Source: a virus. From it: DNA of 64,000 nt. A program made the position numbers and the translations under genes. Shown piece after piece: positions 1-64,000 of the stretch (positions within the stretch are counted from its first letter, which is position 1; each line of letters begins with the position of its first letter). Under the pieces are notes generated by a model. That model was not told the DNA's origin and ran no database searches. It was given only the letters and a program-made list of their open reading frames with translations. The DNA is taken from the IMG/VR virus record IMGVR_UViG_3300040856_003015, positions 1-64,000 of that record. One strand, given 5' to 3'.

Positions 1-1
1 G

Positions 2-289
2 TTGCCTTCCCCATCTATCTGTTCCTCTTTGCCCATCTGTTTTTACAACTTTTCCTGGAGATTTATCTTTAATATCTTTTTTAGGAACCCTAAAAGATAT
101 TACTTTAGTATCCTCACCCTTTCTTTGCCCAAATGATTTTGCAGTTTCTTTTGATGTTGAAGTATAAACTTCTGGTGTATTGAACCCAGATTTTTTAATT
201 TTATCTGCAGAAGATGCAGAAGTTCCGTGATACATTTTTACAAACTTTAATCTTTTTGCCTCTGCAATAAATTCTTGAAATGTTTTCAT
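2..289 (-). CDS. Partial (runs off window) putative internal head protein with ADP-ribosyltransferase-like motif
   Basis: Not in ORF track; translated by hand from ATG at 289: MKTFQEFIAEAKRLKFVKMYHGTSASSADKIKKSGFNTPEVYTSTSKETAKSFG... YHGTS..I...GF...VY.S resembles H-type ART motifs; CTAAATA late-promoter variant upstream. Confidence 0.65.
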   Translation of the reverse strand, partial: MKTFQEFIAEAKRLKFVKMYHGTSASSADKIKKSGFNTPEVYTSTSKETAKSFGQRKGEDTKVISFRVPKKDIKDKSPGKVVKTDGQRGTDRWGRQ

Positions 290-310
290 TTCTTATTGGT
301 TTTTAGATAT

Positions 311-397
311 TTAGTTTTCATAACTCCACTTATATCCTTTACAGTGCTTAAATTTTCCTTCACAAGTATATTTGATATTAGAAGGAGTTGTTCCTAC
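311..397 (-). pseudogene. Remnant of a homing endonuclease C-terminal NUMOD1-type DNA-binding motif
   Basis: Start-less frame VGTTPSNIKYTCEGKFKHCKGYKWSYEN* right after the nrdA stop. Confidence 0.55.
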
Positions 398-404
398 ACT
401 TTCA

Positions 405-2705
405 TCAAATTTTACAACTTTCACAATCTTCTTCTTCAGCACCAGAAAGTTCTTGGAGAAGTGATTGAAGGTCTTGTTTTGGTTCTTCCACTACCTCATC
501 AGTTTTAATATCATAAGTGTTTTGATAATAACTTGTTTTCCAACCCATAGAGTAAGAATAAAGCATATCGTGTGCCATAACCGAAACAGGAACTTCATTA
601 TCAGGATAATTTTCTGGATTATAAGACCAATTTCCAGAGATTGCCTGATCGAAGAACTTTTGCATTACCGCAACAACATTAATATAACCAGTGTTGCTAG
701 GCATATCCCACAGAAGCGTATAATTGTTCCTGAGAGTTTGATATTGGGGAACAATCTGCTTGAGTGGCCCCTTCTTGGATCTCTTAATGGACAAGAATCC
801 ACGAGGAGGTTCTATTCCATTTGTTGCGTTTGACACAACGGAACTGCTCTCCGATGGCATCTGTGCGGACAACGTACTGTGTCTGAGACCATGTTCCAAG
901 ATAGATGTTCTAAGAGATTCCCAATCATGTTGAAGTTTAATAGAAGAAATTTCGTCTACGTCTTTTTTATAAGTATCAATCGGAAGAATTCCATCTGCAT
1001 ACTTAGTGCGTCCAAAGTATTCACAATAACCCTTTTCCTTAGCAAGTTGATTTGATGCTTTAAGTAGATAATATTGGAAAGACTCAGAAAGACCATGAAC
1101 AGCATCCCATGCTTCTTGAGAATCATAATTAAACCCAAGTTTTGCCAAATAGTGAGCAAGACCAATAAACCCTATACCAAGCGAACGACGCGCCTTGGTG
1201 GCGATTTCTGCCGCCTTTACGGGGTATTTTTGGTAGTCAATCAATTCATCCAATGCGCGAACAGAAAGATCGCAAAGTTCCTCAAGTTCTTCATCAGATT
1301 TTACTTTACCAACGTTGATAGCGGAAAGAATGCAAAGAGCAATTTCTCCCATTTCATCATCAATATGCTGAATAGGATAAGTAGGAAGAGTGATTTCTTG
1401 ACAAAGATTGCTCATCTCAATTTTGTCCTTAAAAGAGGAGTGAGAGTTGCAATGATCAATATTCATAATATAAATACGACCAGTTTCTGCACGCTCCTTC
1501 AAAAGTTTAAGAATTAATTCTTGTGCCCTAATAGTCTTTTTTGGAATTGTTGGAGTTTGTTCATAAGATACATATAACTCATCAAATCGATCAGTACCAA
1601 AAGCATCATACAACCCCGGAACGTCGTGTGGAGAGAAGAGTGTGATCTCTGTGTCTTGGATGAAACGTTCATAGAAAATTTTGCTGATTTGAATAGAGTA
1701 ATCTAGTTTACGAACACGGTTATCCTCAGTTCCTTTATTATTCTTTAATACGAGGATGTCTTCTATTTCTTGGTGCCAGATTGGAAAGTGGACAGTAGCA
1801 CTTCCACCGCGAATCCCGTTTTGTGTACAACTTCTGACAGTTGCTTCAAACTTTTTGAGGAATGGGATAATACCTGTGTGAATAACTTCTCCCCCTCGGA
1901 TTTTACTGTTGATGCCACGGAGTCTACCTGCGTTGATACCAATTCCTGCTCTTTGAGCAACATACCTAAAAATTGCAGCATCACTAGACTCAATACTGCG
2001 CATGGTGTCGTCAATATCAACAAGAACGCAACTCGCAAATTGGCGAAGTGGGGTTCTAACGCCTCCCATGATTGGTGTTGGGATGTTGATCTTGTGCTTT
2101 GATATGGCATCGTAATATTTTTTTACGTGGTGTAATCTTGTTTGTTTTGGATACTCTGCAAAAATAGTCAGAGAAATCATCATGTACATAAATTGTGGAG
2201 TTTCATATATTCCCCCAGTACTTCTATCTTGCACGAGGTACTTATCAACGACTTGACGTAAACCTGCATAAGTGAATAAGTAGTCACGGTCATGATCGAT
2301 GTAAGAATTAACTTTTTCAATTTCCTCTTGTGAGTATTTAACAAAAATTTCACTATCATAAACACCATCATTCACACATTTATAAATGTGTTGCTCTAAA
2401 TGTGGAAGTTCTTTCATCTTTCCATACAACTGTTTTCTAATAGAAAAAAGAAGTAAGCGAGCAGCAACATATTGATAATTTGGATGATCAAGATCAATTA
2501 AATCTGATGCTGATCGAATTAAAATTTCTTGAATTTCTGCAGTCGTAATTCCATTATAAAATTGAATTCCTGACTTCATCTCAACTTGACTTGCAGAAAC
2601 ACCCGCAAGTCCTTTACATGCTTCTCCAACCATCAGATGAATTTTATCCAAATCGAGAGATTCGATTCTCCCATCACGCTTTTTTACTTTAGTTCCGTTA
2701 CTCAT
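405..2705 (-). CDS. nrdA: Ribonucleotide reductase class Ia alpha subunit
   Basis: ATP-cone (VKKRDG), FASCVL, SNLCQEI radical Cys, MPSESSS, C-terminal CESC; no intein; start taken at MSNG. Confidence 0.97.
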   Translation of the reverse strand: MSNGTKVKKRDGRIESLDLDKIHLMVGEACKGLAGVSASQVEMKSGIQFYNGITTAEIQEILIRSASDLIDLDHPNYQYVAARLLLFSIRKQLYGKMKELPHLEQHIYKCVNDGVYDSEIFVKYSQEEIEKVNSYIDHDRDYLFTYAGLRQVVDKYLVQDRSTGGIYETPQFMYMMISLTIFAEYPKQTRLHHVKKYYDAISKHKINIPTPIMGGVRTPLRQFASCVLVDIDDTMRSIESSDAAIFRYVAQRAGIGINAGRLRGINSKIRGGEVIHTGIIPFLKKFEATVRSCTQNGIRGGSATVHFPIWHQEIEDILVLKNNKGTEDNRVRKLDYSIQISKIFYERFIQDTEITLFSPHDVPGLYDAFGTDRFDELYVSYEQTPTIPKKTIRAQELILKLLKERAETGRIYIMNIDHCNSHSSFKDKIEMSNLCQEITLPTYPIQHIDDEMGEIALCILSAINVGKVKSDEELEELCDLSVRALDELIDYQKYPVKAAEIATKARRSLGIGFIGLAHYLAKLGFNYDSQEAWDAVHGLSESFQYYLLKASNQLAKEKGYCEYFGRTKYADGILPIDTYKKDVDEISSIKLQHDWESLRTSILEHGLRHSTLSAQMPSESSSVVSNATNGIEPPRGFLSIKRSKKGPLKQIVPQYQTLRNNYTLLWDMPSNTGYINVVAVMQKFFDQAISGNWSYNPENYPDNEVPVSVMAHDMLYSYSMGWKTSYYQNTYDIKTDEVVEEPKQDLQSLLQELSGAEEEDCESCKI

Positions 2706-3673
2706 ATTTTCTTCCAAGTGGTAAATTTTAGTTTTGCTTCTAGTCCAGTGTAGATATTAGATTTTATCACAGATTGAACATCTAGTCCAGACAATACCAT
2801 TTCATTAATATCTTTTTCACTAATGGATGAAGGCCAAATAACTATTGGAATATTTTGATCGATTATTTTTTCCATCCGTAAGTGAATTTCATGGTTTCTT
2901 GGTTCATTGTCATAAACATATACCAAGTGAGAAATATTTAGATCTTTTAAATTAATGTCAGATCCACACATCGCTACACTGTTGTCAATAAAGTTAGAAT
3001 CAAATGGACCCTCAACAACATAAACTGGTTTATTTAAATCTAAGTTATCATAACCATAAATTTTTGGAGCATCCTGATCTAACATTATAGTGATATACTT
3101 GATTTTATTATTATCCAAGGATCTTCCCTGAAATCCGACTAATTTTTTATTGTAGTAAAGTGGTATAATGATCCTAGGTTCATCGTATACAATTTTTTCA
3201 AAAACTTTTTTTTGTTGATTTACCCACTGTTTAAAATTTGGAGTGTAAAAAAATTTTTTAGGGTCTAATTTCCTCTTATCAAGATATTCTTTTGCTTGTT
3301 CATTAGTATCTGCCGTCGGCAAATCTAACTTTTTTTTAAAGTTTGGTTTTTCGAATTTAAATTGTTTTTCTGGAGGAACAGAAGGCTTTGTTTTGGTATT
3401 ATTTGTTTTGAACTTTTCTAGAGAATACTCTTTATATAAAGAAGAATCAACTTGCTTTAAAAAATTTGAAAATGAGATACTTATGCCACAGTTATGGCAT
3501 TTATAATTTGTATTATTTTTTACGGAATAAAGAAATCCTCTAGATTTATTTTTATTTTTCTTAGAATCTCCACAGATAGGACACCGGAAGTTGTAGAGAT
3601 TTAAATTCTTCTTTGAAAATTTATCAAGTTTAACTGATAAAGTATTAATATATTTGTCATCAATAAAATCCAT
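2702..3673 (-). CDS. gp61: DNA primase
   Basis: NFRCPICGDS...CHNC zinc finger, GFQGR, VVEGPFDS TOPRIM, KDINEM; start taken at MDFID. Confidence 0.95.
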   Translation of the reverse strand: MDFIDDKYINTLSVKLDKFSKKNLNLYNFRCPICGDSKKNKNKSRGFLYSVKNNTNYKCHNCGISISFSNFLKQVDSSLYKEYSLEKFKTNNTKTKPSVPPEKQFKFEKPNFKKKLDLPTADTNEQAKEYLDKRKLDPKKFFYTPNFKQWVNQQKKVFEKIVYDEPRIIIPLYYNKKLVGFQGRSLDNNKIKYITIMLDQDAPKIYGYDNLDLNKPVYVVEGPFDSNFIDNSVAMCGSDINLKDLNISHLVYVYDNEPRNHEIHLRMEKIIDQNIPIVIWPSSISEKDINEMVLSGLDVQSVIKSNIYTGLEAKLKFTTWKKI

Positions 3674-3697
3674 AATAAAAAATCCAAAGACAACACT

Positions 3698-3725
3698 AGT
3701 ATACCAGATCACGTCCCGTTGTCAA
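3698..3725 (-). promoter_or_regulatory. Sigma70-type early promoter for gp61-nrdA
   Basis: TTGACA-N16-TATACT on minus strand upstream of primase. Confidence 0.7.
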
Positions 3726-3740
3726 GGTCTAGATGGGTTA

Positions 3741-4166
3741 TTATTTTCTTATATTTTCTATTACAGATTCTCTTCCAGAAAAGACGTTTTTAACTGAAGG
3801 TGTGGCAACATCTAATACTGCAAGTAGTACGACCAACACTGTAAGAACTCCACCAACTTGCCACCTAAACTTTGCAAGATTATCTAATTTAGTTTCCAAC
3901 TTGTCCATTCTTTCTATTACAGATTTATGTTCTTCTTTATTTTCTCTTTTAACATCATCAACTATTTTTATAAGTAATTCGTCACTTTTTGTTGCTTGTC
4001 CTATCTTCTCATCATGTTTTGCTAAAATATTAGCAATCCTAGAATTTCCCTCAGATATTTTTTCTACAGCAGATTCAAGTTTGGCTAACATCTCTCTTGA
4101 TAAATCTTCATATATATTCAGTTTTGATTCTAGGACTGCAAGCTTAGACTCTGAAGATTTAAACAT
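3741..4166 (-). CDS. Coiled-coil protein with C-terminal transmembrane helix
   Basis: Heptad-rich N-terminus, hydrophobic WQVGGVLTVLVVLLAVL. Confidence 0.65.
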   Translation of the reverse strand: MFKSSESKLAVLESKLNIYEDLSREMLAKLESAVEKISEGNSRIANILAKHDEKIGQATKSDELLIKIVDDVKRENKEEHKSVIERMDKLETKLDNLAKFRWQVGGVLTVLVVLLAVLDVATPSVKNVFSGRESVIENIRK

Positions 4167-4368
4167 GGGTGCTACTTACTTTTTTTCTTCTCATTATTCT
4201 GACAAGATCCTTAAAGAAAGGATTCCATTTATATTTAGTCCTTAGATCAATTCTAACTGGCGGATCGTCACCAGCTTGAGAAGTTCCTGCAATTTGCCCA
4301 GAACCTAAGGACATTTCTTCGGATAAATGCCTTTTAAAAATTTTTATTACCCTATCAATTTTTTCCAT
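4159..4368 (-). CDS. Hypothetical protein
   Basis: 69-aa ORF overlapping both neighbours in operon fashion. Confidence 0.6.
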   Translation of the reverse strand: MEKIDRVIKIFKRHLSEEMSLGSGQIAGTSQAGDDPPVRIDLRTKYKWNPFFKDLVRIMRRKKVSSTHV

Positions 4369-4747
4369 TTTCGGTGTAAATTTTTTTTAATAAATTCATA
4401 CAATTTTCATCAATATCAATATCGTGAATATAAGTTTTTGGGTAATCTGGAAGTCTATCCAAAAAAACAATAAATGTTTTCACTTGCTTCCACATATCCT
4501 TGTCGAACTTATAAAAAAGCATGGGATTAGTTGCTTCACCAAATATATTGTACAAAGTCATGAAATGATTTATGAGAAGGTGAGTTTTTAATTCACCTTT
4601 ATTAATATACCTTTTCAATAACCTTTTAATATACTTAAAATGATTAAGATCTTTTTCAAAATCCTCACGAGTTATTGCATGAGGATTTTCATAATTTTTT
4701 ATAGCAAACAAAAGGAAATTATCGGAATTTAATTCATTAAAAAACAT
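4355..4747 (-). CDS. Conserved T4-like phage hypothetical protein
   Basis: F.ELN..NF.LFAIK.Y.NP...EDF..DL..FKYIKRL pattern typical of cyanophage late region. Confidence 0.75.
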   Translation of the reverse strand: MFFNELNSDNFLLFAIKNYENPHAITREDFEKDLNHFKYIKRLLKRYINKGELKTHLLINHFMTLYNIFGEATNPMLFYKFDKDMWKQVKTFIVFLDRLPDYPKTYIHDIDIDENCMNLLKKIYTENGKN

Positions 4748-4753
4748 ATTTTA

Positions 4754-5596
4754 TCATGAAACTGTCATTGTTGCTATACCGGAAGTTACGGTAACATCCC
4801 CGGATGTAATCACTACCTGATACTCATATCCATCCTTAGTTGCATCAGTATTAGCAATACTTACGCTAGTTCCAGTTTCTCCAGAAAGAGTAGATCCTTC
4901 CTCATACCACTGATAGGACAGAGGTGCATATGAAGGAACAACGGTAGCAGATACGCTAAATGTTGCAGTTTCAGTTGTTCCGACCCCAACAGAAGCAGGT
5001 TGAGAAGTAATAGTAATTACAGCGTCTGCAAGGACTGAATCATCAGCAGCATCACCTGGTTGAGTATAAGTTGGGAATGATCCATTAGTTATTTCAGACA
5101 TTGCAACTAATGTTTCGGACTTAACTCTCAAATTACCATGCATATCGATATAAGTATGAATACCAACCCATCCAGCATGGAATCCACCATATTGTGTGGA
5201 TAAACCAGATGCTCCAGGTGCTAAAAGTCCAGCCTCATAAATATCGACACCATATACATCATGTTTTGGTACAGTAGTTGTTAAACCAATAACATTTGAT
5301 GAATAGTTGGAATCGTGAAGTGTATAAATTGGTCTTTCTGAAATTGAATATGCAACGCCAGAAATAACTTCACCTGTTAAAAACTGTGTAGTAGCGATTG
5401 AAATAACAGTATCAGATGTAATGCCAGAAATTACTACAGATCCAAAAGTTCCCCCAACACCGATGGTAATTACATCTCCAGTTGAAATACCTACAGCAGT
5501 AAATGAAGTTCCAGAACCAGTAATAGTTTTTGCAGCATAATCTAAATCTACACTTCCAATAGAGTAAAGACTATCTGCTGTTCCCCAGAGTGCCAT
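4754..5596 (-). CDS. Virion structural protein with C-terminal Ig-like domain
   Basis: MALWG start, HAGWV...RVKSETLVAM motif, ITITSQP...LSYQWY...DGYEYQVVIT Ig-like repeat; late promoter upstream. Confidence 0.75.
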   Translation of the reverse strand: MALWGTADSLYSIGSVDLDYAAKTITGSGTSFTAVGISTGDVITIGVGGTFGSVVISGITSDTVISIATTQFLTGEVISGVAYSISERPIYTLHDSNYSSNVIGLTTTVPKHDVYGVDIYEAGLLAPGASGLSTQYGGFHAGWVGIHTYIDMHGNLRVKSETLVAMSEITNGSFPTYTQPGDAADDSVLADAVITITSQPASVGVGTTETATFSVSATVVPSYAPLSYQWYEEGSTLSGETGTSVSIANTDATKDGYEYQVVITSGDVTVTSGIATMTVS

Positions 5597-5631
5597 TCTT
5601 TTTTACCTTTACTAAAAATTTAATCTAAGAA

Positions 5632-5639
5632 TATTTATA
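5632..5639 (-). promoter_or_regulatory. T4-type late promoter
   Basis: TATAAATA about 35 nt upstream of the 5596 start. Confidence 0.75.
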
Positions 5640-5670
5640 AAAAGAGAGACCTCATATATTTGAGGTCTCT
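5639..5670 (-). terminator. Rho-independent terminator
   Basis: AGAGACCTCA/TGAGGTCTCT inverted repeat followed by a T-run on minus strand. Confidence 0.7.
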
Positions 5671-5689
5671 TGTTATTATATGAAATTAT

Positions 5690-5863
5690 TTATAAGCAAT
5701 TTTTAAGTAGTGCTTTTTTAACACTTCCGGCAATTATATCATCAATATCATTATCAGTTGTTTTCACATAACGCTCAAGTAGTTCAACTACAAGACGCTT
5801 AGTGTGACAAGAATTCATTGCCGCCAAGAGAAGTGGTTTTACTACTTCTACTAGTACACCCAT
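5690..5863 (-). CDS. Small conserved cyanophage-type protein
   Basis: MGVLVEVVKPLL...KTTDNDIDD; strong SD AAGGAGGA before ATG at 5863. Confidence 0.75.
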   Translation of the reverse strand: MGVLVEVVKPLLLAAMNSCHTKRLVVELLERYVKTTDNDIDDIIAGSVKKALLKNCL

Positions 5864-5904
5864 GATGTCCTCCTTATAAGTGGATTCAGAACTATTTAGA
5901 AAAA

Positions 5905-8007
5905 TCAATCTCCAGAACGATACCCTCTAATACCACCTAAACCATCCTTACTATAAACATCATCCTTATATCTTTCTTTAGAAGAAGCTTTTGGTTGTGT
6001 GTTTGCTTTTGCTTTTGCTGCTGCTGCCTTTCTTGCTGCCTTATTTTCAGGAGTTCCCACCAGTGATGCCGCACCATATTTATCAATAATTTTTTGCCTT
6101 ACAATATCAAGTGCAGAAGGTTTTTCATTTTCTTCTCCCATAGATCCTCTTCCCATGGGAAGTTTGCCAAGTTTTTGTTGATTCAAAATATCCATTTCAT
6201 ACTTTCTTTTTTTGTCAAGCATTCTTTTTTGATTTGTAAGTTGCTGCCTTTGAATATTATCCTGTTTAGCAGTTGTTCCCACTGGAGGATTATTCTCTCT
6301 TCCAGAAATTTGAGATACTGCTTCATCAACTTTCTTAGGAACATCTGAGTGCTTTGTTTTTGCATACTTACGAATTTGCTTTTCACTCATGGTTTCAACA
6401 ATTTTAAGTACTTCCGCACTTACTTCCGATCTTGGTGTCTGTCCTCTTTTAACTGAAAGAGCAAGACCAAAAAGTTTTTGCTGTTGCTCACTTTCTGCTT
6501 CTTCAGAAATTCCAAGTTTTTTCTTTATTGCTTGACCAGTTTTACTCTTTCCAGCCTCTTTACCTAAACGATGAGCAACTATACCAGCACCATGGACAAC
6601 ACCAGCAGTAGTTCCTGCTGCCCTAGCAACTTTTTTACTGTCTTCTCTTGCTCTATCCCCAACATACTTTAATGCACTACCAATTCTAGATGCTATACCA
6701 GACTTAGTTTTAGTTGATTTTGATTTAGTAGGAGTTTGGTTTGACTTTGCCTTTTCCATATTTCTCTTTCTTTGAGCATCTTGGAGTCTTGCTAAAGTCT
6801 TTTGTCTTTCAGTAGGTTCTGGAGTTTGTCTTGCTGCTGCTCTTGCCTCTCCCCTTGCCTTATCAGATCTTTCTTTGGCGGCGGCAGATCCACCTTTCAA
6901 GTCCGATACATTCTTTCTAGAAACTGATTTTTTAGTAATTCTTTCTCTAGACTTTGCTGGTAATGCAGTCTCACCTGATCTTAATTTTCTTTCTACTAAA
7001 ATATTTTGATTAACTATATCAAACACCCACTCACAGAAAGAATCTTCACCCATCTCATCGATAAGAATCTGAACTCCATGTTCATTCAAACCCTGCCCAT
7101 AAAAATATTCTGTAGAAATATCTATTGCTTCTGAAAGATATTCTTCAGAAATTTCAAATGACTCAAATACTTGAACTTGTTCTATATTGATTTCTGGGTT
7201 TATTATTATATTATTAGAAACCTTTTTTTCTTTTACTTGAGTCTTTTCTTGATTTTTAATATCATCTTCAACAACTTCAAAAAGATCATTTCTCCAATCA
7301 GAAAAATCTTCCTTTATCTTTACTTTAGAATTCTTTTTATTAATTTTATTGGATATTACTTTACGACGATTTAAAAGATATTGATCATTTTTATCTTTGC
7401 TCGCGGGAATTCCATCATTATCTACATCACCTTTCTTATCTTCTTTACCAACTGGATCCAATCCTTTACCTGAAGTAGTTTTAGAAGTTTGCTCTCCCTT
7501 GGATTTTTCTCCTTCATAAGGATCACCATATTGAGTCATTTCAACAGATGATATATTTGGATTAGATCTCAATTTAGAAATTTTTTCTCTAGTAGCATAA
7601 CGAACATAAGTTTTTTTAGATAAGTTATCTGTTACCCTCACTTTGTATTTTTTAGTATTGCTGTTATACTTATTATAGTGGGGTGCTTCATCAATATATT
7701 CTTCATCTACAGATGATGAACTAGACTTAGAAAGTCCAAGTTTTTCTTTTACTATCATTCTCTCAGAAGAAGATAATGAAGAGTGGGCCATATACTGAGA
7801 AAATGCCGATTGAATTGGCACATTCTCTCTTCTTGCTCTATATCTAATATCGTAAACTGCTTGTCTTATTTTTTTCTCTGAGGATGCATTAGGATCACCA
7901 GATTTATTTTCCCCAGATGACCCTGAAGATTCCTTCTTCCCAAGTTGTGGAGTTATAACTTCTTTAATATAAGATTCATATAGATCAATAGTAATATTAG
8001 ATGGCAT
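5905..8007 (-). CDS. Large modular late protein, possible internal head polyprotein
   Basis: 700 aa, Lys-rich modules incl. LDPVGKED..DVDNDG and a DUF3008-like QQQKLFGLALSVKRG..MSEKQIRKYAKTKH segment; ATAAATA upstream. Confidence 0.7.
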   Translation of the reverse strand: MPSNITIDLYESYIKEVITPQLGKKESSGSSGENKSGDPNASSEKKIRQAVYDIRYRARRENVPIQSAFSQYMAHSSLSSSERMIVKEKLGLSKSSSSSVDEEYIDEAPHYNKYNSNTKKYKVRVTDNLSKKTYVRYATREKISKLRSNPNISSVEMTQYGDPYEGEKSKGEQTSKTTSGKGLDPVGKEDKKGDVDNDGIPASKDKNDQYLLNRRKVISNKINKKNSKVKIKEDFSDWRNDLFEVVEDDIKNQEKTQVKEKKVSNNIIINPEINIEQVQVFESFEISEEYLSEAIDISTEYFYGQGLNEHGVQILIDEMGEDSFCEWVFDIVNQNILVERKLRSGETALPAKSRERITKKSVSRKNVSDLKGGSAAAKERSDKARGEARAAARQTPEPTERQKTLARLQDAQRKRNMEKAKSNQTPTKSKSTKTKSGIASRIGSALKYVGDRAREDSKKVARAAGTTAGVVHGAGIVAHRLGKEAGKSKTGQAIKKKLGISEEAESEQQQKLFGLALSVKRGQTPRSEVSAEVLKIVETMSEKQIRKYAKTKHSDVPKKVDEAVSQISGRENNPPVGTTAKQDNIQRQQLTNQKRMLDKKRKYEMDILNQQKLGKLPMGRGSMGEENEKPSALDIVRQKIIDKYGAASLVGTPENKAARKAAAAKAKANTQPKASSKERYKDDVYSKDGLGGIRGYRSGD

Positions 8008-8011
8008 TTTA

Positions 8012-8584
8012 CTACTTTTTAGTATTTTTCCTGTATTTATTTATCATATTTTTGATTTTATTAATATGTGCCATTTTCATTGTATACTGAACTAAACTAT
8101 CTGTCCCAACTTCCCTTTTATCTGCAGTTACACCAGATTCATTAGTCCATTCCATAAGATCATGTATCCAAGATTTAAACATTTCATTATCTTCTGTGAC
8201 ACATATTAAGTGATTTGCCCCCTTTCGGATTATTGATCCAACTTTACCATCACTAATTCTTTTAACAAGATCACCTTCATTAAAAATTTCTCCACTTATA
8301 TATTTTTCTCGTATTTGATTATTTGAAGATACTTGAGTTGCTTTTGCTAAAGAAGCTACTCTCCTTTGTGCAGTAGGAGTTTGTGCATGTACTTGTTTTG
8401 GATCTTTTCCACCAATAACTTGTTTTTGATTGTAGAACTTAAGGTTACCATCTACAGACTTGGCAACAAATTCTCCATCCTTGTACCATCCACCTTTACC
8501 ATCACTAGTTAATCCCAATCTTTTGGCATTTAACACGGCTAAAGATTGAGATGCTTCATTTATAAATTGATTATATCTTTTCAT
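8012..8584 (-). CDS. Late protein with capsid-targeting-like N-terminus
   Basis: MKRYNQFINEA start; REKYISGEIFNEGDLV...FKSWIHDL domain. Confidence 0.7.
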   Translation of the reverse strand: MKRYNQFINEASQSLAVLNAKRLGLTSDGKGGWYKDGEFVAKSVDGNLKFYNQKQVIGGKDPKQVHAQTPTAQRRVASLAKATQVSSNNQIREKYISGEIFNEGDLVKRISDGKVGSIIRKGANHLICVTEDNEMFKSWIHDLMEWTNESGVTADKREVGTDSLVQYTMKMAHINKIKNMINKYRKNTKK

Positions 8585-8668
8585 TTACTTATGCTACTTT
8601 GGTAAAAGATAATACTACTATTTATTTCATAAAAAAGTCTCCCTATGGAAACTTAATAAACTTACTAA

Positions 8669-9085
8669 TCACAAATCATTTTCAGACCTATTCTCACTAC
8701 GATAAATATCAAATTTCCCTTCTGGATAACGAGAACTTAGTTTTTCATAATTCATTTGAAGAATTTCATCAAATGATGTATTTAATGCCATACATGCTTG
8801 AGCAATATACCAACAAATATCTCCCAATTCCCTTTTCATATGAAAGACGTTTTCTTCCGTGTATGGTTTTCCCTGGAGAATAATTTTCTTTACAATTTCA
8901 GTAAATTCTCCAGCTTCAGCACTCATACCTAAAGAAGATGTCAATAAATGCGGAATATCAGCACCGCTTTGTTCAAGATCATTTACTCTTTCAATAAGTT
9001 TTAAAAGATCACTACTAGCCGGACTTGTAGTTTGGCGAACGAATTCAATGTATTTGTTTGAGTCAACGATTGTATTTTCAGCCAT
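8669..9085 (-). CDS. mazG: MazG-like nucleotide pyrophosphohydrolase
   Basis: GMSAEAGEFTEIVKK...ELGDICWY...NYEKLSSRYP; start uncertain (9085 or 9136). Confidence 0.9.
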   Translation of the reverse strand: MAENTIVDSNKYIEFVRQTTSPASSDLLKLIERVNDLEQSGADIPHLLTSSLGMSAEAGEFTEIVKKIILQGKPYTEENVFHMKRELGDICWYIAQACMALNTSFDEILQMNYEKLSSRYPEGKFDIYRSENRSENDL

Positions 9086-9132
9086 AGTAAATTTAGTAGA
9101 TCCATCAGAAAGAGTTTCTTTTTTAATATAGA

Positions 9133-10509
9133 TCAAAATTTAAATCCCTCAAATGTTTTTTTATGTTTTGATTCCATACGATCATACTCCACATCTTCTG
9201 TTGTGTCAACTGAAGAACTATTTTCAGATTGATCGCAATCGTATAATCTCATCTTTGACCTATCGATTCCCAAGATAAATCTTTTGTACACGGTTAGGTC
9301 ATTATACCTATTTTTTAATTGTTTAACTAAAATTTGACCACGCTCATCTAATTCTTCCGTACTGATCAAAGCAAACATTAAGTCTGCAGTTGCAGGCAAT
9401 CCAAAACTTTCAGATGTATCTGTTAATTCAACATCGGAAGAACCATACCCAGATCTTGTTGTTTGTGTTGCCGACACAATTGGAACATTTGTTTCTACGG
9501 CAAGTCCACGCAACTCTTCAGCAATCGCTTTGACAAACGTATATGAATTTATATTACTACCTTTATACCTACTTGATGCGCAAATATTTAAGTAATCAAT
9601 AAAAATCATATCTGGTTTAAATCTCTTCTTTAAAAAAAGTTCATTAAGTAAAGATTTAAAGTGTTCTGCATGTGCTGAAGCAGTTGGATACTCTTTGATT
9701 ATTAATGATCCTTGTGTTTTCTTGGTCAATGTATTTACTTTACTTTCAAAAATAGATTTTGGCAAATTTGTTATATCCTGTATAGGAACATCTAAAAGAT
9801 TGGCATCAATTCTTTCGGCAATCCGTTCTTCTGCCATTTCTAAAGTTATATAAAGAACATTTTTACCTTGAAGCAAAACTGAACTTGCTAGATGGCACAT
9901 GAAGAGAGATTTACCGACACCAGTTCCTGCAAGAGCAACATTTAGTGTTTTATTTGGGAGTCCTCCCTTAGTTATTTTATTGAAGTATTCTAAATCAAAT
10001 GGTATTTTATCTTCCTTTTTGTGATAACTTTCATATCTAGACTCAGAATCAAGGAAATAATCATGACCAATATGATCATCAAAACTTACGGATAATGCTT
10101 CCTGAAGAATAGAGGGAATGGCATCTCTTCCCTTATCTTCAGAATTTCCATCTGCAATATGAATTGCTTCCATAAGAGCTAAATATATTGCTCTTTCTTT
10201 GCACCATTTTTCTGTAGTTCCGACTAACCATTCGATTTCTGAACTAACATATTCCAAACATTCAATAATATGAACAGATTGTTTATATGTCTCTTCAGAA
10301 ATATCAGTACGCTTTTCAAGTTCAATAATAATTACATCTTTATTGATTACACTTTTATATTTTTGTGTAAATCTGTATATTTCCTGGAATATTATTCTTT
10401 TAGATAAATCTTCAAAATATTCATTTTTTATAAATGGGATTACCCTTTTAACATATTCCTCATTAAAAATTAAATTTGAAAGAATTAAAAATTCTACTTT
10501 ATCCATCAT
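9133..10509 (-). CDS. gp41: Replicative DnaB-like helicase, intein-free
   Basis: AGTGVGKS Walker A, YITLEMAEE, IDYLNI, SATQTTRSG, QLKNRY. Confidence 0.96.
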   Translation of the reverse strand: MMDKVEFLILSNLIFNEEYVKRVIPFIKNEYFEDLSKRIIFQEIYRFTQKYKSVINKDVIIIELEKRTDISEETYKQSVHIIECLEYVSSEIEWLVGTTEKWCKERAIYLALMEAIHIADGNSEDKGRDAIPSILQEALSVSFDDHIGHDYFLDSESRYESYHKKEDKIPFDLEYFNKITKGGLPNKTLNVALAGTGVGKSLFMCHLASSVLLQGKNVLYITLEMAEERIAERIDANLLDVPIQDITNLPKSIFESKVNTLTKKTQGSLIIKEYPTASAHAEHFKSLLNELFLKKRFKPDMIFIDYLNICASSRYKGSNINSYTFVKAIAEELRGLAVETNVPIVSATQTTRSGYGSSDVELTDTSESFGLPATADLMFALISTEELDERGQILVKQLKNRYNDLTVYKRFILGIDRSKMRLYDCDQSENSSSVDTTEDVEYDRMESKHKKTFEGFKF

Positions 10510-11066
10510 TTATAGTGCAAATATGTACTTAATATATACTTGGGATTACTTCTAGGAGAATTTCCTCGATGGGGAAACAACCATAGAGGGGGAAAGACTA
10601 ATAATTTTCCACTTTCTGGTTTTATTACTAAGTCCAAAAATTCAGTTTCCCCACCTTCATTAACATCATTTAAATACCACATAAAAGACAGAAACCTTAT
10701 CGAGGATGAAGAATCTGTAACATCAACGTGAGTATCAAAGACATCGTTTCCGTTATTCTGATATTTTTTTATTCTAAATTGCTCAAATGCATTTTTTTCT
10801 GGGAAACATCTTTTATCAATAAACTTATAATACTTTTCTTTATAATCTAAAGTTTTTCTAATAAGAGTATTATGAATTTTTTCAACATCCTCTGATAACT
10901 TTGAATTTTGAGTTAAATTTAGTTGAGTAAAATTTGGTTTTCTATCATTATCAATGCGTTCATGAAGTTCTTCATTTTCATCAAAAAAATTTATTAAAAA
11001 TTTACAAACATCAGAACTCAAATTATTCTTTTCTATGTGTATAAAATCATTTAATTCAACTACCAT
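10506..11066 (-). CDS. 2OG-Fe(II) oxygenase
   Basis: FDTHVD, WYLNDVNEGGETEF, FPPLWLFPHRG..P...KYI facial-triad motifs. Confidence 0.88.
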   Translation of the reverse strand: MVVELNDFIHIEKNNLSSDVCKFLINFFDENEELHERIDNDRKPNFTQLNLTQNSKLSEDVEKIHNTLIRKTLDYKEKYYKFIDKRCFPEKNAFEQFRIKKYQNNGNDVFDTHVDVTDSSSSIRFLSFMWYLNDVNEGGETEFLDLVIKPESGKLLVFPPLWLFPHRGNSPRSNPKYILSTYLHYK

Positions 11067-11967
11067 AACTAAACTCTACTCTAGCGATTTCATCAAGTTT
11101 TTGCATCACTTCATCAGTGAAATATACTTCAGGATCTTTTAGGATTTGTTTTGCGTAAATCTTTTTACCATTCATTTCATAACGACCTGCTACATTTTTC
11201 CAAAGTCCGCCAATCTCACCGAGTTCAAGAAGACCATAATATCTATCAAGACCACGCTCATCATAATAAAGACGAATTTCAACTTCTTTATTCTCCTTGC
11301 TCAAGCGCGACTTGTGAGTCTTTGCCTTGATAAGATTGCCGACGACTTCTGTTCCATCCTTCTCTTTCTTTTTGCTGAGATAGATGATTGTACTTGCTGC
11401 ATACTTGAGACCAGAATTGTGAGACACGACACCATTACCAAGAATATAATGATGTTCTCCTTCAACTGTGATGTCATAAACATCCTCAGTCTTTATTTTC
11501 TTGATAGACTTTACAATTCGTTCCATGCCACCTCTTATACATATAGATTTGATAGTATCTGAAGGTAATAACTCAGTAACGGATTTCCATTCATAACCAT
11601 CTCCAGTATCTACTAAAAACTTATGTTCGCCAGAACATCTAATAGTTTCTCCATCTTCCAATTCCAATTCATAAACATCTTTATCGGTGAAATGGAAAGT
11701 GTCAGTAACTGATGAATAACCAAACATAGTTCTCACTTTGTCACCAACTTGAATAGATTCAATAGGAATAGAACCATTTTCTGTTTGTATCTTAGTTCCC
11801 GCAACTAAACAACCCCCACCCATTTCCTTTGTAGGGACATAAGAGTTATGAGAAAGTGTCCCATCTTCAAAAATATAGTGATGAGCATCTTCTATTTCGA
11901 TATCATAAACATTAGTATTCTTTTTTTTAATTTTTTCAATTTTTTTAATTTTGATGCCAATAGTCAT
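11056..11967 (-). CDS. uvsX: UvsX C-terminal precursor: IntC + 11-aa extein + mini-intein + UvsX C-terminal extein
   Basis: IntC ending SHN, [11 protein letters not shown], second intein C...SHN, then [23 protein letters not shown] SD upstream. Confidence 0.93.
   Translation of the reverse strand: [303 protein letters not shown]
11416..11811 (-). mobile_element. Contiguous mini-intein (132 aa), no endonuclease
   Basis: Block A CLVAGTKI, block B RCSGEH, block F VYDITV, block G SHN followed by Ser. Confidence 0.93.
11845..11967 (-). mobile_element. Split intein C-fragment (41 aa)
   Basis: Basic N-terminus [11 protein letters not shown], block F VYDIEI, block G SHN followed by Ser. Confidence 0.92.
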
Positions 11968-11983
11968 TTGAAATTTACTCCGT

Positions 11984-11991
11984 TATAAATA
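11984..11991 (+). promoter_or_regulatory. T4-type late promoter for the antisense HNH gene
   Basis: TATAAATA on + strand 28 nt before ATG 12020. Confidence 0.7.
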
Positions 11992-12019
11992 GTTATAATC
12001 ATACCTATTATGTAATAGA

Positions 12020-12655
12020 ATGAAGCACATACATCATATTATACCACGACATATAGGTGGGTCTGATGACCCAAGCAATTTAATAGAATTAACAATAGAA
12101 GAACACGCAAAAGCACATTTTGATCTCTGGAAGAAGTTTGGTCGCATAGAAGATAAAATTGCTTGGGAGTGTTTATCTGGAAGAAATCTTTCAGAAGAAG
12201 AAAGAATTATACTATCAAAATCTGGATTTGAAAAGTTTTTACTAGATGAAAGTAAAGTCACAAAATGGAAAAATAAAATATCAAATACATTAACTGGAAA
12301 AATTCAATCTGAAGAAACTAAAATAAAAAGATCAAACTCACTAAAATTAGCATATAAAGAAGGTAGAAAAAAAGTTATTGTTAATTCAGATGATGCTAGA
12401 AGAAGATATTATGAAAATAATATATCTCAATTAATGGCAGAAGGTAGAAAAAAATCTCAAGAGTGGAAGAACTCTGTAACTTCAGAAGAATATAAAATTA
12501 AAAAAACTTTATCAGACCCAAGATCTAAAAAAGTATCTGTAGATGGAATAGTTTATAATTCAATTAGAGAAGCATCTAAAAAAACAAATATAAATTATTC
12601 CAAACTAAGAAATGTACTAATTTCCAATATTAATAATAATATCTTCTTCTGTTAA
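12020..12655 (+). CDS. Free-standing HNH homing endonuclease with NUMOD3/NUMOD1-like tails
   Basis: HHIIPRHIGGSDDPSNLIELTIEEHAKAH; GKIQSEETKIKRS; VDGIVYNSIREASK; lies between the split intein halves. Confidence 0.9.
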   Translation: MKHIHHIIPRHIGGSDDPSNLIELTIEEHAKAHFDLWKKFGRIEDKIAWECLSGRNLSEEERIILSKSGFEKFLLDESKVTKWKNKISNTLTGKIQSEETKIKRSNSLKLAYKEGRKKVIVNSDDARRRYYENNISQLMAEGRKKSQEWKNSVTSEEYKIKKTLSDPRSKKVSVDGIVYNSIREASKKTNINYSKLRNVLISNINNNIFFC

Positions 12656-13498
12656 TTCAGAAACTTTTTTCCACTCACCCTCTTGAGTCATTAATTTATG
12701 CTCTCCTGTTAATTTATAAATCGACCCATTTTCAAGTTCAACTTCATAATATTCATCAAACGAATATCTATAAGTATTGATGACTTTTTTGGGTCCGACC
12801 ATAGTATTCACATAATCTCCAACTTCAATTTCTGAAATATCAATATTTCCATTTGGAGTTTTAATCTTGGTTCCTTTAAGAGCACATCCGATAACATCGT
12901 AAGTGTGGTTTGTTACTAAAAGTGGAATGTTTGCTTGTCCCAGTTTCAGAGTAAGCATACGGAATGCTCCTTTGACAAGTTGAGATTTGGTCATGTCCCT
13001 GACTTGCTTATCATCTAAAGCATCACGAATCTCTTTCTCTGTGGAAAGCATACCTAAAGAGTCTAGCACAAACATACAGGGTTTGCGATCCTCTACAGGT
13101 TTTTTTAAGTATATGTCTACTGCCTGTAATGCTTTCTGTCTAAACTGTTCAATCGTAACAACATTGACAACAACCAATCGCTCTAAGTCAATGCCACGAC
13201 TTGCAAGAAGAGATTTGTTAACTGCTGCCTCAGTGTCAAAGTACAAACAGTAACCGTCAGGATTACTATCCAAAAAATTCTTAACCACAGCGAGACTAAA
13301 GAAAGTCTTCCCAGTAGAAGACTCACCAGCAATGGCAGTAATCTTATTCCCAGAAACACCACCAAATATGCTACCTGAGACCAGTGAATTAAAGATGTAA
13401 GAACCCGTGTCCACAAAGGTTTCGGTGTCGTCGATGTCTGATGCGAGTTGGGTGTAGTCATCTCCAATCTCTTTTACAATTTCTTTTAAAAAATCCAT
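12617..13498 (-). CDS. uvsX: UvsX (RecA-like) N-terminal precursor fused to IntN
   Basis: AGESSTGKT Walker A, YFDTE, VLDSLG Walker B, [9 protein letters not shown] then intein Cys; start taken at MDFLKE. Confidence 0.95.
   Translation of the reverse strand: [293 protein letters not shown]
12620..12886 (-). mobile_element. Split intein N-fragment (89 aa)
   Basis: Block A CALKGTKI, block B KLTGEH, acidic [14 protein letters not shown], then stop with no block F/G. Confidence 0.92.
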
Positions 13499-13616
13499 TT
13501 TTTTGTTTCTGGTTAAATTTAAACGACCAAAGTTTAGAGTAGAGATCCTTTTCATTTGTATTTTTAAGGATCTCTATAATTTTATCCAATTCTTTTTCAG
13601 TTATTGGAACTTCCAT
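13458..13616 (-). CDS. Small hypothetical protein
   Basis: MEVPITEKELDKIIEILK...LYSKLWSFKFN fills the gp43-uvsX gap. Confidence 0.55.
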   Translation of the reverse strand: MEVPITEKELDKIIEILKNTNEKDLYSKLWSFKFNQKQKNGFFKRNCKRDWR

Positions 13617-13623
13617 AATACTA

Positions 13624-14970
13624 TCAAATGAAAAATGAATCAAGTGTTGATTTTTTTTCAGATGACCAACCAATAGCATTCAAAATAATTTTTAATGGTT
13701 CCAAGAATCCCTTTTCAAACTGAGTATCGTAATCAATATATTGTTTCAACCCAAGTTCTTTGGGAAACTCTTGAATGAAAGAAATAACATTTTCATATAT
13801 TGGATTTGGTTTTTTTAAATAACAAAATTTAAGTTTTTCACCATTTTTAATTAAAGAATATTTTCCTGTAAGTTTATTAAGTTTAATATAATGATTAAAC
13901 AATAATGCACCTCTGGCATGAATTGGAGTTCCTTTATTATAAATTGAATTGTATGATTGATGTTTTACAACATTAGAAACAGATCTTGGGAAAGAAATTT
14001 CTTCTGGTGGAAGTTTTGAAAATGAACTTCTACAACTATCAATATATTTTATAACATCATCTTCAGACCCGTCCATTAAAATTTTAAATGCTTCCTTAAG
14101 CATTTTTCTACATGAAGATGGAGTTGACGATTTAATTGCTTCAATTCCTTTAATTTTTAATTTGGTTTCTTTGTATCTAACCCCTTCACTATCCCACACA
14201 CTTAGAATATATCTCTTTTTTGCAGTCCAAATCCCACGTTCAGAAATACACTCTCTTTTCATGACCATCTTCTGATCATAAGCATTGACATACTTTGCCA
14301 ACTCCTGATAAGAAGACTCAATATATTTTTCAATTTTTTCTTTACAAATTTTATCTAAAAAATCAACAATCTTTTCTGGACTTTTTTCTTTTCCATCAAA
14401 TATAACATCAACCAAAGGACCCATATTAATATAAAGAGAATCAGTATCTGATGCAATTACATAATCAATGTCATTGGTTTTTAAAATGCTATTTAAATAA
14501 GAGTTCATCTTATTCATAATCCATCTAATTGAGACTTGACCAGAATATGTAATGGCTTCGGCAATATCTAGTTTGTAATACCTAAAGTACTGATTGCCAC
14601 AAGCGCCAAATGCAGAATTGAGTTGGATCTTGCGGGCCATCTGAATGTTATTGCATCTTGCAATCTCCTTCTCCAATGCCTTAGTCGGAGTTTTTTCATA
14701 ATCTTGTTTTGCAATAAGCATCTTCTTCTTGTAGATGGTGCGATCCTTATAAATCTTCTCCATCAGTTCTGGCAGCATACCTTTCACCCTATGATAGAGT
14801 GCTCCATTCGCAGTCATAGTGAGATTTACCTTTTGCAAAGGTTCCAAATCCAACTCTTGTTTGATAAGTTTATCTACATTCACCTTTACGGAAAGTTCTC
14901 TTACCTGTTTAAGTGCCTCAAGTTCTTCTACAATTTCCTCACGGGACATTTTACGAACATCTTTCCACAT
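13624..14970 (-). CDS. gp43: DNA polymerase family B, C-terminal half (fingers/palm/thumb) with extra N-terminal helix
   Basis: KIQLNSAFG motif B, ASDTDS motif C, KKRY, KGIEAIKSSTP; ATG at 14970 follows GGAG SD and HNH stop (TGA-A-ATG). Confidence 0.93.
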   Translation of the reverse strand: MWKDVRKMSREEIVEELEALKQVRELSVKVNVDKLIKQELDLEPLQKVNLTMTANGALYHRVKGMLPELMEKIYKDRTIYKKKMLIAKQDYEKTPTKALEKEIARCNNIQMARKIQLNSAFGACGNQYFRYYKLDIAEAITYSGQVSIRWIMNKMNSYLNSILKTNDIDYVIASDTDSLYINMGPLVDVIFDGKEKSPEKIVDFLDKICKEKIEKYIESSYQELAKYVNAYDQKMVMKRECISERGIWTAKKRYILSVWDSEGVRYKETKLKIKGIEAIKSSTPSSCRKMLKEAFKILMDGSEDDVIKYIDSCRSSFSKLPPEEISFPRSVSNVVKHQSYNSIYNKGTPIHARGALLFNHYIKLNKLTGKYSLIKNGEKLKFCYLKKPNPIYENVISFIQEFPKELGLKQYIDYDTQFEKGFLEPLKIILNAIGWSSEKKSTLDSFFI

Positions 14971-14971
14971 T

Positions 14972-15538
14972 TCAATTCTCCATAATTTTAGTATGCTTTT
15001 TGCGGTTTTCACTCATAGTAATAATCTGCAAGTTGTCTTCGTGATGCTTTCCTCCTTTTGAAATTGGAATTATGTGGTCCACTTCGTGAGGAATACCAGT
15101 TTCTTCTGTTAATCGTTTTGCTTCACAATAAATCTTATTTATTTTTTGTTGATTTGCAGTTTCATCAAAAGCATCTCTTATCCTACATCTTCTGCGAGCA
15201 GCAATAGAGTTTAAAACTGCCCTCTTATGCTCTTTACCCAAATATCTAAATTTAGAAGAACAAGAATGAGAACAAAATTGAAGTTTCCATTTCTCACTTG
15301 TTGCTCTAAATCTGCTTACAATAAATGGAGAACCGCAATTTTGACAGTAAAGAGTTTCCTTTCTCTCTTTATTTTTATTCTCCAAATGTTTAGGTTTTTG
15401 GAGTCCATACTTTCGTATTTTCTGCTTAATAAGAGGGTCGGAGCATCCAAAAAAATCAGCACACTCTTTACGACTTTTGTTTTCAAGAATATAAAGTTGA
15501 TGTAGTTGTTCTTTAGTTATGTTGAATTTTGGTTGCAT
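14972..15538 (-). CDS. HNH homing endonuclease (HTH + Zn finger + HNH) inserted in gp43
   Basis: HTH-like N-terminus, CQNC...FCSHSC, HEVDHIIPISKGGKHHEDNLQIITMSENRKK. Confidence 0.9.
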   Translation of the reverse strand: MQPKFNITKEQLHQLYILENKSRKECADFFGCSDPLIKQKIRKYGLQKPKHLENKNKERKETLYCQNCGSPFIVSRFRATSEKWKLQFCSHSCSSKFRYLGKEHKRAVLNSIAARRRCRIRDAFDETANQQKINKIYCEAKRLTEETGIPHEVDHIIPISKGGKHHEDNLQIITMSENRKKHTKIMEN

Positions 15539-15549
15539 TTGTTTTATTG

Positions 15550-15582
15550 TATCCGCACATTATTATTTATAAGATGTGGATA
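15550..15582 (-). promoter_or_regulatory. Late promoter in hairpin loop upstream of HNH
   Basis: TATCCACAT-ct-TATAAATA-ata-ATGT(GC)GGATA. Confidence 0.65.
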
Positions 15583-15584
15583 TT

Positions 15585-16856
15585 CTACAACATTTTCTCC
15601 AATTCTGCAATACGATTATTAAGTTCGTGCTTTTCAACAAGTGTTTCTGGTGAAACTGAATATTGCATAATAAGATGGGGGTATAGAGAATTAAGGTCAA
15701 AACTAACAACCCATTCATATACTCCAGGAATAGGTTCCTTTACGTATGCTCCACCAAATTTCTCACTTTTACTTGTTGATTTTTTTGGTGGTATAACAAT
15801 ATTTTTTTTCTTAAGATAATTATATATAATCGTATCCCACATTCTGACCTGAGAAAAAATGTCGGCATAGTTAACCTTAGCGTCATAAGCCATAGTGATT
15901 GCCAATTCAATCAACTTCATTTTATCTTCAAGACGGTCAACAAGTTCTACGTCAATAATATTATATTCGACAAATTTTTGCCAACCTTTTTTATAAAAAT
16001 CTTGAAAGGTTTCGAACTCGGAGTGATCTAGTTTTTTCTGACCCAACTCAACATTAGCAATATGATCTAAACGATATGATTCTTGGGCAGTATACGTAAA
16101 TTTTTTGTAAAGATCCAAATAATCTAACTGAGTAATTCCACCAACATCAAAAGTTATTTGTTGATTATTATTTACAAATACTTCCCTCTCAGTAATAAGT
16201 CCCCATGGAGAAAACCGTTTCATTCTTTTTTTTCCAAAAATTTTATCAAGTCGTCCACAAATATATGGGACATCATAAAACTGAATATTCCACCCAGTAA
16301 TTACTTCTGGAGTATTATTTTCCCAATACGCAATAAAAGAATTTAACAGATCATACTCAGAGTTACACAAAATATAATTAACATTTTTTTGTTTATTATT
16401 AAATGGTTTTGTCCCCCATGTAGTTATTTCTTTAGTTGTATAGTCTTGAATAGTTATTAGAAGAATTTCTTCATCACAGTTTTTAGGATCTGGAAACCCA
16501 TTTTCTGAAGCGACTTCAATATCAAGAGTTACTAATTTAATTTTTGAGATATCAAACTTAATTTCATCTTCTGGGTATTTGTCCGAGATATATTGGTAAA
16601 TAAATCTCTCATTACCATATACTTCAAATCCATCAACATCTTCATATTTTTTATAAAACTCCCTACAATCTTTTACTGTACCTGGTTTTATTTCTTCTAC
16701 ATACTTTCCATCAAGAGTTTTATATTTTGTTTTTTTATTTGAATTCACATATAATGTTGGAAAGTATTCTTCCTTAAACATTACATGTTGACCATCATGA
16801 TATCCACGGACAAGAAACTTGTTTCCGACCATTTGGATGTTAGTATAAAACTTCAT
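15585..16856 (-). CDS. gp43: DNA polymerase family B, N-terminal half (exonuclease + motif A) with extra C-terminal helix
   Basis: LDIEV ExoI, GWNIQFYD ExoII, YNIIDV ExoIII, SFDLNSLYPHLIMQY motif A, ends SPETL-VEKHELNNRIAELEKML*. Confidence 0.94.
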   Translation of the reverse strand: MKFYTNIQMVGNKFLVRGYHDGQHVMFKEEYFPTLYVNSNKKTKYKTLDGKYVEEIKPGTVKDCREFYKKYEDVDGFEVYGNERFIYQYISDKYPEDEIKFDISKIKLVTLDIEVASENGFPDPKNCDEEILLITIQDYTTKEITTWGTKPFNNKQKNVNYILCNSEYDLLNSFIAYWENNTPEVITGWNIQFYDVPYICGRLDKIFGKKRMKRFSPWGLITEREVFVNNNQQITFDVGGITQLDYLDLYKKFTYTAQESYRLDHIANVELGQKKLDHSEFETFQDFYKKGWQKFVEYNIIDVELVDRLEDKMKLIELAITMAYDAKVNYADIFSQVRMWDTIIYNYLKKKNIVIPPKKSTSKSEKFGGAYVKEPIPGVYEWVVSFDLNSLYPHLIMQYSVSPETLVEKHELNNRIAELEKML

Positions 16857-17101
16857 TTTGTAAGACTTTCGTACTTTTCAAGAATAGTGCTTTTAGGATC
16901 GCAAATAGTTACAATCTTGTCAGAATGTATCATAAAATTATCCTCAGATGAAAAATATCCCATCCATGATTCTAGTGTAAAATCTTTTTTGATTAAAAAT
17001 GGTTTTATTAACATACAGTCTGGTTCTCCCAACTGAGACTGTATTTCTTTTATTTCGCTTATTAAAATTTCTCCCGTAGATATTTTTAAAATTTTAATCA
17101 T
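16853..17101 (-). CDS. Conserved small hypothetical protein upstream of gp43
   Basis: LISEIKEI...GEPDC.LIKPF; stop overlaps gp43 start. Confidence 0.75.
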   Translation of the reverse strand: MIKILKISTGEILISEIKEIQSQLGEPDCMLIKPFLIKKDFTLESWMGYFSSEDNFMIHSDKIVTICDPKSTILEKYESLTK

Positions 17102-17121
17102 TTAAAATTCCCATCTGTCTA

Positions 17122-17150
17122 AGTTTAGCATAAAAAAAGTGGGGCGTCAA
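17122..17150 (-). promoter_or_regulatory. Sigma70-type promoter overlapping the hsp20 terminator
   Basis: TTGACG-N17-TAAACT with TG extension. Confidence 0.6.
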
Positions 17151-17173
17151 CTGGTTTTTGCCAGTTTGCCCCA
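17132..17173 (-). terminator. Rho-independent terminator after hsp20
   Basis: GGGGC-AAACTGG...CCAGTT-GA-CGCCCC stem then TTTTTTT. Confidence 0.65.
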
Positions 17174-17199
17174 GAAGCGCCGACTATATTCAATTATAT

Positions 17200-17634
17200 T
17201 TATAAGTAATCTTTACGCTTATGATGTTCTGGAACAATCTTCCTTATGTAGATAGTGAGGAGTCCATCTTCAAAGGATACATCTGAGACTTCTGTATCAT
17301 CTGCAAGTGTCCATGATCTATTGAAAGATCGTTGTGCCAATCCTTTATGGACGTAGTTGGTATCAGTTTCTTTATCTGCCTTTTGCCCCTCAACAAAAAG
17401 TTTTCCATCTTGGGTATAGACATAAACTTCTTTCTTTTTAAATCCTGCAAGTGCAAGTTCAAGTCTCGATTCTACATTACTAACTTGAACAAGATTATAT
17501 GGAGGGTAATTTGAAGTAGTTTCATGAAGACTAAATAGACGATCAAAATATTCGTCCATCCCAATACTATAATGATTGATTCTATCCATTAGAGTGGGAA
17601 GATCTTCTGCAGTATAACGTTTAATACTAGTCAT
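17200..17634 (-). CDS. hsp20: Small heat shock protein
   Basis: NYPPYN, LELALAGF, HKGLAQRSF, FEDGLL. Confidence 0.95.
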   Translation of the reverse strand: MTSIKRYTAEDLPTLMDRINHYSIGMDEYFDRLFSLHETTSNYPPYNLVQVSNVESRLELALAGFKKKEVYVYTQDGKLFVEGQKADKETDTNYVHKGLAQRSFNRSWTLADDTEVSDVSFEDGLLTIYIRKIVPEHHKRKDYL

Positions 17635-17706
17635 TTTTTCTCCTTTAAAAGCGAGTTTGTAAATTTGGATCCATTATGGCATCCATTACTAATTATACAA
17701 TAAAAT

Positions 17707-17731
17707 AAAAAAAATGGGGTGTTGAAACCCC
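17707..17731 (-). terminator. Putative terminator after regA
   Basis: GGGGT/ACCCC stem followed by long T-run on minus strand. Confidence 0.55.
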
Positions 17732-17739
17732 AACAAAAA

Positions 17740-18180
17740 TTATTCGGTTTCCTTTACCCTGGTTTTTTTACCAATATTATATTTTTGTTCTAGAATCCAT
17801 TCATTTTTTTCTTTGTAAGAAATAACTTTAATTTGATTTAAAGGAGCAACATCAACTACTTTATTATGATCAACAATCGATACCAATCCCCAATCAGAAA
17901 TTAAATGTATAATTCTATTTCTCCTTTGAATATCATTAACTGTTAGATTTGCATGTTTGCCATCAAGGGCAAAAAGTTCTTTAAAATGAGTTATATAATA
18001 TCTACCTTGTTTGTGTAGAATGTGAGCACTCTGATAAAGTTTCTTCTGTTTTCGTGAAGCAACACCAATTCTTGTTAGTGTTTCTCTAACTTTGAGAAAA
18101 TCATCAGGTTCATTTAAAACAACCTCCACCATCATATCAGGTGACCAATTTACTTGAGGTTCGTTTACAGTGTTAGTCAT
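17740..18180 (-). CDS. regA: Translational repressor RegA
   Basis: DDFLKVRETLTRIGVASR...HILHKQGRYYITHFKELFALDG. Confidence 0.96.
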   Translation of the reverse strand: MTNTVNEPQVNWSPDMMVEVVLNEPDDFLKVRETLTRIGVASRKQKKLYQSAHILHKQGRYYITHFKELFALDGKHANLTVNDIQRRNRIIHLISDWGLVSIVDHNKVVDVAPLNQIKVISYKEKNEWILEQKYNIGKKTRVKETE

Positions 18181-18563
18181 TTGTTACCACCAATTTCAAA
18201 TCGTTTTTTAATAAAGTTTATTTGTTCTTCAGATAAAATTTTTAATGCCTGAATAGCCTTTTCATTACTATAACCATAATATTTTTTGATATATTCAAGA
18301 TCATCAATCTTATCTTTTCGGATCCAAGGAGAAAATCTCTTTTTTTTCCTAAGTGTATTTATATAAAAACAATATTGCATATCTTTATCCAAATGATGAT
18401 TCATATTCATTTGATTTGAATATAAAATAGCATCAATATGAGAAGAAAGACATTTATTGATTATAAATGGATTATATTCTTTTTTTAAATCATGGTTTTC
18501 ATCCATTAAATTTACTTTTGTGGTATTAATAGAATTCAACCAATCTTTCAATTCAATAGTCAT
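18177..18563 (-). CDS. gp62: Clamp loader small subunit
   Basis: LKDWLNSIN...YNPFIINKCLS...RKKKRFSPW...YYGYSNEKA. Confidence 0.92.
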   Translation of the reverse strand: MTIELKDWLNSINTTKVNLMDENHDLKKEYNPFIINKCLSSHIDAILYSNQMNMNHHLDKDMQYCFYINTLRKKKRFSPWIRKDKIDDLEYIKKYYGYSNEKAIQALKILSEEQINFIKKRFEIGGNK

Positions 18564-19618
18564 CTGATTATCTCCATATCTACACCAGGTTTCCAAAGTT
18601 CTAACTCTGTTCTAAGTTTATTTTCACTTTTTAATTTTTCATATCTTTTTGATGCCTTTCTTTTCCACCATGATATTACTTCTTCTTTTTCATAACCAAA
18701 TTTAGATATATAGTATCTCTTTTTTTCAGTCAATGATTTTGCACGATCTATGCAATTCTTAAACTCAATTTTCTTTTGATCATCTTGAAGAGAATTCATA
18801 ATAATAGAAATCATCTTTGTCTGAATCTTCAATTTTTTAGATGATTTATCTGCAGATATTAATCTTTCCCCATTATTTGCATTATTATTGAACCACCAAA
18901 ACATTTTTCTAAAGTAGTCATCATGAAATAATGGTAAAAAATTACTTTCAGTATCTCCTATATGACGAATATAAGGTTTTAACCCGTCATACATTGATAC
19001 TCCTTTAGTTGTTCCATATAAAGAAGTCGTCTCAAAATATTGTAAGTTAGTTCCATACTTCATATCAAACTGACGTTTTAATTCATTAGATGAAGATAAT
19101 AACGCAAGAAGTTTTCCTCCCAAATAATTATACCCAAAAGGTTGTACTGGTACTATATTAAATCCCATAACAAACTCATGATTTATTTTTGATAGTGGGA
19201 GAACTTCATCAAAATATTCATTCCTTGGTTTAGAGTTAATAGTCGGAGATCCAAATCTAACAACACCAACTATTTTAGATGTTGTATCTTCTGTAACTAT
19301 CCATTTTATGGTTCTTCCAGGAATTGCTTCTTCAATAGGATTTGATGCCGTATCGTTTAAAATTTCAGAATATAAATCTTGATTATATTTTGTTTTTGGT
19401 TTTGAGGAAGTATCAACGACATGAATAGAAAAACTCATATCGTTTGGATGAACATCAAAATTTGAAAATATCTCATCTTCTGGACCAAATAATTTACCAG
19501 AAGATTGGTTAAGTCTACTATTTTTCACAAACCTTAGATAATCATCAATTCTACTAAATTTTGAATAATATTCAATAAATTGATCTGCTGCCCATACTGC
19601 TTGGTCTGGAGATAACAT
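18560..19618 (-). CDS. DUF4338-like protein
   Basis: IPGR...GSPTINSKPRN...IVPVQPFGYNYLGGKLLALL...ETTSLYG. Confidence 0.7.
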   Translation of the reverse strand: MLSPDQAVWAADQFIEYYSKFSRIDDYLRFVKNSRLNQSSGKLFGPEDEIFSNFDVHPNDMSFSIHVVDTSSKPKTKYNQDLYSEILNDTASNPIEEAIPGRTIKWIVTEDTTSKIVGVVRFGSPTINSKPRNEYFDEVLPLSKINHEFVMGFNIVPVQPFGYNYLGGKLLALLSSSNELKRQFDMKYGTNLQYFETTSLYGTTKGVSMYDGLKPYIRHIGDTESNFLPLFHDDYFRKMFWWFNNNANNGERLISADKSSKKLKIQTKMISIIMNSLQDDQKKIEFKNCIDRAKSLTEKKRYYISKFGYEKEEVISWWKRKASKRYEKLKSENKLRTELELWKPGVDMEIIR

Positions 19619-19627
19619 AATAAAAAA

Positions 19628-20182
19628 TTAAATTAAAAATTTTTTTTCATACTCAGTTAAAATCTGAGGTGTTTCGATTATATTTGAACCTAAAGGAACA
19701 CTGTTCTTCCATTTACCCTTTTTTGTTGGTCTAAAAAATAACTTAATTCCCAAATGGTTATATTTTAAATGTGTCGGAACTTTTACTTTATAAGTATAAC
19801 CATCATTAATTGTTAAGTCGGACAAAGCAATGTTTTCTTCTGCTGTAACGAGAACTGTACTACAAGAAGTCCAAAAGAGTTCCTCGAATTTCTTATAGTC
19901 TGTTAGATAAACATCAGAGTTGTCCAAGATCATTCTCCCTATAAATTGTGGAGACAAGCAGTGATCGTGAACGACTTTTATCCTATTCAATTTATTCTGC
20001 AATGCATTTTCACTAATAAGTCCTGTAAAATTGCACAATCCAGAATCAAATACATTAATGTAATATATTCTAGTAATTGGTCTATAAAACTCTGGTTTTC
20101 CCCAATTATGCAAGTTTGCTTTTAAACTATTAAAAGATGACTCACAATATGCTTTCCAATCCTTTCTAATTTTAATTTCCAT
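19628..20182 (-). CDS. Hypothetical protein
   Basis: Long ORF, VVHDHCLSPQ...VLVTAEEN motif; start uncertain. Confidence 0.65.
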   Translation of the reverse strand: MEIKIRKDWKAYCESSFNSLKANLHNWGKPEFYRPITRIYYINVFDSGLCNFTGLISENALQNKLNRIKVVHDHCLSPQFIGRMILDNSDVYLTDYKKFEELFWTSCSTVLVTAEENIALSDLTINDGYTYKVKVPTHLKYNHLGIKLFFRPTKKGKWKNSVPLGSNIIETPQILTEYEKKFLI

Positions 20183-20192
20183 AAGTAAATTA

Positions 20193-20759
20193 CTATAATT
20201 CAATATAAGTTGCAACTAAAACAATTCTCCTATTGTTTTCTGGAGGTCTTATGGAATGTATTCCCTCGAAAATTACAATATCATCTTCCTTTGGAGAATG
20301 TTTATGAATTACGTTTAATTTATCATCATACAAAATAGTGTCTCCTCCAGCATCTGTTAAATATACTATTAAATTTTTATGATCAAAATTATGATCAACA
20401 TGAGGGACTGTTGTATTTTTTGTTTTTAATGGGTGAACACAATTAGCATTAAATCTTAGCAAACAACCAACATGTATATTATTAATTTCAAATATTTGCT
20501 CCAATAATGGATAATACAATTCTGTTAAATTTGAATTAACTTCTGGGAACAAATATTTGGATTCGCTAGATTTATCCATTCTAGGTCTACTTATAAACCT
20601 ATGACTATAAAAAGGAATATTTTCATACTTCTGAAAGTTATCTAGTCCACTATTAATTGTGGAGTCTTTATTATAGTACCAAGGAAAATCAGAACTATTA
20701 ATATGTTGTTTTAGTTTAAAATATAAATTAGTATATGGATTTACAATTGTTTTAATCAT
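20193..20759 (-). CDS. 2OG-Fe(II) oxygenase-like protein
   Basis: FPWYY, PHVDH, LIVYL..AGGDT, FEGIHS..P...RRIV. Confidence 0.75.
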   Translation of the reverse strand: MIKTIVNPYTNLYFKLKQHINSSDFPWYYNKDSTINSGLDNFQKYENIPFYSHRFISRPRMDKSSESKYLFPEVNSNLTELYYPLLEQIFEINNIHVGCLLRFNANCVHPLKTKNTTVPHVDHNFDHKNLIVYLTDAGGDTILYDDKLNVIHKHSPKEDDIVIFEGIHSIRPPENNRRIVLVATYIEL

Positions 20760-21700
20760 TTGAATTCACACTCACACATAATTTCTGTTAATGCTGCTAA
20801 AAGATTTATTTCCTGGTCTGCAACAAAAGCACCTTGATATTGATATTTTGCTATGATAAGAACTGCCGCAGGAATAGATCTTGGCAAAATGTATTCATAA
20901 CATGCATCGTAAATTTTCCTAAGTAAACTAGACGCATCATTATCTAAATTAGATACTACCCATTTACGAACTTCCGTAAAATTTTTCTCTTTAAGATTTT
21001 TTACTAAATCATTTAAAGGAACATCTGAAATGGAAGAAAGAATACCTACATCAATTTTTCCTCCAGTAGAATATCGTTGGATTTCATTTAGAACACGTCT
21101 AAAGTCGGGAAAATGTTTAGATACGAGTTCTACAACTACTTTCTGATCATATTCAATTTTTTCTTGCTCAAGAATGAATTGTAATCTTTTGAAAAAATTT
21201 GCTGCAAGTTGTACACGCTGTTTTCCCTTAATTGTGAAATCAATTACTGCACAACGGGAGTGAAGTGGTTCAATAATTTTGTTCTTATAATTACAGGTAA
21301 AAATAAATCGACAATTGTTATAAAATGACTCAATATTTGCCCGTAACAAGAGTTGTACGTCGTTTCCTGTATTATCTGCCTCGTCAATGATAATGACCTT
21401 ATGTTTAGATGATCCAATAAGTGAAACAGTAGAAGCAAAGTTTTTTGCTTGGTTCCGTACAGTATCTAAGAAACGCCCTTCATCAGATCCATTAATAATA
21501 TAATAATCTGCACCCAATTCATTACACAACGCTTTAGCGATAGTAGTTTTACCAATACCAGGAGGACCAGCAAGAAGAAGATTTGGAATCTCCCCCTTTT
21601 CTACAAACTCCTTAAATGTTTTTTTAGTTTCATCAGGAAGAATACAGTCCTCAATTACTTGAGGACGATATTTTTCCACAAAAAGAAATTCACTAGGCAT
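20756..21700 (-). CDS. gp44: Clamp loader AAA+ subunit
   Basis: VEKYRPQ, GPPGIGKTT, IIDEAD, LHSRC. Confidence 0.96.
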   Translation of the reverse strand: MPSEFLFVEKYRPQVIEDCILPDETKKTFKEFVEKGEIPNLLLAGPPGIGKTTIAKALCNELGADYYIINGSDEGRFLDTVRNQAKNFASTVSLIGSSKHKVIIIDEADNTGNDVQLLLRANIESFYNNCRFIFTCNYKNKIIEPLHSRCAVIDFTIKGKQRVQLAANFFKRLQFILEQEKIEYDQKVVVELVSKHFPDFRRVLNEIQRYSTGGKIDVGILSSISDVPLNDLVKNLKEKNFTEVRKWVVSNLDNDASSLLRKIYDACYEYILPRSIPAAVLIIAKYQYQGAFVADQEINLLAALTEIMCECEFK

Positions 21701-21735
21701 GTCAATAATAAAAAAGTTAATTTGATAGGATCGTA

Positions 21736-22401
21736 TTATTCGTAAGTAGAATCTGGTTCTAAGGCAATATAATAAGTCATGTCATAAGTAGTATTAACAA
21801 ATCTAGAAAGAAGTTTGGATGAAATGACTACTTCATAAGTTCCAGGAAGAATTTTAATATTTTCTACTTTAAAATTGAAAGTAAACTCAGAATTAGTTTC
21901 CCCTACGATTTCACAAAATTCATCTGAAGTGTCATTTTTTTTATCTCTAACGACAAGTTTTACAACACCAGACTCTCCAACAACACAAAGATCTGGAAGT
22001 TGGTAAATTGAAGATGCTTTAAGTAATTTTGTTAATTGATTTGTATCAAGTTCAAAGCAAGCATCTTCACTTGGTAGAACAAGATTTTTATCCGGCGGAG
22101 TAATGATTACATTTTCGTCAGCGAAAAAATACTTAGACCGAGATTTCCCTTCTTTAATTAATACAAAACTATCGTTACTAAAATCTAGTTCCGGATTTTT
22201 GTGCAAATAAAGTCCGTTTAAAAATCTATTGAGATCATAAATTGCAAAGTCTTTAGGGAACTCTTCTTCAATATTCGCTTCAACTAGAATATTTCTCATT
22301 ACAGAAATAGTCCTAAGATGACTCCCTTTCTTAATTAAGATAGACTGATTAATATCAGAGAAGTTTTTTAGAATTTTAAGAGTTTTATCTGAAAGATACA
22401 T
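21736..22401 (-). CDS. gp45: Sliding clamp
   Basis: LKNFSDINQSI...FAIYDLNRFL...YYIALEPDS. Confidence 0.94.
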   Translation of the reverse strand: MYLSDKTLKILKNFSDINQSILIKKGSHLRTISVMRNILVEANIEEEFPKDFAIYDLNRFLNGLYLHKNPELDFSNDSFVLIKEGKSRSKYFFADENVIITPPDKNLVLPSEDACFELDTNQLTKLLKASSIYQLPDLCVVGESGVVKLVVRDKKNDTSDEFCEIVGETNSEFTFNFKVENIKILPGTYEVVISSKLLSRFVNTTYDMTYYIALEPDSTYE

Positions 22402-22402
22402 A

Positions 22403-22891
22403 TCAATTATTTTCAATAAGATTGAGGTGATTAATTAGAAGAATAGTATAATGAAGCACTTTAAAGAGATCTGCTCGGGGGGTTCCTTTGGTGTCATATC
22501 GATCAATGTATTTTGTTACATTGCCTGCACAGAATCCTTCACGACGATTATGTTTGATTTTGTCGAGTGTTTGTTCTGTTCCACCACCAGTTCTATCTAC
22601 ATAATGTTGACTATAGGTACTAGAGATATATTCTTCAAGTTGTTTGAGAATTTTATCTTCATTATACTTCCAAAAATGATTAGTTTGTTGATTCATATTT
22701 ATTAATGTCTCAAGATCAATTAGTTCTTCTTTGTTTGAGGACATATTGTATGTTTGCATTATTCCAGAGAGTATATCTGGATCTTGGTCTTCACCCATAA
22801 TAAAAAAGACGAGATATTTATCTTTCCATATTCTATCAGGATTGAGTCTGCTGGTCAAGTTGTTGTTGAATGAGTTTTTGTCGTTCTTCAA
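22403..22891 (-). CDS. DUF3310-like hypothetical protein (true start probably downstream)
   Basis: KYNEDKIL...TYSQHY...GFCAGNVTKYIDRY..K...DLFKVLHY. Confidence 0.65.
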   Translation of the reverse strand: MKNDKNSFNNNLTSRLNPDRIWKDKYLVFFIMGEDQDPDILSGIMQTYNMSSNKEELIDLETLINMNQQTNHFWKYNEDKILKQLEEYISSTYSQHYVDRTGGGTEQTLDKIKHNRREGFCAGNVTKYIDRYDTKGTPRADLFKVLHYTILLINHLNLIENN

Positions 22892-23345
22892 AAGAAAGAT
22901 TTATCCAATAAAGGTGTTTTGCTGCCATTTCAGCATCACTATGTTTTTTGTGACAGATCTTACAAAGAAGACGGCACTTTTCAACTTCTTTCCACCAATT
23001 TTCTAACGAACAAGGAAACGCACTTATAGTAAACTGTTTTTGTGCTGGGTCTATATGGTCAAATTCAAGATTTTCTGTTGTTTCGCACCATACACACTTT
23101 CCACCAAGTTTTTGTTTTGCTTCTTCTTTCAGAAGATTTCTTCTCGTATTGAAATAAGGAACTCTTTTTTCATTTATTTTTTCTTTATTTTCTTGATAAT
23201 AACGCATATTGCGTTCATCAACTTTTTCTTTGTTTTTGTAATAATACTCTCTATCAGAAAGTCTTTTTGCTTCTTTTTGTTCTTCCGTCATTTTTTGACG
23301 GTATTTTTTGTTATATTCAATTTTTTGTTCTTTTGAATAAGGCAT
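22836..23345 (-). CDS. Free-standing HNH endonuclease
   Basis: Basic helical N-terminus; LGGKCVWC...LEFDHIDP...KCRLLCKICH. Confidence 0.85.
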   Translation of the reverse strand: MPYSKEQKIEYNKKYRQKMTEEQKEAKRLSDREYYYKNKEKVDERNMRYYQENKEKINEKRVPYFNTRRNLLKEEAKQKLGGKCVWCETTENLEFDHIDPAQKQFTISAFPCSLENWWKEVEKCRLLCKICHKKHSDAEMAAKHLYWINLSFEERQKLIQQQLDQQTQS

Positions 23346-23351
23346 AATGAA

Positions 23352-23393
23352 CTGAAAAGTGTTATTACTATTTATACGAATAACACTTTTCAG
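23352..23393 (-). promoter_or_regulatory. Late promoter in the loop of a perfect 15-bp inverted repeat
   Basis: CTGAAAAGTGTTATT-cgTATAAATAgt-AATAACACTTTTCAG ending 6 nt before HNH ATG. Confidence 0.8.
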
Positions 23394-23405
23394 AAAAAAG
23401 CACTA

Positions 23406-24533
23406 TCAGAAAGAAACTTCGTGACCACCCTCAATAGTCAATTCAAGTTCAGGTTTTTCTTCTTTGGGAAGTTCAAAGTTTGCATCAATTTTATCATAAA
23501 GTTCAAGAAATGCTTGTTTAGTTTCATCATCAAAACGGTTTACACACACTTGAATTGCTTTTGCTTTATCGTTAAAGATAGAATAAGCACGAATGATGTG
23601 AACCAATCGACGGGTGCTGATGATTTCTTCAATACCACCATCATAGAAAGTTTTCCTAATAATATCAGACCAATTCACCAATTGCTTGCAGAAGTCACGA
23701 TCTTCCACGCCAAGGTCCAGAGCAACACCTTCAATAATTTTTTTCTCAATGGAGGGAGAAGGATAAGACTGCTCAAAGGTTACAGGGAAGCGTTCAAGAA
23801 ATGCTTCATTGAGAACATTAGTGCCGATGAAGCGACCATCATCAGAACCCTTGCCTTTGGTGTTTGCTGTAGCGATAACATTAAATCCCTCAGCAGGTTG
23901 AACCCACTTACCAATCTTCTTCAGAAATACTCCTTTACCCTCAAGGATAGACTGAAGACAGAGAATCTTATTGGAGGCAAGGTCAATTTCATCCAAGAGG
24001 AGAATAGCACCACGCTCCAGTGCTTCAATCACAGGACCATTGTGCCAGGCAGTATTTCCATCGACAAGACGGAAACCACCAATCAGGTCATCCTCATCAG
24101 TTTCAATTGTGATGTTAACACGGATCAGTTCACGCTTGAGTTGAGCACACGCTTGCTCCACAGAGAACGTTTTACCGTTACCCGAAAGACCCGTAATGAA
24201 CGTCGGATAAAAAAGACGGGACTGAATAATTTTTTTAATATCCGAAAAGTTACCAAAGCGGACGAAGGTATCATCTTTTTCAGGAATGAGATTTTGTTCT
24301 ACAGAAGGAATGGCAGCAGGTGCTTGGAAAGTACGTTCAATTTCTTCCACCTTTTCTTGTGTCACTTCAAGATTCCAACGACCACGGGCAGTTTTGTACT
24401 GGGCAAGTTTATTGGTTACGGTCTGATAGTTACTATCATTCAAGTTACACCAGGCACGAATGTCAGCACCAGTCACAATATTTCCGTAAAGAGACTGAAG
24501 AGAAGTGCGGATGTAATCAGAAGAGAAAGTCAT
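23406..24533 (-). CDS. cobS: CobS/MoxR-like AAA+ ATPase
   Basis: GLSGNGKT, LLLDEID, TANTKGKG, NEAFLERF, STRRL. Confidence 0.9.
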   Translation of the reverse strand: MTFSSDYIRTSLQSLYGNIVTGADIRAWCNLNDSNYQTVTNKLAQYKTARGRWNLEVTQEKVEEIERTFQAPAAIPSVEQNLIPEKDDTFVRFGNFSDIKKIIQSRLFYPTFITGLSGNGKTFSVEQACAQLKRELIRVNITIETDEDDLIGGFRLVDGNTAWHNGPVIEALERGAILLLDEIDLASNKILCLQSILEGKGVFLKKIGKWVQPAEGFNVIATANTKGKGSDDGRFIGTNVLNEAFLERFPVTFEQSYPSPSIEKKIIEGVALDLGVEDRDFCKQLVNWSDIIRKTFYDGGIEEIISTRRLVHIIRAYSIFNDKAKAIQVCVNRFDDETKQAFLELYDKIDANFELPKEEKPELELTIEGGHEVSF

Positions 24534-24560
24534 AATGAGGTGTTTGTTTCAACGAAGTAA

Positions 24561-24749
24561 TTATAGATCAGAATCCCAAGGATTCTGTGGTTGGTTGGAC
24601 AGTTCATCAACTGTCACATTGTTATGTTTCTTCCGACAGAAAGCACGGGCATATGCTCGTGCCATACTAGTAATTTCGGAACATGGTTCACCCATTTTAC
24701 CACAATAAGGACAAGTAGATAAAGAATCTGGGTATGTAAACTTAGACAC
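24561..24749 (-). CDS. Small Cys-rich hypothetical protein
   Basis: CPYC...C...C; abuts upstream stop. Confidence 0.55.
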   Translation of the reverse strand: MSKFTYPDSLSTCPYCGKMGEPCSEITSMARAYARAFCRKKHNNVTVDELSNQPQNPWDSDL

Positions 24750-26932
24750 TATGCGATCAACTCTACAAATTCAGACAATACTTTTTTATTTAATTTTTTA
24801 GTCTTGAGAGACTTAACAAAAGCAGACTTAATCTGAGTCTTTGTAGCATTCTCATCCACATCAAATGCACTTTCCTGAGACAGTGCTGAAGAAGAAATAC
24901 CAAAGTAAGCATCATATCCAGAAGTAGTGATAACAAAACTTCTTAGTTTTTTCCAATCATCATTAATTTTAGATCGCTCCTTAGATCTAAAATTAGAAAA
25001 GTTTGACACAAAATTAGAAAAATTACGACTTTCAAGAACACGAATTCCAATGAAGTTCATGTGAGGAAAATTATCCTTCAAGTTTTTAACAATAATATTA
25101 GTGAAATCTGTATAATTGCATCCGAATTTATAAGTTGTTCCCAGTTTACGATCTCTCAAAAATGTAGTAATTGGATGAACATATCCAGTTCCAAGATAAG
25201 TTTCATCTTTACTAATTATTTCCCTATGACGAAGGAGTTGCCCTGCCTCACCATCAGTGAGGACAATACACTGAACTTTTTGTAGTTTATTCTCTTTCTG
25301 AAATTTAGGAAGAATTTCATGAAGACAAACCAGTGCTTCATTCAAAGGAGTACCAGAAAGTGATAGGCGGGATGGGTAAGTATATTGAACAGAATAATAC
25401 CTACCAAAAGAATAGGCAAGACGCCAGACATTCATCATCTGGTGTTCAAGTACAGAAGCAGAGACCTTACTAGTAAGAATGTTCATCAATGAAAACGATT
25501 CATGGATGTGTAGTAATCCATCCCTTTTTTCATAATGTGGTTTGATGTTGAATGGAATATATTCACCTTTATCATAGTCATAGGAAATTTTAGCCCATTC
25601 ATTGGTAAAAGCATATACTTCAAATGGGATAGAAACTTTTCTACAGAACCAGATTAGATTAAAGAGTTGCTTACAAGTATCTGTCATTACATCACACATA
25701 GAACCACTCCAATCCAGTACAAATACCAGACCATGATTCTTACCATCAGGAATTACAGATACTTTCTTAAAAAGATCATCATTATACTTATAGGTATAAA
25801 GACGAGCAGTATCAAGAATACCAGTTCGAGCAGTTGATGCACGAGCATACTGATCTGCTGCTTTACGACATTCAAACTCTTTCACAAGGTAATTAACTTC
25901 CTTTTGAGTTGATGCCTTAAACTTTTTAAATTCAGAATCTGGTTTATCGAAGACATTATCAGAACTTCTGCAAGGATTATTTTTATATAACTCTTGCTGC
26001 CGATTAAAAAAGGAATCAATCTCACCGTGAACATCACTATTTTTAGCAATGATCGTTTCAAGATTAACCTTGGGAATTTCTACATATACGTTTTCTTGAT
26101 CAAGGTTATTTACAAGTTCACGAATCTTGTCTTCAAGGGCATCAGCAGTACGAACTTCTGGTTCTTCATCATTATTGTCATCACCAGCAGTTTTATTGTC
26201 TTCATAGATATCACTACCTTGCGATGTTCCACCATAAGATTCGGAGTTTTCTTCATTTTGAGAATCTCCATCATCACTATCACTATCACTTTGCTCAAAT
26301 GGAGTTGATTCCGGGGTCTGACTACCAGAACCCGAAATAATAGTACCTTGATCTTGAGAATCATCAATCTTCTCAAGATTCTCTGGTTTATTTTTACAAT
26401 ACTTGTACAGTTCTTCTGCGGCAATCAAAACGTCCGCAAAGGTTTCACAGGCATCAATGAGACGAATAATTTCCTTCTCTTCCTGAGTAAAATTAATGAT
26501 GATGTAGTTACCAATCTTGAAATAAAGATTGGTACGATCAGCAAGGTTAAACTTATTCACATCGTCCTCACCAATTTGGAAAAAGTCCTCATCACTGAGT
26601 TCTCTATATCCATTATAAAAAGTCTTAGCAAGTCCAGCATACTTACGCTTCATCAACTTTTCGATGCGAGCATCCTCAACAATGTTTACGAACTGTTGGG
26701 GAACTTTCACAGTTTCTGTCCAGTCTTCATCTGGAGTAAACAGCGCATGACCTACTTCATGACCCACTAGAAGGTCATATACAGTATTGCTTGCCTTTTC
26801 CCACATAGGAAGGGTTAGGACGCGAGTATGGACGTTAAAACAAGCAGTGGGGACTTTCTTGTGCTCTACCACAATATCCTCTGTGGCAAGCAGTTTAGCA
26901 AGTTGTGATTTAATTTCGTGTGAAACTGACAT
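24749..26932 (-). CDS. CobT-like metallopeptidase-vWA protein
   Basis: GHEVGH HExxH, NIVEDARIE, acidic linker, LDWSGSM MIDAS, GTPL, LTDGE. Confidence 0.88.
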   Translation of the reverse strand: MSVSHEIKSQLAKLLATEDIVVEHKKVPTACFNVHTRVLTLPMWEKASNTVYDLLVGHEVGHALFTPDEDWTETVKVPQQFVNIVEDARIEKLMKRKYAGLAKTFYNGYRELSDEDFFQIGEDDVNKFNLADRTNLYFKIGNYIIINFTQEEKEIIRLIDACETFADVLIAAEELYKYCKNKPENLEKIDDSQDQGTIISGSGSQTPESTPFEQSDSDSDDGDSQNEENSESYGGTSQGSDIYEDNKTAGDDNNDEEPEVRTADALEDKIRELVNNLDQENVYVEIPKVNLETIIAKNSDVHGEIDSFFNRQQELYKNNPCRSSDNVFDKPDSEFKKFKASTQKEVNYLVKEFECRKAADQYARASTARTGILDTARLYTYKYNDDLFKKVSVIPDGKNHGLVFVLDWSGSMCDVMTDTCKQLFNLIWFCRKVSIPFEVYAFTNEWAKISYDYDKGEYIPFNIKPHYEKRDGLLHIHESFSLMNILTSKVSASVLEHQMMNVWRLAYSFGRYYSVQYTYPSRLSLSGTPLNEALVCLHEILPKFQKENKLQKVQCIVLTDGEAGQLLRHREIISKDETYLGTGYVHPITTFLRDRKLGTTYKFGCNYTDFTNIIVKNLKDNFPHMNFIGIRVLESRNFSNFVSNFSNFRSKERSKINDDWKKLRSFVITTSGYDAYFGISSSALSQESAFDVDENATKTQIKSAFVKSLKTKKLNKKVLSEFVELIA

Positions 26933-27101
26933 AGGATTTGTTTCGAATGAACCCATCATAAAACGAAAGGTCGCCCTTCGGACGACCCATGTGCCTCTTT
27001 TTGAACTGTCTGAGGCGTGCTTTCGCTTGCCTCAGTGCTTGTGGTTTCAACTTCCGCTTCTGTTGTTTCTTGCTGTGATGGTATCTATTTGGTACTAACA
27101 T
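26910..27101 (-). CDS. Small basic protein
   Basis: PNRYHHSKKQQKRKLKPQALRQAKAR; SD-like AAAGG upstream. Confidence 0.6.
   Translation of the reverse strand: MLVPNRYHHSKKQQKRKLKPQALRQAKARLRQFKKRHMGRPKGDLSFYDGFIRNKSYVSFTRN
26960..26987 (-). terminator. GC-rich hairpin, putative terminator
   Basis: GGTCGTCC-GAA-GGGCGACC followed by TTTCGTTTT. Confidence 0.45.
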
Positions 27102-27193
27102 AACCTTTTTCCTTTAGAAGTAATAATGCTTCCTCGTATTTTTCAGGAAGAACTGGAAGGTAAAGGTGTTTTCCAACCTTATCTCTATTATTA

Positions 27194-28906
27194 TCAGACC
27201 ACCATATAGGAAAAGTTTTTTCTTTTTTCAAACTTTATGACACTTCCAAATTTGTCCTTTAAAAGTTCTTTATGTGATATCACAAAAACATTAGCATCTT
27301 TAATAACATACCTAATTATTTTTAAAAACTCATCTGCTCCAAATTCATCGAGTGAAGAATCAAAGGTTTCATCAAAAATAATTAAATTACAACTTAAAGA
27401 ATTTTTAAGTTTTGCGACTTCTCTCCAAGCAAATAGTAAAGCAAGATTTATTCTAGATTTTTCACCCTCACTAAAAGATGCATAAGAAAAATCTTCATGA
27501 ATCGGTGATTGTATTGTTTCATTAAATTCTTCATCAAGAGTGAAGTTTATATAAAAATCCATCATCTGAAGATACCGATTAACTTGTTGATTTATAAGTG
27601 GTAAATATTTTTTAATAATTTTAGTTTTTACTCCACCATCTTTTAATAAACTATAAGAAAAATCATAATAATCAATTTCTTCTTTTTTTGAAATTAATTC
27701 TTCGTATGTATTTTTTAAATTTTCATTGAATAACTCTAACTTTTCATGTTCAGTATTTCTATTTTCAAGTTGTTTGGTAATTGTTTGAATTTCAGATTCA
27801 AGATCTCGGATTTGTTTTTGATATCCAGATATCTTAGTATTATTTTGAGAAATGTCATTAGTTAGTTTAGTGATTTCTTTCATAAACAAAGAAAATTGAC
27901 TCTCTCTTTTTTCTTCATCTCTAATTGCTTGCTCTAGATCATCGTAACCAGATTGCAATTCTTTTGCTTTATTTTGAGCGTCTTCAATTTTATTGATTCT
28001 AAAATCTTCATCTATTTCTTGAGTGCACGTTGGGCAAATCTTATTACTATTGAAAAATTGATGTTCTGATACAATAGTAGATATTTTCTGGGATATTTTA
28101 CCTTTAAGATTTCCCAATTTTCTAAGTTTTTCAGTAGATCCGCTATAACTTTCTATTTCGATTTTACTTTCATCTAATTTATTTTGAAGATTATTATTAT
28201 CCAACATCAAAGAATTAATTTCATTGTTTAATTGCAATATCCCCTCATCTTTTTGTGCTATATTTTCCTTTCCACGATTTTCCAACTGTAAGATGAAGTT
28301 TTTTTGCATCTTAACTTTATCATTTAAAGATTCTTTTTTAAGTTCTAATACATTCACTTCATCTTTTGAAGTTTTCATTTGATCTTTAATGATCGAAGTC
28401 ATTGATGAAAATATTTTAATATCAAGTAAATCTTCTATTACTTCTCTACGACTAGATGCTGACAACTGCATAAATGGGATGAAATTACTACTTCCAAGAA
28501 TTACAAGTTGTGTAAATGATTTGTAATTCATTTTTAATATACTTTGCTCAAGTAACTTCTGTTGGTCAGAAGAAGAAGAATCTTGGTTTAGTAACTCTCC
28601 ATTTTTGTATATTTCAAATATAGATGGTTTTATTCCCCGTATAATCTTCCAATTAACTGATCCAATTGAAAATTTTAACTCTACAACACAATCTTTTTCA
28701 TTTATAGAATTTATTAACTGTGGTTTATTAATTCCTCTATAGGATTTCCCAAAAAGAGAGAAAGTTATAGCATCAAGGATCGTACTTTTACCAGAACCAT
28801 TATTTCCAACTATTAGAGTAGTAGGATTTTTATTAAGATTTATTTCAATAAAATAATTTCCTGAACTTAAAAAGTTTTTATATTTTACTGTTTCAAATGT
28901 AATCAT
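27194..28906 (-). CDS. gp46: Recombination endonuclease ATPase subunit (SbcC/Rad50-like)
   Basis: GNNGSGKST, CPTC hook, FSEGEK signature, IFDETFD. Confidence 0.95.
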   Translation of the reverse strand: MITFETVKYKNFLSSGNYFIEINLNKNPTTLIVGNNGSGKSTILDAITFSLFGKSYRGINKPQLINSINEKDCVVELKFSIGSVNWKIIRGIKPSIFEIYKNGELLNQDSSSSDQQKLLEQSILKMNYKSFTQLVILGSSNFIPFMQLSASSRREVIEDLLDIKIFSSMTSIIKDQMKTSKDEVNVLELKKESLNDKVKMQKNFILQLENRGKENIAQKDEGILQLNNEINSLMLDNNNLQNKLDESKIEIESYSGSTEKLRKLGNLKGKISQKISTIVSEHQFFNSNKICPTCTQEIDEDFRINKIEDAQNKAKELQSGYDDLEQAIRDEEKRESQFSLFMKEITKLTNDISQNNTKISGYQKQIRDLESEIQTITKQLENRNTEHEKLELFNENLKNTYEELISKKEEIDYYDFSYSLLKDGGVKTKIIKKYLPLINQQVNRYLQMMDFYINFTLDEEFNETIQSPIHEDFSYASFSEGEKSRINLALLFAWREVAKLKNSLSCNLIIFDETFDSSLDEFGADEFLKIIRYVIKDANVFVISHKELLKDKFGSVIKFEKRKNFSYMVV

Positions 28907-29165
28907 TTTCTATCGGCGGAACTACAATATCATTTTTAGTTATTACAAAATACTCATAATTATGCATATCACAAGATTCTAATAAAATTTGATCATCAAC
29001 TTCTTGCACCTGCATTTGTGGATATTTTTTAGACTCATTTAATTGAAGTGCATATCTTTCAGCATCATCTTTTTCTTCGAAAATGCAAAGTATTTGTGAA
29101 CCCCTTTCATCTCTTAAGGAAAATGCTCCTTCATTTATTTTACCTTCTATAGTGATGATATACAT
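28893..29165 (-). CDS. Conserved hypothetical protein between gp47 and gp46
   Basis: FEEKDDAERYA...ITKNDIVVPP. Confidence 0.75.
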   Translation of the reverse strand: MYIITIEGKINEGAFSLRDERGSQILCIFEEKDDAERYALQLNESKKYPQMQVQEVDDQILLESCDMHNYEYFVITKNDIVVPPIENDYI

Positions 29166-29166
29166 A

Positions 29167-30207
29167 TCATACTAGTTCGCACGCTTCTTTGTAAGTTTTA
29201 TAAAGAATTTTTTTAATCTTTGATTTTTTTAAATCTGTCTTAGATTCTTCAATGTATTTATCAACTATAGACATAGTATGTTCTGTTTCAAACTCACACG
29301 AAATATCTATATTATCTACATTAAAATTTTCTACTATTTTTAGTTCAGAGATATCCGAAGAGTAAAGTTCATCTATAAATTTTTCATATCTATTTTTATC
29401 AGTCTTTTTCTTGACTATAACCTTTACTATTTTATTTTTATATTCCGAAAAATCTATATCATCAATATCACTATCTTCATAATATATCTGATAGTGCATC
29501 TTATAAGGATTTTGAATAAAATTTAATTCAAGTGTGCTTGTGTCAAATAAATGAAATCCCCTCCTATCATCAACATCATTCCAATATATTTCGTAAGGAT
29601 TACCTAAATAAAATATTTTTTTATTGTCAGATTTGGTATGATAATGTCCAGAAAATACTAACTTGCAATTGTCAAATAGAGATCTATCATAACCTTCCTG
29701 CATAACATGCCCTTTGTATGCAGTAAACCCCGAAAGTTCAAGATGTCCCATTGCAACTTTGCATTTGGAGTTTTTTATTGCGTTAAAAGTCTTTTGTTCA
29801 TTTTCTTGATTAATCCACGGAAGAAATAAAATAGATAAATCTCCTATTTGAAGTACTTGAGGATCTGAGATTATTTTTACATTATCATACTCTCTCAAAA
29901 GCAAATCTACTGCATTAAGATTATTTGAATTTTTGTAATATGATGTATGGTTTCCAACTACAGTATAAACTGTACATCCCATATCTCTGAGTTTATCATA
30001 ATAATTTGTTTTAGACCATTCTAATGCAGCAAAATCTATTGACTTTCTGTTATCAAAAGTATCTCCAAGATCAATAACAGTTTTTATATTATTTTTTTCG
30101 AGGTTTGGAAAAAATATATTATTGTAAAAATCTAAAAAATAATCATGGAATAACTTAGAATTTTTTCTACATCCAAAATGTTGGTCCGTAATAATTGCTG
30201 TTAACAT
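29167..30207 (-). CDS. gp47: Recombination endonuclease nuclease subunit (SbcD/Mre11-like)
   Basis: TDQHFG, LGDTFD, VGNH, SGHYH phosphoesterase motifs. Confidence 0.95.
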   Translation of the reverse strand: MLTAIITDQHFGCRKNSKLFHDYFLDFYNNIFFPNLEKNNIKTVIDLGDTFDNRKSIDFAALEWSKTNYYDKLRDMGCTVYTVVGNHTSYYKNSNNLNAVDLLLREYDNVKIISDPQVLQIGDLSILFLPWINQENEQKTFNAIKNSKCKVAMGHLELSGFTAYKGHVMQEGYDRSLFDNCKLVFSGHYHTKSDNKKIFYLGNPYEIYWNDVDDRRGFHLFDTSTLELNFIQNPYKMHYQIYYEDSDIDDIDFSEYKNKIVKVIVKKKTDKNRYEKFIDELYSSDISELKIVENFNVDNIDISCEFETEHTMSIVDKYIEESKTDLKKSKIKKILYKTYKEACELV

Positions 30208-30704
30208 TAATGTCTAAGTTTCGAATGAACATTGTCTTTGATAGAATTATAGTCGCTATAGTTATTTCCGTCAACACCCCCATCATCGAAAAATACTTCA
30301 TCAAACCCAGTTTTTTCTATGATTTTATTTTTTATATCTAGTTGACGTTTTTCTTTTTGAATTCTTCTCAAAAAAGCGTAGTGTATAATTTGAGTAAAAT
30401 AAGCAAAAGGATTTTGCGACTTTTCAGGATTGAAATTATGAATATACTGAACACAATTTTCAATACCATCAGAAATCATATCATCTTTAAAGATATAATT
30501 AACAAAATTTGGTTTGAATGATAAATGCGTTGCAATTTTGAGAAAGCACTCACCTAGATAATTAGTAATTCTTGGTTTGGGTAAGTTATTTTTTTCAGCA
30601 TCATCAATAGATTTTTTATATTCTATAATTGCTGCTAGAAAATCTTTATTATTAACATAATGAATGGTTCTCTGTCTTTTTGGCATTTTACTTACTAATG
30701 ACAT
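30207..30704 (-). CDS. gp55: Late transcription sigma factor
   Basis: HYVNNKDF...GECFLKIATHLS..PNF...DMISDGIENC...NPFAYFTQI. Confidence 0.95.
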   Translation of the reverse strand: MSLVSKMPKRQRTIHYVNNKDFLAAIIEYKKSIDDAEKNNLPKPRITNYLGECFLKIATHLSFKPNFVNYIFKDDMISDGIENCVQYIHNFNPEKSQNPFAYFTQIIHYAFLRRIQKEKRQLDIKNKIIEKTGFDEVFFDDGGVDGNNYSDYNSIKDNVHSKLRH

Positions 30705-30752
30705 GAATTTCTTGAACTTACTATCTATCAATTATACCACATATACCCACAC

Positions 30753-30781
30753 TTGACACACTTATGGATTCTGTGTATAAT
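30753..30781 (+). promoter_or_regulatory. Consensus sigma70 promoter on the non-coding strand
   Basis: TTGACA(30753-58)-N17-TATAAT(30776-81); a divergent TGgTATAAT for gp55 lies at 30731-30739 on minus strand. Confidence 0.7.
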
Positions 30782-30834
30782 CGTGCTTGTCACCCTTTGG
30801 AAATTACTTAATAGCTATAGGTACTTAAAGATAC

Positions 30835-31227
30835 TTAAAAATCATTATATATCCTTTCTAGCATATCCTTTGCTATATCTACTGTAGATATATACCCCAT
30901 CTTTCTAGTTAATTTTGGTTTATCATCGTATTTTCTATTACTAGATTTTACAAATGTTTGATACATCATTATAGTCTTAGGATCAAAGCATTCAGATATT
31001 AATAATATATCATCAAGTTTTAAAATGAATAGATCTTCATCAGTAGTTTTTATCCAGGGTTCTATTTTATAACCCATTTGTTTTCCACGTACACTCATTT
31101 CTGTAACTATAACTGGGTTAAATATTAATACTATCATTTCATCATTTTCTTCAGAAGGTAGAACCTTACAGAATATTTCTTCCCCAGTTTTTAATTTTAC
31201 AGTTGCATAAAAATCTTCTTCTTTCAT
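30835..31227 (-). CDS. Conserved hypothetical protein downstream of uvsW
   Basis: FYATVKLKTGEEIF...KIEPWIK...MGYISTV..AK.MLE.IY. Confidence 0.8.
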   Translation of the reverse strand: MKEEDFYATVKLKTGEEIFCKVLPSEENDEMIVLIFNPVIVTEMSVRGKQMGYKIEPWIKTTDEDLFILKLDDILLISECFDPKTIMMYQTFVKSSNRKYDDKPKLTRKMGYISTVDIAKDMLERIYNDF

Positions 31228-32687
31228 ATCTTTAAATTAATAGGTATAATTTCATAATTAAATTTTTCTTCGTTATAAATTTTTATTCTTTCTATTAAAT
31301 GATTTAGAGTATAATTTTTTCTACCTTTAAATGTACAATCATCAGAAATATCATAAAGTTTTGCTTGACTTTTATTTGATGATTTTCTCAATACTCTTCC
31401 TATAGATTGTAAATTTCTTATTCTAGACTTACTTGGTGATGCAAATACTACATTATGCAAATTTTTAATGTTTATTCCTGTTGAAAAAACTCCATATGAT
31501 GCAATTATTATTGCATTACTTTCTTTTTCAGTAATTTCTCTTACTTGCTCTCTTTCAGAAGTTTTTATTCCACCATGAACAAAAAATACCTTTCTTTTAT
31601 GGTCAATACTACTATTTATTAAATCATACAATGGTTTACCATGAGTTTCTACTCTAGAAAATAAAATTAAAGTATTTCCACTCAAATCTAAAGATAAATT
31701 TTTAATAAAGTTATTCCTTTTATCATTAGTTATTAAATATTGAATTTCATCTTCATATGTGCTAAATTGCAATGGTTTATGCTTCAAAAGAAGACATTGT
31801 ATGTCTAATTTTGATAGATAACCTTTTTCCATTAATTCTGATGTATTAGTCACTTTATATGAAGGTCCAAACAATCCTTCAAGAACCCACTTATGAGTCT
31901 GAGATCCATCTAGAGTTCCAGTAAAACCAAATCTATACTTAGTATGATGTAACTTTGTCATTATAGAGATTAAAGATTTACTTTTAAATAAATGTGCTTC
32001 ATCCCCAATTACTACATTATATTTTTCAAAAAATGATTTGGGTAATTTGTAAATACTTTGCCAAGTAGTTATTGTAACTGGCATATCATTATATTTTTCC
32101 CTACCAGAATATATTTTATGACAATAGGAATCAGAGTCCCACCCATAGTCATTAAAATCTTTAGACATTTGCTCTACTAGACTAGTTGTGGGAACAACTA
32201 ATAAAATTTTTTGTTTCTTATGAACATAATATCTAACAATAGAATATATCATCAAACTTTTACCGGATGCTGTTGGACTTAGTAAAAGTTTTCTATTATA
32301 TCTTAATGCGTTATAAATCCCATCAAGTTGATAATCTCTTGGTTTAATTCTAGAAATAGAATTTATATAGTCTTTTAATCCCTCTACTGATATTTCTTCG
32401 TTTACTTCGAATGGTAACCCATAATATGGATTATTTTTAAATTCATAACTATAATTATATTTCTTTAATTTTTCAATAACTTTATCAAGCAACCCCACAT
32501 AGATTTCTCCAGTATGTGTACTTAATAATCTTATTTTTCCATCCCAATATTTATTTCTCATCTGAGGCATAAATTTTGCACCTTCAACATCAAAAGTAAA
32601 ATGTTGTTGAAGTTCATACAAAATATGAGGTTCACATTCTAACTTAATGTAAACCTCATTCTTTTTAGAAATTATTACATCAGACAT
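31224..32687 (-). CDS. uvsW: UvsW SF2 helicase
   Basis: PRDYQ, SPTASGKS, GDEAH, GFTGT, QSIGRVLR; TATAAATA at 32709-32716. Confidence 0.95.
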   Translation of the reverse strand: MSDVIISKKNEVYIKLECEPHILYELQQHFTFDVEGAKFMPQMRNKYWDGKIRLLSTHTGEIYVGLLDKVIEKLKKYNYSYEFKNNPYYGLPFEVNEEISVEGLKDYINSISRIKPRDYQLDGIYNALRYNRKLLLSPTASGKSLMIYSIVRYYVHKKQKILLVVPTTSLVEQMSKDFNDYGWDSDSYCHKIYSGREKYNDMPVTITTWQSIYKLPKSFFEKYNVVIGDEAHLFKSKSLISIMTKLHHTKYRFGFTGTLDGSQTHKWVLEGLFGPSYKVTNTSELMEKGYLSKLDIQCLLLKHKPLQFSTYEDEIQYLITNDKRNNFIKNLSLDLSGNTLILFSRVETHGKPLYDLINSSIDHKRKVFFVHGGIKTSEREQVREITEKESNAIIIASYGVFSTGINIKNLHNVVFASPSKSRIRNLQSIGRVLRKSSNKSQAKLYDISDDCTFKGRKNYTLNHLIERIKIYNEEKFNYEIIPINLKI

Positions 32688-32718
32688 AGAAATATGTTCA
32701 ACTGAACATATTTATATC

Positions 32719-33153
32719 TTAAAAACCAGATTGAAATTTCATATAGTCTATTGCATTTTTTATCTGATAATTTCTGTTATGAATCATTTTTATAATATCT
32801 TCAAGATATTTTAACATAACGTCATAATATTCAACTTTCAAAGAAATTTCTGATAATTTTTCATCTGCATCCATATATTTTTGCATAGTATCCTTATCTC
32901 TGATTTTCTTAGGAAACGGATTTTCTAGATATACATCAGGATCTGCTTTTCCGGAATAATATTCATATCTTTCATGTCTTATTGTTTTTTTTAATTGCTC
33001 TGCTCTCTTTCTTAGGAGAATTATATTATTGTATATTTCAAAATATTTTGAATGTAGTATTGAAGAATTTAATGATTCTGTATGCAAATTATCAGGATCT
33101 ATTTTAGAATCTTCTTCCCACATACTTTGAATTTTTTCAAGATCTAATATCAT
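32719..33153 (-). CDS. uvsY: Recombination mediator
   Basis: DSKID...LHSKY...YYSGKA...RNYQIKNAID; position gp3-uvsY-uvsW. Confidence 0.88.
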   Translation of the reverse strand: MILDLEKIQSMWEEDSKIDPDNLHTESLNSSILHSKYFEIYNNIILLRKRAEQLKKTIRHERYEYYSGKADPDVYLENPFPKKIRDKDTMQKYMDADEKLSEISLKVEYYDVMLKYLEDIIKMIHNRNYQIKNAIDYMKFQSGF

Positions 33154-33728
33154 AATGGGTGTAGAGGTTCATCAACTTTATCTACTATATTATACATCAT
33201 ATACTTAAATTTTACTTCTGCAGTCAAATATTCAATATCGTCTGATGTGGAATCAAATCTTAATGAGGATAACTCGTATGGAAATAGTCCTTTGAATATA
33301 ACTTTAAAATTTGCATTCTCGGAACTAGTAAGAACAAGTAAAGTTCCATCAGAATATAAATTCATCTCCGACCTTGAGAATCTGGTATAATCAACATTTG
33401 TTTTCTGCAATTTATATATTTCACCCAAAGACTCTGGAAATCCTAATCCCCTCATCCAATTTTGTATTTCCATGTAATTCTCTAAATTTTCATCGACCAA
33501 AAATCTAAATGTAAAATCATCAAACTCCATCTTATCCCCAGGAACTGGTATATCTCTTAAATAATTTGGATGATTTGCTATTCCTAAAGATATACCAGGT
33601 ATTTCTGCGGTATTTGCAAAAAATGCAGTTTTTGGTGATCTATTTAAAGTTAGTTTATAACCAAGTGGAGATAGAAAATTTCTATTCTGTATTTCATTTC
33701 TGAAAATATTACTAGTTTGATTGCTCAT
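33150..33728 (-). CDS. gp3: Tail completion / sheath stabiliser
   Basis: NRNFLSP...IPGISLG...FLVDENLENYMEIQNWM; position after gp23. Confidence 0.85.
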   Translation of the reverse strand: MSNQTSNIFRNEIQNRNFLSPLGYKLTLNRSPKTAFFANTAEIPGISLGIANHPNYLRDIPVPGDKMEFDDFTFRFLVDENLENYMEIQNWMRGLGFPESLGEIYKLQKTNVDYTRFSRSEMNLYSDGTLLVLTSSENANFKVIFKGLFPYELSSLRFDSTSDDIEYLTAEVKFKYMMYNIVDKVDEPLHPL

Positions 33729-33751
33729 TATACTTTTTTAAATATTTAGAT

Positions 33752-33779
33752 AAAAAAAGAGACCCCATAAGGAGTCTCT
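33752..33779 (-). terminator. Terminator after gp23
   Basis: AGAGACTCC-TTAT-GGGGTCTCT followed by TTTTTT. Confidence 0.8.
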
Positions 33780-33801
33780 GTACAACTTTTGTGATAAGTG
33801 A

Positions 33802-35208
33802 TCACATGAGGTTCTTAACTTGAACTCTTCTGTAATAGCGGTTGCTATTAATCTTAAGTGCTCCAAGACCCTTATCTGGACCTTCTGCGAATGGATTAGC
33901 AACAAGACCATAACGAGTCTTAAATCCAATTTTTGGCTGGAAGGTGTTCTCACCAACTGCACGTACCATCTGGAGAGGTACATATGGGCAGTAGAAGATA
34001 CCAGCATCATAAGGAGAAGAACCCTTGTAACCCACAACGTAATACTGATTAGCAGATACGTTAGCAGCATAAGGATCAATATAAACGCGGAACTTACCGA
34101 GAAGAACACCAGCAAAGGTATTGCCAGTATCATCAACGCTAAGATTTGCGTTAAGTGCAGGAGTATAGTCGAGAACACCTGCCATGCTTAGCGCAGAAGC
34201 AACGTCTGCGGAACACATGATGGTGTTGCCCTTTCCTCTACGAGTACGCTGTGCGATTGCATTAGCATCACGCTCGATTTGGAATAGTAGACCCTTGAAC
34301 TTCTCAACGCTCCAACGACCGTTAGAATCGATGTCAAGGTCAAATACACCCTGGGTTGCCACATTAGCGGCAGCACCCTGCTCAGCGACCTTGTAGATGG
34401 TTCTGATGACCTCACGGTTGATCTCTGCAAGAATCTCGCTAGAAAGGATATTAGCGAGTTCTGCTTCAGCATTCAGACCGTGAATTGCCTTAAGGTCTTG
34501 AGCAAGTTCTAGACTGTACTCAGCTTTCAGTGCTCTGGATTTTGCTTCAACGAGGACTTTCTCGATAGAGAATGCCATTTCGTTGAACTGGTTACCATCA
34601 GCATTACCAAGAGATTCTGATTGAGTGGTCTTCATCCCTTGACCGACATTATATCCGGTTGAGGATGCAGTACCAACTGGGTTTAGAAGTCCTGGATTAT
34701 CGCCAGTCTGAGAAGTAGTACCCATACCTGCTGCAGCATCGCTAAATGCTGAGGTAAGGTTATTACTATCATTCTGACCAGAGAATGCGGTATTTACTTC
34801 ATCATAGAAGGTTTCTGGTCCAGTCTGATTCTCGTATCTGGAGCGCATAGCAAAGATTAGTCCAGTAGGACCAGTCATTGGTTGAACCCCAGCGAGATCA
34901 TATGCTACCAGGTTAGGCATTGCACGTCTGATCAATGAAATCAGAACGGGATCAAAACCTGATACTGGACCACCAGCATCAGCACCACCGCTGAAACCGG
35001 CGGCACCACTTGCGGTGCTAGTATTTACAGTTGGGGTCTCAGTTAGAAGACCACCTTGTTGGAAAGCAGTTTGCTCTCTTAAAAATTTTTCTTGATTTTC
35101 GAGCAGGACAGCGGTTACAGCCTTTCTGTGTGAATCCTTGATTGGATCAAGACCTTCATAATTTAGTAAAGGTGCCCACTTTTCCTGCAGATGCCCGGAT
35201 TGGAACAT
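33802..35208 (-). CDS. gp23: Major capsid protein
   Basis: EKWAPLL, GVQPMTGPTGLIFAMR, KSRALKAEYSLELAQDLKAIHGL, FQPKIGFKTRYG. Confidence 0.98.
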   Translation of the reverse strand: MFQSGHLQEKWAPLLNYEGLDPIKDSHRKAVTAVLLENQEKFLREQTAFQQGGLLTETPTVNTSTASGAAGFSGGADAGGPVSGFDPVLISLIRRAMPNLVAYDLAGVQPMTGPTGLIFAMRSRYENQTGPETFYDEVNTAFSGQNDSNNLTSAFSDAAAGMGTTSQTGDNPGLLNPVGTASSTGYNVGQGMKTTQSESLGNADGNQFNEMAFSIEKVLVEAKSRALKAEYSLELAQDLKAIHGLNAEAELANILSSEILAEINREVIRTIYKVAEQGAAANVATQGVFDLDIDSNGRWSVEKFKGLLFQIERDANAIAQRTRRGKGNTIMCSADVASALSMAGVLDYTPALNANLSVDDTGNTFAGVLLGKFRVYIDPYAANVSANQYYVVGYKGSSPYDAGIFYCPYVPLQMVRAVGENTFQPKIGFKTRYGLVANPFAEGPDKGLGALKINSNRYYRRVQVKNLM

Positions 35209-35255
35209 TTGCGTTTACCTCTTAAATGCGTTTTTTGTTTGATTTAATATTGAAT

Positions 35256-36488
35256 TCAGCGTTTTGCAACTGCTGAAAGAGTTCTCAAGTAAGTATTCAT
35301 CGTATCTGAATGGTATTCAGGTACAACATCTACTCCTTCAGAAAGTGTTTCAGTTATTGCCTGTGGAGAAGTTACTCTTGAAGAAAAATATGCTTCCTTC
35401 AATGTCTCCAGTTTTTCACGATAAGTTGACTCACTTTCAAACTCAACACTTTCGGCAAGTGAAGCGAGCTTCTCTTTCTGAGTGACTGCTAATCCTTCAG
35501 AAATTTCATCAAAAATTCTATCTGCAACCGACTCGGAGAGACGCTTGTTTATAGAGATATTTTTTTCAATTTGCTCGTTGAGTTTTGTCTCCATATCATC
35601 AAGTTTTTCTACCATGCTCTCAAGTACATCATATTTATCTTCAGGGATTGATACATAATGTTCTTCAAAAAGTCCTTTTAGACCAGTCATAAAGGACTCA
35701 GTTAGTTCTTCTTTAAGTCCAGTTTCAATGGAAAGAGTATTTTCTGCCATCCATTCACTTGCAACATATTCTAGATAAGTATCGACACGTTCTTGTAGAT
35801 CCGATTTAATTTCTTCAATTTCTTCTACAAGTCTTTGCTCATAAGATTCTTCTAGTTCTTCACTAATTTCATTAACTTTTGAACGTAGAGCAGATTCAAA
35901 AATAATTTTTGCTTTTTCTTGGAATTCTTCGGAGAGTTCTTCATTTTGAAGAAGTGCATTAACATCTTCTTCGATGTCAAATTCTTCTTTCATTTCATCA
36001 TCATCTTCTTCATTATTCCTTTTCTTTTTCTTTTTTTTATCACCTTTTCCTGAATAGTCATCATCATCATCATCATCATCATCTTCATCATCTCCACAAC
36101 TTTCTTCATCTAGAAGATCATCTTCATCTATATCTTCATCTGCATCTTCATCTAGATCTTCATCTTCATCTAGAAGATCTTCATCATCCAAATCTTCATC
36201 TTCTTTAACTGCTAATTTTTTCATAGAGTCGGCAGACTTAGCACCTCTGTTTACAACATCAGATACTGTTTTTAAAGATGGTTCTTTCAACTTAGATGAA
36301 TCATCATCAGATTTATAATTTTCTGGAGTAGGACCACCAAGATCTTCCCAGCCAGTTGCACTTTGACCATCAGGAATACCTGTACTCAAATGTGCCATTG
36401 GTTCTGCTGAACTTGCCTTAGCATTTACAGCAGTTCTGGATTGCTTTGTGCCTGCTTCCATTTCCTGTAATTTTTTGCCACGAGACAT
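35256..36488 (-). CDS. gp22: Prohead core scaffold
   Basis: EDLGGPTPEN, ELSEEFQEKAKIIFESA, YLEYVASEW; position gp21-22-23. Confidence 0.92.
   Translation of the reverse strand: MSRGKKLQEMEAGTKQSRTAVNAKASSAEPMAHLSTGIPDGQSATGWEDLGGPTPENYKSDDDSSKLKEPSLKTVSDVVNRGAKSADSMKKLAVKEDEDLDDEDLLDEDEDLDEDADEDIDEDDLLDEESCGDDEDDDDDDDDDYSGKGDKKKKKKRNNEEDDDEMKEEFDIEEDVNALLQNEELSEEFQEKAKIIFESALRSKVNEISEELEESYEQRLVEEIEEIKSDLQERVDTYLEYVASEWMAENTLSIETGLKEELTESFMTGLKGLFEEHYVSIPEDKYDVLESMVEKLDDMETKLNEQIEKNISINKRLSESVADRIFDEISEGLAVTQKEKLASLAESVEFESESTYREKLETLKEAYFSSRVTSPQAITETLSEGVDVVPEYHSDTMNTYLRTLSAVAKR
35990..36205. repeat. Low-complexity GAT/GAA codon repeats encoding Asp/Glu tract and poly-Lys in gp22
   Basis: (TCA)n run about 36058-36083 and repeated TCTTCATC units. 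Confidence 0.8.
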
Positions 36489-36546
36489 TTGAACTCTCCG
36501 TTTAACCTTAGTTAGTTTAACTATATTTATTTATTAAATTATTAAA

Positions 36547-37197
36547 TTACAACGAATTCAAAAATTCGTTAAATAAGTTTAATTTATGTTCTTCTAAAAC
36601 TCTTTGATCTACTAATGTATTAATTCTTCTTTTAGTTTGCTCAGCAATCTTTTCTCTCAAAATACCACCATCCCATACCCACTCCTTTCCTTCCATAATT
36701 CCAGATACAAACGCATCAGGTGCAGAAGGATCTGCTACAATATCAGCAGCAGTTGCTAGCATGAAATCTTCGCCAACTTCCTTATAACCTTTTTGGTTTT
36801 CTCTAAGTGAACCAATACCCCTAGAAGACACTCCAAGAGTTACTCCATCTTTGAGTAAAGATTCTGCAATCTTACCCATAGGAGTAGATAAAATTTGTGC
36901 TTTACCTACAAAGTTATTACCTACTTGATTTAACTCAGTAATTTTATGTGAAACACGATCAAGATTTACAGTTGGTCCATCTGGATGACCAAGTTCTCCA
37001 AGAGCACGACCTTTTTGAACATATTGCTCATTATAACGCTTTACTTCCTTTTCCATGATTGAAAGAGGATACATTCTTCCATTTCTATTAACACATTCTG
37101 CTTGTAGAAATGGTCCTTTAATGTAAAGTTTTTGGTCTTTTCCAGTTCCTTCTTTAAGAACTTCTACCTTTTCGATTTCTTCTCTGATTAGTTTCAT
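36547..37197 (-). CDS. gp21: Prohead protease
   Basis: NRNGRMYP, ALGELGHP, GVSSRGIGS, DIVADPSAPDA. Confidence 0.96.
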   Translation of the reverse strand: MKLIREEIEKVEVLKEGTGKDQKLYIKGPFLQAECVNRNGRMYPLSIMEKEVKRYNEQYVQKGRALGELGHPDGPTVNLDRVSHKITELNQVGNNFVGKAQILSTPMGKIAESLLKDGVTLGVSSRGIGSLRENQKGYKEVGEDFMLATAADIVADPSAPDAFVSGIMEGKEWVWDGGILREKIAEQTKRRINTLVDQRVLEEHKLNLFNEFLNSL

Positions 37198-37202
37198 TTT
37201 TC

Positions 37203-37469
37203 TTAGTTGGTAAATCCTACTTTTGCTGCTTTAATTGAAGATGAAGTCCAGATAACTTCGGAAGGAAGTTTTTCCAGAAATTCCACAGAATTTGCTGGCA
37301 TAGTAAAAAATACTGTTGTTGCTGCTCCAACCGTGGCATTAATTGCAACTGTAGTAACACCTTCAGTATTATTATGAAGTCTTACGCAACTTGCACTACC
37401 AATGCTTGTAGCAGCACCAGCACTTGCACCAGTTGAAACTTCAGATTCAATTATTTTAGTTCTTTGCAT
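37203..37469 (-). CDS. Small virion-associated hypothetical protein
   Basis: ASCVRLHN...FTMPANSVEFLEK...KVGFTN; TATAAATA at 37494-37501. Confidence 0.75.
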   Translation of the reverse strand: MQRTKIIESEVSTGASAGAATSIGSASCVRLHNNTEGVTTVAINATVGAATTVFFTMPANSVEFLEKLPSEVIWTSSSIKAAKVGFTN

Positions 37470-37510
37470 TGGTATAATAAAGACTTTATTAGTTATTTAT
37501 AAATTACAAA

Positions 37511-38968
37511 TTACCTACTAATTTCTTCCCAGTCCAGTGAAGCAAAAACATTAGCACCAGAAGTATCAGTGGCACAAACAAGTGTTAATTCATAAGGAGT
37601 TCCAGTTAATCCATTTCTTTCTAACTGGAACTTAAAGAGTGCTTCTTTGAGAATATCTACTGATGCTTGTGATTGATTATTTGATGCGAAAAATCCAGAT
37701 GCTAATATTCTTCCACCACTCACAGTTCCACCATCAATCTTATATTCAACTGCACTATCAACCCCAGCACTTACCCAAGTTCCACCTGATGTAGTTGTAG
37801 ATGCTCTCACCTGCCAATTATATAATGGTCCATTTCCCGTTCCCATAATTGATAATGCAGTCAAAATAACAATTGCATCTAATCTATTTGGAGAAGATTT
37901 GAGACGAATTGAAAGTACTGGATAATAAGTTCCTGCTGGTGAAGGTAACTCTACTGGTGCCGTAATTGGTGTTTGTACTGCCTGTTGTAATCCACGAAGT
38001 TCATAACCACCTTCTGAAATCACAGAAGAACAAACCTGTTTGAGTGTGCTTGAACTTGTAGTAATTCCAGTATTACTAATCTCATATCTCAAAGGTAATG
38101 ATGCTGTTGTAATATAAGTTGATTGAATAATATTTGCGTGATGGAATGAATGGCAATGAACAAATTGACCGTTAATCACAAAACCAATTCTTACAGTTCC
38201 AAGTCCCAACCACTCAATATCCATCCAAAGTATTTGTGCTTTATCTTTGGATAGTGTAATACCAGATGGACCAGTTCCATCTAACTTATCAATATTCCAA
38301 GATGATTGTGATACTCTTGTTTCTATTCCAGTTGATAAACTTCTTTCTACGAAATATGCAGTAGTTCCATCAATCTCAAAATACATTCCATTGTCTGCAC
38401 CAAAATATCCAATTCTTTGCCTTAGATTTGCTTTTGGTGTTGCAGGAACAAAAGTATTCAATACTAATAATGACTTTCCTGGTTGATATGAAAATACTTT
38501 TGTGGTTTCTCTAATTGCAGAACACCCAGCAGTTGTTCCAATACCAATATTAACTAATCCTTGAGTGGTTGCAAATTCAACTGTAGAACCTGTTCCTACT
38601 AACAAACTATCCCAAAGATTATTATCTCTATATCTGTGAGAACTATCAAAAAGTGTGAGAGGATTTGATACTCTTGTTCTTCCAAAAGCATCTGTAGTTC
38701 CTGTTGGTGGACTAGTTGCGACTGTTCCAGTTATCGGAATTGGATTTCCAGTATCATTTTTAATTTCAACTTCTGGGATTGTTCCAATATTGACAGTTCC
38801 ACTGATGGATACTGTATTTCCTATAGAAACTGTAGTATTTCCAATAGATACTGGAAAACGATTTGTTTCTGTTACTTGCTCACCATCACTAGTTGCAACA
38901 TTAAAAACCTCAAAGAGACTTCTTTCTTGATTTAGAAAGTCCTGTGTATTTTTATTCCACTGTGCCAT
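37511..38968 (-). CDS. Virion structural protein (beta-rich)
   Basis: MAQWNK start, DAFGRTRVSNPLTLFDS, YQPGKS, ends WEEISR; in head module. Confidence 0.7.
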   Translation of the reverse strand: MAQWNKNTQDFLNQERSLFEVFNVATSDGEQVTETNRFPVSIGNTTVSIGNTVSISGTVNIGTIPEVEIKNDTGNPIPITGTVATSPPTGTTDAFGRTRVSNPLTLFDSSHRYRDNNLWDSLLVGTGSTVEFATTQGLVNIGIGTTAGCSAIRETTKVFSYQPGKSLLVLNTFVPATPKANLRQRIGYFGADNGMYFEIDGTTAYFVERSLSTGIETRVSQSSWNIDKLDGTGPSGITLSKDKAQILWMDIEWLGLGTVRIGFVINGQFVHCHSFHHANIIQSTYITTASLPLRYEISNTGITTSSSTLKQVCSSVISEGGYELRGLQQAVQTPITAPVELPSPAGTYYPVLSIRLKSSPNRLDAIVILTALSIMGTGNGPLYNWQVRASTTTSGGTWVSAGVDSAVEYKIDGGTVSGGRILASGFFASNNQSQASVDILKEALFKFQLERNGLTGTPYELTLVCATDTSGANVFASLDWEEISR

Positions 38969-38971
38969 AAA

Positions 38972-39301
38972 TTAAATCCATTCTAGTTTTGAAGGATGAT
39001 ATCTTTTAATATCTTTTATATTTACTTGATTGTTTTTTTCTTGAATTGGGTATATATTGTGAACTATGGAACCTGGATAATCACTTTGAAGCATTTCTCC
39101 CAATTCTCTACGAGACGGTAGTGTATAACTGTCCAATTGAAGTTCAATTCGATAAATCTGCCCTTCCCAAAGAAAGTCCGCAAAAAAACTTTTAGTTTCT
39201 TTTACATCTTCTGGGAAATCGCTTTTTACAATAATTGTCCCAACTGACGCATTGCCAGAAATATTTACAGATTCTGATAAAAAGTTTTTAAAAGTTTTCA
39301 T
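38972..39301 (-). CDS. Hypothetical head-module protein with capsid-targeting-like N-terminus
   Basis: MKTFKNFLSES; WEGQIYRIEL...PSRREL...YPGS module also seen at end of 46444..47769. Confidence 0.7.
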   Translation of the reverse strand: MKTFKNFLSESVNISGNASVGTIIVKSDFPEDVKETKSFFADFLWEGQIYRIELQLDSYTLPSRRELGEMLQSDYPGSIVHNIYPIQEKNNQVNIKDIKRYHPSKLEWI

Positions 39302-39318
39302 TGCGGATTTTCCTTTGA

Positions 39319-39474
39319 TTAGTCTTCGGTTTCCATATTGAAAACTGAGTTATAAACATGTGGTCTATAATTATTGATTTTTTCTGCAGATTTTGCGTAT
39401 AAAATTTCTTTTATTTTATCGCTTACTTGTAGAGGCGATCTATCAGATGCCATTAAATCCATTAGTTCTTCCAT
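39319..39474 (-). CDS. Small prohead core-like protein (gp67 position)
   Basis: Not in ORF track: MEELMDLMASDRSPLQVSDKIKEILYAKSAEKINNYRPHVYNSVFNMETED (51 aa); TATAAATA at 39498-39505. Confidence 0.7.
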   Translation of the reverse strand: MEELMDLMASDRSPLQVSDKIKEILYAKSAEKINNYRPHVYNSVFNMETED

Positions 39475-39508
39475 AAAATTAAATTAAATTCTTTATTTAT
39501 TTATAAAT

Positions 39509-41134
39509 TTATTTTAGTGGTTTATCTTCATAATCAATTGGAACTTTTCCAGAATCACCTTCAATATTATTACCTTGATCTAAAGGTAATCCAGTTGCAG
39601 GATCTATTGGAGCATTAGGATCTGTTATAACTCCATCTTCGATTTCCTTTTCAATAATTATATCTTGATCTATTATTTCTTGATCGGTTTGGCGTAATAT
39701 TTTATTTCTAACATAGTTTTGTGAAAAATATTTTCCAATATAAGGTTCCGCAGTTGCTGCTAAATTCAGTCTTTCAGTCATTAATTCTGCATCTTTTAAT
39801 TCTGAAAAATGATTATCATATAAGAAATCGTATTGTATGTGTTCAGAAATGATCTCCCAATCTTCTAAAGTAATAATATTTTTTAAAATTAATTGAGTTT
39901 TTAATAAATCATTAAATAAATTTGCAAATCTTTTTCTTAATCTACCAACAAATTTTGTAAATTTGAGTTCATCTCTTAGAATTTCAGAAGATCTACCTAA
40001 ATTAAATCCACCTTCACCATCCATTCTTGATGGTGGTACATTTAATGAGCGATATAATTTTTTTCTAAAATACTCAATATCAGTAATTTCTCCAAGATTT
40101 TGTCCCCCAGGAAGTGTAGTAATTTCAGTACCTCTACCACCCTCTCTTCTAGGTAACCAATAATCTTCGAGCATGGACATAAATTTTTTGTCATCTCGAA
40201 TTTCGCCTGTTGTTGCATCATACACTAATTTGTTACGATACCTCGTCATAACATCTCTAAGATATTGTTCCGCTTTAGTCTTAGGTAAATTTCCTACATC
40301 AATATAAAAAATTCTCCTCTCTGGTGCGCGAGATAATCTGTAAATAACTAGACTATCCTCAATCATACGTAATTGATTGAGAGATTTAATTGCTTTATTT
40401 AAATATGATAAAACTATATTTTTATTTCTATCAATAAGTCCAGAATTGCAATATGCAATAGAGTCTTTTGCCATTTTAATTCCAGCAGACATATCTGTAT
40501 TATTCAATCCAGTACCAGAAGTAAATGATTTTGGATTGTAGATAAAATATTCTTCTATATCTGGAAAAGTTTTATTTATATCTTCTTTTCTACTAGTTAT
40601 TATATTATCTTTTTTTTCTTTTTTTTGATGCCTTACATATTTTATCTTTAAAGAATCTATATATCTTAATTCTTGTATCCCTAAGTGAGGATTTTTCATA
40701 TCAATCATTTTATGGTAGTATAATCTACCATCAATGTACCAATTTCTGCATATTTCATGGCATTTTTTATCAAAATCTAATAAACGAAGTATATTTTTAA
40801 ATTCTTCTCTTATTTTAGATTTTATACCATCACTAGCATTTAAATTTGATAATTCTATTTCAACTGGACTATCATTAGAATCTGATACTATCGCTTCATT
40901 TATAATATCTTCTATTGCACTATCAACTTCTGGATGTAGAGACATTTCTCTATATCTCTTTATTAAATCAAATTCAGTTTTATAGACTCCTTCTATATCT
41001 ACGTATGATCCAAAAAAACCACTAGTAAGATAATGATCAACCCCGTCCTCATTATTTTGAGGAACAGGGGAGACAACGTTTTTGGATTTTTGTGTGGAAG
41101 AATCGTCAATAGAAAAACCAAATAATTTAGCCAT
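39509..41134 (-). CDS. gp20: Portal protein
   Basis: MAKLFGFSI, YRLSRAPERRIFYIDVGNLP, EDYWLPRREGGRGTEITTLPGG. Confidence 0.97.
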   Translation of the reverse strand: MAKLFGFSIDDSSTQKSKNVVSPVPQNNEDGVDHYLTSGFFGSYVDIEGVYKTEFDLIKRYREMSLHPEVDSAIEDIINEAIVSDSNDSPVEIELSNLNASDGIKSKIREEFKNILRLLDFDKKCHEICRNWYIDGRLYYHKMIDMKNPHLGIQELRYIDSLKIKYVRHQKKEKKDNIITSRKEDINKTFPDIEEYFIYNPKSFTSGTGLNNTDMSAGIKMAKDSIAYCNSGLIDRNKNIVLSYLNKAIKSLNQLRMIEDSLVIYRLSRAPERRIFYIDVGNLPKTKAEQYLRDVMTRYRNKLVYDATTGEIRDDKKFMSMLEDYWLPRREGGRGTEITTLPGGQNLGEITDIEYFRKKLYRSLNVPPSRMDGEGGFNLGRSSEILRDELKFTKFVGRLRKRFANLFNDLLKTQLILKNIITLEDWEIISEHIQYDFLYDNHFSELKDAELMTERLNLAATAEPYIGKYFSQNYVRNKILRQTDQEIIDQDIIIEKEIEDGVITDPNAPIDPATGLPLDQGNNIEGDSGKVPIDYEDKPLK

Positions 41135-41166
41135 GAATATATTTCCTATTTAATTATTACTATTTA

Positions 41167-41814
41167 TTATCTAATAATAGAACCTGTTTGATCTTTATCG
41201 TCATTGTCACCACCTGCTTCCCAATATTGAACTTGGAATTCAACCGTATATTCTTCTATATTATCTCCAGTATCGTATGAAAGATCAATCTGAGATACGT
41301 TAGTTGGGAAAATGTCAAAGAATTTGTAAGTTCTTAATGGTTTAATACCATCTTCAGAACCATCGACTCCGTTGTTAGAGTTACTTTCAATACCTTTTCC
41401 AGCACCTCTACCCAATTGATAAACATAAGCATTCTTCATATATGAAGATGGATTTGTCGCACCTGAAGAATTATCTAACTTATTAATCCCATTCATCCAC
41501 TGTTCAAATGCTGTTCTCAACAAAAAGTTTTCATCATTTATAATGGTTACAGTCCATGTGTCAAATGTTCTATCTCCAGCAACTTTTAAAATCCTCCCTC
41601 TAAAAGGAACATCAATTGGTGCTATATTTGAAGCAGGAAGTGCTGCTGCCTTGCACAAAAATCTGAAGTTTAATTGTGCTTCAGAATCCCATGTAGCACC
41701 TGCTGTAGTAGCTGCTTCTGGAAAATCTGGAATGTTTACTTCAAATAAATTAGGTCTTGCACCCCCTCCAGATAGATTTGATTTAAAATCTGAAATTGTT
41801 CTGAGAGTTGCCAT
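41167..41814 (-). CDS. gp19: Tail tube protein
   Basis: GGARPNLFEV, FRGRILKVAGDRTFDTWTVT, IEEYTVEFQVQYW. Confidence 0.96.
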   Translation of the reverse strand: MATLRTISDFKSNLSGGGARPNLFEVNIPDFPEAATTAGATWDSEAQLNFRFLCKAAALPASNIAPIDVPFRGRILKVAGDRTFDTWTVTIINDENFLLRTAFEQWMNGINKLDNSSGATNPSSYMKNAYVYQLGRGAGKGIESNSNNGVDGSEDGIKPLRTYKFFDIFPTNVSQIDLSYDTGDNIEEYTVEFQVQYWEAGGDNDDKDQTGSIIR

Positions 41815-41850
41815 TTTTTATTCCTCCTTTGGTTAATAGATTAAAAATAA

Positions 41851-44271
41851 TTAAACAGTACCAGCAACTTCTTCAAAACTTATGCCAGTTCTAGTTGCCA
41901 CAAAAGTGAGAGTTACATAATTAATTGATTTTGTTGGTTTCAGATAAATATCTGCCCTAAATTCATTATTGTCAATTATGTCTGGAGTATTATTAGAGGA
42001 ATCACAAACGAGCAAGTAATCATATACACCTCTCTTTGATTTTACTTCTCTTAAATATGGTTCAACTATATTGATAAAGTTTGAACGAGTTATTTCGTCA
42101 TTAAGCTCAAACAGTTGTGCCTTTGCAGCAGATTCTATTGCCTGCTCTACAGTTAAGAAAAGTCTTCTTACATTTATTCTGTCAAATGCTGAAGGATAAC
42201 TTAAACCAGTTTTATCACCAAATAATAATGTGCCAACTCCACTTTGAGTAATTATTGGGTTAATTCTCTGACTGTAGAGCCTATCTCTTTGCACTTTAGA
42301 AGGATTGTACGCAAGTTTTACTGCATTATTGATTATTCCTCTTTGTTGACCAGCAGGTGAGAACCATGGATAGAAATTAATTCCTGTTCTGACCATTAAT
42401 CCAGCAACATCTGGATTGCATGGTACATAAGTAAATTGAGAATTGAATCTATCATAAGTATACTTGTATCCAGAATCAAAAACTGCATAAGAAGAACTTG
42501 GTAATGAAGAGTAGAATGATATTATATTGTTAGTTTGTGTTTCAGATGAAGTTATATTGATAACATCATTTGAAAATGGTGATATTGTAGCAATACAATC
42601 TTTTCTACTTTCTGCTATACTTATGAGATATTTTGCTTTTGCTTGAGTTTCAACTTTAGTATTTAAACTTGGACCCATGATCAAGTGGTCTAAAGAAATT
42701 TCATCTTTATTTTCAAATTTTCTATATCCTGAAATTATGGAATCCAAACCTGCGGCATATCCACCGGATTGGTTATAGTTTTCTCCACCTTTAAGTTTAA
42801 AGTTTACAGAACCAATACAAGTGAAAGATTTATTTTGAGCATCTTGATTCCAGTCATCTGATATTGGAATAAATCCTGTAGAATTTATTGCAGATGGAGT
42901 TATATTCCAGAATAAATCTGGTTGTCTTGATAAATCTCTTCCCCCATATACTAATGTAGAATATCTTGATAGATATTCTTTCCACCATATTTTTAGTGGG
43001 GCATTTTGTGTAGACTCTGCATCAGAAGCTTTTGATAAGAATAAATGCTTTTCTAAAAGGTTTGATTTTATTCCACTAATCTTCCCACTATTATCAAACA
43101 CTGCTATATGCATTGAGTCGCCAACACAACCCCTTTCTAATGCATAGTTTGTTGACACTGGCTTTGGTGCTATATTAGACCAGTATATCTCTTGATTATC
43201 TAATATAATTTTTTGATTTCTATACCAATCTTTTACAGATAGAATAGAATTTGATTCAGATTCTATAGAACCATTGATAGCAACTACATCAAAGTTTTCT
43301 GATGTAAATGAAGTAAGATCATCTAATTCCTTATAAGTAACTTTTGTTTCTACTCCACCAGAGTAAGATTTTGTTTTTATTTGTATGGAGTCTCCTGAGT
43401 TTATAGTTGATGCCGGACCTACATTAATATCTATATAATCCGATCCAATTCCAGTTATGGGTATATCTATTAAATTAGCAGAAGGTATTGAAATTATATT
43501 TAAAGATGTACTTAGACCAACTGGAACTGAATCCACATAAACTCTAGTACTAGATATTCCAACATCTAGAGTGATTATTTGAGTATTGGTCAAATTATAT
43601 GATGTAGTATATCCAACTACAGTAGAGAGTATTTTAACTCCAACTTCTGTTTGTGTACCATTTGTAGTAATTCCCGTAACTATAGATTTCAAATGACCAT
43701 TAAAAAATAATTGCTCCCCGGAATCAGAAGCATATGATGTTGATCTTTTGGAAATAATATGATTTCCAATCTCTATACCAAGAGTTGAAACTGATCCTGA
43801 AGAAATTGTTAATATCTGATCAGATTTATCATCAATGATAGAAACTACCATATCATTAGCCCATCTCCCAGGAGTTTGTGAAGCAAAACAAAATCCTGGT
43901 TCTGAGTCTTGATATGTATCTACATAATTTTCATAATTTTTTATTTTTAAATTAGTTGTATTCGCATATCCTACAGCAGCGTTAGCATTCTTTAAATCTG
44001 GATCATCTACTCTAACAACCTTTATAATTCCACTGTATGATAAAAATGAGGATGCTGATAACCAATATTTATTCTGACTATCTGTTGATATTGGTTTACC
44101 AAAAGTCTTTAGTAAATCATTTTCGTTTGTCACTTCAATAACTTGGTCTACTGGACCCAGTTCAAATGGTCCCGCAATAGCTCCAACATTATCTAAAACA
44201 TTATCAACTCTACCTACAGTTAAGTCAACTTCTCTGACGAGTACGCCTGGAGATAATTGAGGAGTTGCCAT
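41851..44271 (-). CDS. gp18: Tail sheath protein
   Basis: SPGVLVREVDLT, WFSPAG, AFDRINVRRLF, FVATRTG. Confidence 0.96.
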   Translation of the reverse strand: MATPQLSPGVLVREVDLTVGRVDNVLDNVGAIAGPFELGPVDQVIEVTNENDLLKTFGKPISTDSQNKYWLSASSFLSYSGIIKVVRVDDPDLKNANAAVGYANTTNLKIKNYENYVDTYQDSEPGFCFASQTPGRWANDMVVSIIDDKSDQILTISSGSVSTLGIEIGNHIISKRSTSYASDSGEQLFFNGHLKSIVTGITTNGTQTEVGVKILSTVVGYTTSYNLTNTQIITLDVGISSTRVYVDSVPVGLSTSLNIISIPSANLIDIPITGIGSDYIDINVGPASTINSGDSIQIKTKSYSGGVETKVTYKELDDLTSFTSENFDVVAINGSIESESNSILSVKDWYRNQKIILDNQEIYWSNIAPKPVSTNYALERGCVGDSMHIAVFDNSGKISGIKSNLLEKHLFLSKASDAESTQNAPLKIWWKEYLSRYSTLVYGGRDLSRQPDLFWNITPSAINSTGFIPISDDWNQDAQNKSFTCIGSVNFKLKGGENYNQSGGYAAGLDSIISGYRKFENKDEISLDHLIMGPSLNTKVETQAKAKYLISIAESRKDCIATISPFSNDVINITSSETQTNNIISFYSSLPSSSYAVFDSGYKYTYDRFNSQFTYVPCNPDVAGLMVRTGINFYPWFSPAGQQRGIINNAVKLAYNPSKVQRDRLYSQRINPIITQSGVGTLLFGDKTGLSYPSAFDRINVRRLFLTVEQAIESAAKAQLFELNDEITRSNFINIVEPYLREVKSKRGVYDYLLVCDSSNNTPDIIDNNEFRADIYLKPTKSINYVTLTFVATRTGISFEEVAGTV

Positions 44272-44329
44272 TTCTTTCTCCGTAATAAGTCTCAGTTTAA
44301 TCTAAGAAATATTTATGAAAAATCATATT

Positions 44330-45982
44330 TTAATTAATATAGTCCCACATATATGACATATCACCATATTCATCAGTAAACCATCTATCACCTTCTTTAT
44401 CGACAAAAGTTCCGTCCTGAGTTAATCCATCCGATATAAATCCAAAAGGAGACATATCTTGCTCTATTTGATTTTTTTGCTCTTGATAAAGTCTTTTTCT
44501 TATATCCTGATCCGTAAGTTCTTTGAAATAATCTTCATTGATCATCCAAGAGTACATAACTAAACACATTACCAAATCATCATTTCTACCTTCTTCAGCC
44601 TCGAAAGAATTTCCTTTTTGTATAAAAGTTGTTAATTCGTTTATAATATCAAAATCTTCAAATACTAATTTACTTTCTTCAATTAGAGTTTTTAAATTTA
44701 AACATCCGACTTTTTTTATAGTTTTGGACATTTTTACTCCCAACTGAACTTTTTTTCCAGAAAATCCTTGGCCCAAAACTTGTCCAGCTCTTCCTCTCAT
44801 GGAAGTCATGAGTAAATTTGAATACTCTAATTCATAAAATAATCCCGCAGCAACCTGATCACCAACATCATTAACCTCACATAAAACATGTGCTTTATTA
44901 TATGATAAAGCAACATTTCTTATAATTTGTGGGAAAAATAGTGGTCTTATTTGATTATTTCTATACTTTGCAACAACTTTATGTGGAAATTGTGATACAT
45001 CAAAAACAACAAATGCGGAGAAATCTTTTTCTACTCCTCTAGCAACATCGACAGTTACTGCATATGTATGATCATCTACAGGATCTTCATACACATCTAA
45101 CCCAGCATTTGATGTTATTGGATTACTAAAGACTAATGAATTCAATTTTGGACCAGAAATCAGTGTATCTGCAGATCCTAAAAACTGGCACTCAAATTCT
45201 TGTCTCCATTGTGCTTCAGATGTGTTTGCAATAGTAGTCTTTTTGAAGTTTTCATCTCTACCAGGAACATCTGTCCAATGGACCTCTAATGGTACATATT
45301 CATTCTTCCCCTTTTGGGCATCACTCCATAGTCTATAGAAATGATTCATTCCAAATGGAGTTGAAACAACTATAACTTTAGATGAACTACCGGAAGTAAT
45401 AGTTGGATATACCGAACTGAAGAAATTATCTGCTACCTGATTTGGTACGAAAGCAAATTCGTCTAGGAATATTATATTGTAAGTACCACCACGAACTGAT
45501 GATGCAGAAGTTGATGATGCAAATATTTTGGATCCATTTTCTAATTCTAGAGAACCTTTATTCCATGATAATATACCCTGTTGCAACCATCTTGGTAGAT
45601 TTTCATACCCAGTTTGTAATCTAGCAAGCAAATCTCTTGCAGTATTTGCTTTGTTTGCTAGAATAGCAACATTAACATTATCATTAAATATTGCATAGTG
45701 TAGTAGATATGAAACTACTGTGGTTGATTTTCCACTCTGTCTCGGTAACTTACATATATTAAATCTATTATCATGAAAACTTCGTAACATATTTTTTTGG
45801 AATGGGTACATAGTAAAAGGTTGTAACCCATGATCCAAAGTAACAATTTTTATGTAATTATTGGCAAAATATACTGGATCTCTGGAACAATTTATAAATT
45901 CCTCAATTTGGTTTCCACTAAATTCATGTTTTGTGTTTGCCTTTTTTAGTAACGGATTACCGAGGTAAAATTCTTCAGACAT
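44330..45982 (-). CDS. gp17: Terminase large subunit, intein-free
   Basis: PRQSGKST, FLDEFAF, VSTP.G, VDVARG, NDDLVM. Confidence 0.96.
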   Translation of the reverse strand: MSEEFYLGNPLLKKANTKHEFSGNQIEEFINCSRDPVYFANNYIKIVTLDHGLQPFTMYPFQKNMLRSFHDNRFNICKLPRQSGKSTTVVSYLLHYAIFNDNVNVAILANKANTARDLLARLQTGYENLPRWLQQGILSWNKGSLELENGSKIFASSTSASSVRGGTYNIIFLDEFAFVPNQVADNFFSSVYPTITSGSSSKVIVVSTPFGMNHFYRLWSDAQKGKNEYVPLEVHWTDVPGRDENFKKTTIANTSEAQWRQEFECQFLGSADTLISGPKLNSLVFSNPITSNAGLDVYEDPVDDHTYAVTVDVARGVEKDFSAFVVFDVSQFPHKVVAKYRNNQIRPLFFPQIIRNVALSYNKAHVLCEVNDVGDQVAAGLFYELEYSNLLMTSMRGRAGQVLGQGFSGKKVQLGVKMSKTIKKVGCLNLKTLIEESKLVFEDFDIINELTTFIQKGNSFEAEEGRNDDLVMCLVMYSWMINEDYFKELTDQDIRKRLYQEQKNQIEQDMSPFGFISDGLTQDGTFVDKEGDRWFTDEYGDMSYMWDYIN

Positions 45983-45988
45983 AATAGA

Positions 45989-46450
45989 TTACCATTTTAC
46001 TTTATTTGCCCAATAAGCTGCAGACATTTTTCCTTTTTTGATATTTTTTGCGTGTCTTGACTTAAATTTTTCACGTCTCTTGGCATATTCTTTTGACTCA
46101 CCTTCTTTTTTAGGAGAACCTTTTACTCCAAGTTGACCAAACCTTATAATTTTTTCTTTACCACCCTCACATGCTTTTACTATGTGGGATTTTCCAGATT
46201 CTCCAGACCCATGTGCTTGTACTTTAGGTTGATTACATTTCATCTTATTTTTATCAACAGATTCATTTTTTACTCTTAAATCTGTATATAATTTTCCTTT
46301 ACCATCAACTGATGGTATGAATGCACCATATGGTCCAGATTTTTTGTCTTTATCGTCAATAAATCCATCAATATTCGAATCACTGCGTTTAATAGATTTT
46401 TTTATTTTATTGAGAAGTTCCTTCTTAGATCTAGGAGGAACTTCTATTTC
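45989..46450 (-). CDS. Predicted -1 frameshift extension of the 46444..47769 protein (contains the 84-aa ORF 45989..46243)
   Basis: -1 frame stop-free from slippery site: EIEVPPRSKKELL...KNESVDKNK-MKCNQPK...RFGQ.G...RREKFKSRH...SAAYWANKVKW. Confidence 0.7.
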   Translation of the reverse strand, partial: EIEVPPRSKKELLNKIKKSIKRSDSNIDGFIDDKDKKSGPYGAFIPSVDGKGKLYTDLRVKNESVDKNKMKCNQPKVQAHGSGESGKSHIVKACEGGKEKIIRFGQLGVKGSPKKEGESKEYAKRREKFKSRHAKNIKKGKMSAAYWANKVKW

Positions 46451-46456
46451 TTTTTT
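46413..46456 (-). other. Programmed -1 ribosomal frameshift signal
   Basis: A AAA AAG (46456-46450), 4-nt spacer, 10-bp stem AGAAGTTCCT/AGGAACTTCT (46445-46413). Confidence 0.72.
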
Positions 46457-47769
46457 TCTTCCTTTATTTCAACCCCCTCACCAATTGTATTATTATTCAT
46501 GAGATAATTTTTAGATTTTGAGTTTTGAACCTGTACGAGAGGTTGATTAGGATCAAGATCTGCAGTATTATATGTAACTACTCTTGATCCAGGATAAACT
46601 TTTTGGACTTCGGCAGTAACTTCTTTTCTATTTGGCATTCTAACTTGTGGGAAGAATAATCTCATAGAGTAATATTTTCCCCTCCAAGATATCACTACTG
46701 ATATTATATTTCCATTTTGAGCTTGGAGGCGAACTGATTCACTGACATTTTTTTTCTTATACCCCTTTGCCTTTTTCACTCCCTTTTTAACTGGTACGCA
46801 ATTTGGAACTTCTTTCCCATTCTTCATTTTCATACCAACTTGAGTATATCCTTTCCAACAAGGATTTTCTTCTTCAATAGAACCTGGCTTTATCAGATCT
46901 ATAAACTCTGCATAAACATTTCCATCACAATCTCTTACAATATTACTTTCATTTTTAGACTCAACTTTTTTTAATTTGCTATAATAATTTGGAACTTCAT
47001 CTAAATGTTGTAGGGCAGTTATTCTTGCATCTTTTCTATTTGATGTATGCTCTAATTCAACTTTAATGCCCATTTCCAATTGATTTTTTATAATATCTAA
47101 AGAAACTCCATGTTTTTGTGCTATTTCTTTAGGTGATTTATATGGTTGAACTGGACCTTTTGGGTCTTTTTCTTCACCCATTGGGCAGGACTCTTTATTA
47201 TGCACTGGACAATATTTACCTTTTTTGGTATGATTACAAGATGATTCCTCCATCATCTTCTTAGATAAAGGTTTGCATACTTTATCTGTCTTGCACCAGT
47301 ACATTCCCTTTCCACACTTTTCTTCACCAAGAATTTTTTCAACTAAAGAAACCTCCTCTTTATTAAATTTTGGGGGAAGACTAACCTTGGACACTTCTCT
47401 TTGCCTAAGTTTTTCTGCTTTGGGACCAAGAGCTTTTGCAGCTTCTGGTCCTAGTGCCTTTGCCCCAGTTCTTGGAGCAATTTGACTCCCTGTACTTGTT
47501 AAAATTTTAGTTCTAGGTATGCGATTACTTTTAGTATTTTCATCGATACTTTCATCGCTCTGAAGATATTCTGAAGCGGTATCAATGTAATCCGCAGCTT
47601 TAGTTATTTTAGATTGAACCCATGCTGGGAGTTGTTGATTTCCGGATTTAATTTGTTTCCTGAGATTTTTAATTGATCTCTCTATTGAATCTAATTCATT
47701 TCTAGCCATATATCCTTCATCATCTTTCTTTTTTCCTGAAGAAATTTCTTTATGATCTTCCCTAATCAT
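46444..47769 (-). CDS. Modular late protein
   Basis: QLPAWVQSKITKAADYI, Cys-rich mini-modules, GIKVELEHT...ALQHLDEVPNYYSKL (DUF5661-like), PCWKGY...VPNCVP. Confidence 0.75.
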   Translation of the reverse strand: MIREDHKEISSGKKKDDEGYMARNELDSIERSIKNLRKQIKSGNQQLPAWVQSKITKAADYIDTASEYLQSDESIDENTKSNRIPRTKILTSTGSQIAPRTGAKALGPEAAKALGPKAEKLRQREVSKVSLPPKFNKEEVSLVEKILGEEKCGKGMYWCKTDKVCKPLSKKMMEESSCNHTKKGKYCPVHNKESCPMGEEKDPKGPVQPYKSPKEIAQKHGVSLDIIKNQLEMGIKVELEHTSNRKDARITALQHLDEVPNYYSKLKKVESKNESNIVRDCDGNVYAEFIDLIKPGSIEEENPCWKGYTQVGMKMKNGKEVPNCVPVKKGVKKAKGYKKKNVSESVRLQAQNGNIISVVISWRGKYYSMRLFFPQVRMPNRKEVTAEVQKVYPGSRVVTYNTADLDPNQPLVQVQNSKSKNYLMNNNTIGEGVEIKEEKKK

Positions 47770-47798
47770 GGTTATAATACTAGTCTTTATTTTATTTA

Positions 47799-48578
47799 TT
47801 AAAAACCAAGATTTTTAGATCGAACATAATCTAAATCATATGAAGTATATGTTATTGGAATATCTTCTTTTCCATATGGATTTTTTGTTGGACTACAATA
47901 TCTCCACTCATCACCCCATTTTTCATACATATATGAAAAATTTTCTTGATTAATTTGATCTAGTCTTTCTTTTAGTAATGGATCAGTTTTTGTTGTCTGA
48001 CTTCCATGCTCATAATATTGATCTTTATTACCTAGTCCGTGGTAATAGTTACTTTCCAAAGACAAAATTTTCTTTATTGGTCTATGTATGAATCTCATAA
48101 TATAATCTGCATCTTCACAATATGCTGGATATAAATTTTCATCAAAAAGACCAAATTTTGATATAACCCAGTCTTTAATCAAAAAAAGATCCCAACTGCC
48201 AACTCCAAAATCTCCAGGATTGCCATGAATTAACCCAATTTCATTATCTTGAGCATAATCATACATTTCTTTTAAAAGTCCTATCCCAAAAGAAACGTCA
48301 TCATTTACTATAATCCAATAAGGACAGTTCATATAACATTTTATAATTAAATTCCATGCACCAGAAACACCTATATTTCTAGGCAGATTACAAACGGTAA
48401 TTTTTTTTATAAATTTATGATTAATTTTCTTTATTTTTTCTAGGTCATCATCTAATTCACCTTTTCCATTATTATTAATAATCACAAATTCATCTACTGG
48501 ATAATCAACACTCATAATTAATCTCATTACCCAGAATGAACTATTAACAACTGCTGTTCCAATAACAGGTATACTCAT
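47799..48578 (-). CDS. Glycosyltransferase, GT-A/GT2-like
   Basis: IINNNG, NIGVSGAWN, IVNDDV, GLFDENLYPAYCEDADY. Confidence 0.85.
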   Translation of the reverse strand: MSIPVIGTAVVNSSFWVMRLIMSVDYPVDEFVIINNNGKGELDDDLEKIKKINHKFIKKITVCNLPRNIGVSGAWNLIIKCYMNCPYWIIVNDDVSFGIGLLKEMYDYAQDNEIGLIHGNPGDFGVGSWDLFLIKDWVISKFGLFDENLYPAYCEDADYIMRFIHRPIKKILSLESNYYHGLGNKDQYYEHGSQTTKTDPLLKERLDQINQENFSYMYEKWGDEWRYCSPTKNPYGKEDIPITYTSYDLDYVRSKNLGF

Positions 48579-49822
48579 AGTAATCCCAACATATAGTGCT
48601 CAGATTTTTTAACTTTATCACTAATACATGTCATCTTGTTTAAAATTTCTTTATCCACCAAATCTGGGTGAACCCACCAATCTTCGTAAGATCTCCATTC
48701 ATCTGGAGATATATTATTAACAACTCTCACGTACCCGTATGATTCTAAGTATTTTTTAGATTTTTCCTGGAATTGTTTTGTTTGATCACAATAATAATCA
48801 TGTTCATAAGTAATTACAGCAAATTTAAATTGTTCAAATGGGATACTAAGAAGTATTTTATAAGTTACATCTGGAGGATCACAATCTAATTGTAGATAGT
48901 CTATTTCATTATAAAAACCAAATCCTTGCAAAAAGTTTTCATAATTTATTCTAGTAGCATCTTTTAATAAACAAAGGTTTTTTCTTTCTTTTGAAAATAT
49001 TTCTACAAATTTTTCATCAATATCTAAAGAAACTCCATCCCATCCAAATTCAGTCTCTAGAAGTGCAGTGTTATTTCCATAAAATGGATTTGCTGATCCA
49101 ATTTCTAGATATTTTCCTCTTTTTTTGCCATTCAACATAGAGAGGACGAACATATCCTGATAAGATTCAGAATAATTTCTTTCAATTGACTCTAAACCTG
49201 GGAATTTGAACTTATAAGAATCATACTTAGATTTATTATAATTTGTTAATTCTCTAGAGGTAGATGTAATCTTACAAAGATTTTCTATAGATTTCGATCT
49301 ATATTCTTCATTAATATCTTTACTTTGTACTAACTCTATAAAAGTTTTTCTAGAATCGTCACATAGTCCACACCACCAACCAGATACTGCACGCATGAAT
49401 TTTAGACTAAAAAATCCGGGATAATCTAATTTTGTCCTCAGATTTTCGGAATTTGGGTCTGATACATCTAATCCTATGCTTGATATAAGATAACACTCAT
49501 GCCAATCAGATGTAAATTCGTAGAATCTACTCATATAAAAATATGCTTCAGGCCTTTTAGGGCATGTCGCTATAGCATGTTGTATTAATCCTTTTACAGT
49601 GAAGTTTCTAGATCCTTGTTTACTAAAGCATGTTGATGCACGCAGAAGACCCTCATATTTTAACAAATCATTATCTGTTCTTTCAGCAGACCTTAAATAA
49701 TATGAAACTGCAGACGCTAACTGTCCAATATTATCATAATATAAGGCAAGGTCAAAATTTACTTCAGCATTATTTGGGTCAAAAACATATTTTTTTATTA
49801 ATTCATTTATTTCAGTTTGCAT
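48575..49822 (-). CDS. TPR domain fused to FkbM-like SAM methyltransferase
   Basis: TPR helices (YYLRSAE, PKRPEAY); YSESYQD, YLEIGS...NT..LE..GWDG, IDYLQLDCDP, ITYEHD, EDWWV. Confidence 0.8.
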   Translation of the reverse strand: MQTEINELIKKYVFDPNNAEVNFDLALYYDNIGQLASAVSYYLRSAERTDNDLLKYEGLLRASTCFSKQGSRNFTVKGLIQHAIATCPKRPEAYFYMSRFYEFTSDWHECYLISSIGLDVSDPNSENLRTKLDYPGFFSLKFMRAVSGWWCGLCDDSRKTFIELVQSKDINEEYRSKSIENLCKITSTSRELTNYNKSKYDSYKFKFPGLESIERNYSESYQDMFVLSMLNGKKRGKYLEIGSANPFYGNNTALLETEFGWDGVSLDIDEKFVEIFSKERKNLCLLKDATRINYENFLQGFGFYNEIDYLQLDCDPPDVTYKILLSIPFEQFKFAVITYEHDYYCDQTKQFQEKSKKYLESYGYVRVVNNISPDEWRSYEDWWVHPDLVDKEILNKMTCISDKVKKSEHYMLGLL

Positions 49823-50801
49823 AAAGAAATTCCTCTATTACTTTTTCTGGGGTTTTTAATAAGTATGCACAATTGTCTTGGAAACCAAAAGTTATTAAGA
49901 AATCGTTATTGTATTTTGCCATACCTATGCAAAATTCTACATGACCAGACATTATTGAAAAATCATTGGAATATTTTACCATATTCCAATTTTTATCCCA
50001 TAAAATTAATCTATGTCTATAAATTGCATCTTTTCTACCCACTTCGCTATTAAATAAATCAACTTCATGAGTTATTGCGAGATAGTGATCATTCCAAGAA
50101 ACTACCTGAGATCCTCCTCTAAGGTCTCTAGGGAGACTTATATGGTCTGTTAAAACCTCTGTAGTACATATATTAGTTATTGGATCTACTTTTACCAACT
50201 CAGTAGGATTAGACCACTTAATGTAATGATATGGAATATCTAAAACAGGCATCCAATTTTTTTCACAATATGAATCTGGATATTTTGGTGGGGGAATTCT
50301 TAATCTAGAAACTTCTTCTACTGAATTATCTGTAACAATTATTTCAGAAAGTTCCATTCTTCCCTGACCATTTGTTGTAGTATCCCTCCTTACACCAGAT
50401 ATATACAACTTTTCATCCCATTTAAAAATTCTAGCATCTTCTAGACCCACAAAATCCCACATAGGTTCGTATGTGTCAAATTTAGAAGTGTCTATCTTAT
50501 TATATCTTACAACATTAAAATTGTTATCTAGTTCACAATAATAATTATCTGTCCTTAAGTACATATCATGCTCTGGATGAACATATGTCAGAGGACCATA
50601 TTGATGCTGATATAATTTTTGTTCTGAATGATAAAATGTATAATTTACATGCCTAATATTTACTAAAATTTTTCCACCATCTATAAAAATAGATGGATTC
50701 ATTATACCAGTACCTGATGTTATATTACCAGGAATTATTAGTGGATGTATGTCTCCACCACATTCTAAAGATCTTCTAGAAAGAGAATATAAAAATTCCA
50801 T
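49812..50801 (-). CDS. Beta-propeller glycoside hydrolase/phosphorylase-like protein
   Basis: MNPSI, GLEDARIF, EKNWMP, LRGGSQ, VEFCIG, FGFQDN. Confidence 0.65.
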   Translation of the reverse strand: MEFLYSLSRRSLECGGDIHPLIIPGNITSGTGIMNPSIFIDGGKILVNIRHVNYTFYHSEQKLYQHQYGPLTYVHPEHDMYLRTDNYYCELDNNFNVVRYNKIDTSKFDTYEPMWDFVGLEDARIFKWDEKLYISGVRRDTTTNGQGRMELSEIIVTDNSVEEVSRLRIPPPKYPDSYCEKNWMPVLDIPYHYIKWSNPTELVKVDPITNICTTEVLTDHISLPRDLRGGSQVVSWNDHYLAITHEVDLFNSEVGRKDAIYRHRLILWDKNWNMVKYSNDFSIMSGHVEFCIGMAKYNNDFLITFGFQDNCAYLLKTPEKVIEEFLYAN

Positions 50802-50816
50802 AATATAATTAAAATA

Positions 50817-51029
50817 TTAATTTTCTTGATCTGCTTTTTCTTCTGAGTCTAAATCTTCCGAAATATTTTCAATACTTACTCCAATTCCAGTAAGATATTC
50901 ATAAATTCCTTGTAATTTTATAGAAATTTCTTTTTTTATTGATAATTGATTATTTAATTCTTTAATTTCTTTGTATAGTTGTTCTTGCTGCTCTATAACA
51001 GACTTTAAATGCTTTTGTTGCTCAGTCAT
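50817..51029 (-). CDS. Small coiled-coil protein
   Basis: MTEQQKHL...KLQGIYEYL; ATAAATA upstream. Confidence 0.65.
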   Translation of the reverse strand: MTEQQKHLKSVIEQQEQLYKEIKELNNQLSIKKEISIKLQGIYEYLTGIGVSIENISEDLDSEEKADQEN

Positions 51030-51059
51030 TTTGCAATACTTTAATCAATAATAACTCAA

Positions 51060-51518
51060 CTATTTATTCATGTTAGAATCGGATTTAATTTGAGATTTTA
51101 AAAATTTAGATAATTCCGCTGTAGATCCAACAAATAATGCATTGGTTACATTAGTCTGGTTTGAGGTTTTACTCTTTTCCCCAGTTAAATCATTAAGTTT
51201 TTTTTGAACATCTAATAATTTTTCTGTTGCATCAGTAACGCTTTTAATCAGTTGCCCTGCAACTTCATATGCTCTAGGTTGTTCAGTTTCTTGTGCTAAT
51301 TCTAAAACTCCATTTAATGCTTCTTGCCCCCTTTCTATTATAGAATATAAATTACCTCTAGTATAATTGTAATCTTTTTCAAGATCACTATTTTGTTTAG
51401 TTACATTCATGGTATCATTTTTTACTATTTGTGTTTCAACTTTCTCAATATTTTCCATATTATTCTCAGCATAATCAGTATCAAAAATAGAATTTAATTC
51501 TTCGAATTTATCTGCCAT
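51060..51518 (-). CDS. gp16: Terminase small subunit
   Basis: DYNYTRGNLYSIIERG...PRAYEVAGQLIK...NALFVGSTAEL. Confidence 0.92.
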   Translation of the reverse strand: MADKFEELNSIFDTDYAENNMENIEKVETQIVKNDTMNVTKQNSDLEKDYNYTRGNLYSIIERGQEALNGVLELAQETEQPRAYEVAGQLIKSVTDATEKLLDVQKKLNDLTGEKSKTSNQTNVTNALFVGSTAELSKFLKSQIKSDSNMNK

Positions 51519-51522
51519 TTAT

Positions 51523-52545
51523 CTAAAAATCTATACTGAATCCAAAATCATCACCAGGTTCTATCAATACATCATCTTCAATAGTAATTTTAAATATTTC
51601 TGATCCTAAAGTATGTAAAGTTGATTTTGTATTATATTGAGATCTTTCAACTACAATAGTATCATCTTCAGATGTATTAGGATTTAATTCAATTTTTTTA
51701 ATTAACATAGTTTCATTGTCGATTGTTACATAAGAATTAATTTCTAAAGAATCAGCACTATTAACCTTAAACCTTGTAGTATTCTCTAATATGTCTTCTG
51801 CTATAATAGCACTAGCATTTCCAGTATAATTTTTAGTTGCTGTAGGTGTTATGGAATATACAAGTTCTCTATTTTTAGAACCAGGATCTCCAGATAAGTA
51901 ACCAATCGAAACCTTTTTTATAATATCGTTTGAAATTCCCTTTGTGTTTATAGGTCCGAAAAGATATGCCTTTGCAGTAAATTTTAATGTATAAATTAAT
52001 GCTCTTCTTGTAGAAAAATCCCCTTCATAATCATCTTGCATACTAATATTATTTAAAGTTATTGGAATATCTCTTTTTTCCCCTATTTCTTCTAATACTT
52101 CTATAGAAACTGTATAGGATGGTTGAAAATATGGTAAAATCTGCTCAATAATTTGAAGCATATCATCATTATTCTTGCACATAATAGACAATTCAAACTC
52201 AATATTATATGGAACTGGCATATATGTCTTTGTCACAACTTTAGAGTTCTCTAAAGATTTTGATCTAAAAGTTTGAGTTGTTGTTACTTTTCTGGAAGAG
52301 TCATATGTAAGACCTATTAATTCAAATGACATTCTAGGTAAGGTCATTTGAATTGGTCTATTTAAATCTGGAGATTGTTCTAGTCGTGCTAAAAATTTTT
52401 GAGTGGGTCCATATGATATTGGAACATCTATAATAGAAAAAGTATCTCCGGTAGAAGTTTTCTTCTTTATTTTTATATTATTAAATAAAGATCCGAAAGA
52501 TATAACAGTTTTTCTTATAATTTCGTGGTAAAAATACTCAAACAT
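51523..52545 (-). CDS. gp15: Tail sheath stabiliser / terminator
   Basis: YFYHEIIRK...FGSLFN, VPISYGP, LPRMSFE, QIIEQILPYFQP. Confidence 0.93.
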   Translation of the reverse strand: MFEYFYHEIIRKTVISFGSLFNNIKIKKKTSTGDTFSIIDVPISYGPTQKFLARLEQSPDLNRPIQMTLPRMSFELIGLTYDSSRKVTTTQTFRSKSLENSKVVTKTYMPVPYNIEFELSIMCKNNDDMLQIIEQILPYFQPSYTVSIEVLEEIGEKRDIPITLNNISMQDDYEGDFSTRRALIYTLKFTAKAYLFGPINTKGISNDIIKKVSIGYLSGDPGSKNRELVYSITPTATKNYTGNASAIIAEDILENTTRFKVNSADSLEINSYVTIDNETMLIKKIELNPNTSEDDTIVVERSQYNTKSTLHTLGSEIFKITIEDDVLIEPGDDFGFSIDF

Positions 52546-52559
52546 TTTATTTGACCTTA

Positions 52560-53942
52560 TTATGGATTACCAAATGGATTACTCTCACTAAAATCTACAA
52601 TGTTATCAAATTCTTCTTGTATTTCACTATTATCTGCAAATCCATTACTAGTATCGTTACTATTTATTGATTTTATTTTATAAGATGCATTAGATTTATC
52701 TCCATAAACAACTTCAGATCCTAAAAATTCTCCACTCATTTGATATATTTGCATCTCTAAAGTACTTATATCCCATGATTTAACATATGCTGTAGAACCA
52801 CTTATAGATCCAGTTATTTTTTCATTTTTTATAAATGATCCATTACCAATCAAAACTGGGTCGGATATTATTATTGTTGGTGCTTGTGTATAACCTATTC
52901 CAGAACTAACTATTCTTATATCTGAAACTGATCCATTTTCATCTATAATTGCTCTTGCTTTTACTTCACCCTCTACTGGTTGTGGAGATATTACGACATT
53001 TGGTTCAGATGCATACCCACTTCCGGGATTATTAACTGTTATTTTTTGTATAATTCCGTCCCCAATAGTTGCTATAGCATATGTTCCCGAACCAGTATTA
53101 CTGATGAAAGAAACTAAAGGTGCTACTGTGTAACCATAACCAGCGTTAACTATTTCAACTCCCTGAACCCTTAGTAAACTGGAATCTGGTTCGCAAAAAT
53201 CTACTATATTTGAAATCATAGTAGCAATTCCTACTGCAGTAAGTCCTCCGTATGGTGGAGTTGAAAATTTAACTTCTGGAGGTGTCTTATAACCACTACC
53301 TCTTCTTACAACTGTTACAGATTTAACTCCACCATTTACAATACTCGCAGTAGCAGTAGCAGTTGTCCCAGAACCAACTAATTTTAGCGTCTGGAAATAA
53401 CCAACAGAATCTGATACATCATCTATTATATCTACACCAGTGTTTATAAATTCATCTTCATATCTGAATAATTCACATTTGAGTTCATATACGTAATTTT
53501 TCATTAGTTGATAAAATGGTTTTTCATGCTCAACATATTTTATTTCAAAGATTCTATCGCCCAAAGGAAAATATATTAAATCGCCTTCTTTTGGTCTATC
53601 TATCAGTTTTGAACCTTGGATATTTTTTAACAGAGGTGCTATGTAAACTTCATATCTTTCTTTTGATATTGTTAATGTTAACTCATCAATATCTTGAATA
53701 CCAAATTTTGACATCAATGTTCCTTGTCCGCTATATCCTTCATAACTATTAACATATGCTTCAATAGGTACTGAAAAATTAAATTCCGATTGTATGACCT
53801 CTTTAATAACAGTATTTTCAGTTAAATATTGTCTCGGGATATAATATACATCTATCCCATACATTCTTATCTGTTCATTTATTAAATCCTGTACTAAATT
53901 TTGTTCTCCTGGAGAACCTTGTAGAAAAAATGGATTTAACAT
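52560..53942 (-). CDS. gp14: Neck protein with GSGY-repeat insertion
   Basis: EQIRMYGIDVYYIPR, RPKEGDLIYFP, DFSESNPFG. Confidence 0.92.
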   Translation of the reverse strand: MLNPFFLQGSPGEQNLVQDLINEQIRMYGIDVYYIPRQYLTENTVIKEVIQSEFNFSVPIEAYVNSYEGYSGQGTLMSKFGIQDIDELTLTISKERYEVYIAPLLKNIQGSKLIDRPKEGDLIYFPLGDRIFEIKYVEHEKPFYQLMKNYVYELKCELFRYEDEFINTGVDIIDDVSDSVGYFQTLKLVGSGTTATATASIVNGGVKSVTVVRRGSGYKTPPEVKFSTPPYGGLTAVGIATMISNIVDFCEPDSSLLRVQGVEIVNAGYGYTVAPLVSFISNTGSGTYAIATIGDGIIQKITVNNPGSGYASEPNVVISPQPVEGEVKARAIIDENGSVSDIRIVSSGIGYTQAPTIIISDPVLIGNGSFIKNEKITGSISGSTAYVKSWDISTLEMQIYQMSGEFLGSEVVYGDKSNASYKIKSINSNDTSNGFADNSEIQEEFDNIVDFSESNPFGNP

Positions 53943-53943
53943 A

Positions 53944-54774
53944 TTAACCTATCATGTCTAAAGGTGGTAATTCATAGTAAGAACTCATTTTATCCATCAA
54001 AACATCAATTTCTCTTTGGGCATCATCATATATTTGTCTACCGTTTAATTCTATACCACCGGGTAATTTAACTCCACTAAATTTTATTAAATTTTGTCCC
54101 CATTGTCTTTTTATTAGAGAAGTTAGATATTGTTTTAAAAAAGAATCATTCCAGACTTGTTCATTATCATTTGGATCTAATATTCTATAACAATCAATTA
54201 CTAAATATTGACCAACAGATAAAGATCCCCAATCAATATCCAAATAAAGTCTATCTTGCCTTTGATTAAATCTTATTTGTTTTTGTGTAGTTAATAAGAA
54301 ATTAATATCTTCAAGATATGATTTTGTCATAGCATATGTAAGCAACTCAGTAGAACCCCAAAAATAAATATCATTTAAAAATAATTGATATTTTATACTA
54401 AACATTCCGCTAGATATACTATTTGATCCTTCAAATTGAAAAACTTTGTTGATTCCTATAACATGAGATGGTACTTGTATATAATTTGAATTTTCTGTAA
54501 AATTAAATGTAGTTGGAATACCACTAATATCCGCTGTTGCCGAAGAAGTTTCTATTCCAACTTTACCCCTACCTCTATCAATATCATCTTTTGTTATTTC
54601 ATATTTTAAAAATGTTGGATATACTCCATTAAAATGCCTTTCTTGAAAAAATTGGATGGCATCATCAACCAAGTCATCTATTTGTTCTTCGGCAACATTA
54701 ATTTCTAATACTGGATAACCAAGTTTCCTTAAACAGTAATCTACCAATTCTTTTTTTGATGATGGTTTTGCCAT
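53944..54774 (-). CDS. gp13: Neck protein
   Basis: YCLRKLGYPVLEINV, KRQWGQNLIKF.GV.LPGG. Confidence 0.94.
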   Translation of the reverse strand: MAKPSSKKELVDYCLRKLGYPVLEINVAEEQIDDLVDDAIQFFQERHFNGVYPTFLKYEITKDDIDRGRGKVGIETSSATADISGIPTTFNFTENSNYIQVPSHVIGINKVFQFEGSNSISSGMFSIKYQLFLNDIYFWGSTELLTYAMTKSYLEDINFLLTTQKQIRFNQRQDRLYLDIDWGSLSVGQYLVIDCYRILDPNDNEQVWNDSFLKQYLTSLIKRQWGQNLIKFSGVKLPGGIELNGRQIYDDAQREIDVLMDKMSSYYELPPLDMIG

Positions 54775-54788
54775 TTTTTTAAAAAACC

Positions 54789-55022
54789 TTATGTGTTAGA
54801 ACTATTTACAATCATTTTTAATAGAGATTTTATTTCATCAATATCATCTTTTAATTTTGTAATTTCTAAACTAACATCATCAATTTTTTTGTCTTTTTTC
54901 AACATAGATTCTCTTTTTTTCAAATAATTTTGATATTCATCAAAGTTATTATTGATAATTGCATTAGTACTTTCATCTCTAAATAATCCCACTCTATCTT
55001 TTACAGGTTTTAAATTTCTCAT
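54789..55022 (-). CDS. Small coiled-coil hypothetical protein
   Basis: LFRDESTNAIIN...LKDDIDEIKSLL. Confidence 0.75.
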   Translation of the reverse strand: MRNLKPVKDRVGLFRDESTNAIINNNFDEYQNYLKKRESMLKKDKKIDDVSLEITKLKDDIDEIKSLLKMIVNSSNT

Positions 55023-58000
55023 TAGATTGATCCCAATGCTATCGCTCTTAGATTTTTAATGATAGGTACAAAAGAACTGTTTGATGAAGTTCCAACTATT
55101 TTTATTCTATATGATTTAAATGATGTTAAATTATCTATTGTATATTCATGCTCAATATATTCTACTGGTAATGGATTAAATGTATTATGATCAGTTTTAC
55201 TTATAAATTTATCAGTAGTTCCATTATTTTGGGAGAAATCTATTATAGATCCATCAGCATTTATGTTTGAATAACCTGGGAATAATGTAAATACCTGACT
55301 GTCTCCAATAGAATATAAAACTCTAACATTAGAATCTATGTTAATGTATGCATCAAATATTACTTTTAATCCTGATGCTGGAACTTCGAGATTTATTAAA
55401 TTGGTTACATATTGGAAAAGATGAGGATCTTCATATAAAGTATTAACTCTATAATCATTAACATAATCTATAGTATTGTCACTAATTACATTAGATATTA
55501 ATACAACATCTGTTTGTGATAAGTCTATTGCTGGACTTACTCTACTGTCAAGTGTAGTAAAGTAGGTATTTAATGAAATAGACTTATTAAATGAAACATC
55601 ATCCAACCATTCAACTTGATTTATTGGAGAAGCAATTAATCTTGGAGTATCAAAATAGTTAATTGAAATATTTTCAATATTTTGTGCTCCAGCATCTACA
55701 AAAGAAACTTCATTTCCACCAATAGTTGTTCCAGTAACAGTATTTATTTCATACTTTATACTGGTGTTAGTTGGTGAAATTGCCTTAATATTTGGATTGA
55801 CTGCGTTAAAAGGTATATTATAACTTGCTATGCAACTCTTACCACCAACTTCTTTAGTTTCATTAAATTTTAAATCTGTTCTTGTTCCAGTATCAATTTT
55901 TACATAGTAATGATTCACACCAATCTTATCTTTAATATTTGTATCAACATTAGATAAATCATGATCAGTATTTATTCTTCTTAAAGAAATTCCTCCAAGT
56001 TCGTATTTTCTAACAAGATCTTCATTAAAATGTTTAACTGGAGTTGTACTATCAACACCTCGTGTAATTCCAGTTAATGTAGTTGCAGTAACTCCAGTGT
56101 ACTCTATAATCTCTTTATTAATAATCACATAACCTGGATTTAGTACAGAAACACCAAGATTTTCAAAGGTTTCAAAATCTGATGTATCCGAAACTGGTAA
56201 TGCATCCGTAGAAGATGATAAGTAGTCGGATGTCAATTTAGATGAATTGATATCAGTCTCAACATTTTTAATTGTCACAAAATTGCTTTCAGAATACATT
56301 CCATGATTTCTATGAAATACTTTAATATGTACACCATCAGTTAATTTTTTCACTGGAGAATTAATATATATGGAAGTTCCATTTAAATCAACTACTTGAT
56401 TGGAATTATTAACATATTGAATTTTATCAGTACCAGATTCTTTAAATTCACCTTGGACTTTATCTATGATTAATTGGTTGTATCCCTCTATTTCAGAGAC
56501 TGATAGTATCATTCCAACACCTAGGTTATTATTACCAATAGAAACTGGTTCTAAAAGATCTCCTATAGAATAACCAGACCCTCCATTTGTAATTGTTGCA
56601 GAACTAGCAGAACCATTTTCTATAATAATGGTTGCCTTTGCATTCAATCCATCACTATTGATATTTTTTAAGTCAACATTTGTATAAGTATAAGTTCCTG
56701 ATGATGGGGTAAATCCAATTCCAGCATTAATTACTTGTAGAGTACCAGTAGCACTTCCACCATATCCAACAAGAACACCTTGCGCCGTTGCAAATCCTAC
56801 GGGAGATTGAATAATTCTAGTTCCAAAATCTATAGAACTTGTAACTGTAGAAGATAGTGATACTTTTACTTTTTGAGATTCAATAAGTAATGGATTTTCT
56901 CTCATTAATCCAAAAGTATCAGGTAAATTTTGGTTGAAAAATTGAGTAAATCCAGAAGATTTAAAGTCCGCTCTAAAAAGATTAAATGTTAGGTCTTCAT
57001 ATTGACTTGGAGTCCAAGTAGATGCATTCTGAGACTTAAATAGTGATCCTAATAATCTTTGAGTAGTAACTAGGATTTGATTTTGCTCATTTTCTAAAGT
57101 AGCTATATCTGGTTCACCTAACCTCGATATCCAAAGATTATATTCATTTGAGTTGGAAATAATAATTATTGCGTATTCTCTTTGCCCTTCGAGATAAACT
57201 GGTGATGGGAAAATAAATGATGTTGCTACTGATGCATCCTCGGATAAATTAACTTTATCTGGGGTAAGTTCTACTTCAGAGAATGCCAATATTTTTTGTG
57301 ATGGTATTCCTAACTCAATTTCCCTAATCTGAACAGTAACAGGAAGAGATTCATCTTTTGTTCTAAAGTATATATCAACTTTAGTTACAAATATTCCAGT
57401 TTCATCATCAACAATGAATGATTGGGCGAGTGGATCTCTATATTCTCCAGTTAATCTTGTGTTTGAATTTGTAGATGATGAAACCGTTGTAGTAGAATCT
57501 ATAATTGCTTCATCAGATAATGATTTAGTTTCAACAAAACTAGTATCAACTTCAACTCTTGCATTCCTTAGTGATAAAGTAGTTGCTTGAGATATATCTG
57601 AATCTCCTTGACTGTAGAAAGTTTCCTCAGCATAAGTAGTAACTACTCCCGGCACTTGACTATTTGTAGAACTACTGGTTAATCTGAATCTAGATCTTCC
57701 AGTCTCGAATCTTGGAGATTCTTCTATTCTATTGTTTGGTACTCTATAAGAACCTATTAAAGTTCCTACTCTGTCGGTAACTAGATCTACATTGGTAACT
57801 ATAGCTTGTGCACCACTAGATTCCCCATAGATAACCATATCAACTCCAACATATCCAAAGAAATCTGAATTAACTTCTTCAGATAAAGAGAAAGTATCTA
57901 TATTTAAAATTGTACTTGTTTGATTATATTCTGTTGACAAAACATTATCTCTATCAAATGGATTTCTATCATATACATCAGTTGGATTATTATATGGACC

Positions 58001-61000
58001 GTACTTATGATTTAAAGTCGCAACTCTAAATCTTCCAGAGATATCAAATGTTCCGCTAATACTGTAATTATTAATATATGCAGTCACCGATTCACCAACT
58101 TCAAAAGTTCCAGAAATCATTTCAATTTCTATCAATTTATTAAAACAGTAATCAGATACATTAACATTATCAAAGAATGGATATACCTTAGTGAAAGGTT
58201 TCATTCTTCTAGCAATAAATTCAATGTTTCTGGATCTCATATAATTTATGAGTTCCCTACTAACTATACGTTCACCTAAAGATTCTGTGTTTATTTCTTC
58301 ATTTACGGTATATTGAGTACCTGATCTAGATTGATCTAAGCCAACGTTTAAAAATTCATTCGTAGTTGTAACAGTTGTAGTTGTAGTTCCAGAAGTCTCT
58401 GTTCCAACTGTAAATGTATTTGGGACTCCTCCTGAAGGAACTTCCCCTACAAACTGGGCAAACTCTGCATCATTACCTTGTCTAGAACCTGTGTTAGTAA
58501 AATTTGATGTTGATGATGATGAATTTACTTCTGTTCTAACATTTACATCAATTCCAGTCGTTTCCCAAGAATCCCAAATTACTGGACTTACGCCAGTCCT
58601 GGATCCATCATTATTATCAGTTATTTCTGCTTGTAAAGATTCTGCTACACCTGTGAAAGAACCTTCCATCACAACATTATTTGGTTCAATTATTGTAGTG
58701 TCTATCCAAACATCTACAGTAGGGTTCAATTCTATAGAACCTTCATATAAGGTGACAAAATAAGGGGTTACGTTTTCAGTTCTAGTTGCAAATGGTTGTC
58801 TTAACCAAGACACTTCAGTATAATCTAATGTAATTATATCTCCAGAACGTTTTATATTTGATCCAATAATACTTTCGTATCTATAGTCCGAATCCGACAC
58901 AGAAAGTGGATTGTTTAGTACATCGTTACTCGCAATTTGTAACTTTATATCTGTTGTATAGTGTGATGGTCTTAATAGTCCTCTTTTAACATCAATACTA
59001 TTTTTAATACCAATAGGGAATTGTGTTAATAAAGATGTGAAATTATCTACAAAAAAACCAGATTTAAATCTATTAAGTCCTGTTCCATCATCAACAAATA
59101 ATGTTTCAGTTTTTGTCTCTAATAGAGATAGAGAAGTTGTTCGTTCTAGTCTATTAAGTCTACTTTCAATTTTTGCGATATCTTTCATCTGATATCTTTT
59201 ATAACTTACAAAATCAATTATTGCGTCTTTAGTTGAGTACAAATATGGAGGCAAATATATATTAGCAATATTCATTGATCCAGATAAGACATCTGGTAAT
59301 TTTGGATCATCAGATGCTACTCCATTTTTAACTGAAAATGTGCCATCCCTATTTAAATATATTCTATCATATCTAGGAAGATAGTATGAATAACCCAATG
59401 TTAATGGATCAGAGTTAGATATTATATGTTTTGAACTATGATTTGATCCAGAAAAATCTCTACCATCAAATTCAAAAGGTGATCTTGACCCAACAGATAC
59501 CGAATAATCTTTTACTCTAGGTCTTAAATCTATTATATCAGTTACTCTTATAGATTTTATTGTTGGTATTTCATTTGCGTAATCAAATGAATTATAGGAT
59601 TCTTTAGTTGTTATGTCACCAGAATCAGATCCATCATAGTATCCCCTCATATAATAAACTTTCAATTTTTTAGATGATGGAGAAGTGGAAGGATTTCTAA
59701 TTAATTTTGAATAATCATAATAAGATGGTTTTTGTCCATTGTATAAAGAATATTTTGAGGTTACATTTACACTAATTTCAGTTACTGACCCAATATTTGC
59801 AGAAACATTAGATCTTTCAAAATCTATTATTTCACCCAAAGAAAATCTATTTTCATTCAAATATATAAACCCTATAGAAGTATCACTCTTCTTTTCTATA
59901 AATATTCCTCTTGCTTTACTAAATCTACCTTGGAAATATTCTCCTATAATCAAGTCATTAGTTGTTGAAGTTGCTCCTGTCATAGATGATAAAGATGTTA
60001 CAGGAGGCTCAGGATCATTTACATTTTTTGATTCGAATATGCCGTATATTAGATTAATATCTGGTTTATTAAGACATATTTGCGAATCTTGAGTTCTTGT
60101 CCCATAAGGATAATCACCATATATTAATCCATCTTCCAATGTCGTTGAGCCTATTCCAGATGAAGGATTATTTGATTTATTAATTATTAAAGATTCAACT
60201 ATAACTTTATTTTTTGTTTTTGATGTTAAATTAGATTTTCTAATAGTTGTTATTAAGCGAGAACCAGTATCATTAGAACCTAAATTATCTATTCTTAATT
60301 TTGTAGATCCGTCAATAAATGTAAATTTATCATCAGTTAAATTTTCTAATTGACCATTACTTCTAATTAATGTATATCTTTCTTCATCAAATGGTAGAAA
60401 AATTTCATCAACCCCAGCAGATATAACTCCAGTAGAATTTGAAGTTATATCCACAGAAAATTCCTTTCTTATTGTTATTTGTGATTCTGTTAAATCAATT
60501 TCACTAATATTTGCTTTTGGAAGAGCACTAAATAAACCGTTATTATCTGAAGGATTTCCTGTATATTCGGTTTCGGATAACTTGGTTTCTAATATATTAA
60601 AATCACTAACGGTTATCTGTGAAGGAGGTAATATACCATAGTTTACACCGGAGATACTTTGTATTTCTATTAATTCTATTTCTTTTGATGTGGTGTTTAC
60701 TGATGTTACTTTCGAATATGTTATTGTACTTATTCCTGGAGATGAAAAACTTACTATATCACCAGATTTTACTTTATTTGATATATTTTCTGTAACCGTT
60801 GCAGTAGATGCTGTCCCAACTTTTGGTGATATTGTTGCAGAACCTATTTTTACTTTTATCTTTTGTACTGTATCACAATTAAATTTCTTACTTCCAGATG
60901 ATGAATATATTGACTTTACATCTGATATGCCATAGTTTTTAACATCACTTATAACTCTTTTTGATTCGCTATCTGAAACATCACCTTCAAATAATATTAC

Positions 61001-62566
61001 TTCTTTATCCGAAAATTTACCATTTACTTGATAAACAGTAATAGTTGATGACGAACTAACATTAGATTTTAAGTGACCAGTTGCTCCGGTTTGTTGTCCT
61101 GTTACATACACTGGTGTATTAAGTGTTACTGGAGAATTCAGTGTAATTACACTATACATTTGTATATCAAATACACTTAAATTCCATAAATTAGTATTTA
61201 AATTATTTGGAGAATATGACCCATTTTCTAGGTAGAAATCATATGCTCTAGCTACACCAATTTCATTCCCAGATGCAACGGATTGATCTGAACCAGTTCT
61301 AGAATCTCTTAGTGATAGGATTGACGAAGTGTTAAATCCAAATTCTGGAGATCCATAAACCCTATTTACATTAAATTGTGGTCCAAAATCAAAATTTATT
61401 GCCTGATAATCTATTTTTTTAGTTGTTCTTGGTTTTAATACATCTAAAAATACTGGAGAAAATGTTTCTACTTCATAACCCTTAACATATGCTTTACCAG
61501 CAGAAATTTTATATAAAGCTAATTCTGGTTTGGGTGTTGAACCGGATTGAGTTTTTTCATTTTTTGAATGTATACCACCATTTCCAAACCCACTATTTAA
61601 ACTCTCCTTTAACGAAACATTAAAAGATTTCACATAGTAATCTCCAGACTCATCATTAGTTCTTCTAGCAAACTCATCCATTATAAAAGAATATTCTGTT
61701 TTAGATTTTTTATCCCTTATAACACCATCTTTTATTGTAGTTAAAAGAATAAAATTCTTATCTTCAAAATCATCAATATCTTTTTTTGCTAACTGTGTGG
61801 AGATTTTGAGTCTATCTGCCCCAGGAGCGGAAAAATTATTAAATCCTCTAGCATTATCTGTCAGAGATTCATCTTCATAGTAATTAACTATTGATTCTTC
61901 AACTAATAATCCAACTCTACAACTAGGAGTATTACTATATTGACTCAATACTACTATATCATCATATACTTTTACGAAATGTCCTCTAATATAATAAATT
62001 CCTTCTGTTATACCAAACCCAGATCCTATAGAATTGCAATTTAAATTTATAGTTGAAAAAATACCTTCTCCTGGAGATATGAAAACATTGGAAGAAATCT
62101 CTACGGATTTTGTAGTTTCAATTATTTCATTGTCAATAAATTGTGATTTAGATCCATCTGTTGAAGAATTTATATAGTCAATATAAATTGTTATATTATT
62201 TCTTTCAGATTCGTTTGCATTCAATATTTTTATTATTTTTGCAGTAACACCAGAAGATCTACCTTTTACGACTAGACCAATCAGTTTATCTGTATATGAA
62301 CTTACTGGTATGCCACCAAAAAAAGAATTAATCTCTATACAATTAAAATTTTTAATGTATGTTGTTTGACCGGGTATTACTACAGAACCTTCCTTAAAAA
62401 TGTGGTCGCCAAAGTTTTCGATTTGGTTTTGCAAAATGGACTGAATATTATTCAGTTCCCTTGCTTGTACAGGATATGAGGGTTTGAATAAAACCCTATA
62501 AAAATTTTTATCGGAATCAAAGTCATCATAATATGGTGATACATTGAGATTTGTTTCTTGAGGCAT
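55022..62566 (-). CDS. Very large virion structural protein (DUF4815/VrlC-like)
   Basis: MPQETNLNVSPYYDDF, VQARELN, APGADRLKI, RFKSGFFVDNF, DPLAQSF; follows gp8. Confidence 0.85.
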   Translation of the reverse strand: MPQETNLNVSPYYDDFDSDKNFYRVLFKPSYPVQARELNNIQSILQNQIENFGDHIFKEGSVVIPGQTTYIKNFNCIEINSFFGGIPVSSYTDKLIGLVVKGRSSGVTAKIIKILNANESERNNITIYIDYINSSTDGSKSQFIDNEIIETTKSVEISSNVFISPGEGIFSTINLNCNSIGSGFGITEGIYYIRGHFVKVYDDIVVLSQYSNTPSCRVGLLVEESIVNYYEDESLTDNARGFNNFSAPGADRLKISTQLAKKDIDDFEDKNFILLTTIKDGVIRDKKSKTEYSFIMDEFARRTNDESGDYYVKSFNVSLKESLNSGFGNGGIHSKNEKTQSGSTPKPELALYKISAGKAYVKGYEVETFSPVFLDVLKPRTTKKIDYQAINFDFGPQFNVNRVYGSPEFGFNTSSILSLRDSRTGSDQSVASGNEIGVARAYDFYLENGSYSPNNLNTNLWNLSVFDIQMYSVITLNSPVTLNTPVYVTGQQTGATGHLKSNVSSSSTITVYQVNGKFSDKEVILFEGDVSDSESKRVISDVKNYGISDVKSIYSSSGSKKFNCDTVQKIKVKIGSATISPKVGTASTATVTENISNKVKSGDIVSFSSPGISTITYSKVTSVNTTSKEIELIEIQSISGVNYGILPPSQITVSDFNILETKLSETEYTGNPSDNNGLFSALPKANISEIDLTESQITIRKEFSVDITSNSTGVISAGVDEIFLPFDEERYTLIRSNGQLENLTDDKFTFIDGSTKLRIDNLGSNDTGSRLITTIRKSNLTSKTKNKVIVESLIINKSNNPSSGIGSTTLEDGLIYGDYPYGTRTQDSQICLNKPDINLIYGIFESKNVNDPEPPVTSLSSMTGATSTTNDLIIGEYFQGRFSKARGIFIEKKSDTSIGFIYLNENRFSLGEIIDFERSNVSANIGSVTEISVNVTSKYSLYNGQKPSYYDYSKLIRNPSTSPSSKKLKVYYMRGYYDGSDSGDITTKESYNSFDYANEIPTIKSIRVTDIIDLRPRVKDYSVSVGSRSPFEFDGRDFSGSNHSSKHIISNSDPLTLGYSYYLPRYDRIYLNRDGTFSVKNGVASDDPKLPDVLSGSMNIANIYLPPYLYSTKDAIIDFVSYKRYQMKDIAKIESRLNRLERTTSLSLLETKTETLFVDDGTGLNRFKSGFFVDNFTSLLTQFPIGIKNSIDVKRGLLRPSHYTTDIKLQIASNDVLNNPLSVSDSDYRYESIIGSNIKRSGDIITLDYTEVSWLRQPFATRTENVTPYFVTLYEGSIELNPTVDVWIDTTIIEPNNVVMEGSFTGVAESLQAEITDNNDGSRTGVSPVIWDSWETTGIDVNVRTEVNSSSSTSNFTNTGSRQGNDAEFAQFVGEVPSGGVPNTFTVGTETSGTTTTTVTTTNEFLNVGLDQSRSGTQYTVNEEINTESLGERIVSRELINYMRSRNIEFIARRMKPFTKVYPFFDNVNVSDYCFNKLIEIEMISGTFEVGESVTAYINNYSISGTFDISGRFRVATLNHKYGPYNNPTDVYDRNPFDRDNVLSTEYNQTSTILNIDTFSLSEEVNSDFFGYVGVDMVIYGESSGAQAIVTNVDLVTDRVGTLIGSYRVPNNRIEESPRFETGRSRFRLTSSSTNSQVPGVVTTYAEETFYSQGDSDISQATTLSLRNARVEVDTSFVETKSLSDEAIIDSTTTVSSSTNSNTRLTGEYRDPLAQSFIVDDETGIFVTKVDIYFRTKDESLPVTVQIREIELGIPSQKILAFSEVELTPDKVNLSEDASVATSFIFPSPVYLEGQREYAIIIISNSNEYNLWISRLGEPDIATLENEQNQILVTTQRLLGSLFKSQNASTWTPSQYEDLTFNLFRADFKSSGFTQFFNQNLPDTFGLMRENPLLIESQKVKVSLSSTVTSSIDFGTRIIQSPVGFATAQGVLVGYGGSATGTLQVINAGIGFTPSSGTYTYTNVDLKNINSDGLNAKATIIIENGSASSATITNGGSGYSIGDLLEPVSIGNNNLGVGMILSVSEIEGYNQLIIDKVQGEFKESGTDKIQYVNNSNQVVDLNGTSIYINSPVKKLTDGVHIKVFHRNHGMYSESNFVTIKNVETDINSSKLTSDYLSSSTDALPVSDTSDFETFENLGVSVLNPGYVIINKEIIEYTGVTATTLTGITRGVDSTTPVKHFNEDLVRKYELGGISLRRINTDHDLSNVDTNIKDKIGVNHYYVKIDTGTRTDLKFNETKEVGGKSCIASYNIPFNAVNPNIKAISPTNTSIKYEINTVTGTTIGGNEVSFVDAGAQNIENISINYFDTPRLIASPINQVEWLDDVSFNKSISLNTYFTTLDSRVSPAIDLSQTDVVLISNVISDNTIDYVNDYRVNTLYEDPHLFQYVTNLINLEVPASGLKVIFDAYINIDSNVRVLYSIGDSQVFTLFPGYSNINADGSIIDFSQNNGTTDKFISKTDHNTFNPLPVEYIEHEYTIDNLTSFKSYRIKIVGTSSNSSFVPIIKNLRAIALGSI

Positions 62567-62571
62567 GATGT

Positions 62572-64000
62572 TTAAAATTGAAGTATAACTTTAATAAGTT
62601 CTTTCTGATTTAAAGACCTAGTTATTGGAGGTCTATTGTCAACATACACTATATTTCCAGAATATTTTTTAACTTCTGGATTCGCAATTCCATTATTAAA
62701 AACCTGGCCTAAATTATATGTTTTATTATTTATTTGAAGAGATGACCCATCAAATGAGTTATCTATTTGCAAAGTCACGGTGCCATTATTTCCAACAATA
62801 TTTAAAGATCCTCCTGCATTGGGGTTTGATGTAAATTGGATAGGATTGAATCCATAATCCGGTGTTGTATCTAATGTATCATCATAGTTTATACCATAAA
62901 GATGTCTATCCTGCCAATACTTTAATACTCCAGTTAGCTTATTGTAAGATATAACTCTACCTACCGCAGTAGAACCAGTCCCAACTGTTTGATAAATTAA
63001 ACTATTTTGGTCAAATGAAACAATATTATATTCAGTTCCTTTAAGTTTTAGAGCACCAACTGCACTTGATTTGTCTAAATCCAATAAATCTGTAGAATCA
63101 TATGCCTGAGGATTTTCAATTATTCCTATTCTTGAAACTTTATTTTCTAAAATAAAATCCGGATTTTCTAAATCATTTTCAATATTAGAAAATATCATAA
63201 CATTATAAGCACCTAGATCTTTGTATATATCAAATCCATGTCCGTCTTTTGGTGGAATTATTACTTTAAATTTTGGTGCAATATTTATTGGAAATCCTGC
63301 AGATTTATAATCTAATATTCCATAAGTATACCCAGATCCTCCATTAGTTACTACAACGCTATCAACTCTAGAGTCATTTCCAATAATTATTGAAGCTTCT
63401 CCATTTATACCATCACCCTTTATAGGAATATTTGTATAAATTGAATTAGCAGTTCCTAAACCAACTCCCCTATTTTCTATTAAAATAACTTTTAATTGTC
63501 CCGATGTTTGAGCATTTGTTCTTACTGCAGAGGTATCAATATTAGTCTCCCATGAATCTGGTATTGGTATATAATCTTTAGAATCAAATTTTACGATATC
63601 ACTTGGTTTTATTGTAAAGAGATATTTCCATATGTATCCATCTCCACTTAACCCAGCAGATTTTGGTTCTAAATCAGTAAATCTAGGTTGATCTAAAGAT
63701 GGTCTCCCCTCGGGGTGTTCTGGGTCTGTTCCATTATTTAAACACATATAAACTCTATAATCTTCATTTAACACATAAAAATTTGATGCGTATAAATTAG
63801 TTGCTTTTGAATAATTTGAAACGTTTGTTCTACTAATATCATGTCTATACATGTCATACACAGTTTCTTCAGACCATGTAATTTTTCTAATTACATGTCT
63901 AACATCAGATGCTGTTATTTTTTTTAATGATATGATAGTCTCCCAGAATTTATTTTGTTCATCCAGGTTGTCTTTTGGGGATGGTGGAGTAACATTCCAA
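62572..64000 (-). CDS. gp8: Baseplate wedge subunit (5' end outside window)
   Basis: YDMYRHD, YRVYMCLNNG, DGYIWKYLFTI, IIPPKDGHG, YVDNRPPITR; frame stays open past 63861 to the window edge. Confidence 0.88.
   Translation of the reverse strand, partial: WNVTPPSPKDNLDEQNKFWETIISLKKITASDVRHVIRKITWSEETVYDMYRHDISRTNVSNYSKATNLYASNFYVLNEDYRVYMCLNNGTDPEHPEGRPSLDQPRFTDLEPKSAGLSGDGYIWKYLFTIKPSDIVKFDSKDYIPIPDSWETNIDTSAVRTNAQTSGQLKVILIENRGVGLGTANSIYTNIPIKGDGINGEASIIIGNDSRVDSVVVTNGGSGYTYGILDYKSAGFPINIAPKFKVIIPPKDGHGFDIYKDLGAYNVMIFSNIENDLENPDFILENKVSRIGIIENPQAYDSTDLLDLDKSSAVGALKLKGTEYNIVSFDQNSLIYQTVGTGSTAVGRVISYNKLTGVLKYWQDRHLYGINYDDTLDTTPDYGFNPIQFTSNPNAGGSLNIVGNNGTVTLQIDNSFDGSSLQINNKTYNLGQVFNNGIANPEVKKYSGNIVYVDNRPPITRSLNQKELIKVILQF

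What the first reader, a model, noticed from the sequence alone, without database searches (positions are those of the whole stretch)
11056..13498. uvsX fractured by a naturally split intein flanking an antisense HNH gene
Seen: UvsX-N ends TNHTYDVIG followed by an 89-aa acidic IntN. A separate ORF begins with a 41-aa basic IntC (SHN/S). Between them an HNH gene runs on the opposite strand with its own TATAAATA and overlaps the IntN 3' end by 39 nt. Removing both inteins restores a continuous [29 protein letters not shown], the RecA L2 loop region. Known: the fractured-gene layout (IntN / endonuclease / IntC) is described for phage gp41, nrdJ, IMPDH and others. Inference: UvsX is made by protein trans-splicing, and this may be a new orthogonal split intein. 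Late antisense HNH transcription could also damp uvsX expression.
Basis: partly seen in the sequence, partly recalled or inferred. Interest (0 to 1): 0.8.

Follow-up and report, generated by a model that had tools for sequence, protein, structure and literature searches.

The report
Twice-invaded uvsX: split plus re-fused intein
In this uncultured marine T4-like cyanophage the recombinase gene uvsX is cut in two by a split intein wrapped around an opposite-strand homing-nuclease gene. Eleven codons downstream sits a second, related intein that was itself split until a 661-base deletion removed its nuclease gene and fused its halves again.

Summary
uvsX (- strand) is two ORFs:
- UvsX 1-204 + an 89-aa IntN.
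- A 41-aa IntC + 11 aa + a contiguous 132-aa mini-intein + UvsX 216-334.

A 211-aa HNH gene lies between them on the + strand and overlaps the IntN end by 39 nt. Removing both inteins gives a 334-aa protein that aligns without gaps (92%) to the UvsX of Synechococcus phage SynMITS9220M01.

The site-1 layout recurs in at least 7 IMG/VR contigs and about 50 protein clusters. The intein halves have dN/dS of 0.09-0.14. The cassette has far lower dS than the exteins, so it is mobile. This scan has already met split-intein uvsX on other DNA several times, so that part is a new member of the known 'fractured gene' kind (Dassa 2009).

New here is the second intein:
- Its DNA is 269/269 and 126/126 nt identical to the two halves of a site-2 split intein common in metagenomes, minus 661 nt.
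- In another frame it still carries the last 18 codons of that locus's HNH gene, including a zinc-finger motif invariant in free-standing relatives.
- It is therefore a naturally re-fused split intein.

Three-piece uvsX relatives also exist. Splicing, nuclease activity and antisense regulation are untested.

The parts
12887..13498 (-). Extein 1: UvsX residues 1-204 (Walker A intact), ending TNHTYDVIG. Translation probably starts at M20 of the long ORF.
   Evidence: PF00154 RecA; homologues are 293 aa and start MDFL
12620..12886 (-). IntN1: 89-aa N-half of the split intein at site 1 (G204|S205). It has Cys1 and block B TGEH, net charge -6. Stop codon at 12617-12619.
   Evidence: Intein_splicing/Hint_2; dN/dS 0.10-0.13
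12020..12655 (+). HNH-1: free-standing 211-aa homing-endonuclease gene, antisense to uvsX. HNH motif at residues 3-33, NUMOD1/I-TevI-like DNA-binding tail. Its last 39 nt overlap IntN1.
   Evidence: same gene, strand and overlap in 7 loci; dN/dS 0.16-0.32
11984..11991 (+). TATAAATA, a T4-type late-promoter-like motif 28 nt upstream of the HNH-1 ATG.
   Evidence: Conserved in L005/L009/L010 but not in L011/L012. The same motif lies 26 nt upstream of the other HNH gene of the window.
11978..11981 (-). GGAG Shine-Dalgarno for ORF-C, 10 nt before its ATG.
   Evidence: GGAG or AGGAG is kept at this place in all seven compared loci although the spacer varies.
11845..11967 (-). IntC1: 41-aa C-half of the split intein. 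N-terminal K-rich strand, ends ...TLSHN, followed by Ser+1.
   Evidence: (dN/dS 0.09-0.14)
11812..11844 (-). Extein 2: 11 residues, [11 protein letters not shown] (UvsX 205-215, RecA L2-loop region), lying between the two inteins.
11416..11811 (-). Intein 2: contiguous 132-aa mini-intein at site 2 (G215|S216). It has Cys1, block B SGEH, ends VVSHN, followed by Ser+1. It is 44% (N part) and 51% (C part) identical to intein 1.
11527..11541 (-). Linker CIRGG of intein 2. This is the translated former leader and ribosome-binding site of the IntC2 gene, at the canonical split site. It is the only low-confidence stretch of the model.
   Evidence: (P0112 ...[13 protein letters not shown])
11486..11542 (-). 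Remnant of the deleted site-2 HNH gene, in a frame shifted by 2 nt (+2) relative to the intein's reading frame. It encodes MYKRWHGTNCKVYQENKD plus the stop codon.
   Evidence: (R-W-H-x-x-N-C-K is invariant in free-standing homologues)
11059..11415 (-). Extein 3: UvsX residues 216-334 (SGLKYAAST...). Stop codon at 11056-11058.

Best explanation
uvsX of this T4-like cyanophage has been invaded at two sites 11 codons apart in the L2-loop region by two related class-1 inteins.

Site 1 (G204|S205) holds a 'fractured gene' cassette: IntN1, a free-standing HNH homing-endonuclease gene on the opposite strand, and IntC1. Two polypeptides are made, a 293-aa E1-IntN1 and a 303-aa IntC1-E2-Int2-E3. IntN1 and IntC1 associate and trans-splice E1 to E2. 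The HNH enzyme most likely cuts intein-free uvsX alleles of co-infecting phages, so the whole cassette is copied in by repair.

Site 2 (G215|S216) holds a contiguous mini-intein that removes itself in cis and joins E2 to E3. This intein is a formerly split intein. A 661-nt deletion removed the body of its sense-strand HNH gene and fused IntN2 in frame, through the retained leader (now the linker CIRGG), to IntC2.

The end product is a normal 334-aa UvsX.

Shown: the anatomy, exact extein restoration, conservation, mobility, and the deletion and its direction. Inferred: that splicing occurs, its order, HNH activity and target, and HNH timing.
For: Anatomy and restoration:
- a gapless 334/334-aa alignment, 92% identical, to the SynMITS9220M01 UvsX.
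- Both inteins have Cys1, T/SxxH, a terminal HN and Ser+1.

Recurrence of the site-1 layout:
- About 50 clusters of 293-aa UvsX-N+IntN1.
- The same antisense 211-aa HNH with the 39-nt overlap in L005-7 and L009, L010 and L012 (L011 has a non-overlapping 217-aa HNH); L008 has lost the gene but stays split.

Selection and mobility:
- dN/dS is 0.09-0.14 for the intein halves and 0.16-0.32 for the HNH.
- Cassette dS (0.08-0.6) is far below extein dS (1.0-2.5).
- The cassette is 90-97% identical to L005 while the flanks are 78-82% identical.

Pairing of the halves: ipSAE 0.87 against a best control of 0.00. That mark was reached by 51 of 78 solved complexes and 2 of 108 mismatched pairs. The runs agree in at least 99% of contacts and the partner pLDDT is at least 88. 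Similar split-intein complexes are solved, so this shows likeness and may come from memory.

Re-fusion of intein 2:
- Site-2 split loci L015-L036 have IntN2 ending ...IKSM*, a sense-strand 223-aa HNH-NUMOD3-Zn-finger gene, and IntC2 (MERIV...).
- The window is 269/269 and 126/126 nt identical to L018 and L015 apart from the missing ~661-662 nt (661 by inspection of the junction).
- The HNH tail MYKRWHGTNCKVYQENKD* survives out of frame.
- Its RWHxxNCK motif is invariant in free-standing homologues of Klebsiella and Proteus phages that have no intein.
- Further fused variants exist: P0131 and P0132.

The fused junction is real:
- The exact ORF-C protein is on 19 contigs.
- The stretch is held in full by 14 DNA runs of 13 studies.
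- Contigs from two DNA runs and two RNA-library runs bridge the junction without any difference.

Fold of intein 2:
- AF2 model with pLDDT 93.5, dipping only at the linker.
- The best structural match is the fused gp41-1 intein 6QAZ (TM 0.86).
Against: - No experiment shows splicing or HNH cleavage.
- Intein 2 is 100% identical to its split siblings, so selection has had no measurable time to act on this particular fusion. A dead fusion cannot be excluded from this allele alone.
- The record is only 39% complete, so a second uvsX elsewhere is not strictly excluded.
- Many of the DNA runs may be the source sample, or related campaigns, and so may not be independent.
- The late-promoter assignment rests on a motif that occurs at chance frequency in the window.
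Confidence: 0.8

Rival explanations
1. Intein 2 is the ancestral contiguous mini-intein, and the common split site-2 forms arose from it by insertion of the HNH gene. On this reading the window shows the 'before' state, not a re-fusion.
For: The Dassa 2009 model (PMC2677866) derives fractured genes from contiguous mini-inteins by endonuclease invasion. More distant contiguous site-2 inteins exist (P0098, P0100, P0103).
Against: The window's linker and IntC2 start encode, in another frame, the last 18 codons and the stop of the HNH gene. These include R-W-H-x-x-N-C-K, the second half of a CxxC...HxxxC finger that is invariant in intein-free homologues. An insertion would have had to find that motif ready-made inside the intein. 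The same 2009 model states that the downstream gene's initiator Met is supplied by the invading element's 3' end.
Confidence: 0.07
2. The locus is decaying. One or both inteins no longer splice, and the phage lives without UvsX, or with non-covalently assembled fragments, relying on host RecA.
For: T4 uvsX mutants are viable at reduced burst size (general knowledge). The fused intein 2 is too young for selection to be measured. An intein-less split gp43 polymerase lies next door.
Against: All catalytic residues are intact in both inteins. dN/dS is 0.06-0.14 for exteins and intein halves across divergent alleles. The allele is present in many samples. The fused form persists in diverged variants P0131 and P0132 with the motifs kept.
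Confidence: 0.08
3. The contiguous intein 2 (the 661-nt deletion) is an assembly artefact of a population that really carries the split form.
Against: Logan contigs from four runs bridge the junction with no difference and no gap: 1834 nt and 1679 nt in DNA runs, 318 nt and 530 nt in RNA-library runs. The exact protein is on 19 contigs, and a diverged variant comes from a further source. There is no repeat at the junction that could mislead an assembler.
Confidence: 0.03
4. The two look-alike inteins cross-react. IntN1 could pair with the C part of intein 2 and skip the 11-residue extein. In the three-piece relatives, IntC1 and IntN2 could cyclise it. Either would give alternative products with a function of their own.
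For: The inteins are 44% and 51% identical. Middle pieces of the form IntC1-11 aa-IntN2 exist (P0133, P0136, P0137).
Against: There is no evidence for such products. The 11 residues are conserved UvsX L2-loop sequence, identical to intein-free alleles. In this window intein 2 is contiguous and should fold in cis.
Confidence: 0.04

Closest known systems
Fractured genes of Dassa, London, Stoddard, Schueler-Furman and Pietrokovski 2009 (PMC2677866): gp41-1 to -9, NrdA, NrdJ, IMPDH, DnaE loci from ocean metagenomes
   Same: A cyanophage-like replication or recombination gene is split into two adjacent ORFs. Each ORF carries half of a canonical mini-intein (about 90 + 40 aa), with a free-standing endonuclease gene between them. 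The IntN is acidic and the IntC strand basic. A variant that has lost the endonuclease exists (gp41-7 there, L008 here).
   Different: The host gene is uvsX, which in that paper appears only as an intact neighbour of gp41. [quoted passage not shown] At site 1 the endonuclease lies on the opposite strand and overlaps the IntN end, not the IntC start. A second intein sits 11 codons away. Their model has no step in which loss of the endonuclease recreates a contiguous mini-intein.
gp41-1 intein, engineered cis-splicing fusion (PDB 6QAZ, 6RIZ)
   Same: It is the closest solved relative of intein 2 (phmmer E 6e-13; Foldseek TM 0.86, rmsd 1.6 A, 30% identity). It too is a cyanophage split intein whose halves were joined at the canonical split site.
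   Different: There the fusion was made in the laboratory. Here it arose naturally by deletion and uses a 5-residue linker (CIRGG) translated from the former leader.
Intein-less fractured phage genes (Aeh1 nrdA with the HNH gene mobE; Aeromonas phage 25 gp43), as summarised in PMC2677866 and PMC2988022
   Same: A free-standing HNH or GIY-YIG gene in a T4-like phage splits an essential gene. The HNH-NUMOD architecture is like that of the T-even mob genes.
   Different: Those products assemble non-covalently. Here complete intein halves flank the break. The window's own gp43 (13624-16856) is of the intein-less kind.
Atypically split UvsX/T4Lh inteins of the VidaL group
   Same: They are split inteins in phage recombinase genes.
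   Different: They are split after about 13-25 residues and, in the relatives seen here (P0026, P0067, L012), sit in the Walker A loop. Both inteins of this window are canonical and sit in the L2 region.

Membership tests
Class 1 intein (HINT fold), canonical split form - intein 1 | N-terminal Cys/Ser nucleophile and block B T-x-x-H | tested here: met
   IntN1 starts CALKGTK and has TGEH. Pfam Intein_splicing and Hint_2 match.
Class 1 intein (HINT fold), canonical split form - intein 1 | C-terminal His-Asn followed by a Ser/Thr/Cys +1 nucleophile | tested here: met
   IntC1 ends TLSHN, followed by S of SYVP.
Class 1 intein (HINT fold), canonical split form - intein 1 | The two halves lie on separate ORFs, are broken at the endonuclease-insertion loop (about 90 + 40 aa), and can pair. 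| tested here: met
   89 + 41 aa on ORF-N and ORF-C. Predicted pairing ipSAE 0.87 against 0.00 for the best control; that mark was reached by 51 of 78 solved complexes and 2 of 108 mismatched pairs; the runs agree in at least 99% of contacts and partner pLDDT is at least 88. Similar complexes are solved, so this shows likeness.
Class 1 intein (HINT fold), canonical split form - intein 1 | Removal restores the host protein exactly. | tested here: met
   Gapless 334-aa alignment to an intein-free UvsX.
Class 1 intein (HINT fold), canonical split form - intein 1 | Protein trans-splicing activity | not testable with these tools
   Needs co-expression and mass spectrometry.
Contiguous mini-intein - intein 2 | A single ORF with blocks A, B, F and G and a HINT fold | tested here: met
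   C1, SGEH, [12 protein letters not shown], VVSHN|S. AF2 pLDDT 93.5. TM 0.86 to 6QAZ.
Fractured gene sensu Dassa 2009 | The host gene is in two adjacent ORFs, each ending or starting with an intein half, with a free-standing endonuclease gene between. | tested here: met
Fractured gene sensu Dassa 2009 | Typical, not defining: the endonuclease is on the host strand and its 3' end overlaps the IntC gene start. | tested here: not met
   HNH-1 is antisense and overlaps the IntN end. The site-2 siblings do meet this feature, with a 41-nt overlap.
HNH homing endonuclease (free-standing, mob-like) | HNH catalytic motif plus modular DNA-binding tail | tested here: met
   PF01844 over its cut-off; I-TevI_DNA-bd and NUMOD1 matches below their cut-offs. 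HHIIP...N...EH...H is kept in all homologues.
HNH homing endonuclease (free-standing, mob-like) | Mobility relative to the host gene | tested here: met
   Cassette dS 0.08-0.6 against extein dS 1.0-2.5. Identity 90-97% against 78-82% for the flanks.
HNH homing endonuclease (free-standing, mob-like) | Site-specific cleavage of the cassette-free allele | not testable with these tools
   Needs an in vitro cleavage assay.
UvsX/RecA recombinase | RecA fold with Walker A and L2 region, at the syntenic position between gp43 and gp41 | tested here: met
   PF00154. 92% identity to an annotated cyanophage UvsX with the same neighbours.

The most novel reading that the evidence does not exclude
Split and contiguous inteins interconvert in nature as part of a homing cycle. 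Loss of the endonuclease gene can re-fuse a split intein into a working cis-splicing mini-intein, using the nuclease gene's 3' tail as linker. In alleles that carry two related split inteins 11 residues apart (three-piece uvsX), such re-fusion is favoured because it removes the risk of mis-pairing between look-alike halves.
Probability: 0.3. Interest if true: 0.7.

Novelty: new variant of a known kind. Interest (0 to 1): 0.55.

Why it matters
Three points matter:
- It adds uvsX, an HNH-type nuclease and an opposite-strand arrangement to the 'fractured gene' class. It also offers two new, related natural split inteins (sites 1 and 2) that co-occur in three-piece relatives and so may already be orthogonal, which is useful for multi-fragment protein ligation.
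- It gives a clean natural before/after pair, 100% identical apart from 661 nt, for a step missing from the published model of split-intein evolution: return from a fractured gene to a contiguous mini-intein. Split and fused forms of the same intein can be compared directly at the bench.
- It shows how a nuclease gene whose 3' end carries the downstream gene's start signals can still be lost.

Tried and rejected
- Exact fused-junction patterns found nothing in viral contigs or metagenome contigs.
- The search for related loci with P0132 and P0101 returned mostly intein-free or extein-only loci and no further contiguous site-2 DNA.
That is not seen here: local alignment score 9.0 against a shuffle mean of 8.9.
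- A hairpin in the HNH-1 leader is not significant: -3 kcal/mol, z 0.3.
- TATAAATA as a statistical signal: 13 found against 13.4 expected.
- The sigma-70 and terminator scans were at chance level.
- Rfam found no group I intron or other RNA family in 10500-17000.
- The papers on VidaL/UvsX atypical inteins were not held, so that comparison rests on memory and on earlier notes.
- Two joints in DNA contigs skip 11844-12887 and 11417-13220. They might be cassette-free alleles in the same samples, but each has only 22-23 letters on the short side, so I do not count them.
- RNA-library contigs cover the locus but give no strand or level, so they neither show nor exclude antisense HNH transcription.
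Full report
**What is there.** The window is part of a 74.9-kb IMG/VR record of an uncultured T4-like cyanophage, estimated 39% complete. Gene order on the - strand is gp43, uvsX, a 2OG-Fe(II) oxygenase, gp41, as in cultured Synechococcus phages.

uvsX is in two ORFs:
- ORF-N (12617-13555; conserved start at 13498) is UvsX 1-204 ending TNHTYDVIG, then an 89-aa IntN1 (CALKGTK..., block B TGEH, net charge -6).
- ORF-C (11056-11967) is a 41-aa IntC1 (K-rich start, ...TLSHN), then 11 extein residues ([11 protein letters not shown]), then a contiguous 132-aa mini-intein (CLVAGTK...SGEH...VVSHN), then UvsX 216-334 starting SGLKYAAST.

Between the ORFs, on the + strand, lies a 211-aa HNH gene (12020-12655). 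Its last 39 nt overlap the end of ORF-N. The 52-nt gap between the HNH ATG and the ORF-C ATG holds TATAAATA (11984-11991, + strand) and, back to back with it, a GGAG ribosome-binding site for ORF-C (11978-11981, - strand).

Joining the three exteins gives 334 aa. This aligns without a gap to the 334-aa UvsX of Synechococcus phage SynMITS9220M01 (307 identical; the 75 residues around both junctions are identical). The minor corrections are listed under the observation check.

**Is it one of a kind?** No.
- A search with the IntN1 region found about 50 clusters (at 90% identity) of 293-aa UvsX-N+IntN1 proteins in marine metagenomes, down to 53% identity.
- Seven IMG/VR contigs (L005-7, L009-L012) show the same layout. 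In six of them (L005-7, L009, L010, L012) the gene is the same 211-aa HNH on the opposite strand with the same 39-nt overlap. In the most distant, L011, it is 217 aa and does not overlap.
- L008 has lost the HNH gene, keeps a 57-bp spacer, and remains split.
- None of 465 cultured-phage records carries the insertion; they match the exteins only.
- This scan has already reported split-intein uvsX with HNH or GIY-YIG genes on other DNA several times, so the site-1 cassette is not new to the scan.
- In the papers I could search it is not described. Dassa et al. 2009 list uvsX only as an intact neighbour of fractured gp41. They found GIY-YIG and Vsr-like but no HNH nucleases in such loci.

**Is it alive and mobile?** I compared the window with five loci by Nei-Gojobori counts.
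- dN/dS is 0.10-0.13 for IntN1, 0.09-0.14 for IntC1 and 0.16-0.32 for the HNH (0.26 for IntC1 against the most distant locus, L011, where IntN1 dS is saturated).
- Synonymous divergence of the cassette (for example HNH 0.08 and IntN1 0.25 against L005) is far below that of the flanking exteins (1.4-1.8).
- At the nucleotide level the cassette is 90-97% identical to L005 while the exteins are 78-82% identical.

So the cassette is under purifying selection and has moved between diverged uvsX backbones. This is what homing predicts.

The two halves are predicted to pair. The ipSAE is 0.87 against 0.00 for the best control. That mark was reached by 51 of 78 solved complexes and 2 of 108 mismatched pairs. 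The runs agree in at least 99% of contacts, and the partner pLDDT is at least 88. Similar split-intein complexes are solved, so this shows likeness to them and is not independent proof.

No second uvsX or intein lies elsewhere in the record.

**The second intein.** Its nearest relatives are not contiguous.
- About 45 clusters are 305-310-aa proteins made of UvsX-N, the 11 residues and an IntN2 ending ...DTIKSM*. Matching IntC2+UvsX-C proteins start [10 protein letters not shown]....
- In 20 of the 22 IMG/VR loci examined (L015-L036; two end inside the nuclease gene), IntN2 is followed by a sense-strand 222-224-aa HNH-NUMOD3 gene. Its last ~35-41 nt overlap the IntC2 start.
- The window's intein 2 is 269/269 nt (N part) and 126/126 nt (linker plus C part) identical to L018 and L015. 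The only difference is the absence of 661 nt. The junction reads AAATCTAT|ATGTATAAGAGGTGGCATGG.
- The five linker residues CIRGG are the translated leader of the IntC2 gene. P0112's upstream frame reads ...[13 protein letters not shown].
- In a +2 reading frame relative to the intein, the same DNA still encodes MYKRWHGTNCKVYQENKD and a stop. These are the last 18 codons of the site-2 HNH gene.

This settles the direction of the change. The residues R-W-H-x-x-N-C-K are the second half of a CxxC...HxxxC finger. They are invariant in homologous free-standing HNH genes of Klebsiella and Proteus T4-like phages, which sit between nrd genes and have no intein. The tail is therefore native to the nuclease gene, and a contiguous intein that contains it must descend from a split, nuclease-bearing locus.

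This agrees with the 2009 model's statement that the downstream gene's initiator Met comes from the invading element. It adds a step that the model lacks: loss of the nuclease that recreates a contiguous mini-intein.

First-stage notes on other genomes had suggested that this overlap prevents clean loss of the nuclease gene. Here the gene was lost by keeping its tail.

**Is the fused form real and does it work?**
- The exact ORF-C protein is on 19 contigs from JGI and ENA. A diverged variant (P0131, linker CTRGG, different extein 3) comes from another source.
- P0132 is a one-piece 464-aa UvsX with site 1 empty and a fused intein 2 with a shorter linker (IKS-I-GG-MDQIV).
- The 1.7-kb stretch is held in full by 14 DNA runs of 13 studies (estuary, seawater, marine; 2020-2025). 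Some of these may be the source sample or one campaign.
- Contigs of 1834 and 1679 nt from two DNA runs, and of 318 and 530 nt from two metatranscriptome libraries, bridge the junction without a difference.
- The AF2 model is confident (pLDDT 93.5) and dips only at residues 91-100, the linker.
- Its best structural match is the laboratory-fused gp41-1 intein 6QAZ (TM 0.86).
- All splicing residues are intact.

What cannot be shown from sequence is that this very young fusion splices. Its identity to the split form leaves no substitutions to analyse.

**Wider picture seen on the way.** The L2 region of cyanophage uvsX is an intein hot spot. The states seen are:
- both sites empty (cultured phages);
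- site 1 split only (L005 and others);
- site 2 split only (L015 and others);
- both sites split, giving a three-piece UvsX whose 142-aa middle piece (IntC1-11 aa-IntN2; P0133, P0136, P0137) contributes only 11 residues;
- site 1 split plus site 2 fused (this window, P0131, and the more distant P0101);
- site 2 fused only (P0132).

A third site in the Walker A loop carries a lopsided split intein (P0026, P0030, P0067, L012).

The two L2 inteins are 44% (N parts) and 51% (C parts) identical, so mis-pairing in three-piece alleles is conceivable. Whether re-fusion is favoured for that reason is speculation.

**The HNH gene and the antisense idea.**
- HNH-1 has the catalytic motif at its very N-terminus and a NUMOD1/I-TevI-like tail.
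- Its nearest cultured relatives are only 27-32% identical: 'homing endonuclease' genes of Synechococcus phages and mobE-like genes of T-even phages.
- TATAAATA is kept at the same distance in L005, L009 and L010 but not in L011 or L012.
- The same motif lies 26 nt upstream of the window's other HNH gene (15564-15571).
- Its count in the window equals chance.

Late expression of HNH-1 is therefore plausible but not shown. I found no evidence for or against damping of uvsX by the antisense transcript.

**Verdict.** The site-1 cassette is a new member of the fractured-gene kind: a new host gene, an HNH nuclease and an inverted orientation. It is widespread and was already met by this scan on other DNA. 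What makes this window worth a note is the tandem second intein, which is a naturally re-fused split intein caught at 100% identity to its split siblings.

Noticed in passing
window 13624-16856 (- strand): The DNA polymerase gp43 is also fractured, but without inteins. The N part is 15585-16856 (423 aa). A sense-strand 188-aa HNH gene lies at 14972-15538, with TATAAATA 26 nt upstream (15564-15571). The C part is 13624-15012 (462 aa, GTG start), and its first 41 nt overlap the HNH end. This resembles the known split gp43 of Aeromonas phages.
   Followed up: partly
L012:3191-4270; proteins P0026, P0030, P0067: In some relatives the UvsX fragment starts with a roughly 130-aa intein C-piece ending HHN|TFFSL. 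This is a third intein site, in the Walker A loop (GK|T), and its long C-piece implies a lopsidedly (atypically) split intein. It is combined with IntN1 or IntN2 at the other end, so uvsX is in at least three pieces there.
   Followed up: partly
proteins P0133, P0136, P0137: These are middle pieces of a three-piece UvsX: IntC1 + [11 protein letters not shown] + IntN2 (142-159 aa). The ORF's only contribution to the mature enzyme is 11 residues.
   Followed up: partly
L015:5915-7199, also L020, L024, L025, L029: In relatives the gp41 helicase ORF ends ...NIALAG-CVHPETKVKIRFKKIS, followed by an opposite-strand 222-aa HNH gene. This looks like an intein in the Walker A loop split after only about 16 residues. 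The window's own gp41 (9133-10509) is intact.
   Followed up: no
L028:2435-3784: This gp41 N-fragment ends in a sequence that looks like the well-known gp41-1 IntN (...KITLEDDKEIICSEEHLFPTQNGEVNIKGGLKEGMSLYVKE). The classic gp41-1 fractured gene therefore appears to co-occur with a split uvsX in the same phage.
   Followed up: no
window 10506-11066 and the corresponding place in L005-L036: The gene between uvsX and gp41 varies among close relatives. It can be a 2OG-Fe(II) oxygenase of different types, a 290-aa unrelated ORF in L018, or nothing. Nucleotide identity drops to background there.
   Followed up: no
window 11843/12888 in run X12: One DNA contig joins 11843 to 12888, skipping exactly the site-1 cassette. 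It might be a cassette-free allele in the same sample, but the short side is only 23 letters.
   Followed up: no

Follow-up and report, generated by a model that had tools for sequence, protein, structure and literature searches.

The DNA polymerase gp43 of a T4-like cyanophage is encoded not by one gene but by two minus-strand cistrons with an HNH gene between them, as seen from the open reading frames and Pfam searches of a 64,000-nucleotide stretch (the window) of the IMG/VR virus record IMGVR_UViG_3300040856_003015. The most likely explanation, to which a probability of about 0.75 is given, is that gp43 is made as two subunits by way of a mobile module spread by a nuclease, and that the two are then reassembled non-covalently. 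The features of the locus are collected in Table 1.

Table 1 Features of the split gp43 locus, with positions in the window
Feature	Position	Strand	Remarks
Whole mobile module	14779..15638	-	Tail, spacer, nuclease gene, head and replaced polymerase segment; bounds from loci L054 and L079
Replaced polymerase segment (RELS...ANGALYHRVKG)	14779..14901	-	About 40 codons, cassette-borne
gp43A (N-terminal half, T4-type PolB)	15585..16856	-	423 aa; ORF and Pfam
gp43A C-terminal tail	15588..15629	-	Residues 410-423, 14 aa, HELNNRIAELEKML
Spacer between gp43A and HNH genes	15539..15584	-	46 nt; contains hairpin
HNH homing-endonuclease gene, free-standing	14972..15538	-	188 aa; Pfam PF01844
GGAG Shine-Dalgarno sequence of gp43B	14978..14981	-	Within the 3' end of the HNH gene
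gp43B N-terminal head	14902..14970	-	Residues 1-23, 23 aa, MWKDVRKMSREEIVEELEALKQV
gp43B (C-terminal polymerase half)	13624..14970	-	448 aa; ORF and Pfam DNA_pol_B

gp43A begins with the N-terminal domain and the 3'-5' exonuclease and runs into the palm, of which it has the opening part, motif A included (DNA_pol_B_exo1, E=8.5e-26; DNA_pol_B, E=2e-12). Its last residues are ...SPETLVEKHELNNRIAELEKML, its stop codon occupies 15585-15587, and it is 55-80% identical to the N-halves of related loci. The remainder of the palm, where motif C is found, belongs to gp43B, together with the fingers, which bear motif B, and the thumb. The DNA_pol_B profile is matched at positions 18-94 by gp43A and at positions 98-237 by gp43B, and therefore no part of the polymerase has been lost. 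With motif A (DLNSLYPH) in gp43A and motifs B (KIQLNSAFG) and C (DTDS) in gp43B, the exonuclease domain and all three motifs of a T4-type family B polymerase are present. Motifs A and C are on different polypeptides, so that the gene is indeed divided between its catalytic aspartate motifs, as a first-pass annotation of this DNA had proposed. For the junction region, RB69 gp43 gave a match at E=1.9e-24. The break lies about 20 residues past motif A, in a palm loop that is variable and at the surface and that is equivalent to RB69 residues 431-454. When aligned with contiguous gp43, homology ends three residues after SPETL and restarts at RELS (gp43B residue 24); both ends at the junction are non-homologous, as had been noticed, but the polymerase resumes a few residues earlier than was then thought.

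It is hardly credible that the split gp43 is a dead polymerase and that another enzyme replicates the genome. As the record, at 74.9 kb, is a fragment and 39% complete, a second polymerase gene could lie elsewhere, but the halves are conserved at 57-80% identity with their catalytic motifs all intact, the split form is carried by many contigs of 145-255 kb, and the exact sequence is present in 14 seawater metagenome runs.

The HNH protein (PF01844, 32.9 bits against a cut-off of 21.4; E=7.4e-8) has an HTH-like module at its N-terminus and the HNH motif at its C-terminus and is a predicted nuclease. It has no close relative in phage records, where only the C-terminal motif is matched (at most 57% over 30% of the length), and a megablast search of cultured phages matched the polymerase flanks alone, at 71-74% identity. 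The HNH stop codon (TGA, 14972-14974) is followed by a single A and then by the gp43B start codon at 14970 (TGA-A-ATG). The 3' segment of the HNH gene that precedes gp43B here also precedes it in L012, a GIY-YIG-type locus. At the other end of the gene, the spacer can fold into an RNA hairpin (15550-15582, -11.4 kcal/mol, z = -2.49); the sequence TATAAATA (15564-15571), in its 5' side and loop, fits the consensus of T4-type late promoters. The 46-nt spacer is kept in other HNH-type loci and GIY-type loci likewise begin with TATAAATA; the putative late promoter and hairpin may form a regulatory switch for the nuclease.

The possibility that the halves are joined after all, by a cryptic intron, ribosomal bypass or protein splicing, is very slight. 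An Rfam search at E up to 10 returned no intron family, and the HNH reading frame, with 46 nt of spacer upstream and 1 nt downstream, is not accompanied by a group I core. Pfam gave no Hint or intein match in either half; the extensions contain no nucleophile motifs, and a Hint fold needs far more than their 14 and 23 residues. Contigs from RNA libraries cross both the gp43A/HNH junction (X18, 15462-15666) and the HNH/gp43B junction (X16, 14840-15129) unspliced, and those bridging the junctions were identical between separate studies. No spliced joint was seen in any of four RNA runs, some of which had partial cover, with DNA carry-over possible and rare spliced forms lost from contigs. The junction also varies in content from 96 to 1090 nt between loci with its stop, Shine-Dalgarno and start codons conserved, which argues against any such joining. 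Bypass is known from T4 gene 60 (bioRxiv 10.1101/2022.08.31.505936), but nothing in support of it or of the other forms of joining was found here. Intron, intein, translational bypass and pseudogene were thus all rejected on the Rfam and Pfam negatives, the unspliced contigs and the intact, conserved halves. The original observation of a gp43 split by an HNH gene with neither intron nor intein is borne out by the reading frames and by these results.

Each half gains a short extension at the break. Both extensions are missing from all 48 short-loop contiguous alleles in the alignment and both are present in every split allele among the viral-contig loci. In a metagenomic set of at least 120 C-half clusters (448-469 aa, 100% coverage), the head was found with small variations in each of the best 120, and across these tail and head hardly change at their hydrophobic positions. 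Codon diversity in the N-tail is 0.41 at third positions against 0.12 at first and second positions, and in the head 0.23 against 0.12. As judged from this sequence diversity, the tails are shown to be under purifying selection; the low synonymous diversity of the head (0.23) could come from recent conversion or from a constraint at the DNA level rather than from protein selection. Shuffled peptides had at least as high a hydrophobic moment in 12% of cases for the N-tail and in 5% for the head, so that amphipathicity is not significant in peptides as short as these. Since shuffles match it, amphipathic spacing by itself says little, and it is the conservation that speaks for the extensions. 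A target-site duplication was also considered and dropped, as local alignment of the tail-coding with the head-coding DNA gave only a weak 17-nt match. At the protein level, ETLVEKHEL bears some resemblance to EALKQVREL.

A comparison of loci showed that the junction has many occupants: the HNH gene alone, with a small ORF or with Dam; a GIY-YIG-like gene (Pfam E=1.5e-4, below the cut-off); a 2OG-Fe(II) oxygenase gene; or nuclease remnants of 96-171 nt. The same tails border the GIY-YIG-like gene, the oxygenase gene and the remnants, and are thus kept where the nuclease has decayed. On this comparative sequence evidence the extensions are tied to the split junction rather than to the HNH gene. 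Residues 5-48 of the HNH protein match the C-terminus of the GIY-YIG-like protein, giving a common module of 44 aa (E=5e-12).

A near-identical pair of loci, one split (L054) and one contiguous (L079), has the module as its sole difference, the sequence between PETL and GFLPKLM being replaced. According to this pair and to phylogenetic trees, the element brings along a version of the polymerase segment next to it and recurs in separate lineages. In a tree of the cassette segment, built on 50 columns, the split alleles form one clade (support 90) and the contiguous alleles another (98). In trees of the polymerase cores, the split state has to change 12 times for the N-core, at least 9 of these changes being forced, and 10 times for the C-core, with at least 7 forced. 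A module of a single clade is therefore found in at least 7-9 separate gp43 lineages. In agreement with this, nucleotide identity between the window and the related locus L017 is 92-100% within about 14877-15686 and 52-83% in the flanks, and this sharp island of identity against divergent flanks indicates that the module has spread by gene conversion. The HNH sequences are 86-97% identical across loci whose polymerase halves share 57-77%.

One contiguous gp43 does contain both helices. The polymerase of phage S-CAM7 (867 aa) has helices at residues 415-426 and 433-448, homologous to the two extensions and separated by a short turn, and this helix-turn-helix hairpin was modelled at pLDDT 92-96. 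The split gene would therefore be cut at or near the tip of the hairpin, and the adaptors may derive from an existing hairpin and not from the nuclease. The odds are about even that the helices were not brought by the nuclease and that an older gp43 with an S-CAM7-like hairpin insertion was cut at its tip; conversely, S-CAM7 could descend from a split allele whose halves were re-fused in frame after loss of the nuclease. In favour of the older hairpin are the contiguous S-CAM7-type gene itself, its position in the cassette tree between the contiguous and split clades and outside all split alleles, and the fact that the loop is a hotspot for different insertions in other gp43 lineages. On the other side, the S-CAM7 type is known from just one lineage, with four phage records and a viral contig identical to them, its branch is long in a tree resting on 50 columns, and its linker has no clear likeness to the tail ends, so that neither direction, ancestral hairpin or re-fusion, is shown. 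The earlier proposal that the cassette brings its own helices consequently stands in part: they are absent from the 48 contiguous short-loop alleles and travel with the module, but they follow the junction and not the HNH gene. An uninterrupted gp43 with both helices, which had been named as evidence against that proposal, exists in S-CAM7 alongside the 48 short-loop alleles that have neither.

The possibility of reassembly was investigated by structure prediction. The model of the gp43A-gp43B complex scored 0.89 and the best control 0.00; among solved complexes 58 of 80 attained that mark, among mismatched pairs 2 of 110. Separate runs agreed in at least 96% of contacts, with a partner pLDDT of at least 89. 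It may be that this result reflects likeness to the solved RB69 and T4 gp43 structures. The two halves are thus predicted to bind each other, through about 370 contacts of which the majority lie in the core. The modelled interface includes tail residues 409-423, with i+3/4 spacing, and head residues 1-27, with helical periodicity. Tail and head probably clip the halves together as the arms of a hairpin; the model output gives no tail-to-head residue pairs, and we infer their direct pairing from the S-CAM7 hairpin and the contact periodicity.

A less generous view of the extensions is that they are neutral insertion scars which contribute nothing, the native domain interface alone joining the halves. 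The predominance of core contacts in the model fits this view, as do the association of Aeh1 NrdA fragments without their tails (PMC3045599) and a tail amphipathicity no higher than chance. It is nevertheless unlikely, as the hydrophobic positions of tail and head hardly vary over the 120 clusters, third-position diversity in the N-tail is about three times that at the first and second positions, the tails outlast the decay of the nuclease, and the unsplit S-CAM7 enzyme retains homologous helices. A bolder view, put forward only tentatively, is that tail and head are an obligatory portable clip and, with the replaced segment, make up a self-contained vehicle that both splits and clips. The middle of an essential gene would then become a safe integration site, used by HNH and GIY-YIG nucleases and by 2OG oxygenase and Dam methylase cargo, and the vehicle would sweep cyanophage populations through gp43 gene conversion.

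The splice-free split design is already known from other phage enzymes, and the idea put forward in the first-pass annotation is not new, having been described for both Aeh1 NrdA (PMC3045599) and T4 MobA (bioRxiv 10.1101/2022.08.31.505936). A literature search found no described split g43 in cyanophages, which is not proof of absence. A close parallel is MobA, which splits the large subunit of the T4-type topoisomerase into genes 39 and 60 (Manning and Atkins, bioRxiv 10.1101/2022.08.31.505936). There too an HNH gene is flanked out of frame by element-encoded extensions on both halves, a replacement for the deleted host segment (HomR) is supplied, comparable to the gp43 segment of about 40 codons, and a single site has received the element more than once, in separate phage clades; in many cases the extensions have outlived a decaying nuclease, and other nuclease families and fused forms occur. 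The two systems differ in the enzyme (a topoisomerase there, gp43 of cyanophages here), in the absence of a translational bypass cassette at gp43, in the length of the extensions (about 44 aa each there, 14 and 23 aa at gp43) and in the existence of an unsplit gp43 allele that carries homologous helices as a hairpin.

In Aeromonas phage Aeh1, the best-studied analogue, an HNH gene likewise divides an essential enzyme, as nrdA-a/mobE/nrdA-b (Crona et al. 2011, PMC3045599), again with no intron or intein, with insert-derived tails at both new ends and with an active site made up of two polypeptides. RNA structure silences mobE (PMC3045599) and is present at the nuclease gene here as well, where the spacer hairpin may have a comparable role. 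The Aeh1 NrdA tails are essential for dimerisation of the heterodimers but not for association of the fragments (PMC3045599). Aeh1 is a single phage, whereas the gp43 cassette is widespread and is known from sequence and a model. The same enzyme is split in Aeromonas salmonicida phages 25 and 44RR (Petrov et al. 2006 and 2010, as cited in PMC2988022 and PMC2677866), and those gp43A and gp43B halves co-purify and are active (PMC2988022). As in the cyanophage, the phage 25 break has no intron or intein and a homing-endonuclease gene lies between the halves. Phage 25 gp43A (498 aa; NC_008208) ends within the fingers domain, as the first-pass annotation had stated, some 70-80 residues beyond the cyanophage break. 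As the break sites differ, fingers in one case and the palm loop after motif A in the other, the cyanophage split is an independent event.

Fractured genes, in which split inteins are combined with a free-standing nuclease (Dassa et al. 2009, PMC2677866), resemble the present locus in that cyanophage-type replication genes are in two parts with a nuclease between, some nuclease-free, and in having a hairpin upstream of the nuclease. Their halves are rejoined by protein trans-splicing, whereas gp43 has no Hint domain. The neighbouring uvsX in the window is of the fractured-gene type and yields intein hits.

The mechanism proposed for a two-subunit gp43 spread by a nuclease is as follows. The module would consist of the 14-aa helical tail of gp43A, the spacer, a free-standing nuclease gene, the 23-aa helical head of gp43B and about 40 replacement codons. 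The nuclease presumably cuts gp43 alleles that lack the module, and donor-templated repair would copy the module entire, so that the split architecture spreads among divergent cyanophage polymerases. The split junction would then serve as a landing pad, at which HNH and GIY-YIG genes, whose products have a DNA-binding module in common, are swapped, cargo is gained and nucleases decay to scars, while the gene remains split through every change of occupant. The halves would reassemble non-covalently through their large native interface. Tail and head probably pack together as the arms of a helical hairpin cut at its turn, and may be needed for the assembly.

Cyanomyovirus diversity is commonly gauged with gp43 as a standard marker. 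Because the module converts part of gp43 across lineages and splits gene calls, it will distort g43 phylogenies, primer-based surveys and pangenome counts. The split alleles also form a natural data set on an essential enzyme cut between its catalytic aspartate motifs, comprising at least 120 clusters and several families of nuclease, with some decayed forms and a single fused one. The tails could serve as small natural heterodimerising tags for split polymerases, and the data set is relevant to the question whether cuts of this kind are generally repaired by short helical extensions, as proposed for Aeh1 NrdA and the T4 topoisomerase.

The DNA polymerase gp43 of this T4-like cyanophage is encoded as two halves, gp43A and gp43B, with an HNH gene between them, and every gene called in the locus lies on the minus strand (see table). 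Motif A (DLNSLYPH) is on gp43A and motifs B (KIQLNSAFG) and C (DTDS) are on gp43B, so the active site is composed of two polypeptides. A single base separates the TGA stop of the HNH gene from the ATG of gp43B. No intron family was matched by Rfam at a permissive threshold in window positions 11000-18000, and Pfam gave no Hint or intein match in gp43A or gp43B, while the neighbouring uvsX does match. The ORFs, Pfam, Rfam and the junction sequence thus bear out the first-pass annotation, which had described a gp43 split by an HNH gene with no intron or intein.

Features of the split gp43 locus and its uvsX neighbour in the window, and types of occupant at the junction between the halves in split loci
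Feature	Position	Strand	Evidence or remarks
gp43A, 423 aa	15585-16856	minus	PolB exonuclease domain and start of polymerase domain; Pfam DNA_pol_B profile positions 18-94
Spacer, 46 nt	between gp43A and HNH gene	minus	sequence
HNH gene, 188 aa	14972-15538	minus	PF01844, score above cut-off
GGAG	14978-14981	minus	sequence; before gp43B start
gp43B, 448 aa	ATG at 14970, to 13624	minus	Pfam DNA_pol_B resumes at profile position 98
uvsX N-terminal part	12617-13555	minus	RecA, E=1e-11; Intein_splicing, E=3.9e-7, and Hint_2, both below cut-offs
HNH gene by uvsX	12020-12655	plus	I-TevI-type DNA-binding match
Occupant: HNH gene, 186-195 aa	junction		
Occupant: HNH gene + 54-60-aa ORF	junction of L003, L004, L008		
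Occupant: HNH gene + Dam methyltransferase	L013:819-1274		phage-type Dam, PF05869, E=2e-31, behind HNH gene
Occupant: GIY-YIG-like gene, 175-181 aa	L009, L012, L014, L016, L087		YVY...FYVG...R motif; below Pfam cut-off
Occupant: 2OG-Fe(II) oxygenase-like gene	L023:2044-2607		E=3.7e-5, below Pfam cut-off; in place of nuclease
Occupant: remnants of 96, 108, 171 nt	L018, L028, L006		recognisable ends of GIY or HNH genes

A Hint-like segment closes the N-terminal part of uvsX, which a second HNH gene overlaps on the opposite strand. Judged from its sequence, this locus (12020-13555) resembles a split-intein 'fractured gene' and adjoins the intein-free split of gp43.

The halves were aligned, as had been proposed, to contiguous cyanophage gp43 (S-SKS1, P-HM1 and 48 contiguous viral-contig alleles). 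Homology ends 3 residues past SPETL and restarts at RELS, residue 24 of gp43B, and the non-homologous residues are a tail of 14 on gp43A (HELNNRIAELEKML) and a head of 23 on gp43B (MWKDVRKMSREEIVEELEALKQV). By sequence match the break falls just past ISPETI430 of RB69 gp43, in the palm loop 431-454 ahead of the fingers. Unrelated insertions of 8-13 aa (e.g. ..YTDEMRQ..) follow SPETL in the same loop in other marine T4-like gp43 lineages (L094, L107, L114, L145, L148, L155 and L162); the loop is therefore permissive and generally prone to insertions and deletions.

Both extensions were present in every split allele among 80 viral-contig gp43 loci, from which 20 distinct junctions were catalogued, and 0 of 48 short-loop contiguous alleles carry either one. 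A metagenomic search for the C-half, limited to proteins of 246-784 aa and clustered at 90% identity, returned at least 120 clusters of 448-469 aa that cover the whole of gp43B at 70-79% identity, some of them on contigs of 145-255 kb; the window's own protein was among the clusters (100% identity) and the head motif was in all of them. Two viral-contig loci fit neither the split nor the contiguous pattern. In L058 (~2745-4001) the junction is of the contiguous type, but the match to the N-half ends at residue 288, followed by a 1256-nt gap that suggests another insertion elsewhere in gp43. L074 (~2714-3552) has the tail and a GIY-like match, and its C-half match begins only at residue 88.

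Trees were built from the polymerase cores, excluding the junction. The split state is scattered on both: the N-core tree requires 12 changes of state and the C-core tree 10, of which well-supported branches force at least 9 and at least 7, respectively. The window's halves have their closest relatives among the contiguous alleles (L020-L022). In a tree of the cassette, represented by the 50 residues that immediately follow the head, all split alleles fall in a single clade (support 90) and all short-loop contiguous alleles in a second (support 98). The DNA of L054 (split) and L079 (contiguous) is ~93% identical up to PETL and from GFLPKLM on, with everything between replaced, so the module carries its own version of ~40 polymerase codons. 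Nucleotide identity between the window and locus L017 is 92-100% over ~14877-15686, an island with an abrupt upstream boundary, and 52-83% in its flanks, and the HNH protein is 86-97% identical between hosts whose polymerase halves are 57-77% identical. The tree scatter, single clade, replaced tract, identity island and HNH identity constitute, on sequence grounds, the signature of gene conversion driven by a nuclease, with the flanks co-converted. The cleavage site may plausibly lie in the conserved sequence that encodes motif A, a short way within the identity island.

The tails are constant across split loci and the occupant of the junction varies. Except for L023, no catalogued split allele was without a trace of a nuclease; the oxygenase-like gene is the sole content of the L023 junction, no likeness to the HNH or GIY-YIG-like genes was seen there, and its tails are the most divergent catalogued (..RIEELEDALSN; MWKDVRGMSKEEIASELENLKKV). 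The HNH and GIY-YIG-like proteins have an HTH-like module of 44 aa in common (E=5e-12), at the N-terminus of one and the C-terminus of the other, which suggests a common DNA target. HNH-type loci and some GIY-type loci have identical sequence over the ~35 nt preceding the gp43B start, GGAG included, and this stretch is therefore part of the split scaffold rather than of one nuclease. The 54-60-aa ORF lies between the HNH gene and gp43B; it is Cys-rich (CxxC...CxxC) and gave no significant family match. In RNA run X15, contig ends leave the window sequence exactly at the gp43B start (14970) and at 15027, inside the HNH 3' end, and the diverging ends resemble the L006 junction with its HNH remnant; this sample seems to contain several types of junction.

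Identical contigs were found in four metatranscriptome runs from three studies. One (X18, 15462-15666) links the gp43A tail, the spacer and the HNH gene without splicing and another (X16, 14840-15129) likewise links the HNH gene and gp43B, and no splice joint across either boundary was seen in the contigs of the four runs; the evidence that this gives against splicing is weak, given possible DNA carry-over and the loss of rare forms from contigs. RNA folding predicts a spacer hairpin (15550-15582, -11.4 kcal/mol, z = -2.49) whose 5' arm and loop contain TATAAATA (15564-15571), a sequence that also opens GIY-type spacers. If control resembles that of T4 I-TevI and Aeh1 mobE (PMC3045599), the nuclease start would be hidden in early read-through RNA and freed in late transcripts.

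The amphipathic spacing of the extensions noted in the first-pass annotation is not by itself beyond chance in peptides so short. In the N-tail, diversity is 0.41 at third codon positions and 0.12 at the first two, close to the values of the adjacent core (0.44 and 0.09), which indicates that the tail has long been under purifying selection. For the head (0.23 versus 0.12) the signal is less clear, and recent conversion or DNA-level constraint may contribute. A gp43A-gp43B complex model (alignments A2 and A3) scored 0.89, a mark that 58 of 80 solved complexes but also 2 of 110 mismatched pairs attained, and the best control scored 0.00; since solved structures exist for RB69 and T4 gp43, the score may reflect no more than resemblance to these. 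Contact agreement between runs was at least 96% and partner pLDDT at least 89. The modelled interface, given per chain with tail-to-head contact not stated, includes tail residues 409, 412-413, 415-416, 418-420 and 422-423 and head residues 1-2, 5, 8, 10, 13-14, 16-17, 20-21, 23-24 and 27, one helical face of each extension, coinciding with conserved hydrophobic positions.

The proposal that the cassette brings these helices had been set against the case of an uninterrupted gp43 holding both as a normal loop. The short-loop contiguous alleles do not present this case, but the contiguous 867-aa gp43 of the cultured Synechococcus phage S-CAM7 does in part. After SPETL it has a helix homologous to the tail start (TMDDLN...), a short turn (NDPS), a helix homologous to the head end (EKLEAMLQVRQLS) and a cassette-type downstream segment. 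The identical gp43 of viral contig L084, folded with alignment A4 (mean pLDDT 85.8), has helices at 415-426 and 433-448 (pLDDT 92-96). Both helices can therefore be turn-linked, and an antiparallel tail-head pair in the split enzyme would fit the turn-joined S-CAM7-type helices. On the cassette tree S-CAM7 occupies a long branch between the split and contiguous clades; it may represent an ancestral hairpin or the product of an old re-fusion.

No description of the cyanophage gp43 split was found in the searchable literature. Its architecture is, almost part for part, that of the MobA element of T4-type topoisomerase genes: both have a C-terminal extension, a nuclease, an N-terminal extension, a replaced host segment and repeated insertion, and in both the nuclease decays while the extensions are retained. 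The ~40 replaced gp43 codons resemble HomR, the replacement for a host segment carried by the MobA element (bioRxiv 10.1101/2022.08.31.505936). Aeh1 nrdA-mobE, in which the NrdA tails have been shown to be essential (PMC3045599), matches the gp43 split in principle. In Aeromonas phages the same enzyme is split at a different site: gp43A of Aeromonas phage 25 ends ~70-80 residues beyond the cyanophage break, inside the fingers, so the two splits arose independently. The tails may act as a clip, and it is well supported that the cyanophage split gp43 joins the known splice-free split genes, MobA, Aeh1 nrdA-mobE and Aeromonas gp43.
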